From: Candidatus Magasanikiibacteriota bacterium | GTDB taxonomy: Bacteria > Patescibacteriota > Patescibacteriia > Magasanikbacterales > UBA922 | Length of the DNA stretch: 33,060 nt | NCBI GenBank assembly: GCA_041674805.1 | Contig: JBAYVA010000002.1 | Coordinates: 149,234-182,293 of the forward strand | Direction: 5' to 3' | In this document: positions 1 through 33,060 of the stretch, in pieces | Layout: each line of letters starts with the position of its first letter | How positions within the stretch are numbered: position 1 is the stretch's first letter | The notes under the pieces: generated by a model | Seen by the model: the letters and a program-made list of their open reading frames with translations, nothing else | Databases searched by the model: none | What the model was told of the DNA's origin: nothing | Made by a program: the position numbers and the translations under genes

Positions 1-3
1 TTT

Positions 4-1011
4 TTATTTTATTACATTGTTTTGGATTTTGTCGTTTAGAAAAGCTTTGATATTATCAACAGAAGTATCATAAATTCTTTGTAAAGCTTCTATACTATTG
101 AAGGCATTGTGTGGGGTGATAATAGTGTTTGGATGATCTATCAAAATATTTTCCATCAAAGTACGACGTACTTCTTCAGTATTTTTTAAATTTAGAACTT
201 TTTCTGGATTTTGGAAATAAGTTTCTTCTTCCAAAACATCACTACCAATGCCGGCAATCTTGCCTGTTTCAAGTCCCCAAACAAGAGCTTCTGGATCAGC
301 CAGACCACCACGAGCAGTATTGATAATATACACGCCGTCTTTCATCTTTTTGACGGCAGTTTTATTTATCATGTGGTAAGTAGTTGGAAAGAGTGGAACG
401 TGCAATGATATTACGTCTGAGTCAGTATAGAGCTTGTTTAGACTGACATAATTGAATTTGTGGGTCTTTGTTAGTTCTGGGTTTGGAAAAGCGTCGTAAG
501 CTATTACATTGGCTTCAAAACCAGCTAACATATCTATAAGGTGAATGCCTATATGGCCAGTACCAATAATACCAATGGTTTTACCTTTCAAATCAAAACC
601 ACGAAGACCATGATAATCATAAACACCTTCTTTGACAATTTTTACAGATTGAAATAATTTGCGTGATAAAGAAAGGATAAGAGTCATGGCGTGTTGGGCG
701 ACGGTATTTTCACCATAAGTAGGTACATTGCAAACAGTTATTTTCCTTTTTTTGGCTTCTTTCAAATCAATATGATCAAAACCTGTGGAAAAAGTAGCAA
801 TCATTTTTAGTTTTGGTAAATTTTCAAAAACTTGTTTGTCTATTTTGGAATCAACAAATACACCAAGTATTTCTGTATCTTTTTTTGTTTTTTTCAGATC
901 TAATGGTTGTTCTGAAATATCTAAATTGTGTCCTTTGATTTTGTTTCTTAAATAATCTTTTAGATCAGGTGTAATACTTGAAAAAGATATTTTACTTTTT
1001 GTATTTGGCAT
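4..1011 (-). CDS. D-isomer-specific 2-hydroxyacid dehydrogenase (NAD-dependent, D-lactate/glycerate dehydrogenase-like)
   Basis: 335-aa ORF. It has the Rossmann motif GIIGTGHIGIH, NTARGGL, and the catalytic-His segment ITPHNAF typical of this family. Confidence 0.85.
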   Translation of the reverse strand: MPNTKSKISFSSITPDLKDYLRNKIKGHNLDISEQPLDLKKTKKDTEILGVFVDSKIDKQVFENLPKLKMIATFSTGFDHIDLKEAKKRKITVCNVPTYGENTVAQHAMTLILSLSRKLFQSVKIVKEGVYDYHGLRGFDLKGKTIGIIGTGHIGIHLIDMLAGFEANVIAYDAFPNPELTKTHKFNYVSLNKLYTDSDVISLHVPLFPTTYHMINKTAVKKMKDGVYIINTARGGLADPEALVWGLETGKIAGIGSDVLEEETYFQNPEKVLNLKNTEEVRRTLMENILIDHPNTIITPHNAFNSIEALQRIYDTSVDNIKAFLNDKIQNNVIK

Positions 1012-1133
1012 ATTTTTTAAATTATTTTTATTTGTATGTATTATAGCAAATTAAAAGTAGTTAGCAAAATCTGTTAGATAAAAAAACAATCCTTATCAGT
1101 AAAGGATTGTTTTTGTAAGTAAATGAATTGTGA

Positions 1134-1781
1134 TTAAGCAACAACTTCTTCTTCTTTTTTACCTTTTTCTTCTACTTTGATATCTTCAATACTACCAACA
1201 TCACCAGCTTCCATAGCTTTTTGTGCTTCTTCTGAAAGAGGAGCTAATACTTTGGCAAGCAAAGTTTCAGCATCTTCTGTTGAAACAACACCTTTTGGTA
1301 ATTGTAAATCTTTTATCAAGATAGTATCATCAAATGTTTTTAGTGTTTCTAAACTAATTTGTAAAGAAGTAACTAAATTTTCTGGTAAACATTTTACATC
1401 CAAAGTATCTTGCATAATTGCTAAAGTACCAGCAAGTCCTTTTACTGCAGGAGATATACCTACAAATTCTAATTCAATTGTAGCTTCCATTTCAACACCC
1501 ATTTGAATTTGACGTAAGTCAACGTGAGTAATAATATTTTTTACAGGATGATATTGTAAATCTTGAATAAGAACTTTTACTGTTTTTTCGTTGTCCAAAG
1601 TAAAATCAATCAAAGTTGATTCACCTGCTTCGTTGTAAACTTTTGTTAATTCAATCAAATTTACACTTATGGCAACAGATTCACGGTCTGGTCCGTAAAC
1701 TACACCAGGTACCAAGCCTTGTGTACGAATTTCAGCGGCATTTCTACTTGTTCTTTTTTGAGCTTTTAAAGAGTATGACAT
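1134..1781 (-). CDS. rplY: 50S ribosomal protein L25 / general stress protein Ctc
   Basis: 215-aa ORF. The N-terminus KAQKRTSRNAAEIRTQGLVPGVVYGP is the L25/Ctc signature, followed by a two-domain Ctc-length protein with an acidic tail. Confidence 0.9.
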   Translation of the reverse strand: MSYSLKAQKRTSRNAAEIRTQGLVPGVVYGPDRESVAISVNLIELTKVYNEAGESTLIDFTLDNEKTVKVLIQDLQYHPVKNIITHVDLRQIQMGVEMEATIELEFVGISPAVKGLAGTLAIMQDTLDVKCLPENLVTSLQISLETLKTFDDTILIKDLQLPKGVVSTEDAETLLAKVLAPLSEEAQKAMEAGDVGSIEDIKVEEKGKKEEEVVA

Positions 1782-1786
1782 AACGG

Positions 1787-2143
1787 CTATTTTTTAGAAA
1801 TTAAATATTTATTAAATGAAATGTTGTGAATAATTTGGTAAGCTTCTAATAGATTTTCTTCGTTTATGGCTGGTTTATTATAAAATTTTTTAGCATCATT
1901 GAATTCTAGATCACTTACCATCGCTACTAGACTTACACCTATATTGTTTGTGGTGGCTAAAAAAATCATAGAATTGTTACAGGCATTACAATTTAGATGT
2001 AGCATGTGAGATTCTTCAGATTCACCAACTATTTTTATTTGATTTTCTTTTATTTCTTTTTTACAAATAATACACTCTTTCATTATCATAAATTGAGAGC
2101 GAAGGGAGTTTATTATTTGTGATAGATTATTTTTTTTAAGCAT
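1787..2143 (-). CDS. hypothetical small zinc-ribbon protein
   Basis: ORF with two CxxC pairs (CIIC, CNAC). It ends 5 nt before the L25 start, so it is probably co-transcribed. The ATG at 2143 is preferred over the TTG at 2167. No family recognised. Confidence 0.45.
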   Translation of the reverse strand: MLKKNNLSQIINSLRSQFMIMKECIICKKEIKENQIKIVGESEESHMLHLNCNACNNSMIFLATTNNIGVSLVAMVSDLEFNDAKKFYNKPAINEENLLEAYQIIHNISFNKYLISKK

Positions 2144-2223
2144 ATAAAAGCGAAAGAAATATAACAAAAAAGCTTAGATTAGTCAAGTACTGGCTGTATA
2201 TAGGTCTCTTAATAATACTAAAT

Positions 2224-3315
2224 TTAAGATGAACGGGCAATACTTTCTGCCATAGCTATTAGTAAAAAATTTATAATAAGTGAGGATCCTCCATAACTTA
2301 AAAAAGGTAGAGTAACCCCTGTAACAGGCAAAAGACCCACAGCGGCTCCAATATTTACAATAATATGAGCCAAAAACACTAGGCTAACCCCCAATGGTAA
2401 ATAAGCTGAAAAATCATCTGTAGCCTTGTTGGCTATGACGACTAAGCGCCAAATAACTAAGAAATATAAAGATAAAACTATGAAGAATCCCAAAAAGCCT
2501 AATTCTTCACCAATTACAGAAATAATAAAGTCAGTTTGTGCTTCTGGTAAAAAGTGTAATTGACTTTGGGAGCCAAAGCCTAGACCTCTACCCATAAATT
2601 GACCAGAGCCAACAGCAATAATAGATTGAGTAACATTGTAACCAGAACCAAGTGGATCGCGAGAAGGGTCAATAAAAGTCAAAATACGTTCTTTTTGATA
2701 ATCTTGAAAAATAAAGAGCCAGCCAGCTACTACAACTAAGACAGCCAAAGCAATAATACCAAATATATATCTTTTTTTGGTACCAACTAATACAATTAAA
2801 CCAAACCAGACTGCAAACAAGATAGAAGCAGATCCTAAATCTGGTTGTAATAATATTAAGAATGCTAAAAAAGCTGTCAAAGAAAACATGACTAAGACAA
2901 ATTGCCATTTATCAAATCGACGAGCTTGTCTTTCAATTCGCCAGGATAGTAAAATTACTAAGGCTAGTTTGGCAAATTCCGCTGGTTGAAAAGAAAAACC
3001 TAAAAAACGAAACCAGCCAGTAGTACCACGAATATTTATGCCCAAAAATAAAACAGAAACAAGTAAAATGAGAGCAAAAATATAAAATAGTTTGGCTGAT
3101 GATTGGTAAAAAGAACTATGTAAAGAAGATGCAATAAAAAAAAGAAAAATGGCAATACCTAAAGAAATGAATTGTTTGCTAGTATAAGTAAGTAAATCAC
3201 CACGAGAAAGGTCTACACTATAAATAGTAGCTAAACCAATTAAAGACAAAATTAATGCTGAAAAAAATAAGATCCAATCAAATTTTCGCCAACTACCTTT
3301 TAACAAATTTAACAT
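2224..3315 (-). CDS. SEDS-family peptidoglycan glycosyltransferase (FtsW/RodA/SpoVE)
   Basis: 363-aa polytopic membrane ORF with typical SEDS segments (QPAEFAKL, GSGQFMGRGLGFGSQSQLHFLPEAQTDFI, LPFLSYGGSS). Confidence 0.9.
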   Translation of the reverse strand: MLNLLKGSWRKFDWILFFSALILSLIGLATIYSVDLSRGDLLTYTSKQFISLGIAIFLFFIASSLHSSFYQSSAKLFYIFALILLVSVLFLGINIRGTTGWFRFLGFSFQPAEFAKLALVILLSWRIERQARRFDKWQFVLVMFSLTAFLAFLILLQPDLGSASILFAVWFGLIVLVGTKKRYIFGIIALAVLVVVAGWLFIFQDYQKERILTFIDPSRDPLGSGYNVTQSIIAVGSGQFMGRGLGFGSQSQLHFLPEAQTDFIISVIGEELGFLGFFIVLSLYFLVIWRLVVIANKATDDFSAYLPLGVSLVFLAHIIVNIGAAVGLLPVTGVTLPFLSYGGSSLIINFLLIAMAESIARSS

Positions 3316-3318
3316 ATA

Positions 3319-4203
3319 CTACTGTAACAAATAAACATTTTTATCAAAAACATTGATGATAGGCTGTAATTCGATAGAATCAACTTCTAAATAATTGTTG
3401 AACAAAGAAAAACTAATGTCTTTTTTTGATAAACCTACAAAATTATTTATATATAATGGCAAAAAGCCAATAATAGTTTCATTTTGTTTTAAGACTATAA
3501 TAAAGTTGATTTCTTTGTAGCCAAACAAAGTATTGTTTGTTATATCAAAACTTAATAATTTTCCACTACTTTCGGTAGTACCACCAAATTGAGAAAATTG
3601 TAGATTTTCTATGGAGAAATTGAGACGTTCTTCTTTGTAAGAAATAGGATCAAAAATTTCGTGAGCATCAATTCTAGACCATGCAATATCTATAATATTT
3701 ATTTGATTGTTTTGGGGAATATAGTTTGGTGAATCTACTCCAAATTCAATCAAAAATCTATTTTCGTTTGGAGAAATAATTACAGTTTTTGTCTCAGTTT
3801 CACCTTCTTCTAATATAAAATTGTAAGAAACAGAAGCTAACCAATTTTTGTTAGAATTATAAACATTGATAGCATAATCATATTTTCCGTTGGAACTTGG
3901 AAAAATATATTTATCTCCAAATTGTAAATCTTGAGGTTTATTTTTTTGAAAAATTTCTTTGGGAATTTGAGTATTAAGCATTTGATTGATATTGGCTTTG
4001 TCTATATTGTAATCAAAGAAAAAATATTTACCAAAATAAAACAAAGCAAACAAAATAGAAAGCACTGACCATGCTGCCAAAAGTCCTATCACAATTTTTC
4101 TAAACAAAATTTTGTGATTCAAATAAAATTGTGCCAATTTTATACTACTATTAGAAAAGTCACCGGAAGTATCTATATAACTTTCAAATTTTTCATTTTT
4201 CAT
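3319..4203 (-). CDS. hypothetical single-pass membrane protein
   Basis: 294-aa ORF with one N-terminal TM helix (IVIGLLAAWSVLSILFALFYF) and a beta-rich extracytoplasmic part. It stops 3 nt before the SEDS gene start. No family recognised. Confidence 0.55.
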   Translation of the reverse strand: MKNEKFESYIDTSGDFSNSSIKLAQFYLNHKILFRKIVIGLLAAWSVLSILFALFYFGKYFFFDYNIDKANINQMLNTQIPKEIFQKNKPQDLQFGDKYIFPSSNGKYDYAINVYNSNKNWLASVSYNFILEEGETETKTVIISPNENRFLIEFGVDSPNYIPQNNQINIIDIAWSRIDAHEIFDPISYKEERLNFSIENLQFSQFGGTTESSGKLLSFDITNNTLFGYKEINFIIVLKQNETIIGFLPLYINNFVGLSKKDISFSLFNNYLEVDSIELQPIINVFDKNVYLLQ

Positions 4204-4291
4204 AAAAAATACTAAAATTAGAACAATTTTATTATATCAAAATAATTACAAAAAGTCTACAAATTATTTTTTTAATTTTAAGTTTCAGCTC

Positions 4292-4320
4292 TTGTCTTGG
4301 CAAACAAACTGTGTTACAAT
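4292..4320 (+). promoter_or_regulatory. sigma70-type promoter candidate for gyrB
   Basis: TTGTCT, a 17-nt spacer, then TACAAT with a TGn extension (tgttacaat), about 45 nt upstream of the gyrB ATG. Confidence 0.5.
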
Positions 4321-4360
4321 TTAATCCGTAATAAAAATATCAATTAAATAGAGTAATTAA

Positions 4361-6406
<2,046 letters not shown>

Positions 6407-6439
6407 AAATCATATAACAAAAAACATATAACATCTAAC

Positions 6440-6469
6440 AAAAAAACACCACTAATCTGGTGTTTTTTG
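6440..6469 (+). terminator. intrinsic terminator after gyrB
   Basis: Hairpin acacca-ctaatc-tggtgt (6446-6463) followed by a T-run. Confidence 0.7.
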
Positions 6470-6529
6470 CTAAAGTAAGCAATTTTTTGATAAATTTTAT
6501 TTTTTAATAATATCCACCACTCTCTACTC

Positions 6530-6558
6530 TTGACAAAGTAACAACTATAAGCTATAAT
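6530..6558 (+). promoter_or_regulatory. consensus sigma70 promoter for the secE-nusG operon
   Basis: Perfect TTGACA (6530-6535), exactly 17 nt, then perfect TATAAT (6553-6558). Confidence 0.7.
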
Positions 6559-6634
6559 TATCTCATAAATCGGTCAAAAGGCCGTTTTTTAATAAAGAAA
6601 ATAAAAGGTTTAAGTTAAGGACTATAATATAGCT

Positions 6635-6679
6635 TAGTCTTTCGGGCATTTCCAGCCTTTTAAGCCTTTCAAGCATTTC
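6635..6679 (+). repeat. phased 9-nt tandem array (RRGCMTTTY x5) in the secE 5' UTR
   Basis: Reads tagtctttc|gggcatttc|cagcctttt|aagcctttc|aagcatttc, ending 6 nt before the ATG at 6686. Confidence 0.85.
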
Positions 6680-6685
6680 TAGAAT

Positions 6686-6880
6686 ATGAAATTTTTTAAA
6701 TCTATCGGTCAATATATCATAAATTCTATTCACGAATTAAAAAAAGTAACTTGGCCAACAAAAAAACAAGTTTTGACATACACTTTAGTCGTAGTTGTAA
6801 TGAGTTTGGCTGTTGCTGTTTATTTTGGTGTTTTAGATTATGGTTTTAATTGGTTATTTGAACTTATAATTACAAAATAA
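6686..6880 (+). CDS. secE: preprotein translocase subunit SecE
   Basis: 64-aa ORF with the ELKKVTWPTKKQV motif and a single C-terminal TM helix, immediately upstream of nusG (canonical synteny). Confidence 0.85.
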   Translation: MKFFKSIGQYIINSIHELKKVTWPTKKQVLTYTLVVVVMSLAVAVYFGVLDYGFNWLFELIITK

Positions 6881-6883
6881 AAT

Positions 6884-7429
6884 ATGTCCAAACAACAAGA
6901 AAATTTGGGTCGTCGTTGGTATGTCATTCATACTTATAGTGGCTACGAAGAAAATGTTAAACACAATTTGGAGCAACGTGTTGAATCTTTTGAAATGACA
7001 GATAAAATTTTTCAAGTTCTTATTCCAAAAGAAAAGAAAATTAAAATCAAAAATGGTAAACGTACTGTAGTAGAAGAAAAAATTTTTCCAGGTTATGTTT
7101 TAGTAGAAATGATGGTAACAGATGATTCTTGGTATGTAGTACGTAATACACCAAATGTCACAGGTTTCATAGGTACTGGTAATACTCCAACTCCAATTGA
7201 TGCCAAAGAAATGGTGGCTCTTTCTAAGAGAATGACAGTAGATGAACCTACTCACAAAATTGATATTGAAATAAATGCTCCTGTAAAAATTTCAGATGGT
7301 CCTTTCAAGAATTTTGAAGGTAAAGTAAGTGAAGTAGATGAATCAAGAGGAAAAATCAAAGTATTGGTCAATATGTTTGGACGTGAAACACCAGTAGAAT
7401 TGGATGCTTTGCAAGTGAAAAAAATATAA
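6884..7429 (+). CDS. nusG: transcription termination/antitermination factor NusG
   Basis: 181 aa. It has the NGN domain start RWYVIHTYSGYEENV and FPGYVLVEM, plus a C-terminal KOW (VKISDGPFKNFEGKV). Confidence 0.95.
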   Translation: MSKQQENLGRRWYVIHTYSGYEENVKHNLEQRVESFEMTDKIFQVLIPKEKKIKIKNGKRTVVEEKIFPGYVLVEMMVTDDSWYVVRNTPNVTGFIGTGNTPTPIDAKEMVALSKRMTVDEPTHKIDIEINAPVKISDGPFKNFEGKVSEVDESRGKIKVLVNMFGRETPVELDALQVKKI

Positions 7430-7430
7430 C

Positions 7431-7475
7431 AAAAAGGCCTGAAAGGCCTAAAATGCCAGAAAAGCTAAAAAGGCT
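7431..7475 (+). repeat. inverted copy of the 9-mer word array (left arm of the nusG-rplK spacer element)
   Basis: The sequence aaaaaggcctgaaaggcctaaaatgccagaaaagctaaaaaggct is about 75-80 percent complementary (by eye) to 7549-7593. Confidence 0.7.
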
Positions 7476-7548
7476 ATTACTACCTTTTGCTTCTAACTTT
7501 TCTAGTATTTCCAGCCTTTCAGAAAAATAATAACTTTAACAAAAAATT

Positions 7549-7593
7549 AGGCATTTCTGGCTTTTCGAGCCTTTTAAGCCTTTCAAGCTTTTA
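7549..7593 (+). repeat. phased 9-nt tandem array (RRGCMTTTY x5) in the rplK 5' leader
   Basis: Reads aggcatttc|tggcttttc|gagcctttt|aagcctttc|aagctttta, ending 6 nt before the ATG at 7600. Confidence 0.85.
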
Positions 7594-7599
7594 AAATAT

Positions 7600-8022
7600 A
7601 TGGCAAAAAAACTAAAAACACAAATAAAATTACAAGTAGTCGGTGGCGCTGCTAATCCAGCACCTCCAATTGGTCCAGCTCTTGGTCAACATGGTTTGAA
7701 TATTCAAGATTTTTGTACTCAATTCAACAATGCAACAAGTGATAAAAGAGGTGAAGTAGTTCCTGTTGTTATCAATGTTTATGATGACAGAACTTTTGAC
7801 TTTATTACAAAAGTAGCTCCTGCAAGTGAACTTATCAAAAAAGCTGCTGGCATTAGTAAAGGTGCTGGTAATCCTTTGAAAGATAAAGTTGGCAAAATTA
7901 CCAAAGCTCAATTGAAAGAAATTGCTGAAAAGAAAATGGAAGATTTGAATGCTCATGATATTGAGTCTGCTATGAAAATTATTGCTGGTACAGCAAAACA
8001 AATGGGTGTACAAGTTGAATAA
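7600..8022 (+). CDS. rplK: 50S ribosomal protein L11
   Basis: 140 aa with the canonical L11 sequence ([31 protein letters not shown]). Confidence 0.97.
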
Positions 8023-8043
8023 TTTTTACATTTAGAATATTTC

Positions 8044-8079
8044 AAAACAATCCTGATTTAATTGGGATTGTTTTTTTTA
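8044..8079 (+). terminator. intrinsic terminator after rplK
   Basis: Stem aacaatcc (8046-8053) pairs with ggattgtt (8065-8072), followed by a T8 run. Confidence 0.7.
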
Positions 8080-8092
8080 AATTATTTTGGGA

Positions 8093-8120
8093 TTGCTTTT
8101 AATACTAAGTGTGTTAGAAT
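8093..8120 (+). promoter_or_regulatory. promoter candidate for the DUF3048 gene
   Basis: TTGCTT, a 16-nt spacer, then TAGAAT with a TGn extension. Confidence 0.4.
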
Positions 8121-8147
8121 ATATGTTATAAAAGTAATTTTTATTTT

Positions 8148-9266
8148 ATGAAAAAAATTAATCAAAAAGGTATTTATATTATTGCTGCAGTATTTTTTTT
8201 GGCAGGTTTGGCTTTATTGATTATTTTTTATAGTAATATTTTTTTTGCTAAAAATAAAGTAAATGATGATATTGTAAATATTCAAGAAAACAATGTTACA
8301 AATGAAGTAAAGGAAGTTTGTGATTTTGTTCGTCTTTTGGATGGTGTATGTGTAAAAACACAAGAAGAAACAAATCCAGAGTTAGTAGCGGTGATGATAG
8401 AGAATCATACTGAAGCTAGACCTCAATCTGGTTTGGCTTATGCTTCTGTGGTATATGAAGCACCTGTTGAAGCTAATTATTCTAGGTTTATGGCTATTTT
8501 TTCAAAAGATGTGGATGTAGCAAAGATAGGTCCTGTACGTAGTGCACGTAAATATTATTTGGATTGGTTGCGTGAGTATGGCAAAGATATTATGTATATG
8601 CATGTTGGCGGTTCACCAGAAGCTTTACAAATTATAAAGACTGATAAGAATATTTTTGATTTCAATGAATTTTCTAAAGGTCCTTATTTTTGGCGTAGTA
8701 CTGATAGATATGCTCCACATAATGTTTATACTAATAGTGAGAATTGGCAAATAGCTTGGGAAAAATTAGGTACCAAAGAAAATACAGAATTTAAAACTTG
8801 GAAATTTGAAAGTTTAGAAAATTGTATAAAAGAAGAAGATAATTGTGTAAATAAAATTACTGTCTCATTTTTGCCACCAACTTATGAAGCTGTTTGGAAT
8901 TATAGTAGTAGTACAAAAAAATATTTACGTTCACAAATAGAAGGTAAACATCGTGATTTAGATGGTACGGTAATAGAAGCGGATACTATCATTGTGCAAA
9001 AAGTGACAAGTAAAGTTTTAGATGAAGTAGGTCGTTTGCAAATAGATACTATTGGAAGTGGCGAAGCTATTATTTTTCAAAATGGACACATATTAGAAGG
9101 TACTTGGAAAAAAGAAACAGTGACTGGTCGTACTAGATGGTTAGATAAAAGTGGTAATGAAATACCTTTGAAAGCTGGAAAGATTTGGATTGAAGTGGTG
9201 AATGAGAGAGGAAATGTGGAATGGGGAACCCTCCCAGACGGCGGGCAAGCGGGGAATGTGGAATGA
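8148..9266 (+). CDS. DUF3048 (YerB-like) domain protein, membrane-anchored or secreted
   Basis: 372 aa with an N-terminal TM or signal helix. The segment VAVMIENHTEARPQSGLAYASVVYEAPVEANYSRFMAIF...GPVRSARKYYLDW matches my recollection of DUF3048. The last ~20 aa derive from a GC-rich repeat element. Confidence 0.75.
   Translation: MKKINQKGIYIIAAVFFLAGLALLIIFYSNIFFAKNKVNDDIVNIQENNVTNEVKEVCDFVRLLDGVCVKTQEETNPELVAVMIENHTEARPQSGLAYASVVYEAPVEANYSRFMAIFSKDVDVAKIGPVRSARKYYLDWLREYGKDIMYMHVGGSPEALQIIKTDKNIFDFNEFSKGPYFWRSTDRYAPHNVYTNSENWQIAWEKLGTKENTEFKTWKFESLENCIKEEDNCVNKITVSFLPPTYEAVWNYSSSTKKYLRSQIEGKHRDLDGTVIEADTIIVQKVTSKVLDEVGRLQIDTIGSGEAIIFQNGHILEGTWKKETVTGRTRWLDKSGNEIPLKAGKIWIEVVNERGNVEWGTLPDGGQAGNVE
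9200..9266 (+). repeat. GC-rich hairpin element, short copy
   Basis: GGAATGNGG words flank ccctcc-cagac-ggcggg (9229-9245) followed by caag. It is homologous to 9532-9606 and very GC-rich for this genome. Confidence 0.7.
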
Positions 9267-9269
9267 CAT

Positions 9270-9302
9270 ACAGATTACAGATTGTACAGATTTACAGATG
9301 TG
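9270..9302 (-). repeat. ATCTGTA-type heptamer array, orphan copy
   Basis: The plus strand reads acagattacagattgtacagatttacagatgtg. Together with the preceding cat it shares a 16-nt identity with the prfA leader at 11390-11405. Confidence 0.8.
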
Positions 9303-9357
9303 AAATAATAAATTGAGATACAATAGAGATAAAATAGAGATGATATTATTTTCAATA

Positions 9358-9390
9358 ATAAAAAAACTGGGTTTTAAACTCAGTTTTTTG
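9358..9390. terminator. bidirectional intrinsic terminator between the convergent DUF3048 gene and prmC
   Basis: An A-run, then hairpin actgggtt-tta-aactcagt (9366-9384, one G-U pair), then a T-run. Confidence 0.7.
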
Positions 9391-9411
9391 TTATATGGTA
9401 TATGTTACATG

Positions 9412-10353
9412 TTACGTGATTATTACCATTCTATCTAGCCCTGACAAATCTTTTTTCACTTCAATATTTGCTTCTGGTAAATATTTTTTTATCATTGTTT
9501 TTATTTTTTCGGTTTGAGAAGGATCTATTTCGAGGAATGAGGAAAGGGGAATGAGGAACCCTCCTTCGCTCTGTACTCCGTCAGAGCTTCGGCGGGCAAG
9601 TGCGGAAATTTGTTTGAGAAGTTCTTCGTAGAGCGCGAGGCCGTCGTTGTCAGCTACTAGAGCGAGTTTTGGTTCGTGTTGGATTGAAAGTTCATTTTGG
9701 AATTGTTGTTTTGTAATGTAGGGGAGGTTGGCAGTTATAATAAGTTCAGTGTTCTTAGTTCTTAGTTCAGAGAGTTGGAGTATTGGTTCTAGTAAATTAC
9801 CGTGTAAAAATTTAATTTCCACATTATGTTTTTTTGCGTTCTTTTTTGCAACGTTTAATGCTTTACTAGATACGTCCACAGCAATTGTTTTCATTTTAAA
9901 ATGCGGATTTACGGATAATGCGGATTTACGGATTGATATAGGTATACACCCGGAACCAGTACCAACATCGATTAACAATATGCGTTCAAGTGTTGAAGTG
10001 TTTATTTGTTGTATTGCAGTCTCCACCATCAACTCAGTATCTGGTCTTGGTACAAGTACATTTTTGTTCACCAGAAAATCAAGTCCAAAAAATTCTTTGT
10101 GTCCGACTAGATAAGCGATAGGAATATTTTTTTGTCTTTGTCTAACAAGACTTTCAAATTTTATTTTTTGCCAAAAATTTATTTCAAAATCTGGGTTTGT
10201 AAACAAAAACTCACGTGATTTTTGTATCACGTGAGATAATAAGATTTCCTTGTCTAAAAGAGAGATTTTTGAATTGATTGCTAACAGTTTTTTTACGGTA
10301 ATTTTCATATTGAAATTTCTAAATTCCAAAATTTTAGATATCTTGTTCTGCAT
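9412..10353 (-). CDS. prmC: peptide chain release factor N5-glutamine methyltransferase (PrmC/HemK)
   Basis: Contains the SAM motif [11 protein letters not shown] and the catalytic tetrapeptide as NLPY (canonical NPPY), and lies directly downstream of prfA. An alternative start is at 10308. A GC-rich element is present in frame at 9532-9606. Confidence 0.88.
9532..9606 (+). repeat. GC-rich hairpin element, long copy, in frame inside prmC
   Basis: Reads ccctcc-ttc-gctctg-tactccgt-cagagc-ttc-ggcggg (9559-9596), flanked by GGAATGAGG words and caag. It has the same outer stem as the copy at 9229-9245. Confidence 0.7.
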
Positions 10354-11392
10354 AATCAGCCACTCGCATTTTTTCCATTATTTCTTCCAAATTGCCATCA
10401 AGAATTTTGGTAATGTTGTTCCAACTTTCTTTTATTCTGTGATCAGTGATTCTATCTTGAGGATAATTGTAGGTACGAATTTTTTCACTGCGGTCGCCAG
10501 TTCCAATTTGTTTTTTGCGTTTTTCAGAAGCTTCTGCTTCACGTCTTTCACGTTCTACTTCATACAGACGGGCACGAAGCACGCCCATCGCTTTTATTCT
10601 ATTTTGTATTTGAGATTTTTCATCTTGACATTGAACAATAGTGCCAGTAGGTAAGTGGACGATACGAACAGCGGAATAAGTTGTGTTGACACTTTGTCCG
10701 CCGTTGCCACCAGCACAATAAGTATCAATACGAAGATCAGATTCTTTTATTTCAAATTCTTTTTCTTCTACTTCAGGCATAACAACTACACTAGATGTAG
10801 AAGTATGGATACGTCCAGATTTTTCTGTTTCGGGAATTCTTTGAACACGGTGAACTCCCATTTCATATTTCATTTCTTTGTAAACATTGTGACCAGAGAT
10901 AGAAAAGATAACTTCTTTGAAACCACCAATTCCAATTTGATTGGAATCTATAAGAGCTGTTTTCCAATTTTTTTTGTCAGCATATTTCATATACATACGC
11001 ATAAGTACACCAGCAAAAAGAGCAGCTTCGTCTCCACCTACGCCAGCACGAATTTCGATGATAACATTTTTTTTGTCCATTGGATCAGTTTCTCTAGTCA
11101 TTTCAGATAGTTCTTCTTCTAATTTTTCTTTTTTGATTTTTGTTTCTTCCAAATCTAGTTGTGCCATTTCGACTAAATCAGCATCTTCTCCTGCTAAGAT
11201 TATTTCTTCATTATCTTTCAAATTGCTTTCTAGTTTTTCTAATTCTTTGACTTTTTCTGCAATTATTTTCAAGTCATCATATTCTTGAGCAGCAGTTTTC
11301 AATTTATTTTGGTCAGCAATAATAACAGGGTTTTGTAAGTCTTGTTCTAGTTTTTGAAATTTAGTTTGGATTTCTTGGTATTTAGATAACAT
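10334..11392 (-). CDS. prfA: peptide chain release factor 1
   Basis: 352 aa with the GGQ motif ([12 protein letters not shown]), a PxT tripeptide as PET, and RIHTSTSSV. Confidence 0.95.
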
Positions 11393-11426
11393 ACAGATTA
11401 CAGATGATACTAATTTACAGATTATT
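11393..11426 (-). repeat. ATCTGTA-type heptamer array in the prfA 5' UTR
   Basis: The minus sense reads ...aatctgtaaattagtatcatctgtaatctgtATG, so the array touches the start codon. Confidence 0.8.
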
Positions 11427-11436
11427 AATTATTTTA

Positions 11437-11465
11437 ATTATAACATTTTATTTGTGTATTGTCGT
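11437..11465 (-). promoter_or_regulatory. promoter candidate for prfA-prmC
   Basis: In minus sense: ACGACA, a 17-nt spacer, then an extended -10 TGTTATAAT. Confidence 0.4.
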
Positions 11466-11532
11466 ATCTTATAATTTGTTACTTGGAATTTATTTTTATT
11501 AAACTTTAGTAACAAATTTATCTTTGATAAAT

Positions 11533-11566
11533 AAAAAACAGGCCAAAGTAGGACCCGTTTTTTTTA
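11533..11566 (-). terminator. intrinsic terminator after rpmE
   Basis: In minus sense: aacgggtc-ctacttt-ggcctgtt (two G-U pairs) followed by a T-run, with an A-run on the other side. Confidence 0.55.
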
Positions 11567-11577
11567 ATTTTGAAAAT

Positions 11578-11898
11578 CTATTTTTCGTTTGTAGCTTTTT
11601 TTGTAGCACGAACAGCATTTTTTACTTTTTTACCTTTGCGTGTTTCAGCTGCAGCAGCTTGTTTTGCCATTTTTTCATGGAATTTTTCTACACGACGAGC
11701 AGTATCAACAAGTACTTGTTTACCAGTGAAAAATGGATGTGAAGCTGATGAAATTTCAATATTGATTTCATAGTATTTTACACCATTTACTTCACGAGTT
11801 TTGTCTGATTTCAATGTAGAAGTAGTAAAAAATTCAGCACCACAAGAAGTGTCTACAAAAACTACTGGGTTTACTGCTGGATGGATGTCTTTTTTCAT
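11578..11898 (-). CDS. rpmE: 50S ribosomal protein L31 (Cys-less type B-like form with a Lys/Ala-rich C-terminal tail)
   Basis: Starts MKKDIHPAVNPVVF and contains SASHPFFTGKQ, where zinc-type L31 has CSxCHPFYTG. It is 106 aa long with the tail AKQAAAAETRKGKKVKN. Confidence 0.92.
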   Translation of the reverse strand: MKKDIHPAVNPVVFVDTSCGAEFFTTSTLKSDKTREVNGVKYYEINIEISSASHPFFTGKQVLVDTARRVEKFHEKMAKQAAAAETRKGKKVKNAVRATKKATNEK

Positions 11899-11901
11899 AT
11901 A

Positions 11902-11946
11902 TAAATGCCTGAAATGCCTGAAAAGCCGGAAAGGCTTAAAAGGCTC
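11902..11946 (-). repeat. phased 9-nt tandem array (RRGCMTTTY x5) in the rpmE 5' UTR
   Basis: The minus sense reads gagcctttt|aagcctttc|cggcttttc|aggcatttc|aggcattta, then tat and the ATG. Confidence 0.85.
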
Positions 11947-11964
11947 TTATTTATTGCGAGTAGG

Positions 11965-11993
11965 ATTATATCAGGATGTTCTTTTTTTGTCAA
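11965..11993 (-). promoter_or_regulatory. consensus sigma70 promoter for rpmE
   Basis: In minus sense: perfect TTGACA (11993-11988), 17 nt, then perfect TATAAT (11970-11965). Confidence 0.7.
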
Positions 11994-12080
11994 GTTTGGG
12001 GCTGTGTAATGCTGAAATCTTGCTTTTTTGGCTATTTTTGGTAATATTGGTTTATCTTATATTTTAAAAGATTGATAAAT

Positions 12081-12272
12081 ATGGACAAAAAAACAATTAA
12101 AGTAGATAAAAATTATTGTATTGGTTGTGGTAGTTGTAGTGCTATTTCTCCTGGCTGTTTTCGTCTAGATAACGATTTTAAAGCAGAAGTCTTGGATGAA
12201 GTGACTGATGATGAAGAAACTATACAAATGGCCAAAGACAGTTGTCCGATAGAAGCTATATCTATAAATTAG
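12081..12272 (+). CDS. small single-cluster ferredoxin
   Basis: 63 aa with CIGCGSC...C near the N-terminus and a distal CP (DSCPIEAI), the pattern of small Fe-S ferredoxins. The ATG at 12081 is preferred to the TTG at 12072. Confidence 0.7.
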   Translation: MDKKTIKVDKNYCIGCGSCSAISPGCFRLDNDFKAEVLDEVTDDEETIQMAKDSCPIEAISIN

Positions 12273-12281
12273 ATATAATTT

Positions 12282-13364
12282 TTAAGTTTTGTTGATTATT
12301 TCAAAAATTTGTTTAGTTTGTTTTTCCCAAGTGAAATCATTTTTGGCTCTAGTTTTACCTTTTTCTCCCAAAGATCGAGACCAATCTTTATTTTCATAAA
12401 ATTTTATTATTGCGTTTTTGATATTTTCCGTATCATCATTTTCTAATAATAAACCGGTTTCATTGTTTATTACTGCATCGCTTACACCACCTGTATTGCA
12501 GGCAATTACGGGTAAGCCTGCCAAATTGGCTTCCAAATAGACAATACCAAATCCTTCAAAATCACCAGCAATATTTCTAGCTGGCATTACAAAGACATCT
12601 GAAGTGGCAAGCAATTGCCATTTTTCTGTATCATTTATTTTTCCTACAAATTTTATTCTTTCATCTTTTGAAATATTTTTTAGATAATTTTCATCTGGTC
12701 CGGACCCTGCAATTACAAAATTTATATTTGGATATTTGTTTTTATCAATATTTTGTAGGGCTTCTATTGTTCTGTCTATGCCTTTTCTTTTCACCAGTCT
12801 ACCTACAAAACAAATTTGAAATTCTTTTTTTGTGTCTGTTGTTTCTGAAATTGAAATGTTTTTGTCTGTCACTCCTGGATTTACCAAAAAAATTTTTGAG
12901 GAAAAATTTTGGTAATCGTTTGTGACAATTTTTTGTAAGTATGAATTTGAGACAATTATATTTTGTGCTTTATTCAAAATAAATTTTGTGAGTATTTTTT
13001 TTCTTTTTCTTTTTTGTGAGAAAGTGTAATCCATGCCGTGCAAAATAACACTGTATTTGAAATCAAAAAACAAAGACATAAACCAAACAATTGTACCAAT
13101 AGGTAATATTTGCCCAACTAAAATATGTTTAAATTTATTTCTTTTTATTTCTTTGTATAAATAATAAAATGTTGGAAGCCAAGAAAAAAATTTTGATAAT
13201 AAATTTTTTCTTATAATTCTTTTATTTTCATTTATTTTTTCTGTTGTTGTTTGTGTCAAAACAAAAAAATTATCATCTTGCCAATTTTCAAAAATGTTGG
13301 AATAATATTCGGCCACACCTCCTTTGAAAGGTGTGTATTCCAATGTGACAAGTAATGTTTTCAT
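12282..13364 (-). CDS. glycosyltransferase family 4 (GT-B, group 1)
   Basis: 360 aa. The C-terminal motif FVMPARNIAGDFEGFGIVYLEANLAGLPVIACNTGGVSDAV is typical of GT4 enzymes. Confidence 0.85.
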   Translation of the reverse strand: MKTLLVTLEYTPFKGGVAEYYSNIFENWQDDNFFVLTQTTTEKINENKRIIRKNLLSKFFSWLPTFYYLYKEIKRNKFKHILVGQILPIGTIVWFMSLFFDFKYSVILHGMDYTFSQKRKRKKILTKFILNKAQNIIVSNSYLQKIVTNDYQNFSSKIFLVNPGVTDKNISISETTDTKKEFQICFVGRLVKRKGIDRTIEALQNIDKNKYPNINFVIAGSGPDENYLKNISKDERIKFVGKINDTEKWQLLATSDVFVMPARNIAGDFEGFGIVYLEANLAGLPVIACNTGGVSDAVINNETGLLLENDDTENIKNAIIKFYENKDWSRSLGEKGKTRAKNDFTWEKQTKQIFEIINKT

Positions 13365-13370
13365 AATTTT

Positions 13371-13937
13371 TTATTCACCATTCAAATATTTTTTCTTATT
13401 ATATAATCTGATACTATTCAAGGCTCCAAAAAGTGAGATGATAAACATGACAACAAAAAGAGTTCGAAAGCCAAACATATTGGCCATGTAGCCACCGATT
13501 ACTGCAGCTAGACCAGTCACGATGAAACTAAGAGCTTCCCACAATCCCCAGTTTGAAGCTTCTTCTTTAGCTTTGACATAATGTGAGTAAATAGCATCAA
13601 AAGCTGGACTAAGTATGGCTACAGACAAGCCTAGTAGAACCTGAGTAAATAAAAGTGTGGTTTGATTGTAAACAAAAATGTATGAAAGACATGCCAGACT
13701 GGTGAGTGCATAACCTAGGACCACAAATTTTTCTTTGTGTTTGGCTCTATCTTCCCAGCGACTAAGTAAATACATGACGACGCCAGCGGTGATCATATAG
13801 ACTGAATAGGCCCAACTAGCATCCAGGATGTCGCCACCGATTTGTTCGACGAAGATAGCGTAGATAGGGCCTATCATGCCGAGTGAAAGATTTATCCAAC
13901 TATCAGAAATTAGTAATATTTTTATGCCTTGTTTCAT
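13371..13937 (-). CDS. half-size MFS-like membrane protein (N-terminal six-helix half only)
   Basis: 188 aa with about 6 predicted TM helices. A degenerate MFS motif-A position (LSRWEDRAKHKEKFVVLG) lies between TM2 and TM3. The ORF stops right after TM6. Confidence 0.55.
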   Translation of the reverse strand: MKQGIKILLISDSWINLSLGMIGPIYAIFVEQIGGDILDASWAYSVYMITAGVVMYLLSRWEDRAKHKEKFVVLGYALTSLACLSYIFVYNQTTLLFTQVLLGLSVAILSPAFDAIYSHYVKAKEEASNWGLWEALSFIVTGLAAVIGGYMANMFGFRTLFVVMFIISLFGALNSIRLYNKKKYLNGE

Positions 13938-13960
13938 AAATTTTAATTATTTTTATTTAC

Positions 13961-14407
13961 TTATTTTATTATAATATTTTTTTCTAAATAATCTTTTATT
14001 TTTTGCATTAGTTCCCCATGTCTTTCTTTATTAAACTTTGGAGCATTTTGCCAATCATAAAACCAGACTGGTTTTTTTCTTCTTTCTTCTATTTCATTTT
14101 TGTAGCGAGGAAAAATGTGAGCGTGTAAAGCTGTTTCGGTGTTACCCAAAATTTCATAATTGATACGATAACAATCTGTAACAGCTAGTAAAGCATCACC
14201 AATAGCTGACATATCATTTAGAAAATCAATACGTTGCTCTGGGCTTAATGAGTTTAGTGATTCAACGACTGGATCTGCTAGTAGGACACAATAACCTTCA
14301 AGAAACTGAACGTCACCAAGTACTAGCCAACCACTTTTCATTTTGCAAATTACAGTTTCATTTTTTCCTTGTTGTGCCAAAGAAACACGTTCGTGGATGA
14401 GGGTCAT
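13961..14407 (-). CDS. HIT-superfamily-like nucleotide hydrolase/transferase
   Basis: 148 aa. LHAHIFPRY resembles the HxHxHxx histidine triad with the third His replaced by Phe, and an upstream GYCVLLADP segment resembles the HIT core strand. Confidence 0.5.
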   Translation of the reverse strand: MTLIHERVSLAQQGKNETVICKMKSGWLVLGDVQFLEGYCVLLADPVVESLNSLSPEQRIDFLNDMSAIGDALLAVTDCYRINYEILGNTETALHAHIFPRYKNEIEERRKKPVWFYDWQNAPKFNKERHGELMQKIKDYLEKNIIIK

Positions 14408-14439
14408 ATTATTTTTACTTATTTTATTAGAATATTTTT

Positions 14440-15045
14440 TTATAAATAAGGTTTTATTTCTTTTTGTAAATTCTCAAAATTTGTATATAGGATAGATTTT
14501 ATACCAAATTCTGAGGAAGCCTCTATGTTTTTCAATTTATCATCAATGAAAATGCAATCTTCAGCTTTTTCACCAATTAATTCTAAGCCTTTTTGAAAAA
14601 AATCTAGATTAGGTTTTCTAACTTTTATTTCACAAGAATAAATACACTTGTCGAAATATTTTTCAAAATTGGTAGCTTCTCGAAAATCTTTTATATCACG
14701 TTTGCTAAAGTTTGAAAAAATGTAGAGTTTGAATTTTCCATAGAGATTATTTTTTAAGAACTCCCACATCTGATTATTTTCTGTAACAACAGAAGCAACT
14801 TTTTGGTAAAAATCCTTTTCACTCAAATCATTTATATTTATTTTCAATTCGTTCAAAATTTTTTCATAAAATTCATGTTCATTAATGGCGTCTATATTTC
14901 GCAAATTATTCCAAGTTCTCCAAATTTCGTAAATATTTTCCGCATCTTTATCTAAATCAAAAGTATCCTTCAACCAATTGTTAAGGGTGTGATTGTCATA
15001 AAAGCGGAGGACGCCTCCTATATCAAAGATGATGGCTTTTGTCAT
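14440..15045 (-). CDS. HAD-superfamily hydrolase (subfamily IA-like)
   Basis: Motif I is AIIFDIGGVL, followed by a cap-domain region, with motif IV in CIFIDDKLKNI. Confidence 0.8.
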   Translation of the reverse strand: MTKAIIFDIGGVLRFYDNHTLNNWLKDTFDLDKDAENIYEIWRTWNNLRNIDAINEHEFYEKILNELKININDLSEKDFYQKVASVVTENNQMWEFLKNNLYGKFKLYIFSNFSKRDIKDFREATNFEKYFDKCIYSCEIKVRKPNLDFFQKGLELIGEKAEDCIFIDDKLKNIEASSEFGIKSILYTNFENLQKEIKPYL

Positions 15046-15099
15046 ACTTTATATTATTTTAATCAAATATATTATATCAACAAACCTCAAACAAAACAA

Positions 15100-15122
15100 A
15101 AACCCCGCTTTTCGCGGGGCTT
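15100..15122 (-). terminator. intrinsic terminator after the cupin gene
   Basis: In minus sense: gccccgc-gaaaa-gcggggt followed by tttttgttttg. The stem spans 15103-15119. Confidence 0.8.
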
Positions 15123-15128
15123 TATTAT

Positions 15129-15515
15129 TTATTCTGTCGTCTTCCCATCAAAATGTTCTTCCACTTCATCCGCCTTGGTGTGTTCAATAAGTCCATCTTT
15201 GTGTTCTGGTGGGGAATAGACGGTGTAAAGTTTCATTTCTGTTTCACCTGTATTTATGACATTATGTTCTGTGCCAGCAGGAATAACAATAGCAAAATCA
15301 TCTGAAACTTCTGTTTCCACTCCATCAAGAATTGCTTTGCCGTTTCCTTGTTCAATACGAATAAATTGATCAAGATGATGAATTTCTTGGCCAATTTCTT
15401 CTCCAGGTTGCAAATTCATAAGTACAAGTTGGCTATTTTTGGCTGTATATAGCACTCTTCTGTAGTCTGTGTTTTCTAGAGTTTCTTTTTCAATGTTTAC
15501 GATGTAGCCTTTCAT
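15129..15515 (-). CDS. cupin-domain protein
   Basis: 128 aa with a cupin beta-barrel pattern (GEEIGQEIHHLDQFIRIEQG ... VIPAGTEHNVIN). Confidence 0.75.
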   Translation of the reverse strand: MKGYIVNIEKETLENTDYRRVLYTAKNSQLVLMNLQPGEEIGQEIHHLDQFIRIEQGNGKAILDGVETEVSDDFAIVIPAGTEHNVINTGETEMKLYTVYSPPEHKDGLIEHTKADEVEEHFDGKTTE

Positions 15516-15569
15516 ATTATTTTAGGTTAAAATTGATTAAAAAGCTTAATTTTTGATGTTCTTACTTAT

Positions 15570-15598
15570 ATAATACACATATTTTATAGCAAGTGCAA
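15570..15598 (-). promoter_or_regulatory. promoter candidate for the cupin gene
   Basis: In minus sense: TTGCAC, a 17-nt spacer, then TATTAT preceded by TGTG. Confidence 0.4.
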
Positions 15599-15626
15599 CT
15601 ATTTTTAGCTTGTTTACAGCTAATTC

Positions 15627-15655
15627 TTGACAAATTTTAGTTTATCGTATATATT
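15627..15655 (+). promoter_or_regulatory. promoter candidate for rpsB-tsf
   Basis: Perfect TTGACA (15627-15632), a 17-nt spacer, then TATATT (15650-15655). Confidence 0.55.
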
Positions 15656-15785
15656 ATAGCTATTCTGATTTATCCGCTTACGGCGGATATTTCGGAAAAT
15701 ATTTATAAATCCCTCATCTTCCTGATGTTTTCCTGTCCGCCGACTCGGTGGATTTCTGGAAGAGAGGACTAAGGAAAATACTATT

Positions 15786-16526
15786 ATGAAGATTCCTTCT
15801 ATCTTGGAAATGCTCCAAGCCGGTGTTCATTTTGGACACAAAAAATCTCGTTGGTACCCAAAGATGAAACCTTTCATCTTTACCGACCGTAATCAAGTCC
15901 ATATTATTGACTTGGAAAAAACACAAGCTCAGCTTGAAATAGTTTTGCCACAAATAAAAGCATTGGCTGCTCAAGGCAAGCAAATTCTTTTTGTGTCAAC
16001 AAAACCACAAGCAAAAGCTATCGTACGTAAAGCTGCAGAAGAATGTGGCATGCCATTTTTGGTTGATCGTTGGTTGGGCGGTATGCTTACCAATTTTGCT
16101 GAAATCAAAAAATTGGTAAAAAAATATATTTCTCTAAAAGATCAACAAGCAAAAGGTGAATTGTCAAAATACACCAAAAAAGAACAATTGGAAATTGCTA
16201 GAGAAATCGAAGATCTTGGCAAATATTTGTCAGGTTTGGTAACTCTTGAAAAAGAGCCTGATGCTATTTTCATTCCTTCTATGCAATATGAAAAAACAGC
16301 TGTAGTAGAAGCAAATCGTATGAACATTCCAGTAATTGGTGTGTGTGATACAAATGCAAATCCTACAAAAGCTGAATACGTAATACCTGCAAATGACGAT
16401 GCTGTAAAATCTATTGAAATGATGGTAGGTTTGGTACGTGATGCTGTCAAAGAAGGTATGGATGAAAAAGCAAAAAATACTGCTTCTGTAAAAACTGAAG
16501 AAAAGAAAGAAAACGTTGTTAAATAA
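15786..16526 (+). CDS. rpsB: 30S ribosomal protein S2
   Basis: Contains LEMLQAGVHFGHKKSRWYPKM and WLGGMLTNF, a canonical S2 sequence. Confidence 0.97.
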   Translation: MKIPSILEMLQAGVHFGHKKSRWYPKMKPFIFTDRNQVHIIDLEKTQAQLEIVLPQIKALAAQGKQILFVSTKPQAKAIVRKAAEECGMPFLVDRWLGGMLTNFAEIKKLVKKYISLKDQQAKGELSKYTKKEQLEIAREIEDLGKYLSGLVTLEKEPDAIFIPSMQYEKTAVVEANRMNIPVIGVCDTNANPTKAEYVIPANDDAVKSIEMMVGLVRDAVKEGMDEKAKNTASVKTEEKKENVVK

Positions 16527-16562
16527 ACGTTAGAAAATTTATTTATCTTAAAACATAAACTT

Positions 16563-17213
16563 ATGTCTATTTCTGCTTCTGAGATTGCTAAGCTTCGTGC
16601 TCAAACTGGAGCTGGCATGATGGATTGTAAAAATGCTATGGAAGAGTCCAATGGTGACTTTGAAAAAGCAATTGATTGGTTACGCACAAGAGGTGTTGCC
16701 AAAGCTGCCAAAAGATCTGGTAAAATTGCTGCCGAAGGAAAAGTATTTACTTACCTTCACGGTGCTGGCAAAATCGGTGTGATGATAGAATTGAATTCAG
16801 AAACTGACTTCGTGGCTAAGAATGAAAACTTTTTGGCATTGGGAAATGATATCACTATGCATATTGCTGCGATGAATCCAAAATATCTTTCTCGTGAAGA
16901 AGTTTCACAAGAAGATATGGACAGAGAAAAAGAAATTTACCGTGCTCAACTCACAGCTGAAGGCAAACCAGAAGCTATGATTGAAAAAATCTTGGAAGGC
17001 AAAATGGGTAAATACTATTCAGAAGTTTGTCTTCTTGAACAAGCTTTCATCAAAGATGAAGACAAAACTATTGAACAATTGCTTACAGCTGCTTCTGGAT
17101 CAATTGGTGAAAAAATCAGTCTTCGTCGCTTCGCTCGTTTCGAAGTAGGTGAAGGTATTGAAAAGAAAGAAACTGATTTTGTGGCTGAGGTGAATGAACA
17201 ACTTGGGGCTTAG
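16563..17213 (+). CDS. tsf: translation elongation factor Ts (short form)
   Basis: The UBA-like N-terminus reads IAKLRAQTGAGMMDCKNAMEESNGDFEKAIDWLR. The gene lies downstream of rpsB. Confidence 0.95.
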   Translation: MSISASEIAKLRAQTGAGMMDCKNAMEESNGDFEKAIDWLRTRGVAKAAKRSGKIAAEGKVFTYLHGAGKIGVMIELNSETDFVAKNENFLALGNDITMHIAAMNPKYLSREEVSQEDMDREKEIYRAQLTAEGKPEAMIEKILEGKMGKYYSEVCLLEQAFIKDEDKTIEQLLTAASGSIGEKISLRRFARFEVGEGIEKKETDFVAEVNEQLGA

Positions 17214-17243
17214 TGGAATGAAAGCATAAAAACATGAAAACAT

Positions 17244-17279
17244 AAAAACACTCTCGATTTGGTCGGGAGTGTTTTTTTA
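17244..17279. terminator. bidirectional intrinsic terminator between tsf and the convergent hypothetical gene
   Basis: Hairpin acactctcg-atttggt-cgggagtgt (17248-17272), flanked by an A-run and a T7 run. Confidence 0.75.
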
Positions 17280-17289
17280 TAAATTTATA

Positions 17290-17994
17290 TTATTTTTCTT
17301 CACTAATTTTTTTCAATTTTTCATACATTGAATTCTTGAATGCTCTTGCTTCTTCTCTTAATTCATCCATTCTTTTTGCATCTTTCTGTCTAATTGCTTC
17401 ATTCATTTTATATACAAGTTCATTTTGTTGGCGTATCTCTTCAGGACAATACTCTTCCATCATCAAATATAATTCTCGTGGATATCTTGGGTGTTGGGAA
17501 TATAATTCCTTAATGGTTGGTACAGGTGTGATATATTTCCAAGGGTCATCTAAACTTTTGTCTGGTTTCATTACCTTCAAAAATTGGGGAAAATCACCAA
17601 AAAAATAAGTGAGTGTTACTTTAAGTCTTTCTAACTTTGTGGTGTATATTTCGTAAACGGATATTCCCTGTTCTATTTTCCAAGAATAAGACTTTTCAAC
17701 CATATTTGGTGTATTAATATCCTCTTCATCCAAAATTTCAAATCCCTTTTTTTCAAATTCAATAAGAATTGTTGAAGAGATTTCATTTTTTCGCTTTTGA
17801 GTCATAGAACTATCTTTGACTATCATAGTTATGACACTTGGATCATTTTGTTGTTGTACAATTTCTACTTCATCAGGCCATTTGTCTTTATATTTTTCAA
17901 CTACATCTTTTACTGCTTCTGATACAGGATCTTTCTTTACATCAAGTTTTTTCATGTCACCTCTTATTGGGTCACCTTTTGCTCCTCTTTCCAT
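17290..17994 (-). CDS. hypothetical protein
   Basis: 234-aa ORF that is charged and Lys/Glu-rich at both ends, with no TM helix and no recognisable motif. An alternative start is at 17955. Confidence 0.5.
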   Translation of the reverse strand: MERGAKGDPIRGDMKKLDVKKDPVSEAVKDVVEKYKDKWPDEVEIVQQQNDPSVITMIVKDSSMTQKRKNEISSTILIEFEKKGFEILDEEDINTPNMVEKSYSWKIEQGISVYEIYTTKLERLKVTLTYFFGDFPQFLKVMKPDKSLDDPWKYITPVPTIKELYSQHPRYPRELYLMMEEYCPEEIRQQNELVYKMNEAIRQKDAKRMDELREEARAFKNSMYEKLKKISEEK

Positions 17995-18149
17995 ATTTGT
18001 ATGTGATTAAGAATAAATATTTCAATTATTTTTATTATACCAAAAAATTCACAAAATTATCAAATACTCACTGACCTTATTGAATAGGTTTTTATTTATA
18101 ATATAAACTTGACAATATAGTATAATTATGGCACAATATAATCAAGAAA

Positions 18150-18199
18150 AGGCTTTTGGCCGTGGTTTATAAACCACAATCTGGTCGAAATGTCTTTTT
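18150..18199 (-). terminator. possible terminator / structured region after the 140-aa gene
   Basis: Perfect hairpin gtggtt-tata-aaccac (18162-18177). In minus sense it is followed by the ggc-caaaa-gcc hairpin and ttttctt. Confidence 0.35.
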
Positions 18200-18622
18200 T
18201 TATTTATCTAGAGGGAATATTGAAATAAGCCACTTTTGTCCATTTTTCTTTTCTTCTTTAATTTGCACGAAAAAAACTTCATCTTCAGGTGTAGAACCCA
18301 TAAAACGATGTAATATCTCACTTTTTTTATTAGGATTTTCTTTGGAAGTGGGTGAATATTTACTATTTTCAATTAGTTCGATAGCGCAAGAAAAATATTT
18401 TAATCTTCTAGTCTTGTCTCTGATATTAGCTTTTTCGTATAAATGATTCCAAAATAATTCTAAAAATATTTTTTCTTTTTTAAAATACGCTGACCTTACA
18501 TAAGGTCGGCGTTTTGTTTTATTTTTAATTTTTTTATACTGTTCAAGCCCATTTTCTATTACTTGATACCAATGAGTACCTGGTAATTTTTTAGTTTTAG
18601 TTTTATATATCTGTACTTGCAT
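18200..18622 (-). CDS. hypothetical basic protein
   Basis: 140-aa Lys/Arg-rich ORF with no TM helix and no motif I can name. Confidence 0.5.
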   Translation of the reverse strand: MQVQIYKTKTKKLPGTHWYQVIENGLEQYKKIKNKTKRRPYVRSAYFKKEKIFLELFWNHLYEKANIRDKTRRLKYFSCAIELIENSKYSPTSKENPNKKSEILHRFMGSTPEDEVFFVQIKEEKKNGQKWLISIFPLDK

Positions 18623-18825
18623 AGTTAATATGTTTTATTATCTCACTATCAAAATCAACTTGTTATACGTATTTTCTAAAATAATCACTTAAAGACAATA
18701 TATTTTTGCATACATTACAGGAATCTTTCTATAAAATTACACTAATTATAATGTTTTTTTCTGAACATAGCAAATAACTTTTAACTTTACAAACTTTCAA
18801 CTTAGTTATCACACTCTTCCCCAAA

Positions 18826-18854
18826 TTGACAAAATCCATCATTTATCATATAAT
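18826..18854 (+). promoter_or_regulatory. consensus sigma70 promoter for ftsH
   Basis: Perfect TTGACA (18826-18831), 17 nt, then perfect TATAAT (18849-18854). Confidence 0.7.
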
Positions 18855-18897
18855 CTAACCTACTAATATCCGCGTAAATCTGCTTAAAAATCAGAAA

Positions 18898-20784
18898 ATG
18901 TCCGCGTTTAATCATAAATCTATGAAAAGCTTATTAAAAAATTTTATTATAGTATTTGCTGTCTTGCTTGTCTTGACAACTTTGCTAAGTACAGCTAATT
19001 TTTCTTCTAGTAAAAAACCAGAAGTAGCCAATATAAATAATTTGGTACAGAATATCAATTCTGATGGTGTAAAAAGTATTGAAGTCCGTGGCGACTATCT
19101 TTTTGTTACTTTAAAAGATGAAAATGCTGCTCAAATGGAAATAAAAAAAGAAATGGGTCAATCTTTTTCTGAATTGATGACTAATTATGGTGTTGCCCCT
19201 GAAAAACTATCTCAAATAGATGTGTCTGTTCAAGATGAAACAGGTTGGAAATTTTGGGTTAGTATCATAGCTCCTTGGATTGTACCTATACTTTTATTTG
19301 TAGTTTTGATTTATTTTTTTGGTCGTCAAGTCAAAGGTGCCAATAACAAAGCAATGGGTTTTGGTCAAAGTAGTGCTAAAGAAGCTAAATCAGATAGTAA
19401 AGATAAAAAAACTTTTAAAGATGTAGCTGGTGCCAAAGAAGCCAAAGAAGAGCTGATGGAAATAGTAGATTTCCTCAAAAATCCAAAAAGATTTACTGAT
19501 ATGGGCGCCAAGATTCCAAAAGGCTTACTTTTGATGGGTTCACCTGGAACTGGTAAAACGCTTTTAGCTAAGTCTATTGCTGGTGAAGCTGGTGTACCAT
19601 TTTTTCACATCTCTGGTTCTGAATTCGTCGAGATGTTCGTCGGTGTTGGTGCGTCTCGTGTCCGTGATTTATTCAACAAAGCTAAGAAAGTTGCTCCGGC
19701 CATTATTTTTATCGACGAAATTGATGCTGTTGGTCGCAAACGTGGTTCTGGTCTTGGTGGAAGTCATGATGAAAGAGAACAAACTCTCAATCAAATTTTA
19801 GTTGAAATGGACGGTTTTGATCCAAATCTTGGTGTTATTGTCGTCGCTGCTACCAATAGACCAGATGTCCTTGATCCTGCTTTACTTCGTCCAGGACGTT
19901 TTGATCGTCGTATTGTAATAGATTTACCAGATATCAATGACAGAGAAGAAATTCTGATAGTTCATGCCAAAAACAAACCTTTGGTCAAAGAAGTTTCACT
20001 TCGTAAAATTGCTGAGCGTACTCCTGGTTTTTCTGGAGCTGATCTTGCTAACTTGCTAAACGAAGCTGCTATAATGGCTGTTAGAGAAAATAAAAAACAA
20101 ATTGAAGAAGTGGATGTTTTGGAAAGTATTGAAAAAGTTTTGATAGGACCTCAAAAGAAAAGTCGTGTCATGACTACCAAAGACAAAGAAATGACTGCTT
20201 ATCATGAAGCTGGTCATGCTATTGTCGGACACTTTTTACCACATTGTGATCGTGTGCGTAAAGTTTCTATTATTGGTCGTGGTATGGCTGGTGGTTATAC
20301 ACTTTCGATGCCAGACAAAGATGTTCACTATAATACTATGGCGAAATTCAATAATGATTTGGCTATGATGCTTGGTGGTTATGTCACTGAAAAACTTGTT
20401 TATGGTGATGATATGTTGTCTACTGGTCCATCTAGTGATTTGAAAAAAGCAACTTCAGTTGCTCGTTCAATGGTACTTCGTTATGGTATGAGTGAAAAAC
20501 TAGGACCTCGCCAATATGCTGAAAATGAAGAAATGATTTTCTTGGCTCAAGAAATTCATGATAAGAAAAATTATAGTGAGAAAAAAGCAGAAATGATTGA
20601 TGAAGAAATTGATAGTATTTTAGCTGAAGCTAAGAAAACTGCTGAAAAAATTGTTATGCAATATCGTCCTCAAATGGATAAACTTGTTGAAGTTCTTATC
20701 AAAGAAGAGACTGTGGAAGAAGAAAAATTTGTCGAAATCGTCGGTAAAGGTGTGCATCACGATGAGGAAGCAAAGGCTAGTTAA
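18898..20784 (+). CDS. ftsH: ATP-dependent zinc metalloprotease FtsH
   Basis: Contains Walker A GSPGTGKT, Walker [10 protein letters not shown], the SRH segment [20 protein letters not shown], and the zinc motif HEAGHA. An alternative start is at 18922 (MKSLLKNF). Confidence 0.97.
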
Positions 20785-20860
20785 GTATTTAATTATACAG
20801 AAAACAAACATATTAAATTTTACTTTTTGAGTTAATAAAATTATTGGAAGGCTAGGTGGG

Positions 20861-20896
20861 CGCCCTTTTAAGCCTTTTAGGCTTTTCAAGCCTTCT
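20861..20896 (+). repeat. 9-nt word array (3 clear and 1 degenerate copy) in the leader of the CNNM gene
   Basis: Reads cgccctttt|aagcctttt|aggcttttc|aagccttct, then tgct and the ATG at 20901. Confidence 0.75.
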
Positions 20897-20900
20897 TGCT

Positions 20901-21905
20901 ATGAACTACATTATAATTATAATTTCCATTTTACTTTCTGCCTTTTTTTCTGGTATAACTATCGGTTTTTTAGGTCTCAAAAAAACAGAGTTACAAAGCA
21001 AAATAAAAGCAGGAAATAAGAGAGTTGCCAAGATTTATGAAGTAAGAAAAAATGGTAATTTGCTTTTGATTACCTTGCTCTTTGGTAATGTATTAGTGAA
21101 TTCAATAGTTTCTGTCTATTTGAATTCGATGTTTTCTGGTTTAATTGCTATAGTATTGTCTACTGCTTTGATAGTTTTGTTTGGTGAAATTGTTCCACAA
21201 GCTATTTTTTATCGTCATGCTTTGAAACTTGGTTATCATTTGGTACCTTTGGTCAAAATATTTATTTTTGTTTTTTATCCTGTTGCTTGGCCTTTGTCAA
21301 AAATGCTTGATCTTATTTTAGGTGAAGAAGAAGAAAATATTTGGTCTAAGCGTGAAATGAAAGAAATAATAAAAATTCATGAAGATTCAGAAGATTCAGA
21401 AATTGATAGAGATGAAGAAAAAATATTGTTAGGGGCTCTTTCTTTTTCAGATAAAAGTGTAAAAGAAATAATGACTCCAAAAAATGTGGTTTTTTCACTC
21501 GAAGAATCTGAAAAGCTAGATGAAAATGTTTTGAACGAAATAAAATATTCGGGATTTTCTCGTATCCCTGTGTATAGACAAGAAAAAGATAATATCGTGG
21601 CAGTACTTAACGTGAAATCTCTTATAAATTTACCAACAAATAAAAAAGTGTCAGATGTTCATTTGGAAGAAAAAATATTTGAAATAGATGAAGACACTAA
21701 ATTGGATGTCTTGCTCAATATGTTCATTCAAAGAAAAAGCCATATTGCTTATGTAGTAGATGAATACAAAACATTTTTGGGAGTAGTCACTATGGAAGAT
21801 TTGCTTGAAGAAATTTTGAAAACAGAGATAGTAGATGAGACAGATAGGTATAGAGATATGAGACAGTATTCTAGAAGTTTGCAGAGTAGAAGAAAGAAAA
21901 AATAG
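20901..21905 (+). CDS. CNNM/DUF21-CBS family transporter (HlyC/CorC-type, without the C-terminal CorC domain)
   Basis: The N-terminal DUF21 membrane domain (LLSAFFSG, FGEIVPQA) is followed by a CBS pair. The ATG at 20901 is preferred because the GTG at 20856 would translate the repeat array. Confidence 0.82.
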   Translation: MNYIIIIISILLSAFFSGITIGFLGLKKTELQSKIKAGNKRVAKIYEVRKNGNLLLITLLFGNVLVNSIVSVYLNSMFSGLIAIVLSTALIVLFGEIVPQAIFYRHALKLGYHLVPLVKIFIFVFYPVAWPLSKMLDLILGEEEENIWSKREMKEIIKIHEDSEDSEIDRDEEKILLGALSFSDKSVKEIMTPKNVVFSLEESEKLDENVLNEIKYSGFSRIPVYRQEKDNIVAVLNVKSLINLPTNKKVSDVHLEEKIFEIDEDTKLDVLLNMFIQRKSHIAYVVDEYKTFLGVVTMEDLLEEILKTEIVDETDRYRDMRQYSRSLQSRRKKK

Positions 21906-21909
21906 ATAC

Positions 21910-21943
21910 AAAAATAATTCTAAATATAGAATTATTTTTTTTA
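21910..21943 (+). terminator. intrinsic terminator after the CNNM gene
   Basis: AT-rich 9-bp stem aataattct-aaatat-agaattatt (21913-21936) followed by a T-run. Confidence 0.5.
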
Positions 21944-21954
21944 TAGAAAAAATA

Positions 21955-21983
21955 TTGTTTACAAAAAGATTATATGTTATAAT
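21955..21983 (+). promoter_or_regulatory. promoter candidate for the 22029-25926 operon
   Basis: TTGTTT, a 17-nt spacer, then an extended -10 TGTTATAAT (TATAAT at 21978-21983). Confidence 0.55.
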
Positions 21984-22028
21984 ATAGAAAGAAAGTTATC
22001 ATCTTTTATTTTTTATAATATATATAAT

Positions 22029-23015
22029 ATGAGAGAACCAAATTATCGTGAAGCTTTGTCCAAAGGTTGGCATTTGGCTTGGCACAACAAATCCTTGTGG
22101 GTATTTGGTTTATTTGCTGCTTTTTTGGGACAAATGGGAATTTTTGAATATGTTTTGCAAGCTTTTATTAGTGCTGAAAAAATTCAATCTCCATCTGTTT
22201 GGTTTTATGTCAAAAACATGTTGGTAGGTTTCAACTTTGGTGATTTTATCAATTTGTTTCATACTAGTTTGGACAAACAAATTTGGTTAGTTTGGTTGAT
22301 TATTATTTTATTGGCAGCTTTTAGTGCTTTTATTTTTGTTTCTGTAGTTTCTCAAGGAGCAATTGTACATAACACAGCTCAGTCTCTTGGTTTGCTAAAA
22401 ATAAAATTGGTAGAGACTGATGAATCTTGGCATGAAAGTCGTCGTCATTTTTGGAAATTGTTGTTTTTGAATATTTTTAAAAAACTTTTTACTTTGTTGT
22501 TTTTATCATTTATTGTTTGGGGAATTTGGAACGTAAGTTTGGAAGCTAGTATGTCTAGTATGTTGTTATTTTTAGTCATATTTCTTTTGGCTAGTATCGT
22601 TGGTATGATTTTGTCTTTGTGGCTTATCTATGCTGTTTCCTATGTAGTGATTGAAGATGAAAAATTGTGGGTAGCGATGCGCAAAGCTTGGCGTCTTTTT
22701 ACCAAGCACTGGTTTGTTTCTTTGGAAATTGGATTTATTTTTATTATTTTAAATATTTTCTTGGCTTTGCTTATTTTGGCAGGTCTTTATATTTTGTTTT
22801 TGCCTAGTTTGTTCTTTTGGACAATGTTGGCTCTTACGGGCAACATTACTTTTTATGCTTTAGGTTTGGTACTTGGTTTTATTTTGTTTTCTTTGTATGT
22901 GATGTTGCTTGGTTCAATTTTTGTAGTCTTTAGCACTTCTACTTGGACTTATTTATTTATCAAAATGCATAAAACAGGTTTGAAAAGTCATTTAGTAAAA
23001 TTATTTCATAGTTAA
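22029..23015 (+). CDS. hypothetical polytopic membrane protein
   Basis: 328 aa with about 6-7 TM helices. It ends 5 nt before the pilB-like gene. No family assigned with confidence. Confidence 0.6.
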   Translation: MREPNYREALSKGWHLAWHNKSLWVFGLFAAFLGQMGIFEYVLQAFISAEKIQSPSVWFYVKNMLVGFNFGDFINLFHTSLDKQIWLVWLIIILLAAFSAFIFVSVVSQGAIVHNTAQSLGLLKIKLVETDESWHESRRHFWKLLFLNIFKKLFTLLFLSFIVWGIWNVSLEASMSSMLLFLVIFLLASIVGMILSLWLIYAVSYVVIEDEKLWVAMRKAWRLFTKHWFVSLEIGFIFIILNIFLALLILAGLYILFLPSLFFWTMLALTGNITFYALGLVLGFILFSLYVMLLGSIFVVFSTSTWTYLFIKMHKTGLKSHLVKLFHS

Positions 23016-23020
23016 TTATT

Positions 23021-24745
23021 ATGACAAACGGCTTTGGTTCAATTTCAGATTTAATGAGTAAACGAAGTGGTTTAAAAAAACCATCTGTTGGTGCAAAGGT
23101 AGTAGAGGAAAAATTTGAAAATAAAATGGAAGATATCAAAAAAAAGGAATTGGAAACAATAGCCCAGAATTTTGCGTATAGAACAGGGTTCCCTCATATC
23201 AATTTGGCTAGTTTTCCTATTACCCAAGAAGCTCTAAAACAAATATCAAAAGAACAGGCTGAAAGTTTGGAAGTGATTTGTTTTTATGTAAGTCCTGATG
23301 AGTTTCGTCTTGGTGCTTTGGATCCTACGAGAGAGGATGTCCAAAATTTATTGGAAGAAATGATCAAGAAAAAATATAGTAATGGTGCTTTATATGTAAT
23401 TTCTGAAATAAGTTTGAACAGAGTTTTGCATCTTTATGATACTTTGCCAAATTTGAAACCAATTACCAAAGATTTAGAAATAAAATTTTCTGATTTAGAA
23501 AAGGTCCAAGCAAATATCAATGATTTTTCTAGTATCCAAAAGTTAATTGATGAAAGCAACGTCACTAATTTGGTAACAATTGTTTTGGGTGCTGCTTTGA
23601 AAGTAGATTCTTCTGATGTTCATATTGAAGTAGAACAAAATAGAGTAGTTTTGCGTTTTCGTTTGGATGGTATTTTGCAAGATATCGCTGTCATTTCAAA
23701 AGATGTTTTTCAAAAACTCATTTCTCGTATCAAACTTGTTTCTTCTTTGAAAATAAATATCAATAACAAACCTCAAGATGGACGTTTTACAATACATTTA
23801 CCAGATTATGATGTAGATGTGCGTGTATCTACTATTCCAACAGTATTTGGTGAAAGTGTGGTAATGCGTCTTTTGGTACAAAAACAAGAAGGTATAAAAT
23901 TGGAAAGCCTTGGTTTGTCAGAGCGTGATTTCAAAGTGCTTAATGAAGAAATTCAAAGACCAAATGGCATGATAATTACTACGGGTCCTACTGGAAGTGG
24001 TAAAACTACTACGCTTTATGCTGTCTTACAAATTTTGAATAAGCCAGGTGTAAAAATTATTACTTTGGAAGATCCAGTAGAATATCGTGTAGAAGGTATC
24101 AATCAAAGTCAAATAGACCATAGTAAAAATTATGATTTTGCCACTGGTTTGCGTTCTATTTTGCGTCAAGATCCAGATATTGTGATGGTAGGTGAAATTC
24201 GTGATGCTGAGACTGCTGAAATTTCGGTACAATCAGCTTTGACTGGTCATTTGATGCTTTCAACTTTGCATACCAATAGTTCTTTTGGTGCTATACCTAG
24301 ATTTTTGTCTATGGCCACTCAGCCATTTTTGTTGGCACCAGCTTTGAATTGTGTAATAGGTCAGCGTCTAGTACGTAGAGTTTGTGCAGATTGTGCGACA
24401 AAAATTTCTTTCAATGATTTTGATGATCATACAAAAAAAAGATTAATAGAACAATTGGGAAAAATGCCAGATATTCTGAAGTTTGATGTACAAAATACTA
24501 CTTTTTTCAAAGCTAATGGTTGTGAAAAATGTAATCATCTTGGTTATAAAGGACGTATTGGTATTTATGAAATTTTTGTAGTTAACAAAGAAATAGAAAA
24601 CTCAATTTTGTCAGGTCATATTTCAGAAAATATAATAGAAGATTTGGCACGTTCACAAGAAATGACCACTATGGTACAAGATGGTATTTTGAAATCAGTA
24701 GAAGGTATTACAACGGTGGACGAAGTTTTTAGAGTTATTGACTAA
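23021..24745 (+). CDS. pilB: GspE/PilB-family secretion ATPase (type IV pilus assembly ATPase-like)
   Basis: Has an N-terminal T2SSE_N-like domain, Walker A GPTGSGKTTT, Asp/His boxes (LRQDPDIVMVGEIRD, GHLMLSTLHTN) and a tetracysteine motif (CADC...CEKC). Confidence 0.9.
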   Translation: MTNGFGSISDLMSKRSGLKKPSVGAKVVEEKFENKMEDIKKKELETIAQNFAYRTGFPHINLASFPITQEALKQISKEQAESLEVICFYVSPDEFRLGALDPTREDVQNLLEEMIKKKYSNGALYVISEISLNRVLHLYDTLPNLKPITKDLEIKFSDLEKVQANINDFSSIQKLIDESNVTNLVTIVLGAALKVDSSDVHIEVEQNRVVLRFRLDGILQDIAVISKDVFQKLISRIKLVSSLKININNKPQDGRFTIHLPDYDVDVRVSTIPTVFGESVVMRLLVQKQEGIKLESLGLSERDFKVLNEEIQRPNGMIITTGPTGSGKTTTLYAVLQILNKPGVKIITLEDPVEYRVEGINQSQIDHSKNYDFATGLRSILRQDPDIVMVGEIRDAETAEISVQSALTGHLMLSTLHTNSSFGAIPRFLSMATQPFLLAPALNCVIGQRLVRRVCADCATKISFNDFDDHTKKRLIEQLGKMPDILKFDVQNTTFFKANGCEKCNHLGYKGRIGIYEIFVVNKEIENSILSGHISENIIEDLARSQEMTTMVQDGILKSVEGITTVDEVFRVID

Positions 24746-24783
24746 ATATAATATTATAAAAATAATAAATAACATATAAAAAT

Positions 24784-25926
24784 ATGGTTAGTATTCAAAC
24801 AAATGGTGTTCCTAGTAGTGAACAACCAGTACGTTTTTACAAATTTGTCGCTCTGACTTTTCTTATTATAACTATTTTTCTTTTGGGTCTCATCATTGTT
24901 ATATCTTCTAAAAAAGCTCAAATAACTATAATTACAAAATCAGAACCTGTAGAAATAAATACTACAGTTAGTATTGATCCCAAATCTGAAGAAACAATTG
25001 TACCTGGTTTTGTGACTTCTACTTTGGTAGAAATGTCAAAATCATTTAGTCCAAATGGCAACAAAAAAGAAGATGATTTTGCAATAGGAGAAGTGACTAT
25101 TTTTAATGAAACTACAGCAGCACAACCATTGGTAGTAAAAACTAGACTTTTGACACCAGAAGGAAATTTATTTCGTTTGGTTGAAGGTGTGGTTGTACCA
25201 GCCAGTGGTCAAATCACTGCCAAAGTAATTGCTGATGTAAAAGGCGAGAGTGGTAATATCTCTCCAAGTACTTTTACTATTCCTGGTTTGAATGAAACAA
25301 AACAAAAAGTGATTTATGCCAAAAGTGATGTAGCTATGACTGGTGGTATAAAAACGATTGGTGTATTTACACAAGAAGATTTGACTTTGGCTGAACAAAG
25401 TTTACTTATGGAAATAAAAAATAAAGGCGCTGAAACTTTGAGTAATGTAATTACTGACAAAAAAGGTTTGTTTGAAGTAGTACAATATAATTTTGAAAAT
25501 GATGGTGAATTTGGTAAAGAAATGAGTAGTTTTCAAGTTAGAGCCAAAGCAACTGTAGTTGGTGTTTTTTATGAAGAAGAAAAATTGAAAACTTATGCTA
25601 AAGATATGTTACAAAAACATATTGTAGATAATAGTGAAATATTGCAATCAGCTGATGAAAATCCAAATGTTATTTTGAGTCAATATAATTTGGAAGAAGG
25701 TACTGCCAAAATTACAGTTACTAATTCTGGCTTGGTAGATCTTGATCCAAATAGTAGAGATTTACAAAAATTGATGTTTTTTGGTAAAACAGAAGATGAA
25801 GTCAGACGTTATGTTATGTCACTTGATCATGTGACTGGAGTAGAAATGAATTTCAAACCAGTCTGGACAAGAGAAGTGCCAGCAGTCAGTAATCGTGTAG
25901 AAATTATTATAAGACAAGTGCAGTAA
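24784..25926 (+). CDS. hypothetical N-terminally membrane-anchored protein (adjacent to pilB)
   Basis: 380 aa with one N-terminal TM helix (FVALTFLIITIFLLGLIIVI) and then a beta-rich domain. A vague resemblance to baseplate-J-like segments is unverified. Confidence 0.55.
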   Translation: MVSIQTNGVPSSEQPVRFYKFVALTFLIITIFLLGLIIVISSKKAQITIITKSEPVEINTTVSIDPKSEETIVPGFVTSTLVEMSKSFSPNGNKKEDDFAIGEVTIFNETTAAQPLVVKTRLLTPEGNLFRLVEGVVVPASGQITAKVIADVKGESGNISPSTFTIPGLNETKQKVIYAKSDVAMTGGIKTIGVFTQEDLTLAEQSLLMEIKNKGAETLSNVITDKKGLFEVVQYNFENDGEFGKEMSSFQVRAKATVVGVFYEEEKLKTYAKDMLQKHIVDNSEILQSADENPNVILSQYNLEEGTAKITVTNSGLVDLDPNSRDLQKLMFFGKTEDEVRRYVMSLDHVTGVEMNFKPVWTREVPAVSNRVEIIIRQVQ

Positions 25927-25929
25927 AAT

Positions 25930-25958
25930 TTGACAAGATTTTATAAATAAGTTAAGCT
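25930..25958 (+). promoter_or_regulatory. promoter candidate for the thrS leader
   Basis: Perfect TTGACA (25930-25935), a 17-nt spacer, then TAAGCT. Confidence 0.45.
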
Positions 25959-25964
25959 AATAGT

Positions 25965-26185
25965 AGTTGAGTTAGAAATAGCCCAGTAGAAACTTTATTC
26001 ATCAGGGAGAGAAAGCCTTAGACTGCAAGCTTTCTTGGATAAAAGACTATATGGTACCACTCTAGCGTGCTTGTGCGAAAAAAATAAAAAGTAAAAATTG
26101 CGGGTGGAACCGCCTGAAAATAATATTTCCGGCCCCGATAAATAAATTTGACTGTGTGTTAAGTTTGTTTATCGGGGTTTTTTGT
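25965..26185 (+). promoter_or_regulatory. T-box leader riboswitch, Thr (ACC) specifier, with intrinsic terminator
   Basis: Stem I region with an AGAGA element. The specifier-loop context atggtACCActctagcg (ACC at 26056-26058, followed by a purine) parallels the glyQS GAAGGCACUUCGAGC context. The T-box sequence is aaattgcgggTGGAaccgcc (26095-26113). The terminator is ccccgataaa...tttatcgggg (26133-26177) plus a T-run. It lies upstream of thrS. Confidence 0.8.
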
Positions 26186-26313
26186 TTAATTTAGAAATTT
26201 TAGAATTTTAAATTTTAAAACAATGTATAAATGTTTCAATTTTAAAATTAAAACATTTAAAAATTGAAAATTGTTTCGAAATTTAAAATTACTAAATTTA
26301 AAATTTTAATTGT
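26186..26313 (+). repeat. 128-nt almost pure A/T spacer made of AAATTTTA-type 8-mers
   Basis: Reads tttagaaattttagaattttaaattttaaaa...aaatttaaaattttaattgt, lying between the T-box terminator and the thrS ATG. Confidence 0.7.
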
Positions 26314-28110
26314 ATGTCAGAACAAAATAACTTGGAGAAAATGCGTCACTCTTGTGCGCATGTGGTGGCAGCGGCCATCAAAGAGCTTTACCCAAATGCT
26401 AAATTTGGCGTAGGCCCAGTAGTTGAAAACGGATTTTTTTATGATGTAGATTTGGACACTACACTTAGTGATGCTGATTTGAAAAATATTCAAAAAACAG
26501 CGCAATCTATTATAAATAAAAACATAGCTTTTGAAAGACAAGATATGCCAATTGATGAGGCTATTAGTCTTTTTGCTAGTATGAATCAAGACTACAAAGT
26601 ATCACTCTTAAAAGATTTGAAAGAACGTGGTACAACTAAGATGAGTGAGGAAGAATTGCAAGATGTTGGTGGTTCTATTGAAAATGTTTCAATCTATAAG
26701 ACTGGAGATTTCACAGATCTTTGTCGTGGTCCTCATGTAGAAAGTACTAAAGAAATTGGTGCTTTCAAACTTACCAAAATTGCTGGAGCTTATTGGAGAG
26801 GTGATGCCAACAATCCACAACTACAACGTATTTATGGTGTTTGTTTTGAAACCAAAGAACAAATGGCTGAGTATTTTCACATGATGGAAGAAGCCGAAAG
26901 ACGTGACCATAGAAAGTTGGGACAAGAATTGGAATTGTTTACTTTTTCAGATTTGGTGGGTCCAGGTTTGCCACTTTTTACTGATAGAGGAACTGTAATG
27001 CGTCGTGTTTTGGAAGAGTTTGTTTGGTCACTTATGAAACCATTTGGTTATGCTAGAGTTTGGATTCCTCATATTGCCAAATCTGATTTGTATAAGACTT
27101 CTGGACATTGGGATAAATTTGCTGATGATATTTTCCATGTTTCTAGTTGTAAGACTGACCAAGAGTTTGTGATGAAGCCAATGAACTGTCCTCACCATAC
27201 TCAGATTTTTGCTAGTCGTCCTCGTTCTTACAGAGAAATGCCGATTCGTATGAGTGAAGTGACTACAGTTTATCGAGATGAAAATGCAGGACAACTTCAA
27301 GGACTTTCTCGTGTGCGTTCTATTACCCAAGATGATGCTCATGTTTTCTGTCGACTAGATCAAGTCGAACAAGAAGTAGCTAATATCTGGAGTATTATCA
27401 AAGATTTTTACAAAGCTTTTGATATGCCACTTTCTATTTATCTTTCTTTGCGTGATAGTGAAAACAAAGAAAAATATCTTGGTACAGATGAAGTTTGGAA
27501 TACTGCTGAAAATTCTTTGCGCAATTTCCTCAAATCACAAAATTTGGAATTTATTGAGCAAGAAGGCGAAGCTGCTTTCTATGGTCCAAAGATTGATTTC
27601 CGTGCCAAAGATGCTATTGGTCGTTATTGGCAACTTGCCACAGTCCAGCTTGATTTCAATTTACCAGAAAGATTTGAACTTGAATATGTAGATAAAAATA
27701 ATGAAAAACAAAGACCGGTGATGCTTCATCGTGCAATTTTGGGTTCAGTTGAAAGATTTATGAGTGTGCTTATTGAGCATTACGCCGGCGCTTTTCCAGT
27801 TTGGCTTGCACCTGTGCAAGTTCACTTTGTGCCAGTTTCAGAAAAACATATTGAAGGTACTCGTGAATTGCTCGCTGAGTTTGATAAGATTGGACTTCGT
27901 GTTAGTATGGATGAGGCAGATGAAACTGTGGGTAAGAAAATTAGAAATGCTTCCAAGCAAAAAACTCCTTATGTAGTTGTAGTCGGTGATAAAGAATTGG
28001 CTGGTGAAGATTGGCAAATCAGAGTCTTTGGTCAAGAGGAACAGATTACTATGAGTAAGGAAGAATTTGTGAAGAAAGTGAAAAGTGAGAATGATGATAG
28101 AAAGGCGTAA
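26314..28110 (+). CDS. thrS: threonine--tRNA ligase (lacks the N-terminal TGS domain)
   Basis: The protein starts directly at the editing-domain motif RHSCAHVV. It has class II motifs (FRAKDAIGRYWQLATVQLDF, HRAILGSVERF) and an anticodon-binding C-terminus. Confidence 0.96.
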   Translation: MSEQNNLEKMRHSCAHVVAAAIKELYPNAKFGVGPVVENGFFYDVDLDTTLSDADLKNIQKTAQSIINKNIAFERQDMPIDEAISLFASMNQDYKVSLLKDLKERGTTKMSEEELQDVGGSIENVSIYKTGDFTDLCRGPHVESTKEIGAFKLTKIAGAYWRGDANNPQLQRIYGVCFETKEQMAEYFHMMEEAERRDHRKLGQELELFTFSDLVGPGLPLFTDRGTVMRRVLEEFVWSLMKPFGYARVWIPHIAKSDLYKTSGHWDKFADDIFHVSSCKTDQEFVMKPMNCPHHTQIFASRPRSYREMPIRMSEVTTVYRDENAGQLQGLSRVRSITQDDAHVFCRLDQVEQEVANIWSIIKDFYKAFDMPLSIYLSLRDSENKEKYLGTDEVWNTAENSLRNFLKSQNLEFIEQEGEAAFYGPKIDFRAKDAIGRYWQLATVQLDFNLPERFELEYVDKNNEKQRPVMLHRAILGSVERFMSVLIEHYAGAFPVWLAPVQVHFVPVSEKHIEGTRELLAEFDKIGLRVSMDEADETVGKKIRNASKQKTPYVVVVGDKELAGEDWQIRVFGQEEQITMSKEEFVKKVKSENDDRKA

Positions 28111-28128
28111 AATTTGAAAAAGACGTTT

Positions 28129-28163
28129 GTAGGGACAGGTCGCGACCTGTCCCTACTGTTTTA
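28129..28163 (+). terminator. intrinsic terminator after thrS
   Basis: Perfect 12-bp GC-rich stem gtagggacaggt-cgcg-acctgtccctac followed by tgtttt. Confidence 0.8.
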
Positions 28164-28169
28164 GAAAAA

Positions 28170-28201
28170 TAAACCACTCGTGTTTGAACGAGTGGTTTTT
28201 G
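28170..28201 (-). terminator. intrinsic terminator after the CaCA antiporter gene (bidirectional)
   Basis: Hairpin ccactcg-tgtttgaa-cgagtgg (28174-28195) with T-rich tracts on both strands. Confidence 0.65.
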
Positions 28202-28251
28202 TTTGCAGTTTAGTAGATTGTTACGTGTTATGTGTCTCGTGAAGTTTCATA

Positions 28252-29202
28252 TTATTTTACAATAATAAAAGTCACATAAGCTACATAAATTAATACAAAC
28301 ATAATACCTTGCCATCTTTCTAATTTGTGTTTTTGTCCAATAAACATGAAAAGGAAAAGTAAAAAAGTAACGAAACAAGAAAACAAAATATCAAAGTTGA
28401 TACTGGCATCTACTGGTAAAGGTGTGATAGTAGCAGTCAGTCCCAAAATCCAAAAGACATTGAAAATATTACTACCAACAACATTGCCAATTGCGATGTC
28501 AGCTTGTTTGCGCATAGCAGCGATGACACTAGTAGCTAGTTCTGGTAAAGATGTTCCTACAGCGACTATAGTCAGACCAATAAGTCTTTCTGACATACCT
28601 GCTAATTTGGCTAATATGATAGCATTATCTACGATAAGTTTTCCACCAAGAATAAGACCTGTTAAACCTAATATTACTAATAAAATAGAATGAAGCGTTT
28701 TGTAAACTTTTACTTCTTCTGTTTCTTCAGTGGATTTACTCATGCCAAAAGTATAGTATAAGAAAATAATAAAAAATCCTATTAAAGTAATTCCTTCTGT
28801 TTTGTTTAAAACATTTTCCCCCATTTTATTTACAAAAAAATCATTGGCAAATAATGCTACCAATAATACTGCTAAAAGAGCAAAAGGTATTTCTTTGTAA
28901 GTCGTTGCTTTTTTTACGGCCAAAGGAAACACAATTGCGGAAATTCCCAAAATAAGTAAAATGTTGGCAATGTTACTACCAATAATATTACCAATGGCGA
29001 TATCCGTAGTACCTTTGTAAGCTGAGAGTAAGTTGACTACCATTTCAGGCATAGAAGTACCAAAAGCTACTACGGTTAGTCCAATTACCATAGAAGAAAT
29101 ACCAAGTTTTTTAGCCAAAGAAGCTGCACCTTTGACTAGGGTGTCTGCTCCATAAATTAAAATAGCAATACCGACGATTAGAAACAAAATTGTTATGATC
29201 AT
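28252..29202 (-). CDS. Ca2+/cation antiporter (CaCA family, YrbG-like Na+/Ca2+ exchanger)
   Basis: 316-aa polytopic protein with two alpha-repeats: GNIIGSNIANILLILG and GNVVGSNIFNVFWILG. Confidence 0.88.
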   Translation of the reverse strand: MIITILFLIVGIAILIYGADTLVKGAASLAKKLGISSMVIGLTVVAFGTSMPEMVVNLLSAYKGTTDIAIGNIIGSNIANILLILGISAIVFPLAVKKATTYKEIPFALLAVLLVALFANDFFVNKMGENVLNKTEGITLIGFFIIFLYYTFGMSKSTEETEEVKVYKTLHSILLVILGLTGLILGGKLIVDNAIILAKLAGMSERLIGLTIVAVGTSLPELATSVIAAMRKQADIAIGNVVGSNIFNVFWILGLTATITPLPVDASINFDILFSCFVTFLLFLFMFIGQKHKLERWQGIMFVLIYVAYVTFIIVK

Positions 29203-29250
29203 AAAGAAACTTATTTTTTAGTTAAAATTTTATTATATTTTGTGGAAAAA

Positions 29251-29394
29251 ATTGTTACATTGCTACATTATTTAAATAGTCACTTTAAATTTAAAAAGTT
29301 GGCGATTTGCGTAAAACGTTTAAATGGTTACATTGTCACATTGTCAAATTGTTGGTTAGACAAAGGAAGTAATGTAACAATTTAGCAATTTAAC
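29251..29394. repeat. TTACATTG / CAATGTAA 8-mer word arrays in direct and inverted orientation
   Basis: The arrays are attgttacattgctacatta (29251-29270), ggttacattgtcacattgtcaaattgttgg (29326-29355) and the inverted aatgtaacaatttagcaatttaac (29371-29394). There is an 11-nt perfect complement between 29251-29261 and 29371-29381. Confidence 0.7.
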
Positions 29395-29465
29395 CATGAA
29401 AACATTGGAAAATTATTGAACTTTCAAATTTGAGGTAAGCATCTTAAGGATGCAACAATTATACA

Positions 29466-30749
29466 TTATTTCAACTCTAAAACCAACAACCCTTCAATGT
29501 GAGGAGTTTTTGGGAAGAAGTTGTAAATAGTAGCATCAATTATTTTGTATTTTTCAGCTAATTTTTTGACATCGCGAGCTTGGGTAGATATATTGCAAGA
29601 TAAGTAAATGATTTTTGGCGGTAGGACTTCTAGAATTTTATCAGTGACTTTGTCATGCATCCCAGCTCGTGGTGGATCAACAATAAGAATTTTGTCAGAA
29701 GTAATAAGTTCAGTAATTTTTTCAGCTGGTTTGCAAAAGCTTTCCACATTTTTTAATTTGTTTAATTTAATATTTTCTTTAGCATAATCAATAGCTTCTT
29801 CATTGTTATCTACTAAAGTTAATTCTTTAAAATTTTGTGCAAGAGGTAAACCAATAGAGCCAACACCAGAATAAAAGTCCAAAGCTTTTTCATTTTTTCC
29901 AATATGTCTTGCAATTTGTGTTAAACATTTTTGAAAAATTGGCATGTGAATTTGGAAAAAACTAAGTAGTCCAAATTTTAATTTTGTTCCATCAATATCA
30001 GCAATTAAATAATCTTGTCCAGAAGTATATAATAATGCTGTTGGCACTGAAGCAGGGGATTTGTGAGTAGAATAATACAATTGAAAACCTAACAAGTTTT
30101 CTTTGGCTTCAGGATAATCAGAAAATTCCAATTTGTCCTTGATAAACAAAGCGGCAATAGCTTGACCTTTTCCGTTACTTCTAAGGATAAGAGTTTTCAA
30201 ACTACGCATTGGAATACTGTTTTTGTTTACCCAATTTAATATTTCTTTGGCTGTCGTATTTATGATTTCTTCTGCCAAAATAGAGCCAGACACAGCGATT
30301 CTTTGTTTGCCACCTCTATGAAAAAAAGCTAGTGATTTAGTGCCATCTGCTAATTCAGTAAAACTAAATTCCATTTTGTTACGGTAATTTCTGTCTAAAT
30401 CATCATAAACTAGGGGAATATCTAAATCTTGAAAAATTTCACCACCTAATTTTTTGTAGGTTTCTTCGGTAATTTCTTTTTTCCATTGATTTTCATTTTT
30501 GTAAGATATAATTTGCCAAGGTGATGTAGATAAAAATTCTTTTTCTTCAGCTTCAATTCTATCTGGTGAGGCTTGGATAATCTTGGTAGCTACAGCCTCA
30601 GAATAATCTTTTTGTTGCTTGATTATCTGGTATTCTACTTCTTCGCCAGGTAGAGCATTCCACACAAAAATGACTTGTTTGTCACGTCTAGCTAAACCTT
30701 GTCCTCCAAAGACTAATTTTTCGATTTTTAGAGTATTCATAATGAACAT
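29466..30749 (-). CDS. TRAM-domain RNA (uracil-5-)-methyltransferase (RumA/RlmD/TrmA family)
   Basis: Has an N-terminal TRAM-like segment, the SAM-fold motif VDPPRAGM, the catalytic Cys in YLSCNISTQARD, and a C-terminal FFPKTPHIE. The RumA Fe-S cysteines are not evident. An alternative start is at 30740. Confidence 0.85.
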   Translation of the reverse strand: MFIMNTLKIEKLVFGGQGLARRDKQVIFVWNALPGEEVEYQIIKQQKDYSEAVATKIIQASPDRIEAEEKEFLSTSPWQIISYKNENQWKKEITEETYKKLGGEIFQDLDIPLVYDDLDRNYRNKMEFSFTELADGTKSLAFFHRGGKQRIAVSGSILAEEIINTTAKEILNWVNKNSIPMRSLKTLILRSNGKGQAIAALFIKDKLEFSDYPEAKENLLGFQLYYSTHKSPASVPTALLYTSGQDYLIADIDGTKLKFGLLSFFQIHMPIFQKCLTQIARHIGKNEKALDFYSGVGSIGLPLAQNFKELTLVDNNEEAIDYAKENIKLNKLKNVESFCKPAEKITELITSDKILIVDPPRAGMHDKVTDKILEVLPPKIIYLSCNISTQARDVKKLAEKYKIIDATIYNFFPKTPHIEGLLVLELK

Positions 30750-30763
30750 ATTTTAGCAGAGTT

Positions 30764-30778
30764 TAGACAATTTGTCTA
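30764..30778. promoter_or_regulatory. perfect 7-1-7 palindrome overlapping the -35 box (operator candidate)
   Basis: TAGACAA-t-TTGTCTA. The right half is the -35 of the promoter at 30772-30799. Confidence 0.35.
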
Positions 30779-30799
30779 TGACTAATTTTGTGGTATAAT
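30772..30799 (+). promoter_or_regulatory. promoter candidate for the four-helix-bundle gene
   Basis: TTGTCT, a 16-nt spacer, then an extended -10 TGGTATAAT (TATAAT at 30794-30799). Confidence 0.55.
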
Positions 30800-30806
30800 G
30801 TGAGAA

Positions 30807-30854
30807 GTTATAACGTTATAACGTTATAACGTTGTAATGTTGTAAAGTTCTTTT
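30807..30854 (+). repeat. phased 8-nt tandem array (GTTNTAAN x6)
   Basis: Reads gttataac x3, then gttgtaat, gttgtaaa and gttctttt, followed by att and the ATG at 30858. Confidence 0.85.
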
Positions 30855-30857
30855 ATT

Positions 30858-31202
30858 ATGAAAATTGAGAAATTTGAAGATATAATATCTTGGCAGAAGA
30901 GTAAAATTTTGGTAAAGGATATTTATGAAGTTTTCAAAAATTGTCGAGATTTTGGTTTTAAGGATCAGATACAAAGAGCAGGAATTTCCATTATGAATAA
31001 CATTGCTGAAGGATTTGAAAGGAGAACTAACAAAGAATTAATAAATTTTTTGTACATGGCAAAAGGATCCTGTGCGGAAGTTCGTTCTATGTTGTATGTT
31101 GCCTTGGATTTACAATATATAAATAAAAATAAATTTGATGAATGGTATAAATTGACTGATGACATTTCACGGTTAATTTCAGGTTTTATTAAGACATTAT
31201 AA
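30858..31202 (+). CDS. four-helix-bundle protein (23S rRNA intervening-sequence protein family; Avd-like fold)
   Basis: 114 aa. The segments FKDQIQRAGISIMNNIAEGFERRTNKELINFLYMAKGSCAEVRSML are characteristic of this family. Confidence 0.85.
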   Translation: MKIEKFEDIISWQKSKILVKDIYEVFKNCRDFGFKDQIQRAGISIMNNIAEGFERRTNKELINFLYMAKGSCAEVRSMLYVALDLQYINKNKFDEWYKLTDDISRLISGFIKTL

Positions 31203-31230
31203 CTTTATAACATTATAACTTTTAACTACT
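31195..31230 (+). repeat. 8-nt tandem array (CNTTATAA-type) filling the whole spacer to the VIT gene
   Basis: Reads cattataa|ctttataa|cattataa|cttttaa|ctact, then the ATG at 31231. It overlaps the TAA stop at 31200-31202. Confidence 0.8.
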
Positions 31231-31950
31231 ATGGTCATTCCTCACAATCCCAATTATATTCATCACACACAAGGAAAAATTTCTTCCTCACTTTTACGTG
31301 AGATTGTCTTTGGTTTGGAAGATGGTATGGTTTCCACTTTGGGAGCTGTCACTGGTATTGCCTCGGCAACAGGTAGCCAATTTAGTACACTACTATCTGG
31401 TTTGGTTGTTGTTTCTGTGGAATCTATTTCTATGGCAGTTGGTTCTTATTTGTCCAATAAATCAGAAAAAGATACTGACAATAGAAAACTTTTTGAAGAA
31501 AAAGAAGAATTGCATCAATTTCCTGAAGATGAAAAAGAAGAATTGTTTACTATGTATGTAGAAGATGGATGGCCAAAAAAAATGGCTGAAGAAATGTCAC
31601 TTGTTGCTTCCAAAAATCATGATTTATTTTTGAAGGAAATGGCTTATCGTGAGTTAGAAATTATTCCTGATATGGTAGATTATCCTATAAAAAAAGCCAG
31701 TGTAATGTTTTTTTCTTATCTTATTGGTGGTGCAGTACCTCTTACCCCATATATTCTTTTGCCTATTTCTGAGGCTATCCCAGTTTCTATTGTTTTTACT
31801 TTGCTTGGTTTATTTTTACTGGGTATTTTTACTACCAAATTTACTAAGCGTAAATGGTGGAAAGCAGGACTCGAAATGACGGCTTTGGCTTCATTAGCTG
31901 CTTTGATCGGTTATTTTGTGGGACAATTGGTGGATGGATTTTTGAAGTAA
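31231..31950 (+). CDS. VIT1/CCC1-family iron/manganese transporter
   Basis: Has the N-terminal LREIVFGLEDGMVSTLGAVTG motif, an acidic cytoplasmic loop and C-terminal TM helices typical of the VIT family. Confidence 0.82.
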   Translation: MVIPHNPNYIHHTQGKISSSLLREIVFGLEDGMVSTLGAVTGIASATGSQFSTLLSGLVVVSVESISMAVGSYLSNKSEKDTDNRKLFEEKEELHQFPEDEKEELFTMYVEDGWPKKMAEEMSLVASKNHDLFLKEMAYRELEIIPDMVDYPIKKASVMFFSYLIGGAVPLTPYILLPISEAIPVSIVFTLLGLFLLGIFTTKFTKRKWWKAGLEMTALASLAALIGYFVGQLVDGFLK

Positions 31951-31957
31951 AAATTAT

Positions 31958-31991
31958 TAAAAAACAAAGTATTTTATACTTTGTTTTTTTG
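31958..31991. terminator. bidirectional terminator between the VIT gene and xth
   Basis: 10-bp stem aaacaaagta-tttta-tactttgttt (31962-31986), flanked by A- and T-runs. Confidence 0.65.
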
Positions 31992-31992
31992 T

Positions 31993-32772
31993 TTACAAAT
32001 CAATCTCAATTCCCACCGGACAATGATCTGATCCTTTTACTTCATCCCAAATAAAAGTTTTCTTAATTTTGTTGACTAATCTTTCACTAACCAACACATA
32101 ATCAATACGCCAGCCGACATTTCTAGTTCTCGCGCCAGCACGAAAGCTCCACCAACTGTATTGTACTTTGTCGGGATTGAATTTACGGAAAGTATCGACA
32201 AAACCAGATGAAGTAAATTTGCTCATCCATTTTCTTTCTTCTAGTGTATAACCTGCATTACCTTCGTTTGGTTCTGGTCTAGCCAGATCAATTGGTTCAT
32301 GGGCCACATTGTAATCACCAACCGCGATGACTGGTTTTTTCTTATCTAGTTTTTTGATATATTTGAGGAAAGCGTCATTGAACTCTTCTTTGAAATCTAG
32401 ACGAGACAAATCATCACGAGTGTTTGGGAAATAACAATTGACGAAATAGAAATCTGCAAACTCTAGAGTCTGAGTTCGTCCTTCATCATCAAATTTTTCT
32501 ATGCCAAGTCCTGTAGTGTGTGTAATAAACTTTTTTTGTGCATCTGACTTATCTTTGATAAGTGTCATTGTGCCAGAGTAGCCTGGTTTCTTAGCCGAGT
32601 ACCAATTTTCTGCGTAGTTGGCGAAGTCAAAGATTTCTTTTTCTCTGTGCAAATCACCAATTTTCACTTCTTGCAAACCTAAAATGTCGGGTTTTTTGTT
32701 TTTCAAAAAATCTGTAAAGCCTTTTTTGACTACAGCGCGAATGCCGTTGATGTTCCAGGAGAGTATTAACAT
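31993..32772 (-). CDS. xth: exodeoxyribonuclease III (AP endonuclease)
   Basis: Contains MLILSWNINGIRA, LQEVK, GDYNVAH, RIDYVL and the SDHCPV motifs of the ExoIII/EEP family. Confidence 0.94.
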   Translation of the reverse strand: MLILSWNINGIRAVVKKGFTDFLKNKKPDILGLQEVKIGDLHREKEIFDFANYAENWYSAKKPGYSGTMTLIKDKSDAQKKFITHTTGLGIEKFDDEGRTQTLEFADFYFVNCYFPNTRDDLSRLDFKEEFNDAFLKYIKKLDKKKPVIAVGDYNVAHEPIDLARPEPNEGNAGYTLEERKWMSKFTSSGFVDTFRKFNPDKVQYSWWSFRAGARTRNVGWRIDYVLVSERLVNKIKKTFIWDEVKGSDHCPVGIEIDL

Positions 32773-32778
32773 AATTTA

Positions 32779-33060
32779 TTAAATTAAATATTTTTTACCA
32801 TACTGCTTCATCGCATCTATCACAGTTTTTAGTCCGTGACCTTTGTCTGTCAGTTCATAACTGCCGTTTGAGTTTTTTTCTAGCATTTTTTCTTCTTGAA
32901 GTTTTTTTAATTTGAGTGTTAGAGTTCGTGTCGAAATACCTTCAAGACTTTTTTCCAAATCACAAAAGCGTTTGCTAGTATTTTGCAAATTATAAACAAT
33001 ATGCATAGTCCAAAAATCTGACAAAATATCGATAGTACTAGAAATTGGACATTTGTGATT
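32779..33060 (-). CDS. HxlR-family winged-helix transcriptional regulator (5' end outside the window)
   Basis: The reading frame stays open to the window edge: NHKCPISSTIDILSDFWTMHIVYNL...RFCDLEKSLEGISTRTLTLKLKKLQEEKMLEK matches the HxlR pattern. The TTG at 33024 is probably not the start. Confidence 0.78.
   Translation of the reverse strand, partial: NHKCPISSTIDILSDFWTMHIVYNLQNTSKRFCDLEKSLEGISTRTLTLKLKKLQEEKMLEKNSNGSYELTDKGHGLKTVIDAMKQYGKKYLI

Follow-up and report, generated by a model that had tools for sequence, protein, structure and literature searches.

The window analyzed here is a 33,060-nt stretch of DNA (contig C2, positions 149234-182293) from a Candidatus Magasanikiibacteriota genome, G000, which has a size of 1.06 Mb, 31% GC, four contigs, and 99% completeness. 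Features given by window coordinates lie on the plus strand unless stated otherwise. In the open reading frame list, gyrB (4361-6406) is followed by secE (6686-6880, ATG at 6686; Pfam SecE), nusG (6884-7429, with a TAA stop codon at 7427-7429; Pfam NusG plus KOW), and rplK, encoding ribosomal protein L11 (7600-8022; Pfam Ribosomal_L11_N and Ribosomal_L11). The rplA gene is not downstream of rplK here. A sigma-70-type promoter (TTGACA-17-TATAAT, 12/12 consensus positions) precedes the secE-nusG-rplK unit at 6530-6558, and a terminator scan identified an intrinsic-terminator-like hairpin followed by a T-run 3' of rplK at 8044-8074. The same scan of the plus strand of the nusG-rplK spacer found no terminator, as had been claimed originally, and a promoter scan of the spacer found no good promoter (the best sigma-70 match, 9/12, is at shuffle level). 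Because there is a promoter before secE, a terminator after rplK, and neither in the spacer, rplK is likely cotranscribed with secE and nusG, and transcripts would cross the spacer.

Genes in our scripts were called crudely, as the longest ATG open reading frames, picked greedily. G000 does not use Shine-Dalgarno sequences: motifs resembling them precede 3% of starts, and the value for a control window is 4%. A T occupies position -1 at 90% of starts.

The gap between nusG and rplK is 170 bases long and contains an inverted repeat made of two five-unit arrays of a 9-base word. The left arm (7431-7475) is an antisense, or "tail," array that abuts the nusG stop codon: five GCNTTT cores lie on the minus strand at 7433-7474, starting 3 nt past that codon, in units that read GCCTTTTTA GCTTTTCTG GCATTTTAG GCCTTTCAG GCCTTTTTG. 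The right arm (7549-7593) is a sense "head" array with five cores at 7551-7592, reading GCATTTCTG GCTTTTCGA GCCTTTTAA GCCTTTCAA GCTTTT. These are the reverse-complement and sense arms that the original prediction described. It also had the 3' arm touching the rplK ATG, which is not the case: the final core ends 7 nt upstream of the start codon and the predicted stem ends at -8. Between the arms, a unit scan and a repeat search detected a middle block of three degenerate sense units (ACTTTTCTA GTATTTCCA GCCTTTCAG) at 7496-7522, and an A-rich linker, read from the sequence, connects this block to the right arm (7523-7550). The 76 nt between the arms contain no open reading frame. An 8-nt repeat, AAAATATA, flanks the element; at the other 12 array pairs the flanks share 0-7 nt, with no common length. 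One more array stands in the same transcription unit, a solo five-unit sense array (6637-6681) that ends 4 nt upstream of the secE ATG, and a duplex scan of the 200 nt upstream of it found no partner arm (z = 0.2).

Pairing and folding of the spacer

An inverted-repeat search found the arms to be 75% complementary over 51 nt (7424-7474 with 7551-7601), in line with the 75-80% first estimated by eye, and the perfect runs tgaaaggc/gcctttca and gaaaagc/gcttttc are present. The left arm is also 78% complementary to the middle block over 32 nt (7439-7470 with 7491-7522), so the third, partial sense block is indeed able to pair with the left arm. When folded, positions 7425-7610 had a minimum free energy (MFE) of -43.6 kcal/mol compared with -32.8 ± 3.8 kcal/mol for 200 dinucleotide shuffles (z about -2.8, from -2.82 to -2.85), and none of the 200 shuffles folded as well. 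The MFE structure includes a left:right helix of 28 pairs. This stem is broken every 5-8 bp and is therefore not an obvious optimal substrate for RNase III. A transcript cut before the right arm (7427-7548) was instead predicted to adopt the left:middle fold at -28.4 kcal/mol, and the full-length transcript to favor left:right, about 15 kcal/mol stabler than left:middle.

Good folding is seen in each of the six genomes with arrays in this spacer (G000, G002, G004, G005, G013, and G020), at z scores of -2.9 to -4.8. Across the five of these that were aligned (all but G020), positions of the left:right helix were 94% paired. Pairing is kept in these relatives, but 19/28 pairs are invariant and only 1/28 shows a compensatory change. 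The co-variation signal is weak because just five genomes share the exact architecture. In the alignment, the outer stem of the left:middle fold (P1, described below) shows a single compensatory change, A-U to C-G in G004. The register of the MFE pairing differs between close relatives.

We then compared the two arms with other arrays of the same word. Identity between the two arms in sense form is 74% over the whole length and 42% at the variable positions of the word; 92% of non-partner array pairs in G000 are at least as similar. Swapping the right arm for 25 other five-unit arrays gave a mean MFE of -45.8 ± 4.6 kcal/mol, with 68% folding as well or better; swapping the left arm gave a mean of -48.4 kcal/mol, with 80% folding as well or better. 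Even the solo secE array is 72% complementary to the left arm over 53 nt (left-arm side 7424-7476) and pairs with it at -35.4 kcal/mol, nearly equal to the right arm. The spacer fold thus beats random sequence but not arbitrary opposed arrays of the word family. The complementarity is generic and the arms are not co-adapted, since any antisense-plus-sense pair of this word folds in the same way.

The original prediction read the two pairings as an attenuator-like, regulated choice, with left:right pairing burying the rplK initiation region and left:middle pairing freeing it. Both pairings do exist, both are kept in G002, G004, G005, and G013, and each shows one compensatory change; modeling further suggests that left:middle would form first on a growing transcript and that left:right would then be favored by its greater stability. 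This much of the attenuator idea stands; occlusion of the start does not. The stem stops at -8, and positions -20 to -1 of rplK had a mean unpaired probability of 0.55 in the equilibrium ensemble, compared with 0.48 ± 0.14 for 150 other genes in identical geometry. The predicted accessibility of the start region is ordinary, with no special burial, and together with the lack of any Shine-Dalgarno sequence to hide, this weakens the case for translational gating. Also against it are the lack of a terminator alternative, the shifting register among close relatives, the lack of co-adaptation, and the occurrence of arrays of the right-arm type, alone, before many genes. We consider a gate or attenuator quite improbable, and the left:right duplex is probably not a regulated one. 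The broader proposal of one co-adapted element of about 170 nt is not supported either: the arms match unrelated arrays equally well, and about 40% of the arrays in the genome have no partner. The original observation of the spacer is therefore confirmed and its interpretation partly supported, and the gate/attenuator idea is not supported. For annotation, good folding alone is no ground for calling such spacers riboswitch-like regulators.

A conserved leader motif upstream of rplK

The fold of the truncated transcript and comparison with relatives revealed a conserved rplK leader motif at 7451-7509, consisting of an outer stem (P1), a hairpin (P2), and a single-stranded GCUUCU. In single-sequence folds of G000, P2 is formed by 7468-7473 paired with 7483-7488 and is followed by the single-stranded GCUUCU at 7489-7494, while P1 consists of left-arm units paired with the middle block. 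The earlier reading had no means of seeing that the left arm, when it pairs with the middle block, forms P1 of a leader motif found across the family. Most genera of the family have a nusG-rplK spacer of merely 50-120 nt that carries a hairpin with an invariant GCTTCT(C/A). The architecture, with P1 around P2 and GCUUCU directly 3' of P2, recurs in single-sequence folds with differing stem sequences. A strict parser passed 18/42 folds, and most of the others came close or had a simpler form in which GCUUCU sits in a loop. A search of G000 found the architecture at the rplK locus only.

At the Rfam gathering score, no family was found in the window, and a search of 13 orthologous loci at E ≤ 1 gave only chance-level hits, none of them relevant. 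RNAalifold returned no consensus for 22 leader sequences, whose divergent stems could not be aligned by MAFFT. The position of the motif, with P1-P2-GCUUCU directly upstream of rplK, is reminiscent of autogenous ribosomal-protein leaders such as the L1 site in the E. coli rplKA leader. Unlike those leaders, it matches no Rfam family and has no rplA downstream. The analysis thus brings to light a conserved, unclassified rplK leader motif in CPR bacteria.

The spacer of G020 suggests how the leader and the arms came together. It consists of the left arm, the core, and one sense block only; this block, the only sense array there, has the position of the G000 middle block, and the A-rich linker is absent. 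From this comparison, the left arm probably had the middle block as its earlier partner, with the right arm and A-rich linker added later. With the arms outside a pre-existing leader, insertion of a single foldback cannot account for the arrangement, and the origin must have been stepwise or by a mechanism that we cannot name. We also considered the GCTTCTC hairpin as a part of the repeat cassettes themselves, and rejected this; in G000 the architecture occurs only before rplK and does not flank any of the 12 S23p cassettes described below.

A genome-wide family of five-unit arrays

To define the array family, we scanned G000 for GCNTTTYNR units at a 9-nt pitch with at least 3 units (scan A) and for chains of the GCNTTT core (scan B). 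Scan A yielded 54 arrays. Scan B yielded 46, with exactly five cores in 35, four in six, three in five, and never more than five; a reversed-genome control for core chains gave 0 arrays. Core positions are 94-100% conserved. The variable positions are about 50% conserved, with positions 3, 7, 8, and 9 nearly free, and this near freedom implies that the arrays are not recent copies of one another. Two simple identities were rejected. As sigma-70 or leaderless-mRNA promoters, the arrays have TTGAAA-like and TAAAAT-like hexamers at the wrong spacing, with only the shuffle-level 9/12 match in the spacer; as coding sequence, they are interrupted by stops or lie in a frame other than that of the downstream ATG.

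The arrays sit at gene boundaries. In 24/46 cases, a sense array stops 1-8 nt short of the ATG of a long open reading frame, and antisense arrays abut the stop codon of the preceding gene in 6 cases by a strict test and about 9 by a looser gene-context table, nusG included. Judging from their N-termini, the genes behind arrays presumably include infB, rpsL, rpmE, cysS, aspS, uvrA, uvrB, trmD, and ruvX. Nor could the earlier reading see that the right arm is standard for a start-codon array, with counterparts before about 24 other genes. An inverted partner lies within 200 nt of 25 arrays (about 60% in inverted pairs), and in 14/14 partner pairings the order is minus then plus; the array list contains no plus-then-minus pair inside an intergenic region. 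For 16 arrays (about 40%) there is no partner, including any cryptic partner arm, for which we searched. These 16 solo arrays keep five intact cores beside start codons, which suggests a constraint on the array itself, independent of any hairpin.

The placement of the arms raises the possibility that the stem couples translation, by joining the nusG stop codon to the rplK start so that a terminating ribosome melts the base and re-initiates, with coupling surviving a 170-nt insertion. The arms lie close to both codons, 3 nt past the stop and 7 nt short of the start, stop/start abutment recurs at other co-directional gene pairs and in many S23p cassettes, and the genome has no Shine-Dalgarno sequences. 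In some relatives the nusG-rplK spacer is only 1-11 nt long, which implies tight coupling there. Coupling leaves divergent head-to-head pairs and solo arrays unexplained, however, and most relatives have spacers of 50-120 nt with the leader motif and no arrays. We regard coupling as very unlikely.

GCNTTT arrays were found in 7/7 genomes of the genus, with 15-85 hits each. Outside it, hits are few in three other genera of the family, single in two more distant genomes, and absent from the remaining 29 relatives; a control pattern gave no hits. Hits peak in the four closest genomes (54-85) and are lowest in G003 and G006, with 15. An L11-based search for related loci returned mostly distant relatives and no additional members of the genus. 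Judging by these searches, the array family is largely confined to one genus. The repeat-cassette family that the nusG-rplK foldback belongs to is apparently undescribed.

This lineage-specific spread would also fit selfish or neutral repeat DNA that has no role at the RNA level, with genome streamlining having trimmed the spacer up to the arrays. The presence of arrays at given loci varies inside the genus, G000 and G004 differ in array units that lie between unchanged flanks, a sign of turnover, cassettes occupy differing loci in congeners, and remnants of open reading frames lie between arms. Neutrality does not readily account for cores that are 94-100% intact and in exact phase next to scrambled variable positions, for a copy number fixed at five and not spread as slippage would give, or for arrays standing directly before essential, highly expressed genes. 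A purely neutral origin is therefore doubtful in our judgment, though worth keeping in mind.

Association of the arrays with S23p genes

G000 has 12 genes of the PF05635 family (23S_rRNA_IVP, S23p), and each sits between inverted arrays of its own word. Usually the left arm of such a cassette directly follows the stop codon of the gene upstream, and its right arm runs up to the ATG of the gene downstream. One of the genes (C2:309108-309491) has arms of the GCNTTT 9-mer that are 94% alike, in the top 0.6% of array pairs. A gene-less GCNTTT pair on another contig (C4 87391/87566) encloses a decayed S23p remnant with 66% identity and three stops, and similar S23p fragments lie between arrays in G002 and G005. 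At the nusG-rplK locus itself, the congeners G001, G003, and G006 and the relatives L044 and L021 have an S23p open reading frame within the spacer, flanked by arms of other words. The GCTTCTC core survives there, immediately internal to the right arm. S23p orthologs that are 87-100% identical to the G000 copy have GCNTTT arms, and those that are 70-74% identical (G005, G024, and G018) have GCCTTGTAA-type arms. The location of the ortholog is not the same in G001/G002 as in G000/G004. G000 also encodes RNase III, at C2:291463-291858.

We propose, with a probability of about 0.5 and partly by analogy with the IVS elements of 23S rRNA, that the spacer is a composite in which a gene-less S23p/IVS-like foldback cassette surrounds a leader RNA, probably forming an RNase III-type stem, and that it is not a purpose-built switch. 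Its core would be an old rplK leader RNA (P1, P2, and single-stranded GCUUCU) common to most of the family. Around it stand two canonical five-unit GCNTTTYNR arrays, antisense at the nusG stop and sense near the rplK ATG, which would be the arms of an S23p/IVS-type foldback cassette whose copy here is gene-less. As the secE-nusG-rplK transcript grows, the left arm would pair first with the middle block to form an extended P1. Once the right arm is made, the left arm would re-pair with it into the 28-bp interrupted duplex, predicted to be about 15 kcal/mol stabler, with a base at which the stop of nusG and the start of rplK would come to lie a few nucleotides apart. By analogy with the 23S rRNA IVS, this duplex would most likely act as a processing or insulating stem of the RNase III type, which would make the insertion tolerable inside an operon; formation of the stem in vivo and its cleavage by RNase III would both be expected under this proposal. 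In this broad sense, the RNase III-substrate-like character suggested in the original prediction is upheld, since the gene-bearing relatives are built like IVS elements (PMC4990558).

Three features are left unexplained by simple selfish insertion, namely, the copy number fixed at five, the intact cores of solo arrays, and the position of the arms outside a pre-existing leader.

S23p proteins form a large family; a pentameric structure has been solved, and to our knowledge no function has been assigned. The entries 2GSC and 2RLD, both S23p homologue structures, contain five chains each, and XCC0516 is described as a toroidal homopentamer (PMC4990558, citing Lin 2006). The five-unit rule matches these structures and keeps alive another explanation, in which pentameric S23p would bind the arrays as RNA or single-stranded DNA, each subunit taking one 9-nt unit. 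For rplK, the right arm would then serve as a translational operator, which the left arm, as a decoy or competitor, would mask through pairing, and the regulon would comprise about 45 genes. Such a role would fit the presence of exactly five cores in 35/46 arrays and never more, the conservation of the cores next to positions free to vary, and the solo arrays 1-8 nt before starts. It would also fit the distinct flanking word of each S23p paralog, the shift of that word with protein divergence, and the drop from 54-85 array hits in the four closest genomes to 15 in G003 and G006, which have no intact ortholog of the GCNTTT-flanked S23p. Several observations argue against it. G005 has 69 array hits, yet its nearest S23p is 74% identical and has a different flanking word; G013, G016, and G020 have a few arrays and no close S23p ortholog; the arms of other S23p cassettes are not five-unit; and an RNA operator leaves the antisense arrays that abut stop codons unexplained. 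We therefore consider an operator role unlikely, although not negligible.

More generally, five-unit arrays could serve pentameric S23p/Avd-like proteins as wrapping sites, with each subunit contacting one 9-nt word and each paralog reading a word of its own, a conjecture that we hold to be improbable. If true, S23p cassettes would be portable modules that place a protein-readable tag at the exact 5' or 3' boundary of adjacent genes (here, the nusG stop and the rplK start). The S23p family would gain a role, and bacteria without Shine-Dalgarno sequences would have a new form of post-transcriptional or single-stranded-DNA control.

The similarity between S23p and Avd also led us to consider DGR-like templated synthesis of the arrays, with the variable positions as template adenines. 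No PF00078 reverse transcriptase is present in G000, and given the 99% completeness of the genome, we rejected this origin.

Comparison with known elements

IVS elements have so far been treated as curiosities of rRNA genes. Those with an S23p/PF05635 open reading frame, which a subset of IVS elements carry, are known from Coxiella, Leptospira, Brucella, and Xanthomonas; published features of the 23S rRNA IVS are terminal inverted repeats, tandem heptamers in an arm, decay of the open reading frame, and excision by RNase III (Warrier et al. 2016, PMC4990558). The family described here resembles it in that terminal inverted repeats form a long stem whose loop may or may not carry an S23p gene, short tandem repeats make up the arm (GACAGAT heptamers in Coxiella), the open reading frame decays, the site is within an essential transcript, and the host has RNase III. 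The nusG-rplK element differs in lying in an mRNA spacer, where the IVS lies in helix 25 or 45 of the 23S rRNA. Each of its arms comprises five phased 9-mers, and the two are just 75% complementary; they enclose a leader motif, and there is no open reading frame. Excision by RNase III is published for the IVS; cleavage of the nusG-rplK element is a prediction.

A second group of relevant repeats is formed by the TAACTGA direct repeats of marine Beggiatoaceae, Cyanobacteria, and Bacteroidetes, which are mostly forward and end about 1 to a few nt before start codons that lack a ribosome-binding site (RBS) (MacGregor 2015, PMC4679880). A minority are placed toward stop codons, and they precede ribosomal-protein and housekeeping genes and have no known function (PMC4679880). 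The right arm of the nusG-rplK element is likewise a forward intergenic tandem array that ends near a start without an RBS. In contrast to the TAACTGA repeats, its word is a degenerate 9-mer (GCNTTTYNR) and not an exact heptamer, and the copy number is five in 35/46 arrays compared with 2-6 (up to 43). Unlike them, too, about 60% of GCNTTT arrays are in inverted pairs, and the family is physically linked to S23p genes.

The original prediction had also raised a MITE-like insertion with terminal inverted repeats. As in MITEs and REP/BIME elements, the gene-less inverted repeats are dispersed and intergenic and have gene-bearing relatives in the same genome, and this part of the suggestion holds. 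Derivation from a master element does not: the loops are unrelated, with no shared internal sequence, and the arms are not copies of each other or of a master element, 92% of non-partner pairs being at least as similar. Nor is a transposase or RAYT-like gene associated, and the short flanking repeats, candidate target-site duplications, have no common length across the pairs. With the RNase III-cleaved intercistronic hairpins of phage T7 early mRNAs and the stems of rRNA operons, the spacer shares a long imperfect duplex between two cistrons of one transcript. The nusG-rplK duplex is built of repeat words, unlike those hairpins, recurs with many loops, and is predicted only.

The nusG-rplK element thus extends two known kinds, IVS elements and start-proximal tandem repeats, and joins what were two separate published puzzles. 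G000 has an IVS-like build between ordinary genes, with or without an S23p open reading frame, in which inverted arms of phased short words stand directly against the stops and starts of essential genes (nusG, rplK, rpsL, and infB). In the GCNTTT word family, arm length is fixed at five units, matching the S23p pentamer. Among the mostly distant relatives from the L11-based search, the leader motif and foldbacks of other words recur in the nusG-rplK spacer. Foldbacks of other words without an open reading frame occupy this spacer in metagenome-assembled genomes labeled Uhrbacteria, Moranbacteria, and other CPR groups, and such foldbacks occur in the secE leader as well.

A candidate leader RNA upstream of rplK

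Part of the nusG-rplK spacer (7451-7509) contains a conserved candidate cis-regulatory RNA that recurs ahead of rplK across many CPR genomes (loci L007, L010, L018, L026, L027 and L043-L046, among others). In this motif a hairpin is nested within an outer stem, and GCUUCU(C/A) stays single-stranded on the 3' side; the stem sequences differ in nearly all genomes compared. A search of Rfam with the window and 13 orthologous loci returned no matching family. The GCUUCU motif is complementary to AGAAGC, a sequence that we take to be present in the L11-binding region of 23S rRNA. rplK is the last gene of its cluster, followed by a terminator and a DUF3048 gene in place of rplA (8023-8147). rplA resides at a separate locus (contig C2, ~34850), with a GCCTTGT-type array and a leader of its own in front of it.

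A second conserved structure is found directly 3' of the secE promoter, where a terminator-like hairpin (6565-6595; CGGTCAAAAGGCCGTTTTTT in this genome) follows the pattern GGCC-N3-5-GGCC and then T5-6. Comparison of secE upstream regions across loci L001-L087 revealed that this hairpin is kept in dozens of CPR genomes; as part of the secE-nusG operon leader, it may act as an attenuator.

Antisense side and flanks of the nusG-rplK element

On the minus strand, units one and two of the left arm (7435-7449) read AGGCCTTTCAGGCCT and are followed by TTTTTG. This sequence resembles a terminator for antisense transcription entering nusG. The whole element is bracketed by an 8-nt direct repeat, AAAATATA (7421-7428 and 7593-7600), with one copy overlapping the nusG stop codon and the other overlapping the A of the rplK ATG. 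No comparable repeat was found around the remaining array pairs; therefore, AAAATATA may be a chance occurrence in AT-rich sequence.

Start codons and the 16S rRNA tail

Across the whole genome, Shine-Dalgarno sequences occur no more often upstream of start codons (3%) than in a control window (4%), even though the 16S rRNA tail is GGATCACCTCCTTTCT, and 90% of starts have T at position -1. Because the array core, CCUUUC, is identical to the final bases of this tail, arrays in antisense orientation (GAAAGG) are complementary to it.

Arrays and S23p genes elsewhere

Further members of the array family lie in the window: five units on the minus strand (11903-11944) ending 1 nt before the probable start of rpmE (L31), and four units on the plus strand (20863-20898) preceding a CNNM/CorC-type gene. 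In congeners, 9-mer arrays are interrupted by GC-rich palindromes of about 30 nt (e.g., GCCCGCCCAAGGCGGGTCCGCCTTGGGCGG and CCGCCCTAGGCGGATCCGCCTAGGGCGG), as in the left arm of G002 (L004) and the secE array of G004 (L006). A similar palindrome precedes aspS in the present genome (C3, ~72740).

Also in the window, an S23p gene (30858-31202, plus strand) is located between GTTATAAC 8-mer arrays. On contig C4, an otherwise gene-less array pair (87391-87417, minus strand; 87566-87610, plus strand) encloses a decayed S23p fragment (87432-87572) with 66% identity to residues 82-128 and three stops. Similar fragments are present in G002 (C29:5105-5266) and G005 (C19:1979-2143).

Follow-up and report, generated by a model that had tools for sequence, protein, structure and literature searches.

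A small GC-rich hairpin nested in heptamer repeats lies in frame within prmC of a CPR genome

The prmC gene of the genome examined here, that of a CPR bacterium of Magasanikbacteria type going by the names of the closest PrmC homologues, contains a segment that is quite probably a composite of two small dispersed repeats, fixed in frame and stop-free in a permissive surface loop of PrmC. The comparisons presented below support the reading of its GC-rich hairpin as a dispersed palindromic repeat that was inserted in frame, and in a lineage-specific manner, into an essential gene. Rickettsia provides the textbook example of this curiosity, repeat DNA lying in frame in essential genes; the segment described here shows that repeat DNA is likewise genuinely read as protein in a 1-Mb CPR genome, from building blocks far smaller than those of Rickettsia. 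Positions refer to the window, the whole stretch of 33,060 nt that was analyzed. The hairpin search took in seven genomes of the genus, of which this genome is designated G000.

The prmC gene and the hairpin core

The gene for PrmC, the release-factor glutamine N5-methyltransferase, occupies positions 9412–10353 on the minus strand, where the longest open reading frame encodes 313 aa with Pfam PrmC_N and methyltransferase domains. The likely start is M16 at position 10308, giving a product of 298 aa, since alignments of relatives begin at that residue and a recorded version of the protein has 298 aa. The protein matches HemK/PrmC structures in the PDB both by sequence and by fold (target-normalised TM 0.82–0.85).

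The frame contains a long-form GC hairpin core at positions 9559–9596, to which no strand is assigned and which consists of CCCTCC (9559–9564), TTC (9565–9567), GCTCTG (9568–9573), TACTCCGT (9574–9581), CAGAGC (9582–9587), TTC (9588–9590), and GGCGGG (9591–9596). With 25 G+C in 38 nt (66%), the core is GC-rich for a genome of 31% GC, as had been remarked from the sequence alone, and the structure proposed for it at that stage, in which a 3x3 internal loop separates outer and inner stems of 6 bp each, the outer one with a single mismatch, is adopted when the plus and the minus strand are folded. As DNA, the core folds modestly better than shuffled sequences, with z-scores of −1.5 for the plus strand and −2.5 for the minus strand. 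The RNA fold of the whole 75-nt stretch has no advantage over shuffles (z about 0), the fold of the 67-nt stretch with the nearby shorter copy is no better than shuffles either, and single-sequence folding was for this reason dropped as evidence. Because the fold of the lone copy is weak, the structural case depends on the hairpin family and not on the prmC copy. Searching positions 9100–9700 against Rfam gives no credible match at E-values up to 10.

The 5′ flank of the hairpin is a heptamer array, GAGGAAT GAGGAAA GGGGAAT GAGGAA, at positions 9532–9558 of the plus strand, and the 3′ flank at 9597–9608 of the same strand is made up of CAAG (9597–9600), a T, and one word GCGGAAA, a flank conserved among copies. 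The sequence-only reading had taken the 75-nt stretch as one element; the hairpin stands, and the stretch as a unit is recast here as a composite in which the GC hairpin is nested in a dispersed heptamer array. Its translation within prmC holds as claimed, with 23 residues encoded inside the 313-codon frame. In the prmC sense the core reads CCCGCC-GAA-GCTCTG-ACGGAGTA-CAGAGC-GAA-GGAGGG and codes for (A) plus 12 residues, a 13-residue peptide, and the 9532–9558 array codes for 10 residues that include a predicted beta-strand at residues 270–275. The protein had been thought to be ~15–25 aa longer than typical, an estimate that alignments with congeners and with 78 other homologues reduce to about 12–13 residues.

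An AlphaFold2 model of PrmC (pLDDT 91.5, pTM 0.88) has a helix at residues 240–258 before the insert and a strand at residues 270–275 after it. The 10-residue blocks 251–260 and 261–270 average pLDDT 72 and 64, the lowest beyond the first 20 residues, for which the two block means are 65 and 76, and pLDDT falls below 50 only at residues 260–262, inside the insert. The model bears out a surface position, the insert being predicted to extend a helix and to continue as a floppy loop while the PrmC fold is kept. A second in-frame word array, GTTCAGT GTTCTTA GTTCTTA GTTCAGA, lies at positions 9744–9771 of the plus strand and codes for 11 residues in the loop before the NLPY strand of PrmC. A third in-frame repeat, two copies of the 17-nt unit AATGCGGATTTACGGAT at positions 9900–9933 of the plus strand, likewise codes for 11 residues, in a loop whose length differs among relatives. 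Arrays of ACGGATTTACGGAT are present at nine loci in the genome.

Lineage specificity of the insert

A homologous peptide at this position in distant PrmC orthologues would have marked the segment as ancestral. The alignments indicate that it is not: the hairpin peptide occurs in 3 of 81 homologues and 3 of 30 relatives and, among those compared, only in G000, G005, and G003. Two of 6 congeners and 78 of 81 homologues have a prmC without the hairpin. At the DNA level the site presents a series, with word repeats only in G004 and G001, the short hairpin in G002, and the long hairpin in G000, G005, and G003. Identity over the 38-nt core is 38/38 in G000, 37/38 in G005, and 37/38 in G003, compared with 78–85% over the rest of prmC. 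A hairpin core better conserved than the rest of the gene is not predicted for a purely neutral passenger, and this conservation could reflect either structural constraint at the DNA or RNA level or homogenisation among the copies.

In the DNA tree G001 and G004 are joined with support 95/98, the sole resolved grouping within the genus, and a history with a single gain and a single switch between the short and the long form would fit this tree. A PrmC protein tree, intended for polarising gain versus loss, is unresolved within the genus. Because the within-genus tree is mostly unresolved, gain versus loss is given here without polarity. That one clean insertion turned the short form into the long one was considered and rejected, at least two indels being needed, and the two forms are therefore treated as related subfamilies.

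The comparisons show the insert loop to be a recurrent landing site. In the homologue alignment this loop holds different GC-hairpin-like peptides in other lineages, for example LPTGKAG, QPAGRQG, and PAAARPRFTGG. Two further PrmC loops are occupied in G020, a genome of another genus, one by a related copy that encodes ARRSLSEGG and one by a second perfect GC hairpin, and in G002 a nested CCCGCC..GGCGGG lies in a loop different again.

A short copy at the end of the neighboring gene

The shorter copy reported nearby is present at positions 9229–9245 as the 17-nt hairpin CCCTCC-CAGAC-GGCGGG (no strand assigned), with the same outer stem, the same words as flanks, a following CAAG, and the same orientation as the prmC copy. 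The composite unit of words, short hairpin, CAAG, and words spans positions 9207–9266 of the plus strand and forms the end of the DUF3048 protein gene that neighbors prmC (8148–9266, plus strand; Pfam DUF3048 and DUF3048_C), contributing its final 12 codons (GTLPDGGQAGNVE) and its stop codon. Orthologues in G001, G002, and G004 end in VVNERGxVxW(E/K) followed by the stop, without a hairpin, and the tail is filled in G000 and G005 by a 36-nt insertion, the filled and empty sites differing by the hairpin and two extra heptamers. From the filled, empty, and flanking sequences, no clean target-site duplication or exact edge of the insert is definable. By MITE criteria the arms of the stem might qualify as terminal inverted repeats, and the flanks share words without a definable fixed-length duplication; no parent IS was found for the hairpin as a MITE.

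Dispersal and covariation of the hairpin family

The concern that only two copies might exist, with no covariation, is not borne out: copies number in the dozens within the genus, the family extends to at least 120 genomes from many phyla, and its inner stem shows covariation. The pattern CCCTCC-N3-32-GGCGGG has 55 matches in the seven genomes of the genus, compared with 2 for the reversed pattern, and the 17-mer short form or near variants of it occupy at least 10 unlinked loci, almost always between GGAATGRGG words. This genome holds only two copies of the CCCTCC…GGCGGG subfamily and about 20 simple hairpins overall. The genomes that carry the family CCCTCC-TWC-GC..GC-TWY-GGCGGG, at least 120 in number, belong to many phyla, which among the matches listed include Patescibacteria, Bacteroidota, Verrucomicrobiota, Acidobacteriota, Proteobacteria, Omnitrophota, and others; no cyanobacterial copy is among the matches listed (at least 120 loci). 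The modal length is 26 nt (69 of the 126 cross-phylum copies listed), and the 26-nt hairpin is almost identical from Sphingomonadaceae to Magasanikbacteria. The 3′ flank of the listed cross-phylum copies is CARG/CACG in 54 of 126 and TAAA in 16 of 126, and the CAAG flank also follows the genus copies. Tandem words stand in a flank of 34% of cross-phylum copies, compared with 14% of control sites, and both window copies and the genus copies sit between GRGGAAT heptamers. Many extended copies end in cTTCGg loops, cTTCGg being a classic stable RNA tetraloop.

Copies inside long open frames make up 21 of the 71 listed from low- or mid-GC genomes. Of the intragenic copies of the family, 13 share the strand of the host gene and 8 run opposite to it, and at least four reading frames are used. 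In a covariation count on 16 sequences chosen by eye, both sides changed in 6 of 6 pairs of the inner helix, with the observed score reached by 0 of 500 shuffles; in an unselected set, extra Watson-Crick pairs average 1.70 compared with 0.38 in shuffles. Because palindromes produced by template switching are complementary from birth, this covariation is no proof of selection for structure.

A generic census of GC-rich 6-bp hairpins in this genome, with 304 matches that are mostly chance, was set aside as too noisy; 53% of the census hairpins lie inside frames compared with 75% of random sites. A literature search with 11-mers of the element returned none in a relevant context among the matches listed, and one on in-frame palindromic repeats in CPR returned nothing relevant.

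Heptamer arrays and candidate partner genes

Within this genome the arrays, and not the hairpin, are the layer widely spread into genes. GRGGAAT arrays occupy 21 loci, 11 of them within nine long genes that include those for ValRS, IleRS, and UvrC. The ValRS array amounts to an insertion of 9 aa relative to five outgroups, and the same site in G004 and G006 has a different array. The genome has 12 S23p (PF05635) genes, each between inverted arrays, and GRGGAAT words form both inverted arms of the S23p gene at C1:126509–126817, one of the 12 arm pairs. Words of the GTTC type, as in the prmC array at 9744–9771, occur at 12 loci, three of them inside long frames, and form the arms of the S23p gene at C1:446053–446367.

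Seven small GIY-YIG ORFs were found in 831 kb around cross-phylum copies of the hairpin, and six of them, at loci all outside CPR and with an HMM built from those same ORFs, start 5–133 nt downstream of the element. Their orientation relative to the hairpin is always the same, and in these cassettes the element occupies the 5′ leader, with GGAGG spaced from the start as a Shine-Dalgarno sequence would be. Two of the cross-phylum ORFs match Pfam GIY-YIG with E-values of 2e-15 and 8.5e-14, and the GIY-YIG gene of this genome, at C1:372069–372272, matches it with 2.6e-16; this gene lies inside tRNA-Ser with CTTG and double hairpins on both sides. CCCGCC..GGAGGG was found directly upstream of none of the small GIY-YIG genes of the genus among the readable flanks (about half of 30 loci). 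A literature search on GIY-YIG with hairpin and tRNA returned nothing relevant.

Weighing of alternative explanations

It is unlikely that the hairpin is a functional nucleic-acid structure under selection in prmC, acting as an mRNA stabiliser, as a processing site, or as a pause through the Shine-Dalgarno-like GAAGGAGGG. Such a role would suit a core that is 97–100% identical in three species in which prmC otherwise agrees at 78–85%, the covarying inner stem of the family, the cTTCGg loops that end many extended copies, and the GIY-YIG leaders with their suitably spaced GGAGG. Set against it are the prmC genes that lack the hairpin (2/6 congeners and 78/81 homologues), the occurrence of family copies in either orientation to the host gene (13 same, 8 opposite), with the DUF3048 copy antisense to the prmC copy, an RNA fold of the 75-nt stretch equal to that of shuffles, and the lack of an Rfam match. 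A little less likely still is a local origin by heptamer slippage and palindrome-forming template switching, with no transfer from another locus, although it would accommodate the series from words only through short to long hairpin at one site, the word arrays that differ between species at one loop, and the short-form loop TCTG that recurs as the 5′ arm of the long-form inner stem. A local event does not lead one to expect a 17-nt hairpin that recurs with its flanking words at no fewer than 10 unlinked loci of the genus, nor an outer stem, mismatch, and TWC/TWY internal loop common to at least 120 genomes from many phyla, nor the related copy in another PrmC loop of G020.

Recruitment of the loop for the function of PrmC as a protein, for example as a new contact with the release factor or a partner, appears distinctly improbable. 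The peptide is nearly unchanged in three species and the frame is kept in every insert-bearing species, but the loop is predicted to be disordered, congeners manage without the insert, other genes read the same DNA in other frames, and the one core difference, R to H in G003, falls at the unpaired mismatch position of the outer stem. That the ribosome skips the hairpin and leaves it untranslated, as with the GC-rich 'byp' inserts of yeast mitochondria or gene 60 of phage T4, can hardly be credited. A GC-rich hairpin within the coding sequence of an AT-rich genome would fit skipping, but the long, short, and words-only versions are all multiples of three and stop-free in the prmC frame, and no stop codon follows any possible take-off codon.

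Proposed origin and its implications

For the composite insertion preferred here, layer 1 would be a tandem array of 7-nt words (GRGGAAT), of a type shared with the S23p arms and with solo arrays, and layer 2 would be the CCCTCC...GGCGGG-CARG hairpin nested between two array words, the long form having an extra inner stem. Most likely the prmC copy does nothing for the cell. The element would be of no benefit to PrmC, and it may survive in the gene because only stop-free variants of 3n length are viable in an essential gene. The hairpins may be gene-less satellites of small GIY-YIG nuclease cassettes, of which they would form the 5′ end and the Shine-Dalgarno sequence GAAGGAGGG, and they may spread through repair of nuclease-provoked breaks or through template switching at hairpin-forming DNA. 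The arrays, similarly, may be satellites of S23p cassettes. A RAYT/Y1 transposase was rejected as mobiliser, there being no PF01797 match in this 99%-complete genome and matches in control genomes.

We suggest only tentatively, as a doubtful but possible generalization, that CPR, and in part many other phyla, harbor two tiers of minimal mobile DNA without a transposase, in which GC hairpins of 17–40 nt, as satellites of tRNA-linked mini GIY-YIG cassettes, nest in S23p-satellite arrays and the two together repeatedly rebuild surface loops of essential proteins (PrmC, ValRS, IleRS, and UvrC). If this were true, a family of structure-specific nucleases would have the 26-nt hairpin as its substrate for recognition or repair. 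Two large protein families without a known function would gain a testable DNA partner from the hairpin–GIY-YIG and array–S23p links. In PrmC, repeats encode each of the three variable loops, which provides a concrete route to lineage-specific loops in reduced genomes; in the alignment and modeling of CPR proteins such loops are repeat DNA and not informative characters.

Relation to known repeat systems

According to PMC10969869, Rickettsia palindromic elements (RPEs; Ogata et al., 2000) are palindromic dispersed repeats of about 150 bp, often in frame in unrelated housekeeping genes, which form ten families each with a conserved peptide, are confined to Rickettsia, and add translated segments compatible with the fold of the host protein. 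The analogy with RPEs drawn in the sequence-only reading holds by effect, the insert being in frame, translated, and compatible with the fold, and fails by membership, in length and in peptide. In-frame insertion into housekeeping genes with the fold kept is seen for the hairpin in prmC, in the DUF3048 tail, and among the 21/71 family copies, and for the array layer in ValRS, IleRS, and UvrC. Membership was rejected for a core of 38 nt (short form 17 nt) in a composite of about 75 nt, compared with about 100–150 bp, and for the use of at least four frames. Going by the RPE descriptions, the hairpin is further set apart by its 17–38 nt, its occurrence on both strands, its nesting in heptamers, and its distribution over many phyla.

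By description, the closest build is that of the small dispersed repeats (SDRs) of Nostoc in heptamer arrays and not that of RPEs. SDR4, SDR5, and SDR6 of Nostoc punctiforme and relatives are reportedly 21–27 nt long, form a hairpin with compensatory changes, are often embedded in tandem heptamer repeats, and are said to occupy sites in one strain whose orthologues in a second strain are empty. We know of no transposase for SDRs, which to our knowledge have been described only in cyanobacteria and have not been reported in connection with GIY-YIG or S23p cassettes. On these descriptions the present hairpin resembles SDRs in its modal 26 nt, its compensatory changes in 6/6 inner-helix pairs, and its nesting in tandem heptamers. 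The Nostoc repeats (Elhai et al., 2008, Genome Res 18:1484) are cited in PMC3116915.

REP/REPIN sequences, which go with RAYT transposases, are short, imperfectly palindromic, and flanked by a conserved tetranucleotide (PMC3116915). The hairpin resembles them in its conserved CARG flank and in having many gene-less copies and few beside a candidate enzyme gene, and differs from them in its low copy number, its intragenic copies, the lack of a Y1/RAYT gene in the genome, and a candidate partner that is a GIY-YIG nuclease and not an HUH transposase. Direct repeats of the heptamer TAACTGA, mostly intergenic and of one word family, occur in Beggiatoaceae, Cyanobacteria, and Bacteroidetes, with horizontal spread suspected, no mechanism known, and occasional coding overlap discussed (PMC4679880). 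The arrays described here are similarly short series of tandem 7-nt words scattered over the genome, but they fall into many word families, every one of which corresponds to the arms of one S23p gene, and are frequently in frame in essential genes. The optional GC clusters of yeast mitochondria (e.g., in var1) are mobile GC-rich palindromes of a very AT-rich genome, some of them in frame in a protein gene and strain-polymorphic; they are organellar, unrelated in sequence to this hairpin, and have another target and other flanks.

A composite repeat translated within prmC

The repeat in prmC combines two layers, an array of tandem 7-nt words and a GC hairpin, and is specific to one lineage, in which it was inserted in frame into a loop of PrmC that tolerates it. 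The window lies within contig C2 of G000, the genome that holds it (1.06 Mb, GC 31%, completeness 99%). Judging by what its nearest PrmC homologues are called, G000 belongs to Candidatus Magasanikbacteria, within the CPR/Patescibacteria. The prmC gene occupies 9412..10353 on the minus strand; its product has Pfam PrmC_N and methyltransferase domains, matches HemK/PrmC structures by sequence and by fold, and probably starts at M16, hence having 298 aa. On the plus strand the long-form hairpin at 9559–9596 (GC 66%) reads CCCTCC-TTC-GCTCTG-TACTCCGT-CAGAGC-TTC-GGCGGG and is followed by CAAG. Folding of both strands reproduces the structure drawn in the sequence-only reading, in which a 3x3 internal loop separates an outer stem of 6 bp (one mismatch) from an inner stem of 6 bp that closes an 8-nt loop; the whole 75-nt stretch around the hairpin does not fold better than shuffled sequence. 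A heptamer array (9532–9558, GAGGAAT GAGGAAA GGGGAAT GAGGAA) forms the 5' flank, and, as proposed, array and hairpin both read in frame within prmC. The shorter second copy reported in the same reading is likewise present: CCCTCC-CAGAC-GGCGGG-CAAG at 9229–9249, set between like words, gives the convergent DUF3048 gene its last 12 codons and its stop codon. Two further repeats are in frame in prmC, GTTCWKA heptamers at 9744–9771 and two copies of a 17-nt unit (AATGCGGATTTACGGAT) at 9900–9933, so that repeats encode each of the three variable loops in the methyltransferase domain.

Comparison with relatives

PrmC was aligned with sequences from 30 relatives and also with 81 database homologues. 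The insert peptide is restricted to three species of one genus (G000 and its congeners G003 and G005) and is not ancestral across homologues, establishing the hairpin as an insertion in prmC. The same loop has about 8–9 residues in typical proteins; the insert comprises about 12–13 residues, and the excess of 15–25 aa previously attributed to PrmC is not borne out. The DNA of this loop contains the long-form hairpin in G000, G003, and G005, the 17-nt short hairpin CCCTCC-CAGAT-GGCGGG-TAAG between words in congener G002, and word arrays only in congeners G004 (GAGGAAT/GAGGAAA words) and G001 (AAAGTCT words). Since a DNA tree joins G001 and G004 (support 95/98) and leaves the other branches without resolution, one gain and one change between short and long forms would be a compatible, though not a proven, account of the series. 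In G001, G002, and G004 the DUF3048 orthologue ends in ...VVNERGxVxW(E/K)* without the hairpin; the tail in G000 and G005 is longer by 36 bases, made up of the hairpin with its CAAG plus two additional heptamers.

The PrmC loop

An AlphaFold2 model of PrmC built on 81 sequences is of high confidence, with a pLDDT of 91.5 and a pTM of 0.88. Residues 251–270 are the weakest stretch outside the first 20 (10-residue block means of 72 and 64, with 65 and 76 for the first 20 residues), and only 260–262, within the insert, fall below 50. In the model, helix 240–258 continues into ARRSS, followed by coil and then by strand 270–275 (SFLEI), which rejoins the fold and is the product of the heptamer array.

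This loop is a recurrent landing site for repeats. At the same place in G016, another relative, a different hairpin lies between AAAGTTAT words, and in other lineages the loop reads LPTGKAG, QPAGRQG, AGRL, or PAAARPRFTGG, short G/P/A/R-rich segments of the kind that GC hairpins encode. The prmC gene of G020, a relative from another genus (locus L010), holds three separate GC-rich inserts, including a CCCTCC-TTCACTTAAGCTAC-GGCGGG-CAGG element in a different loop, translated as ARRSLSEGG, and, in a third loop, a perfect hairpin (TCCCTCCCC-TCTTA-GGGGAGGGA) translated as PPLLGEGQGG. A fourth loop of prmC, in G002, holds a nested CCCGCC..GGCGGG within an inverted word array.

A dispersed hairpin family

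Both layers, word arrays and hairpin, are dispersed. The prmC hairpin is more than a two-copy case, the genus having 55 matches to CCCTCC-N3-32-GGCGGG compared with 2 for a reversed control. The 17-nt short form occurs at no fewer than 10 unlinked loci in the genus with the same GGAATGRGG flanks, and G000 has about 20 simple hairpins of the TCCGCC-caa-GGCGGA-CAAG type, most of them between word repeats.

The hairpin family is old or has spread by horizontal transfer. In a scan of all species-level genomes, the pattern CCCTCC-TNC-GC..GC-TNN-GGCGGG is matched in at least 120 genomes, and the matches listed include Patescibacteria, Bacteroidota, Verrucomicrobiota, Acidobacteriota, Proteobacteria, Omnitrophota, and Ignavibacteria. 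The modal form among the matches listed is 26 nt long (CCCTCCTTCGCYRARGCTWCGGCGGG), followed by CARG, CACG, or TAAA. In longer forms, including that in prmC, the outer stem with its mismatch is retained, as is the TWC/TWY internal loop, and the inner stems differ in sequence yet stay complementary. The family is also structurally constrained or was born as a palindrome: in the inner stem of 16 long forms picked by eye, all 6 pairs change on both sides and 0 of 500 shuffles reach the observed score, and an unselected set has 1.70 extra Watson-Crick pairs compared with 0.38 in shuffles. Tandem words flank about a third of hairpin copies and 14% of control sites. For low- and medium-GC genomes, 21 of 71 copies fall within long open frames compared with 66% of random sites, and translated copies read PSFAKATAG, PAEAxAKEG, or ARRSxSEGG.

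Locus L113, from a Saprospirales MAG, has five tandem ~102-nt units (~6008–6442), each with one canonical 26-nt element and the same flanks; a sixth element copy lies 1.4 kb off on the opposite strand.

Small GIY-YIG genes beside the hairpins

All ORFs within 2 kb of cross-phylum hairpin copies were clustered, and the ORFs of the full 831 kb were then scanned with a profile. One recurrent neighbour stood out from the clustering, a GIY-YIG protein of about 80–90 aa, whose gene is a candidate partner of the hairpins. Six of the seven small GIY-YIG ORFs in the 831 kb start 5–133 nt downstream of an element, a placement whose chance for randomly placed genes we estimate at about 0.01 per gene. The sense strand of all six element-linked genes reads (C)TTG-CCCGCC..GCGAAGGAGGG, an orientation that puts the element's GGAGG at Shine-Dalgarno distance from the GIY-YIG start. 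These loci belong to Sphingomonadaceae, Parasphingorhabdus, Rhizomicrobium, Verrucomicrobiae, Solibacteraceae, and one further MAG, and several of them are preceded by the 3' end of a tRNA gene together with a second element, which is inverted and has an outer stem that covaries. G000 has a small GIY-YIG gene (C1:372069–372272) within a duplicated tRNA-Ser(GGA) (region C1:371851–372420), with CTTG and two adjacent GC hairpins (CCAGCC..GGCTGG, TCCGCC-tag-GGCGGA) on both sides. This region adjoins AAAGTTTAT word arrays. The CCCGCC..GGAGGG subfamily was not found directly upstream of the genus's small GIY-YIG genes among readable flanks (about half of 30 loci), and their link to the prmC copy is thus by family and not direct.

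Word arrays and S23p genes

G000 has 21 loci with GRGGAAT arrays, of which 11 are within nine long genes and mostly read as NEERGMGNE. These genes include ValRS (C3:109635–112406, one array in frame), IleRS (C2:18529–21516, two copies in frame), and UvrC (C1:455650–456993, one array in frame and a second related stretch, ERGMRNVELGMG); in these three the arrays read NEESGMGNE or NEERGMGNE. Among these three, array inserts were compared with relatives for ValRS, where the site reads PVWYKGEEVFVG in five outgroup genomes. Relative to the outgroups, the array adds 9 residues in G000, G001, and G005, and a different array (AAAGTCA) at this site adds 12 in G004 and a further relative, G006. The suspected in-frame spread is therefore real, as the ValRS inserts and the arrays in nine genes attest, with the correction that its carrier in G000 is mainly the arrays. 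At the array site, ValRS of G002 (L259) is longer by about 170 residues, which begin ...LRKPLKVTLFRHGESEANVQKIGAGHMDTPLTDYGRQQAKD and carry an RHG motif typical of histidine-phosphatase or phosphoglycerate-mutase-like domains. Where congeners carry a word array, G002 thus appears to have gained an entire domain in frame.

G000 has 12 PF05635 genes (S23p, '23S rRNA intervening sequence protein'), each between inverted arrays of its own word. They include C1:126509–126817 (GRGGAAT arms), C1:446053–446367 (GTTCWKA arms), and window 30876–31184 (C2:180109–180417), with inverted GTTATAAC-type arms, gttataacgttataacgttataacgttgtaatg upstream and its reverse complement downstream. Because the words are common to both, solo arrays, including 9532–9558 and 9744–9771 in prmC, look like detached arms of S23p cassettes.

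Mechanism and known systems

On comparative evidence, the composite repeat in prmC is presumably mobile, and it is probably a passenger, with selection on prmC filtering only for a length of 3n and the absence of stop codons. The hairpins would be gene-less satellites of GIY-YIG cassettes and the word arrays satellites of S23p cassettes, and spread may proceed via repair of nuclease-made breaks or via template switching at hairpin-forming DNA. What passenger status leaves unexplained is the conservation of the hairpin, which is 97–100% identical among the three species compared with 78–85% for the rest of prmC (P about 0.001–0.002 per pair, the pairs not being independent). This excess keeps alive the alternative that the hairpin is a functional structure within prmC.

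The likeness to Rickettsia palindromic elements drawn in the sequence-only reading holds for the effect, an in-frame repeat in host genes (PMC10969869), but not for membership, as the prmC element differs in size, conserved peptide, and host. A REP/RAYT system was rejected for the prmC hairpin because G000 is without a Y1 transposase. By description, the closest build to the prmC composite, a hairpin nested in a heptamer array, is that of the small dispersed repeats of Nostoc, which Elhai et al. (2008; cited in PMC3116915) reportedly found nested in heptamer arrays. Heptamer arrays without a known mechanism are on record in other phyla (PMC4679880). In the literature searched, which covers few subscription journals, no description was found of the hairpin sequence, of its association with GIY-YIG genes, or of repeats in frame within the genes of CPR bacteria.

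Other repeats in the window and genome

The 37 nt just past the DUF3048 stop codon (9263–9299; ATRACATACAGATTACAGAT..TTTACAGAT, ACAGATT-type words) are 86% identical to the prfA leader at 11386–11422, which leads into the start codon (repeat family D14). Arrays with a 9-nt period (GCCTTTTAA / GCCTTTCAA; families D1 and I11) at 6631–6697 and 7545–7611 adjoin the start codons of a gene at ~6685 and of rplK (7600), and such arrays recur at 11913–11943 and 20857–20905. Short GC-rich islands with dense hairpins and open frames on both strands occur in G000 at C1:473400–474546, C4:106400–108965, C2:305400–305750, C2:147700–148000, and C3:29980–30260, two of them at contig ends; they may represent foreign DNA, joins made in assembly, or genes of high GC content.
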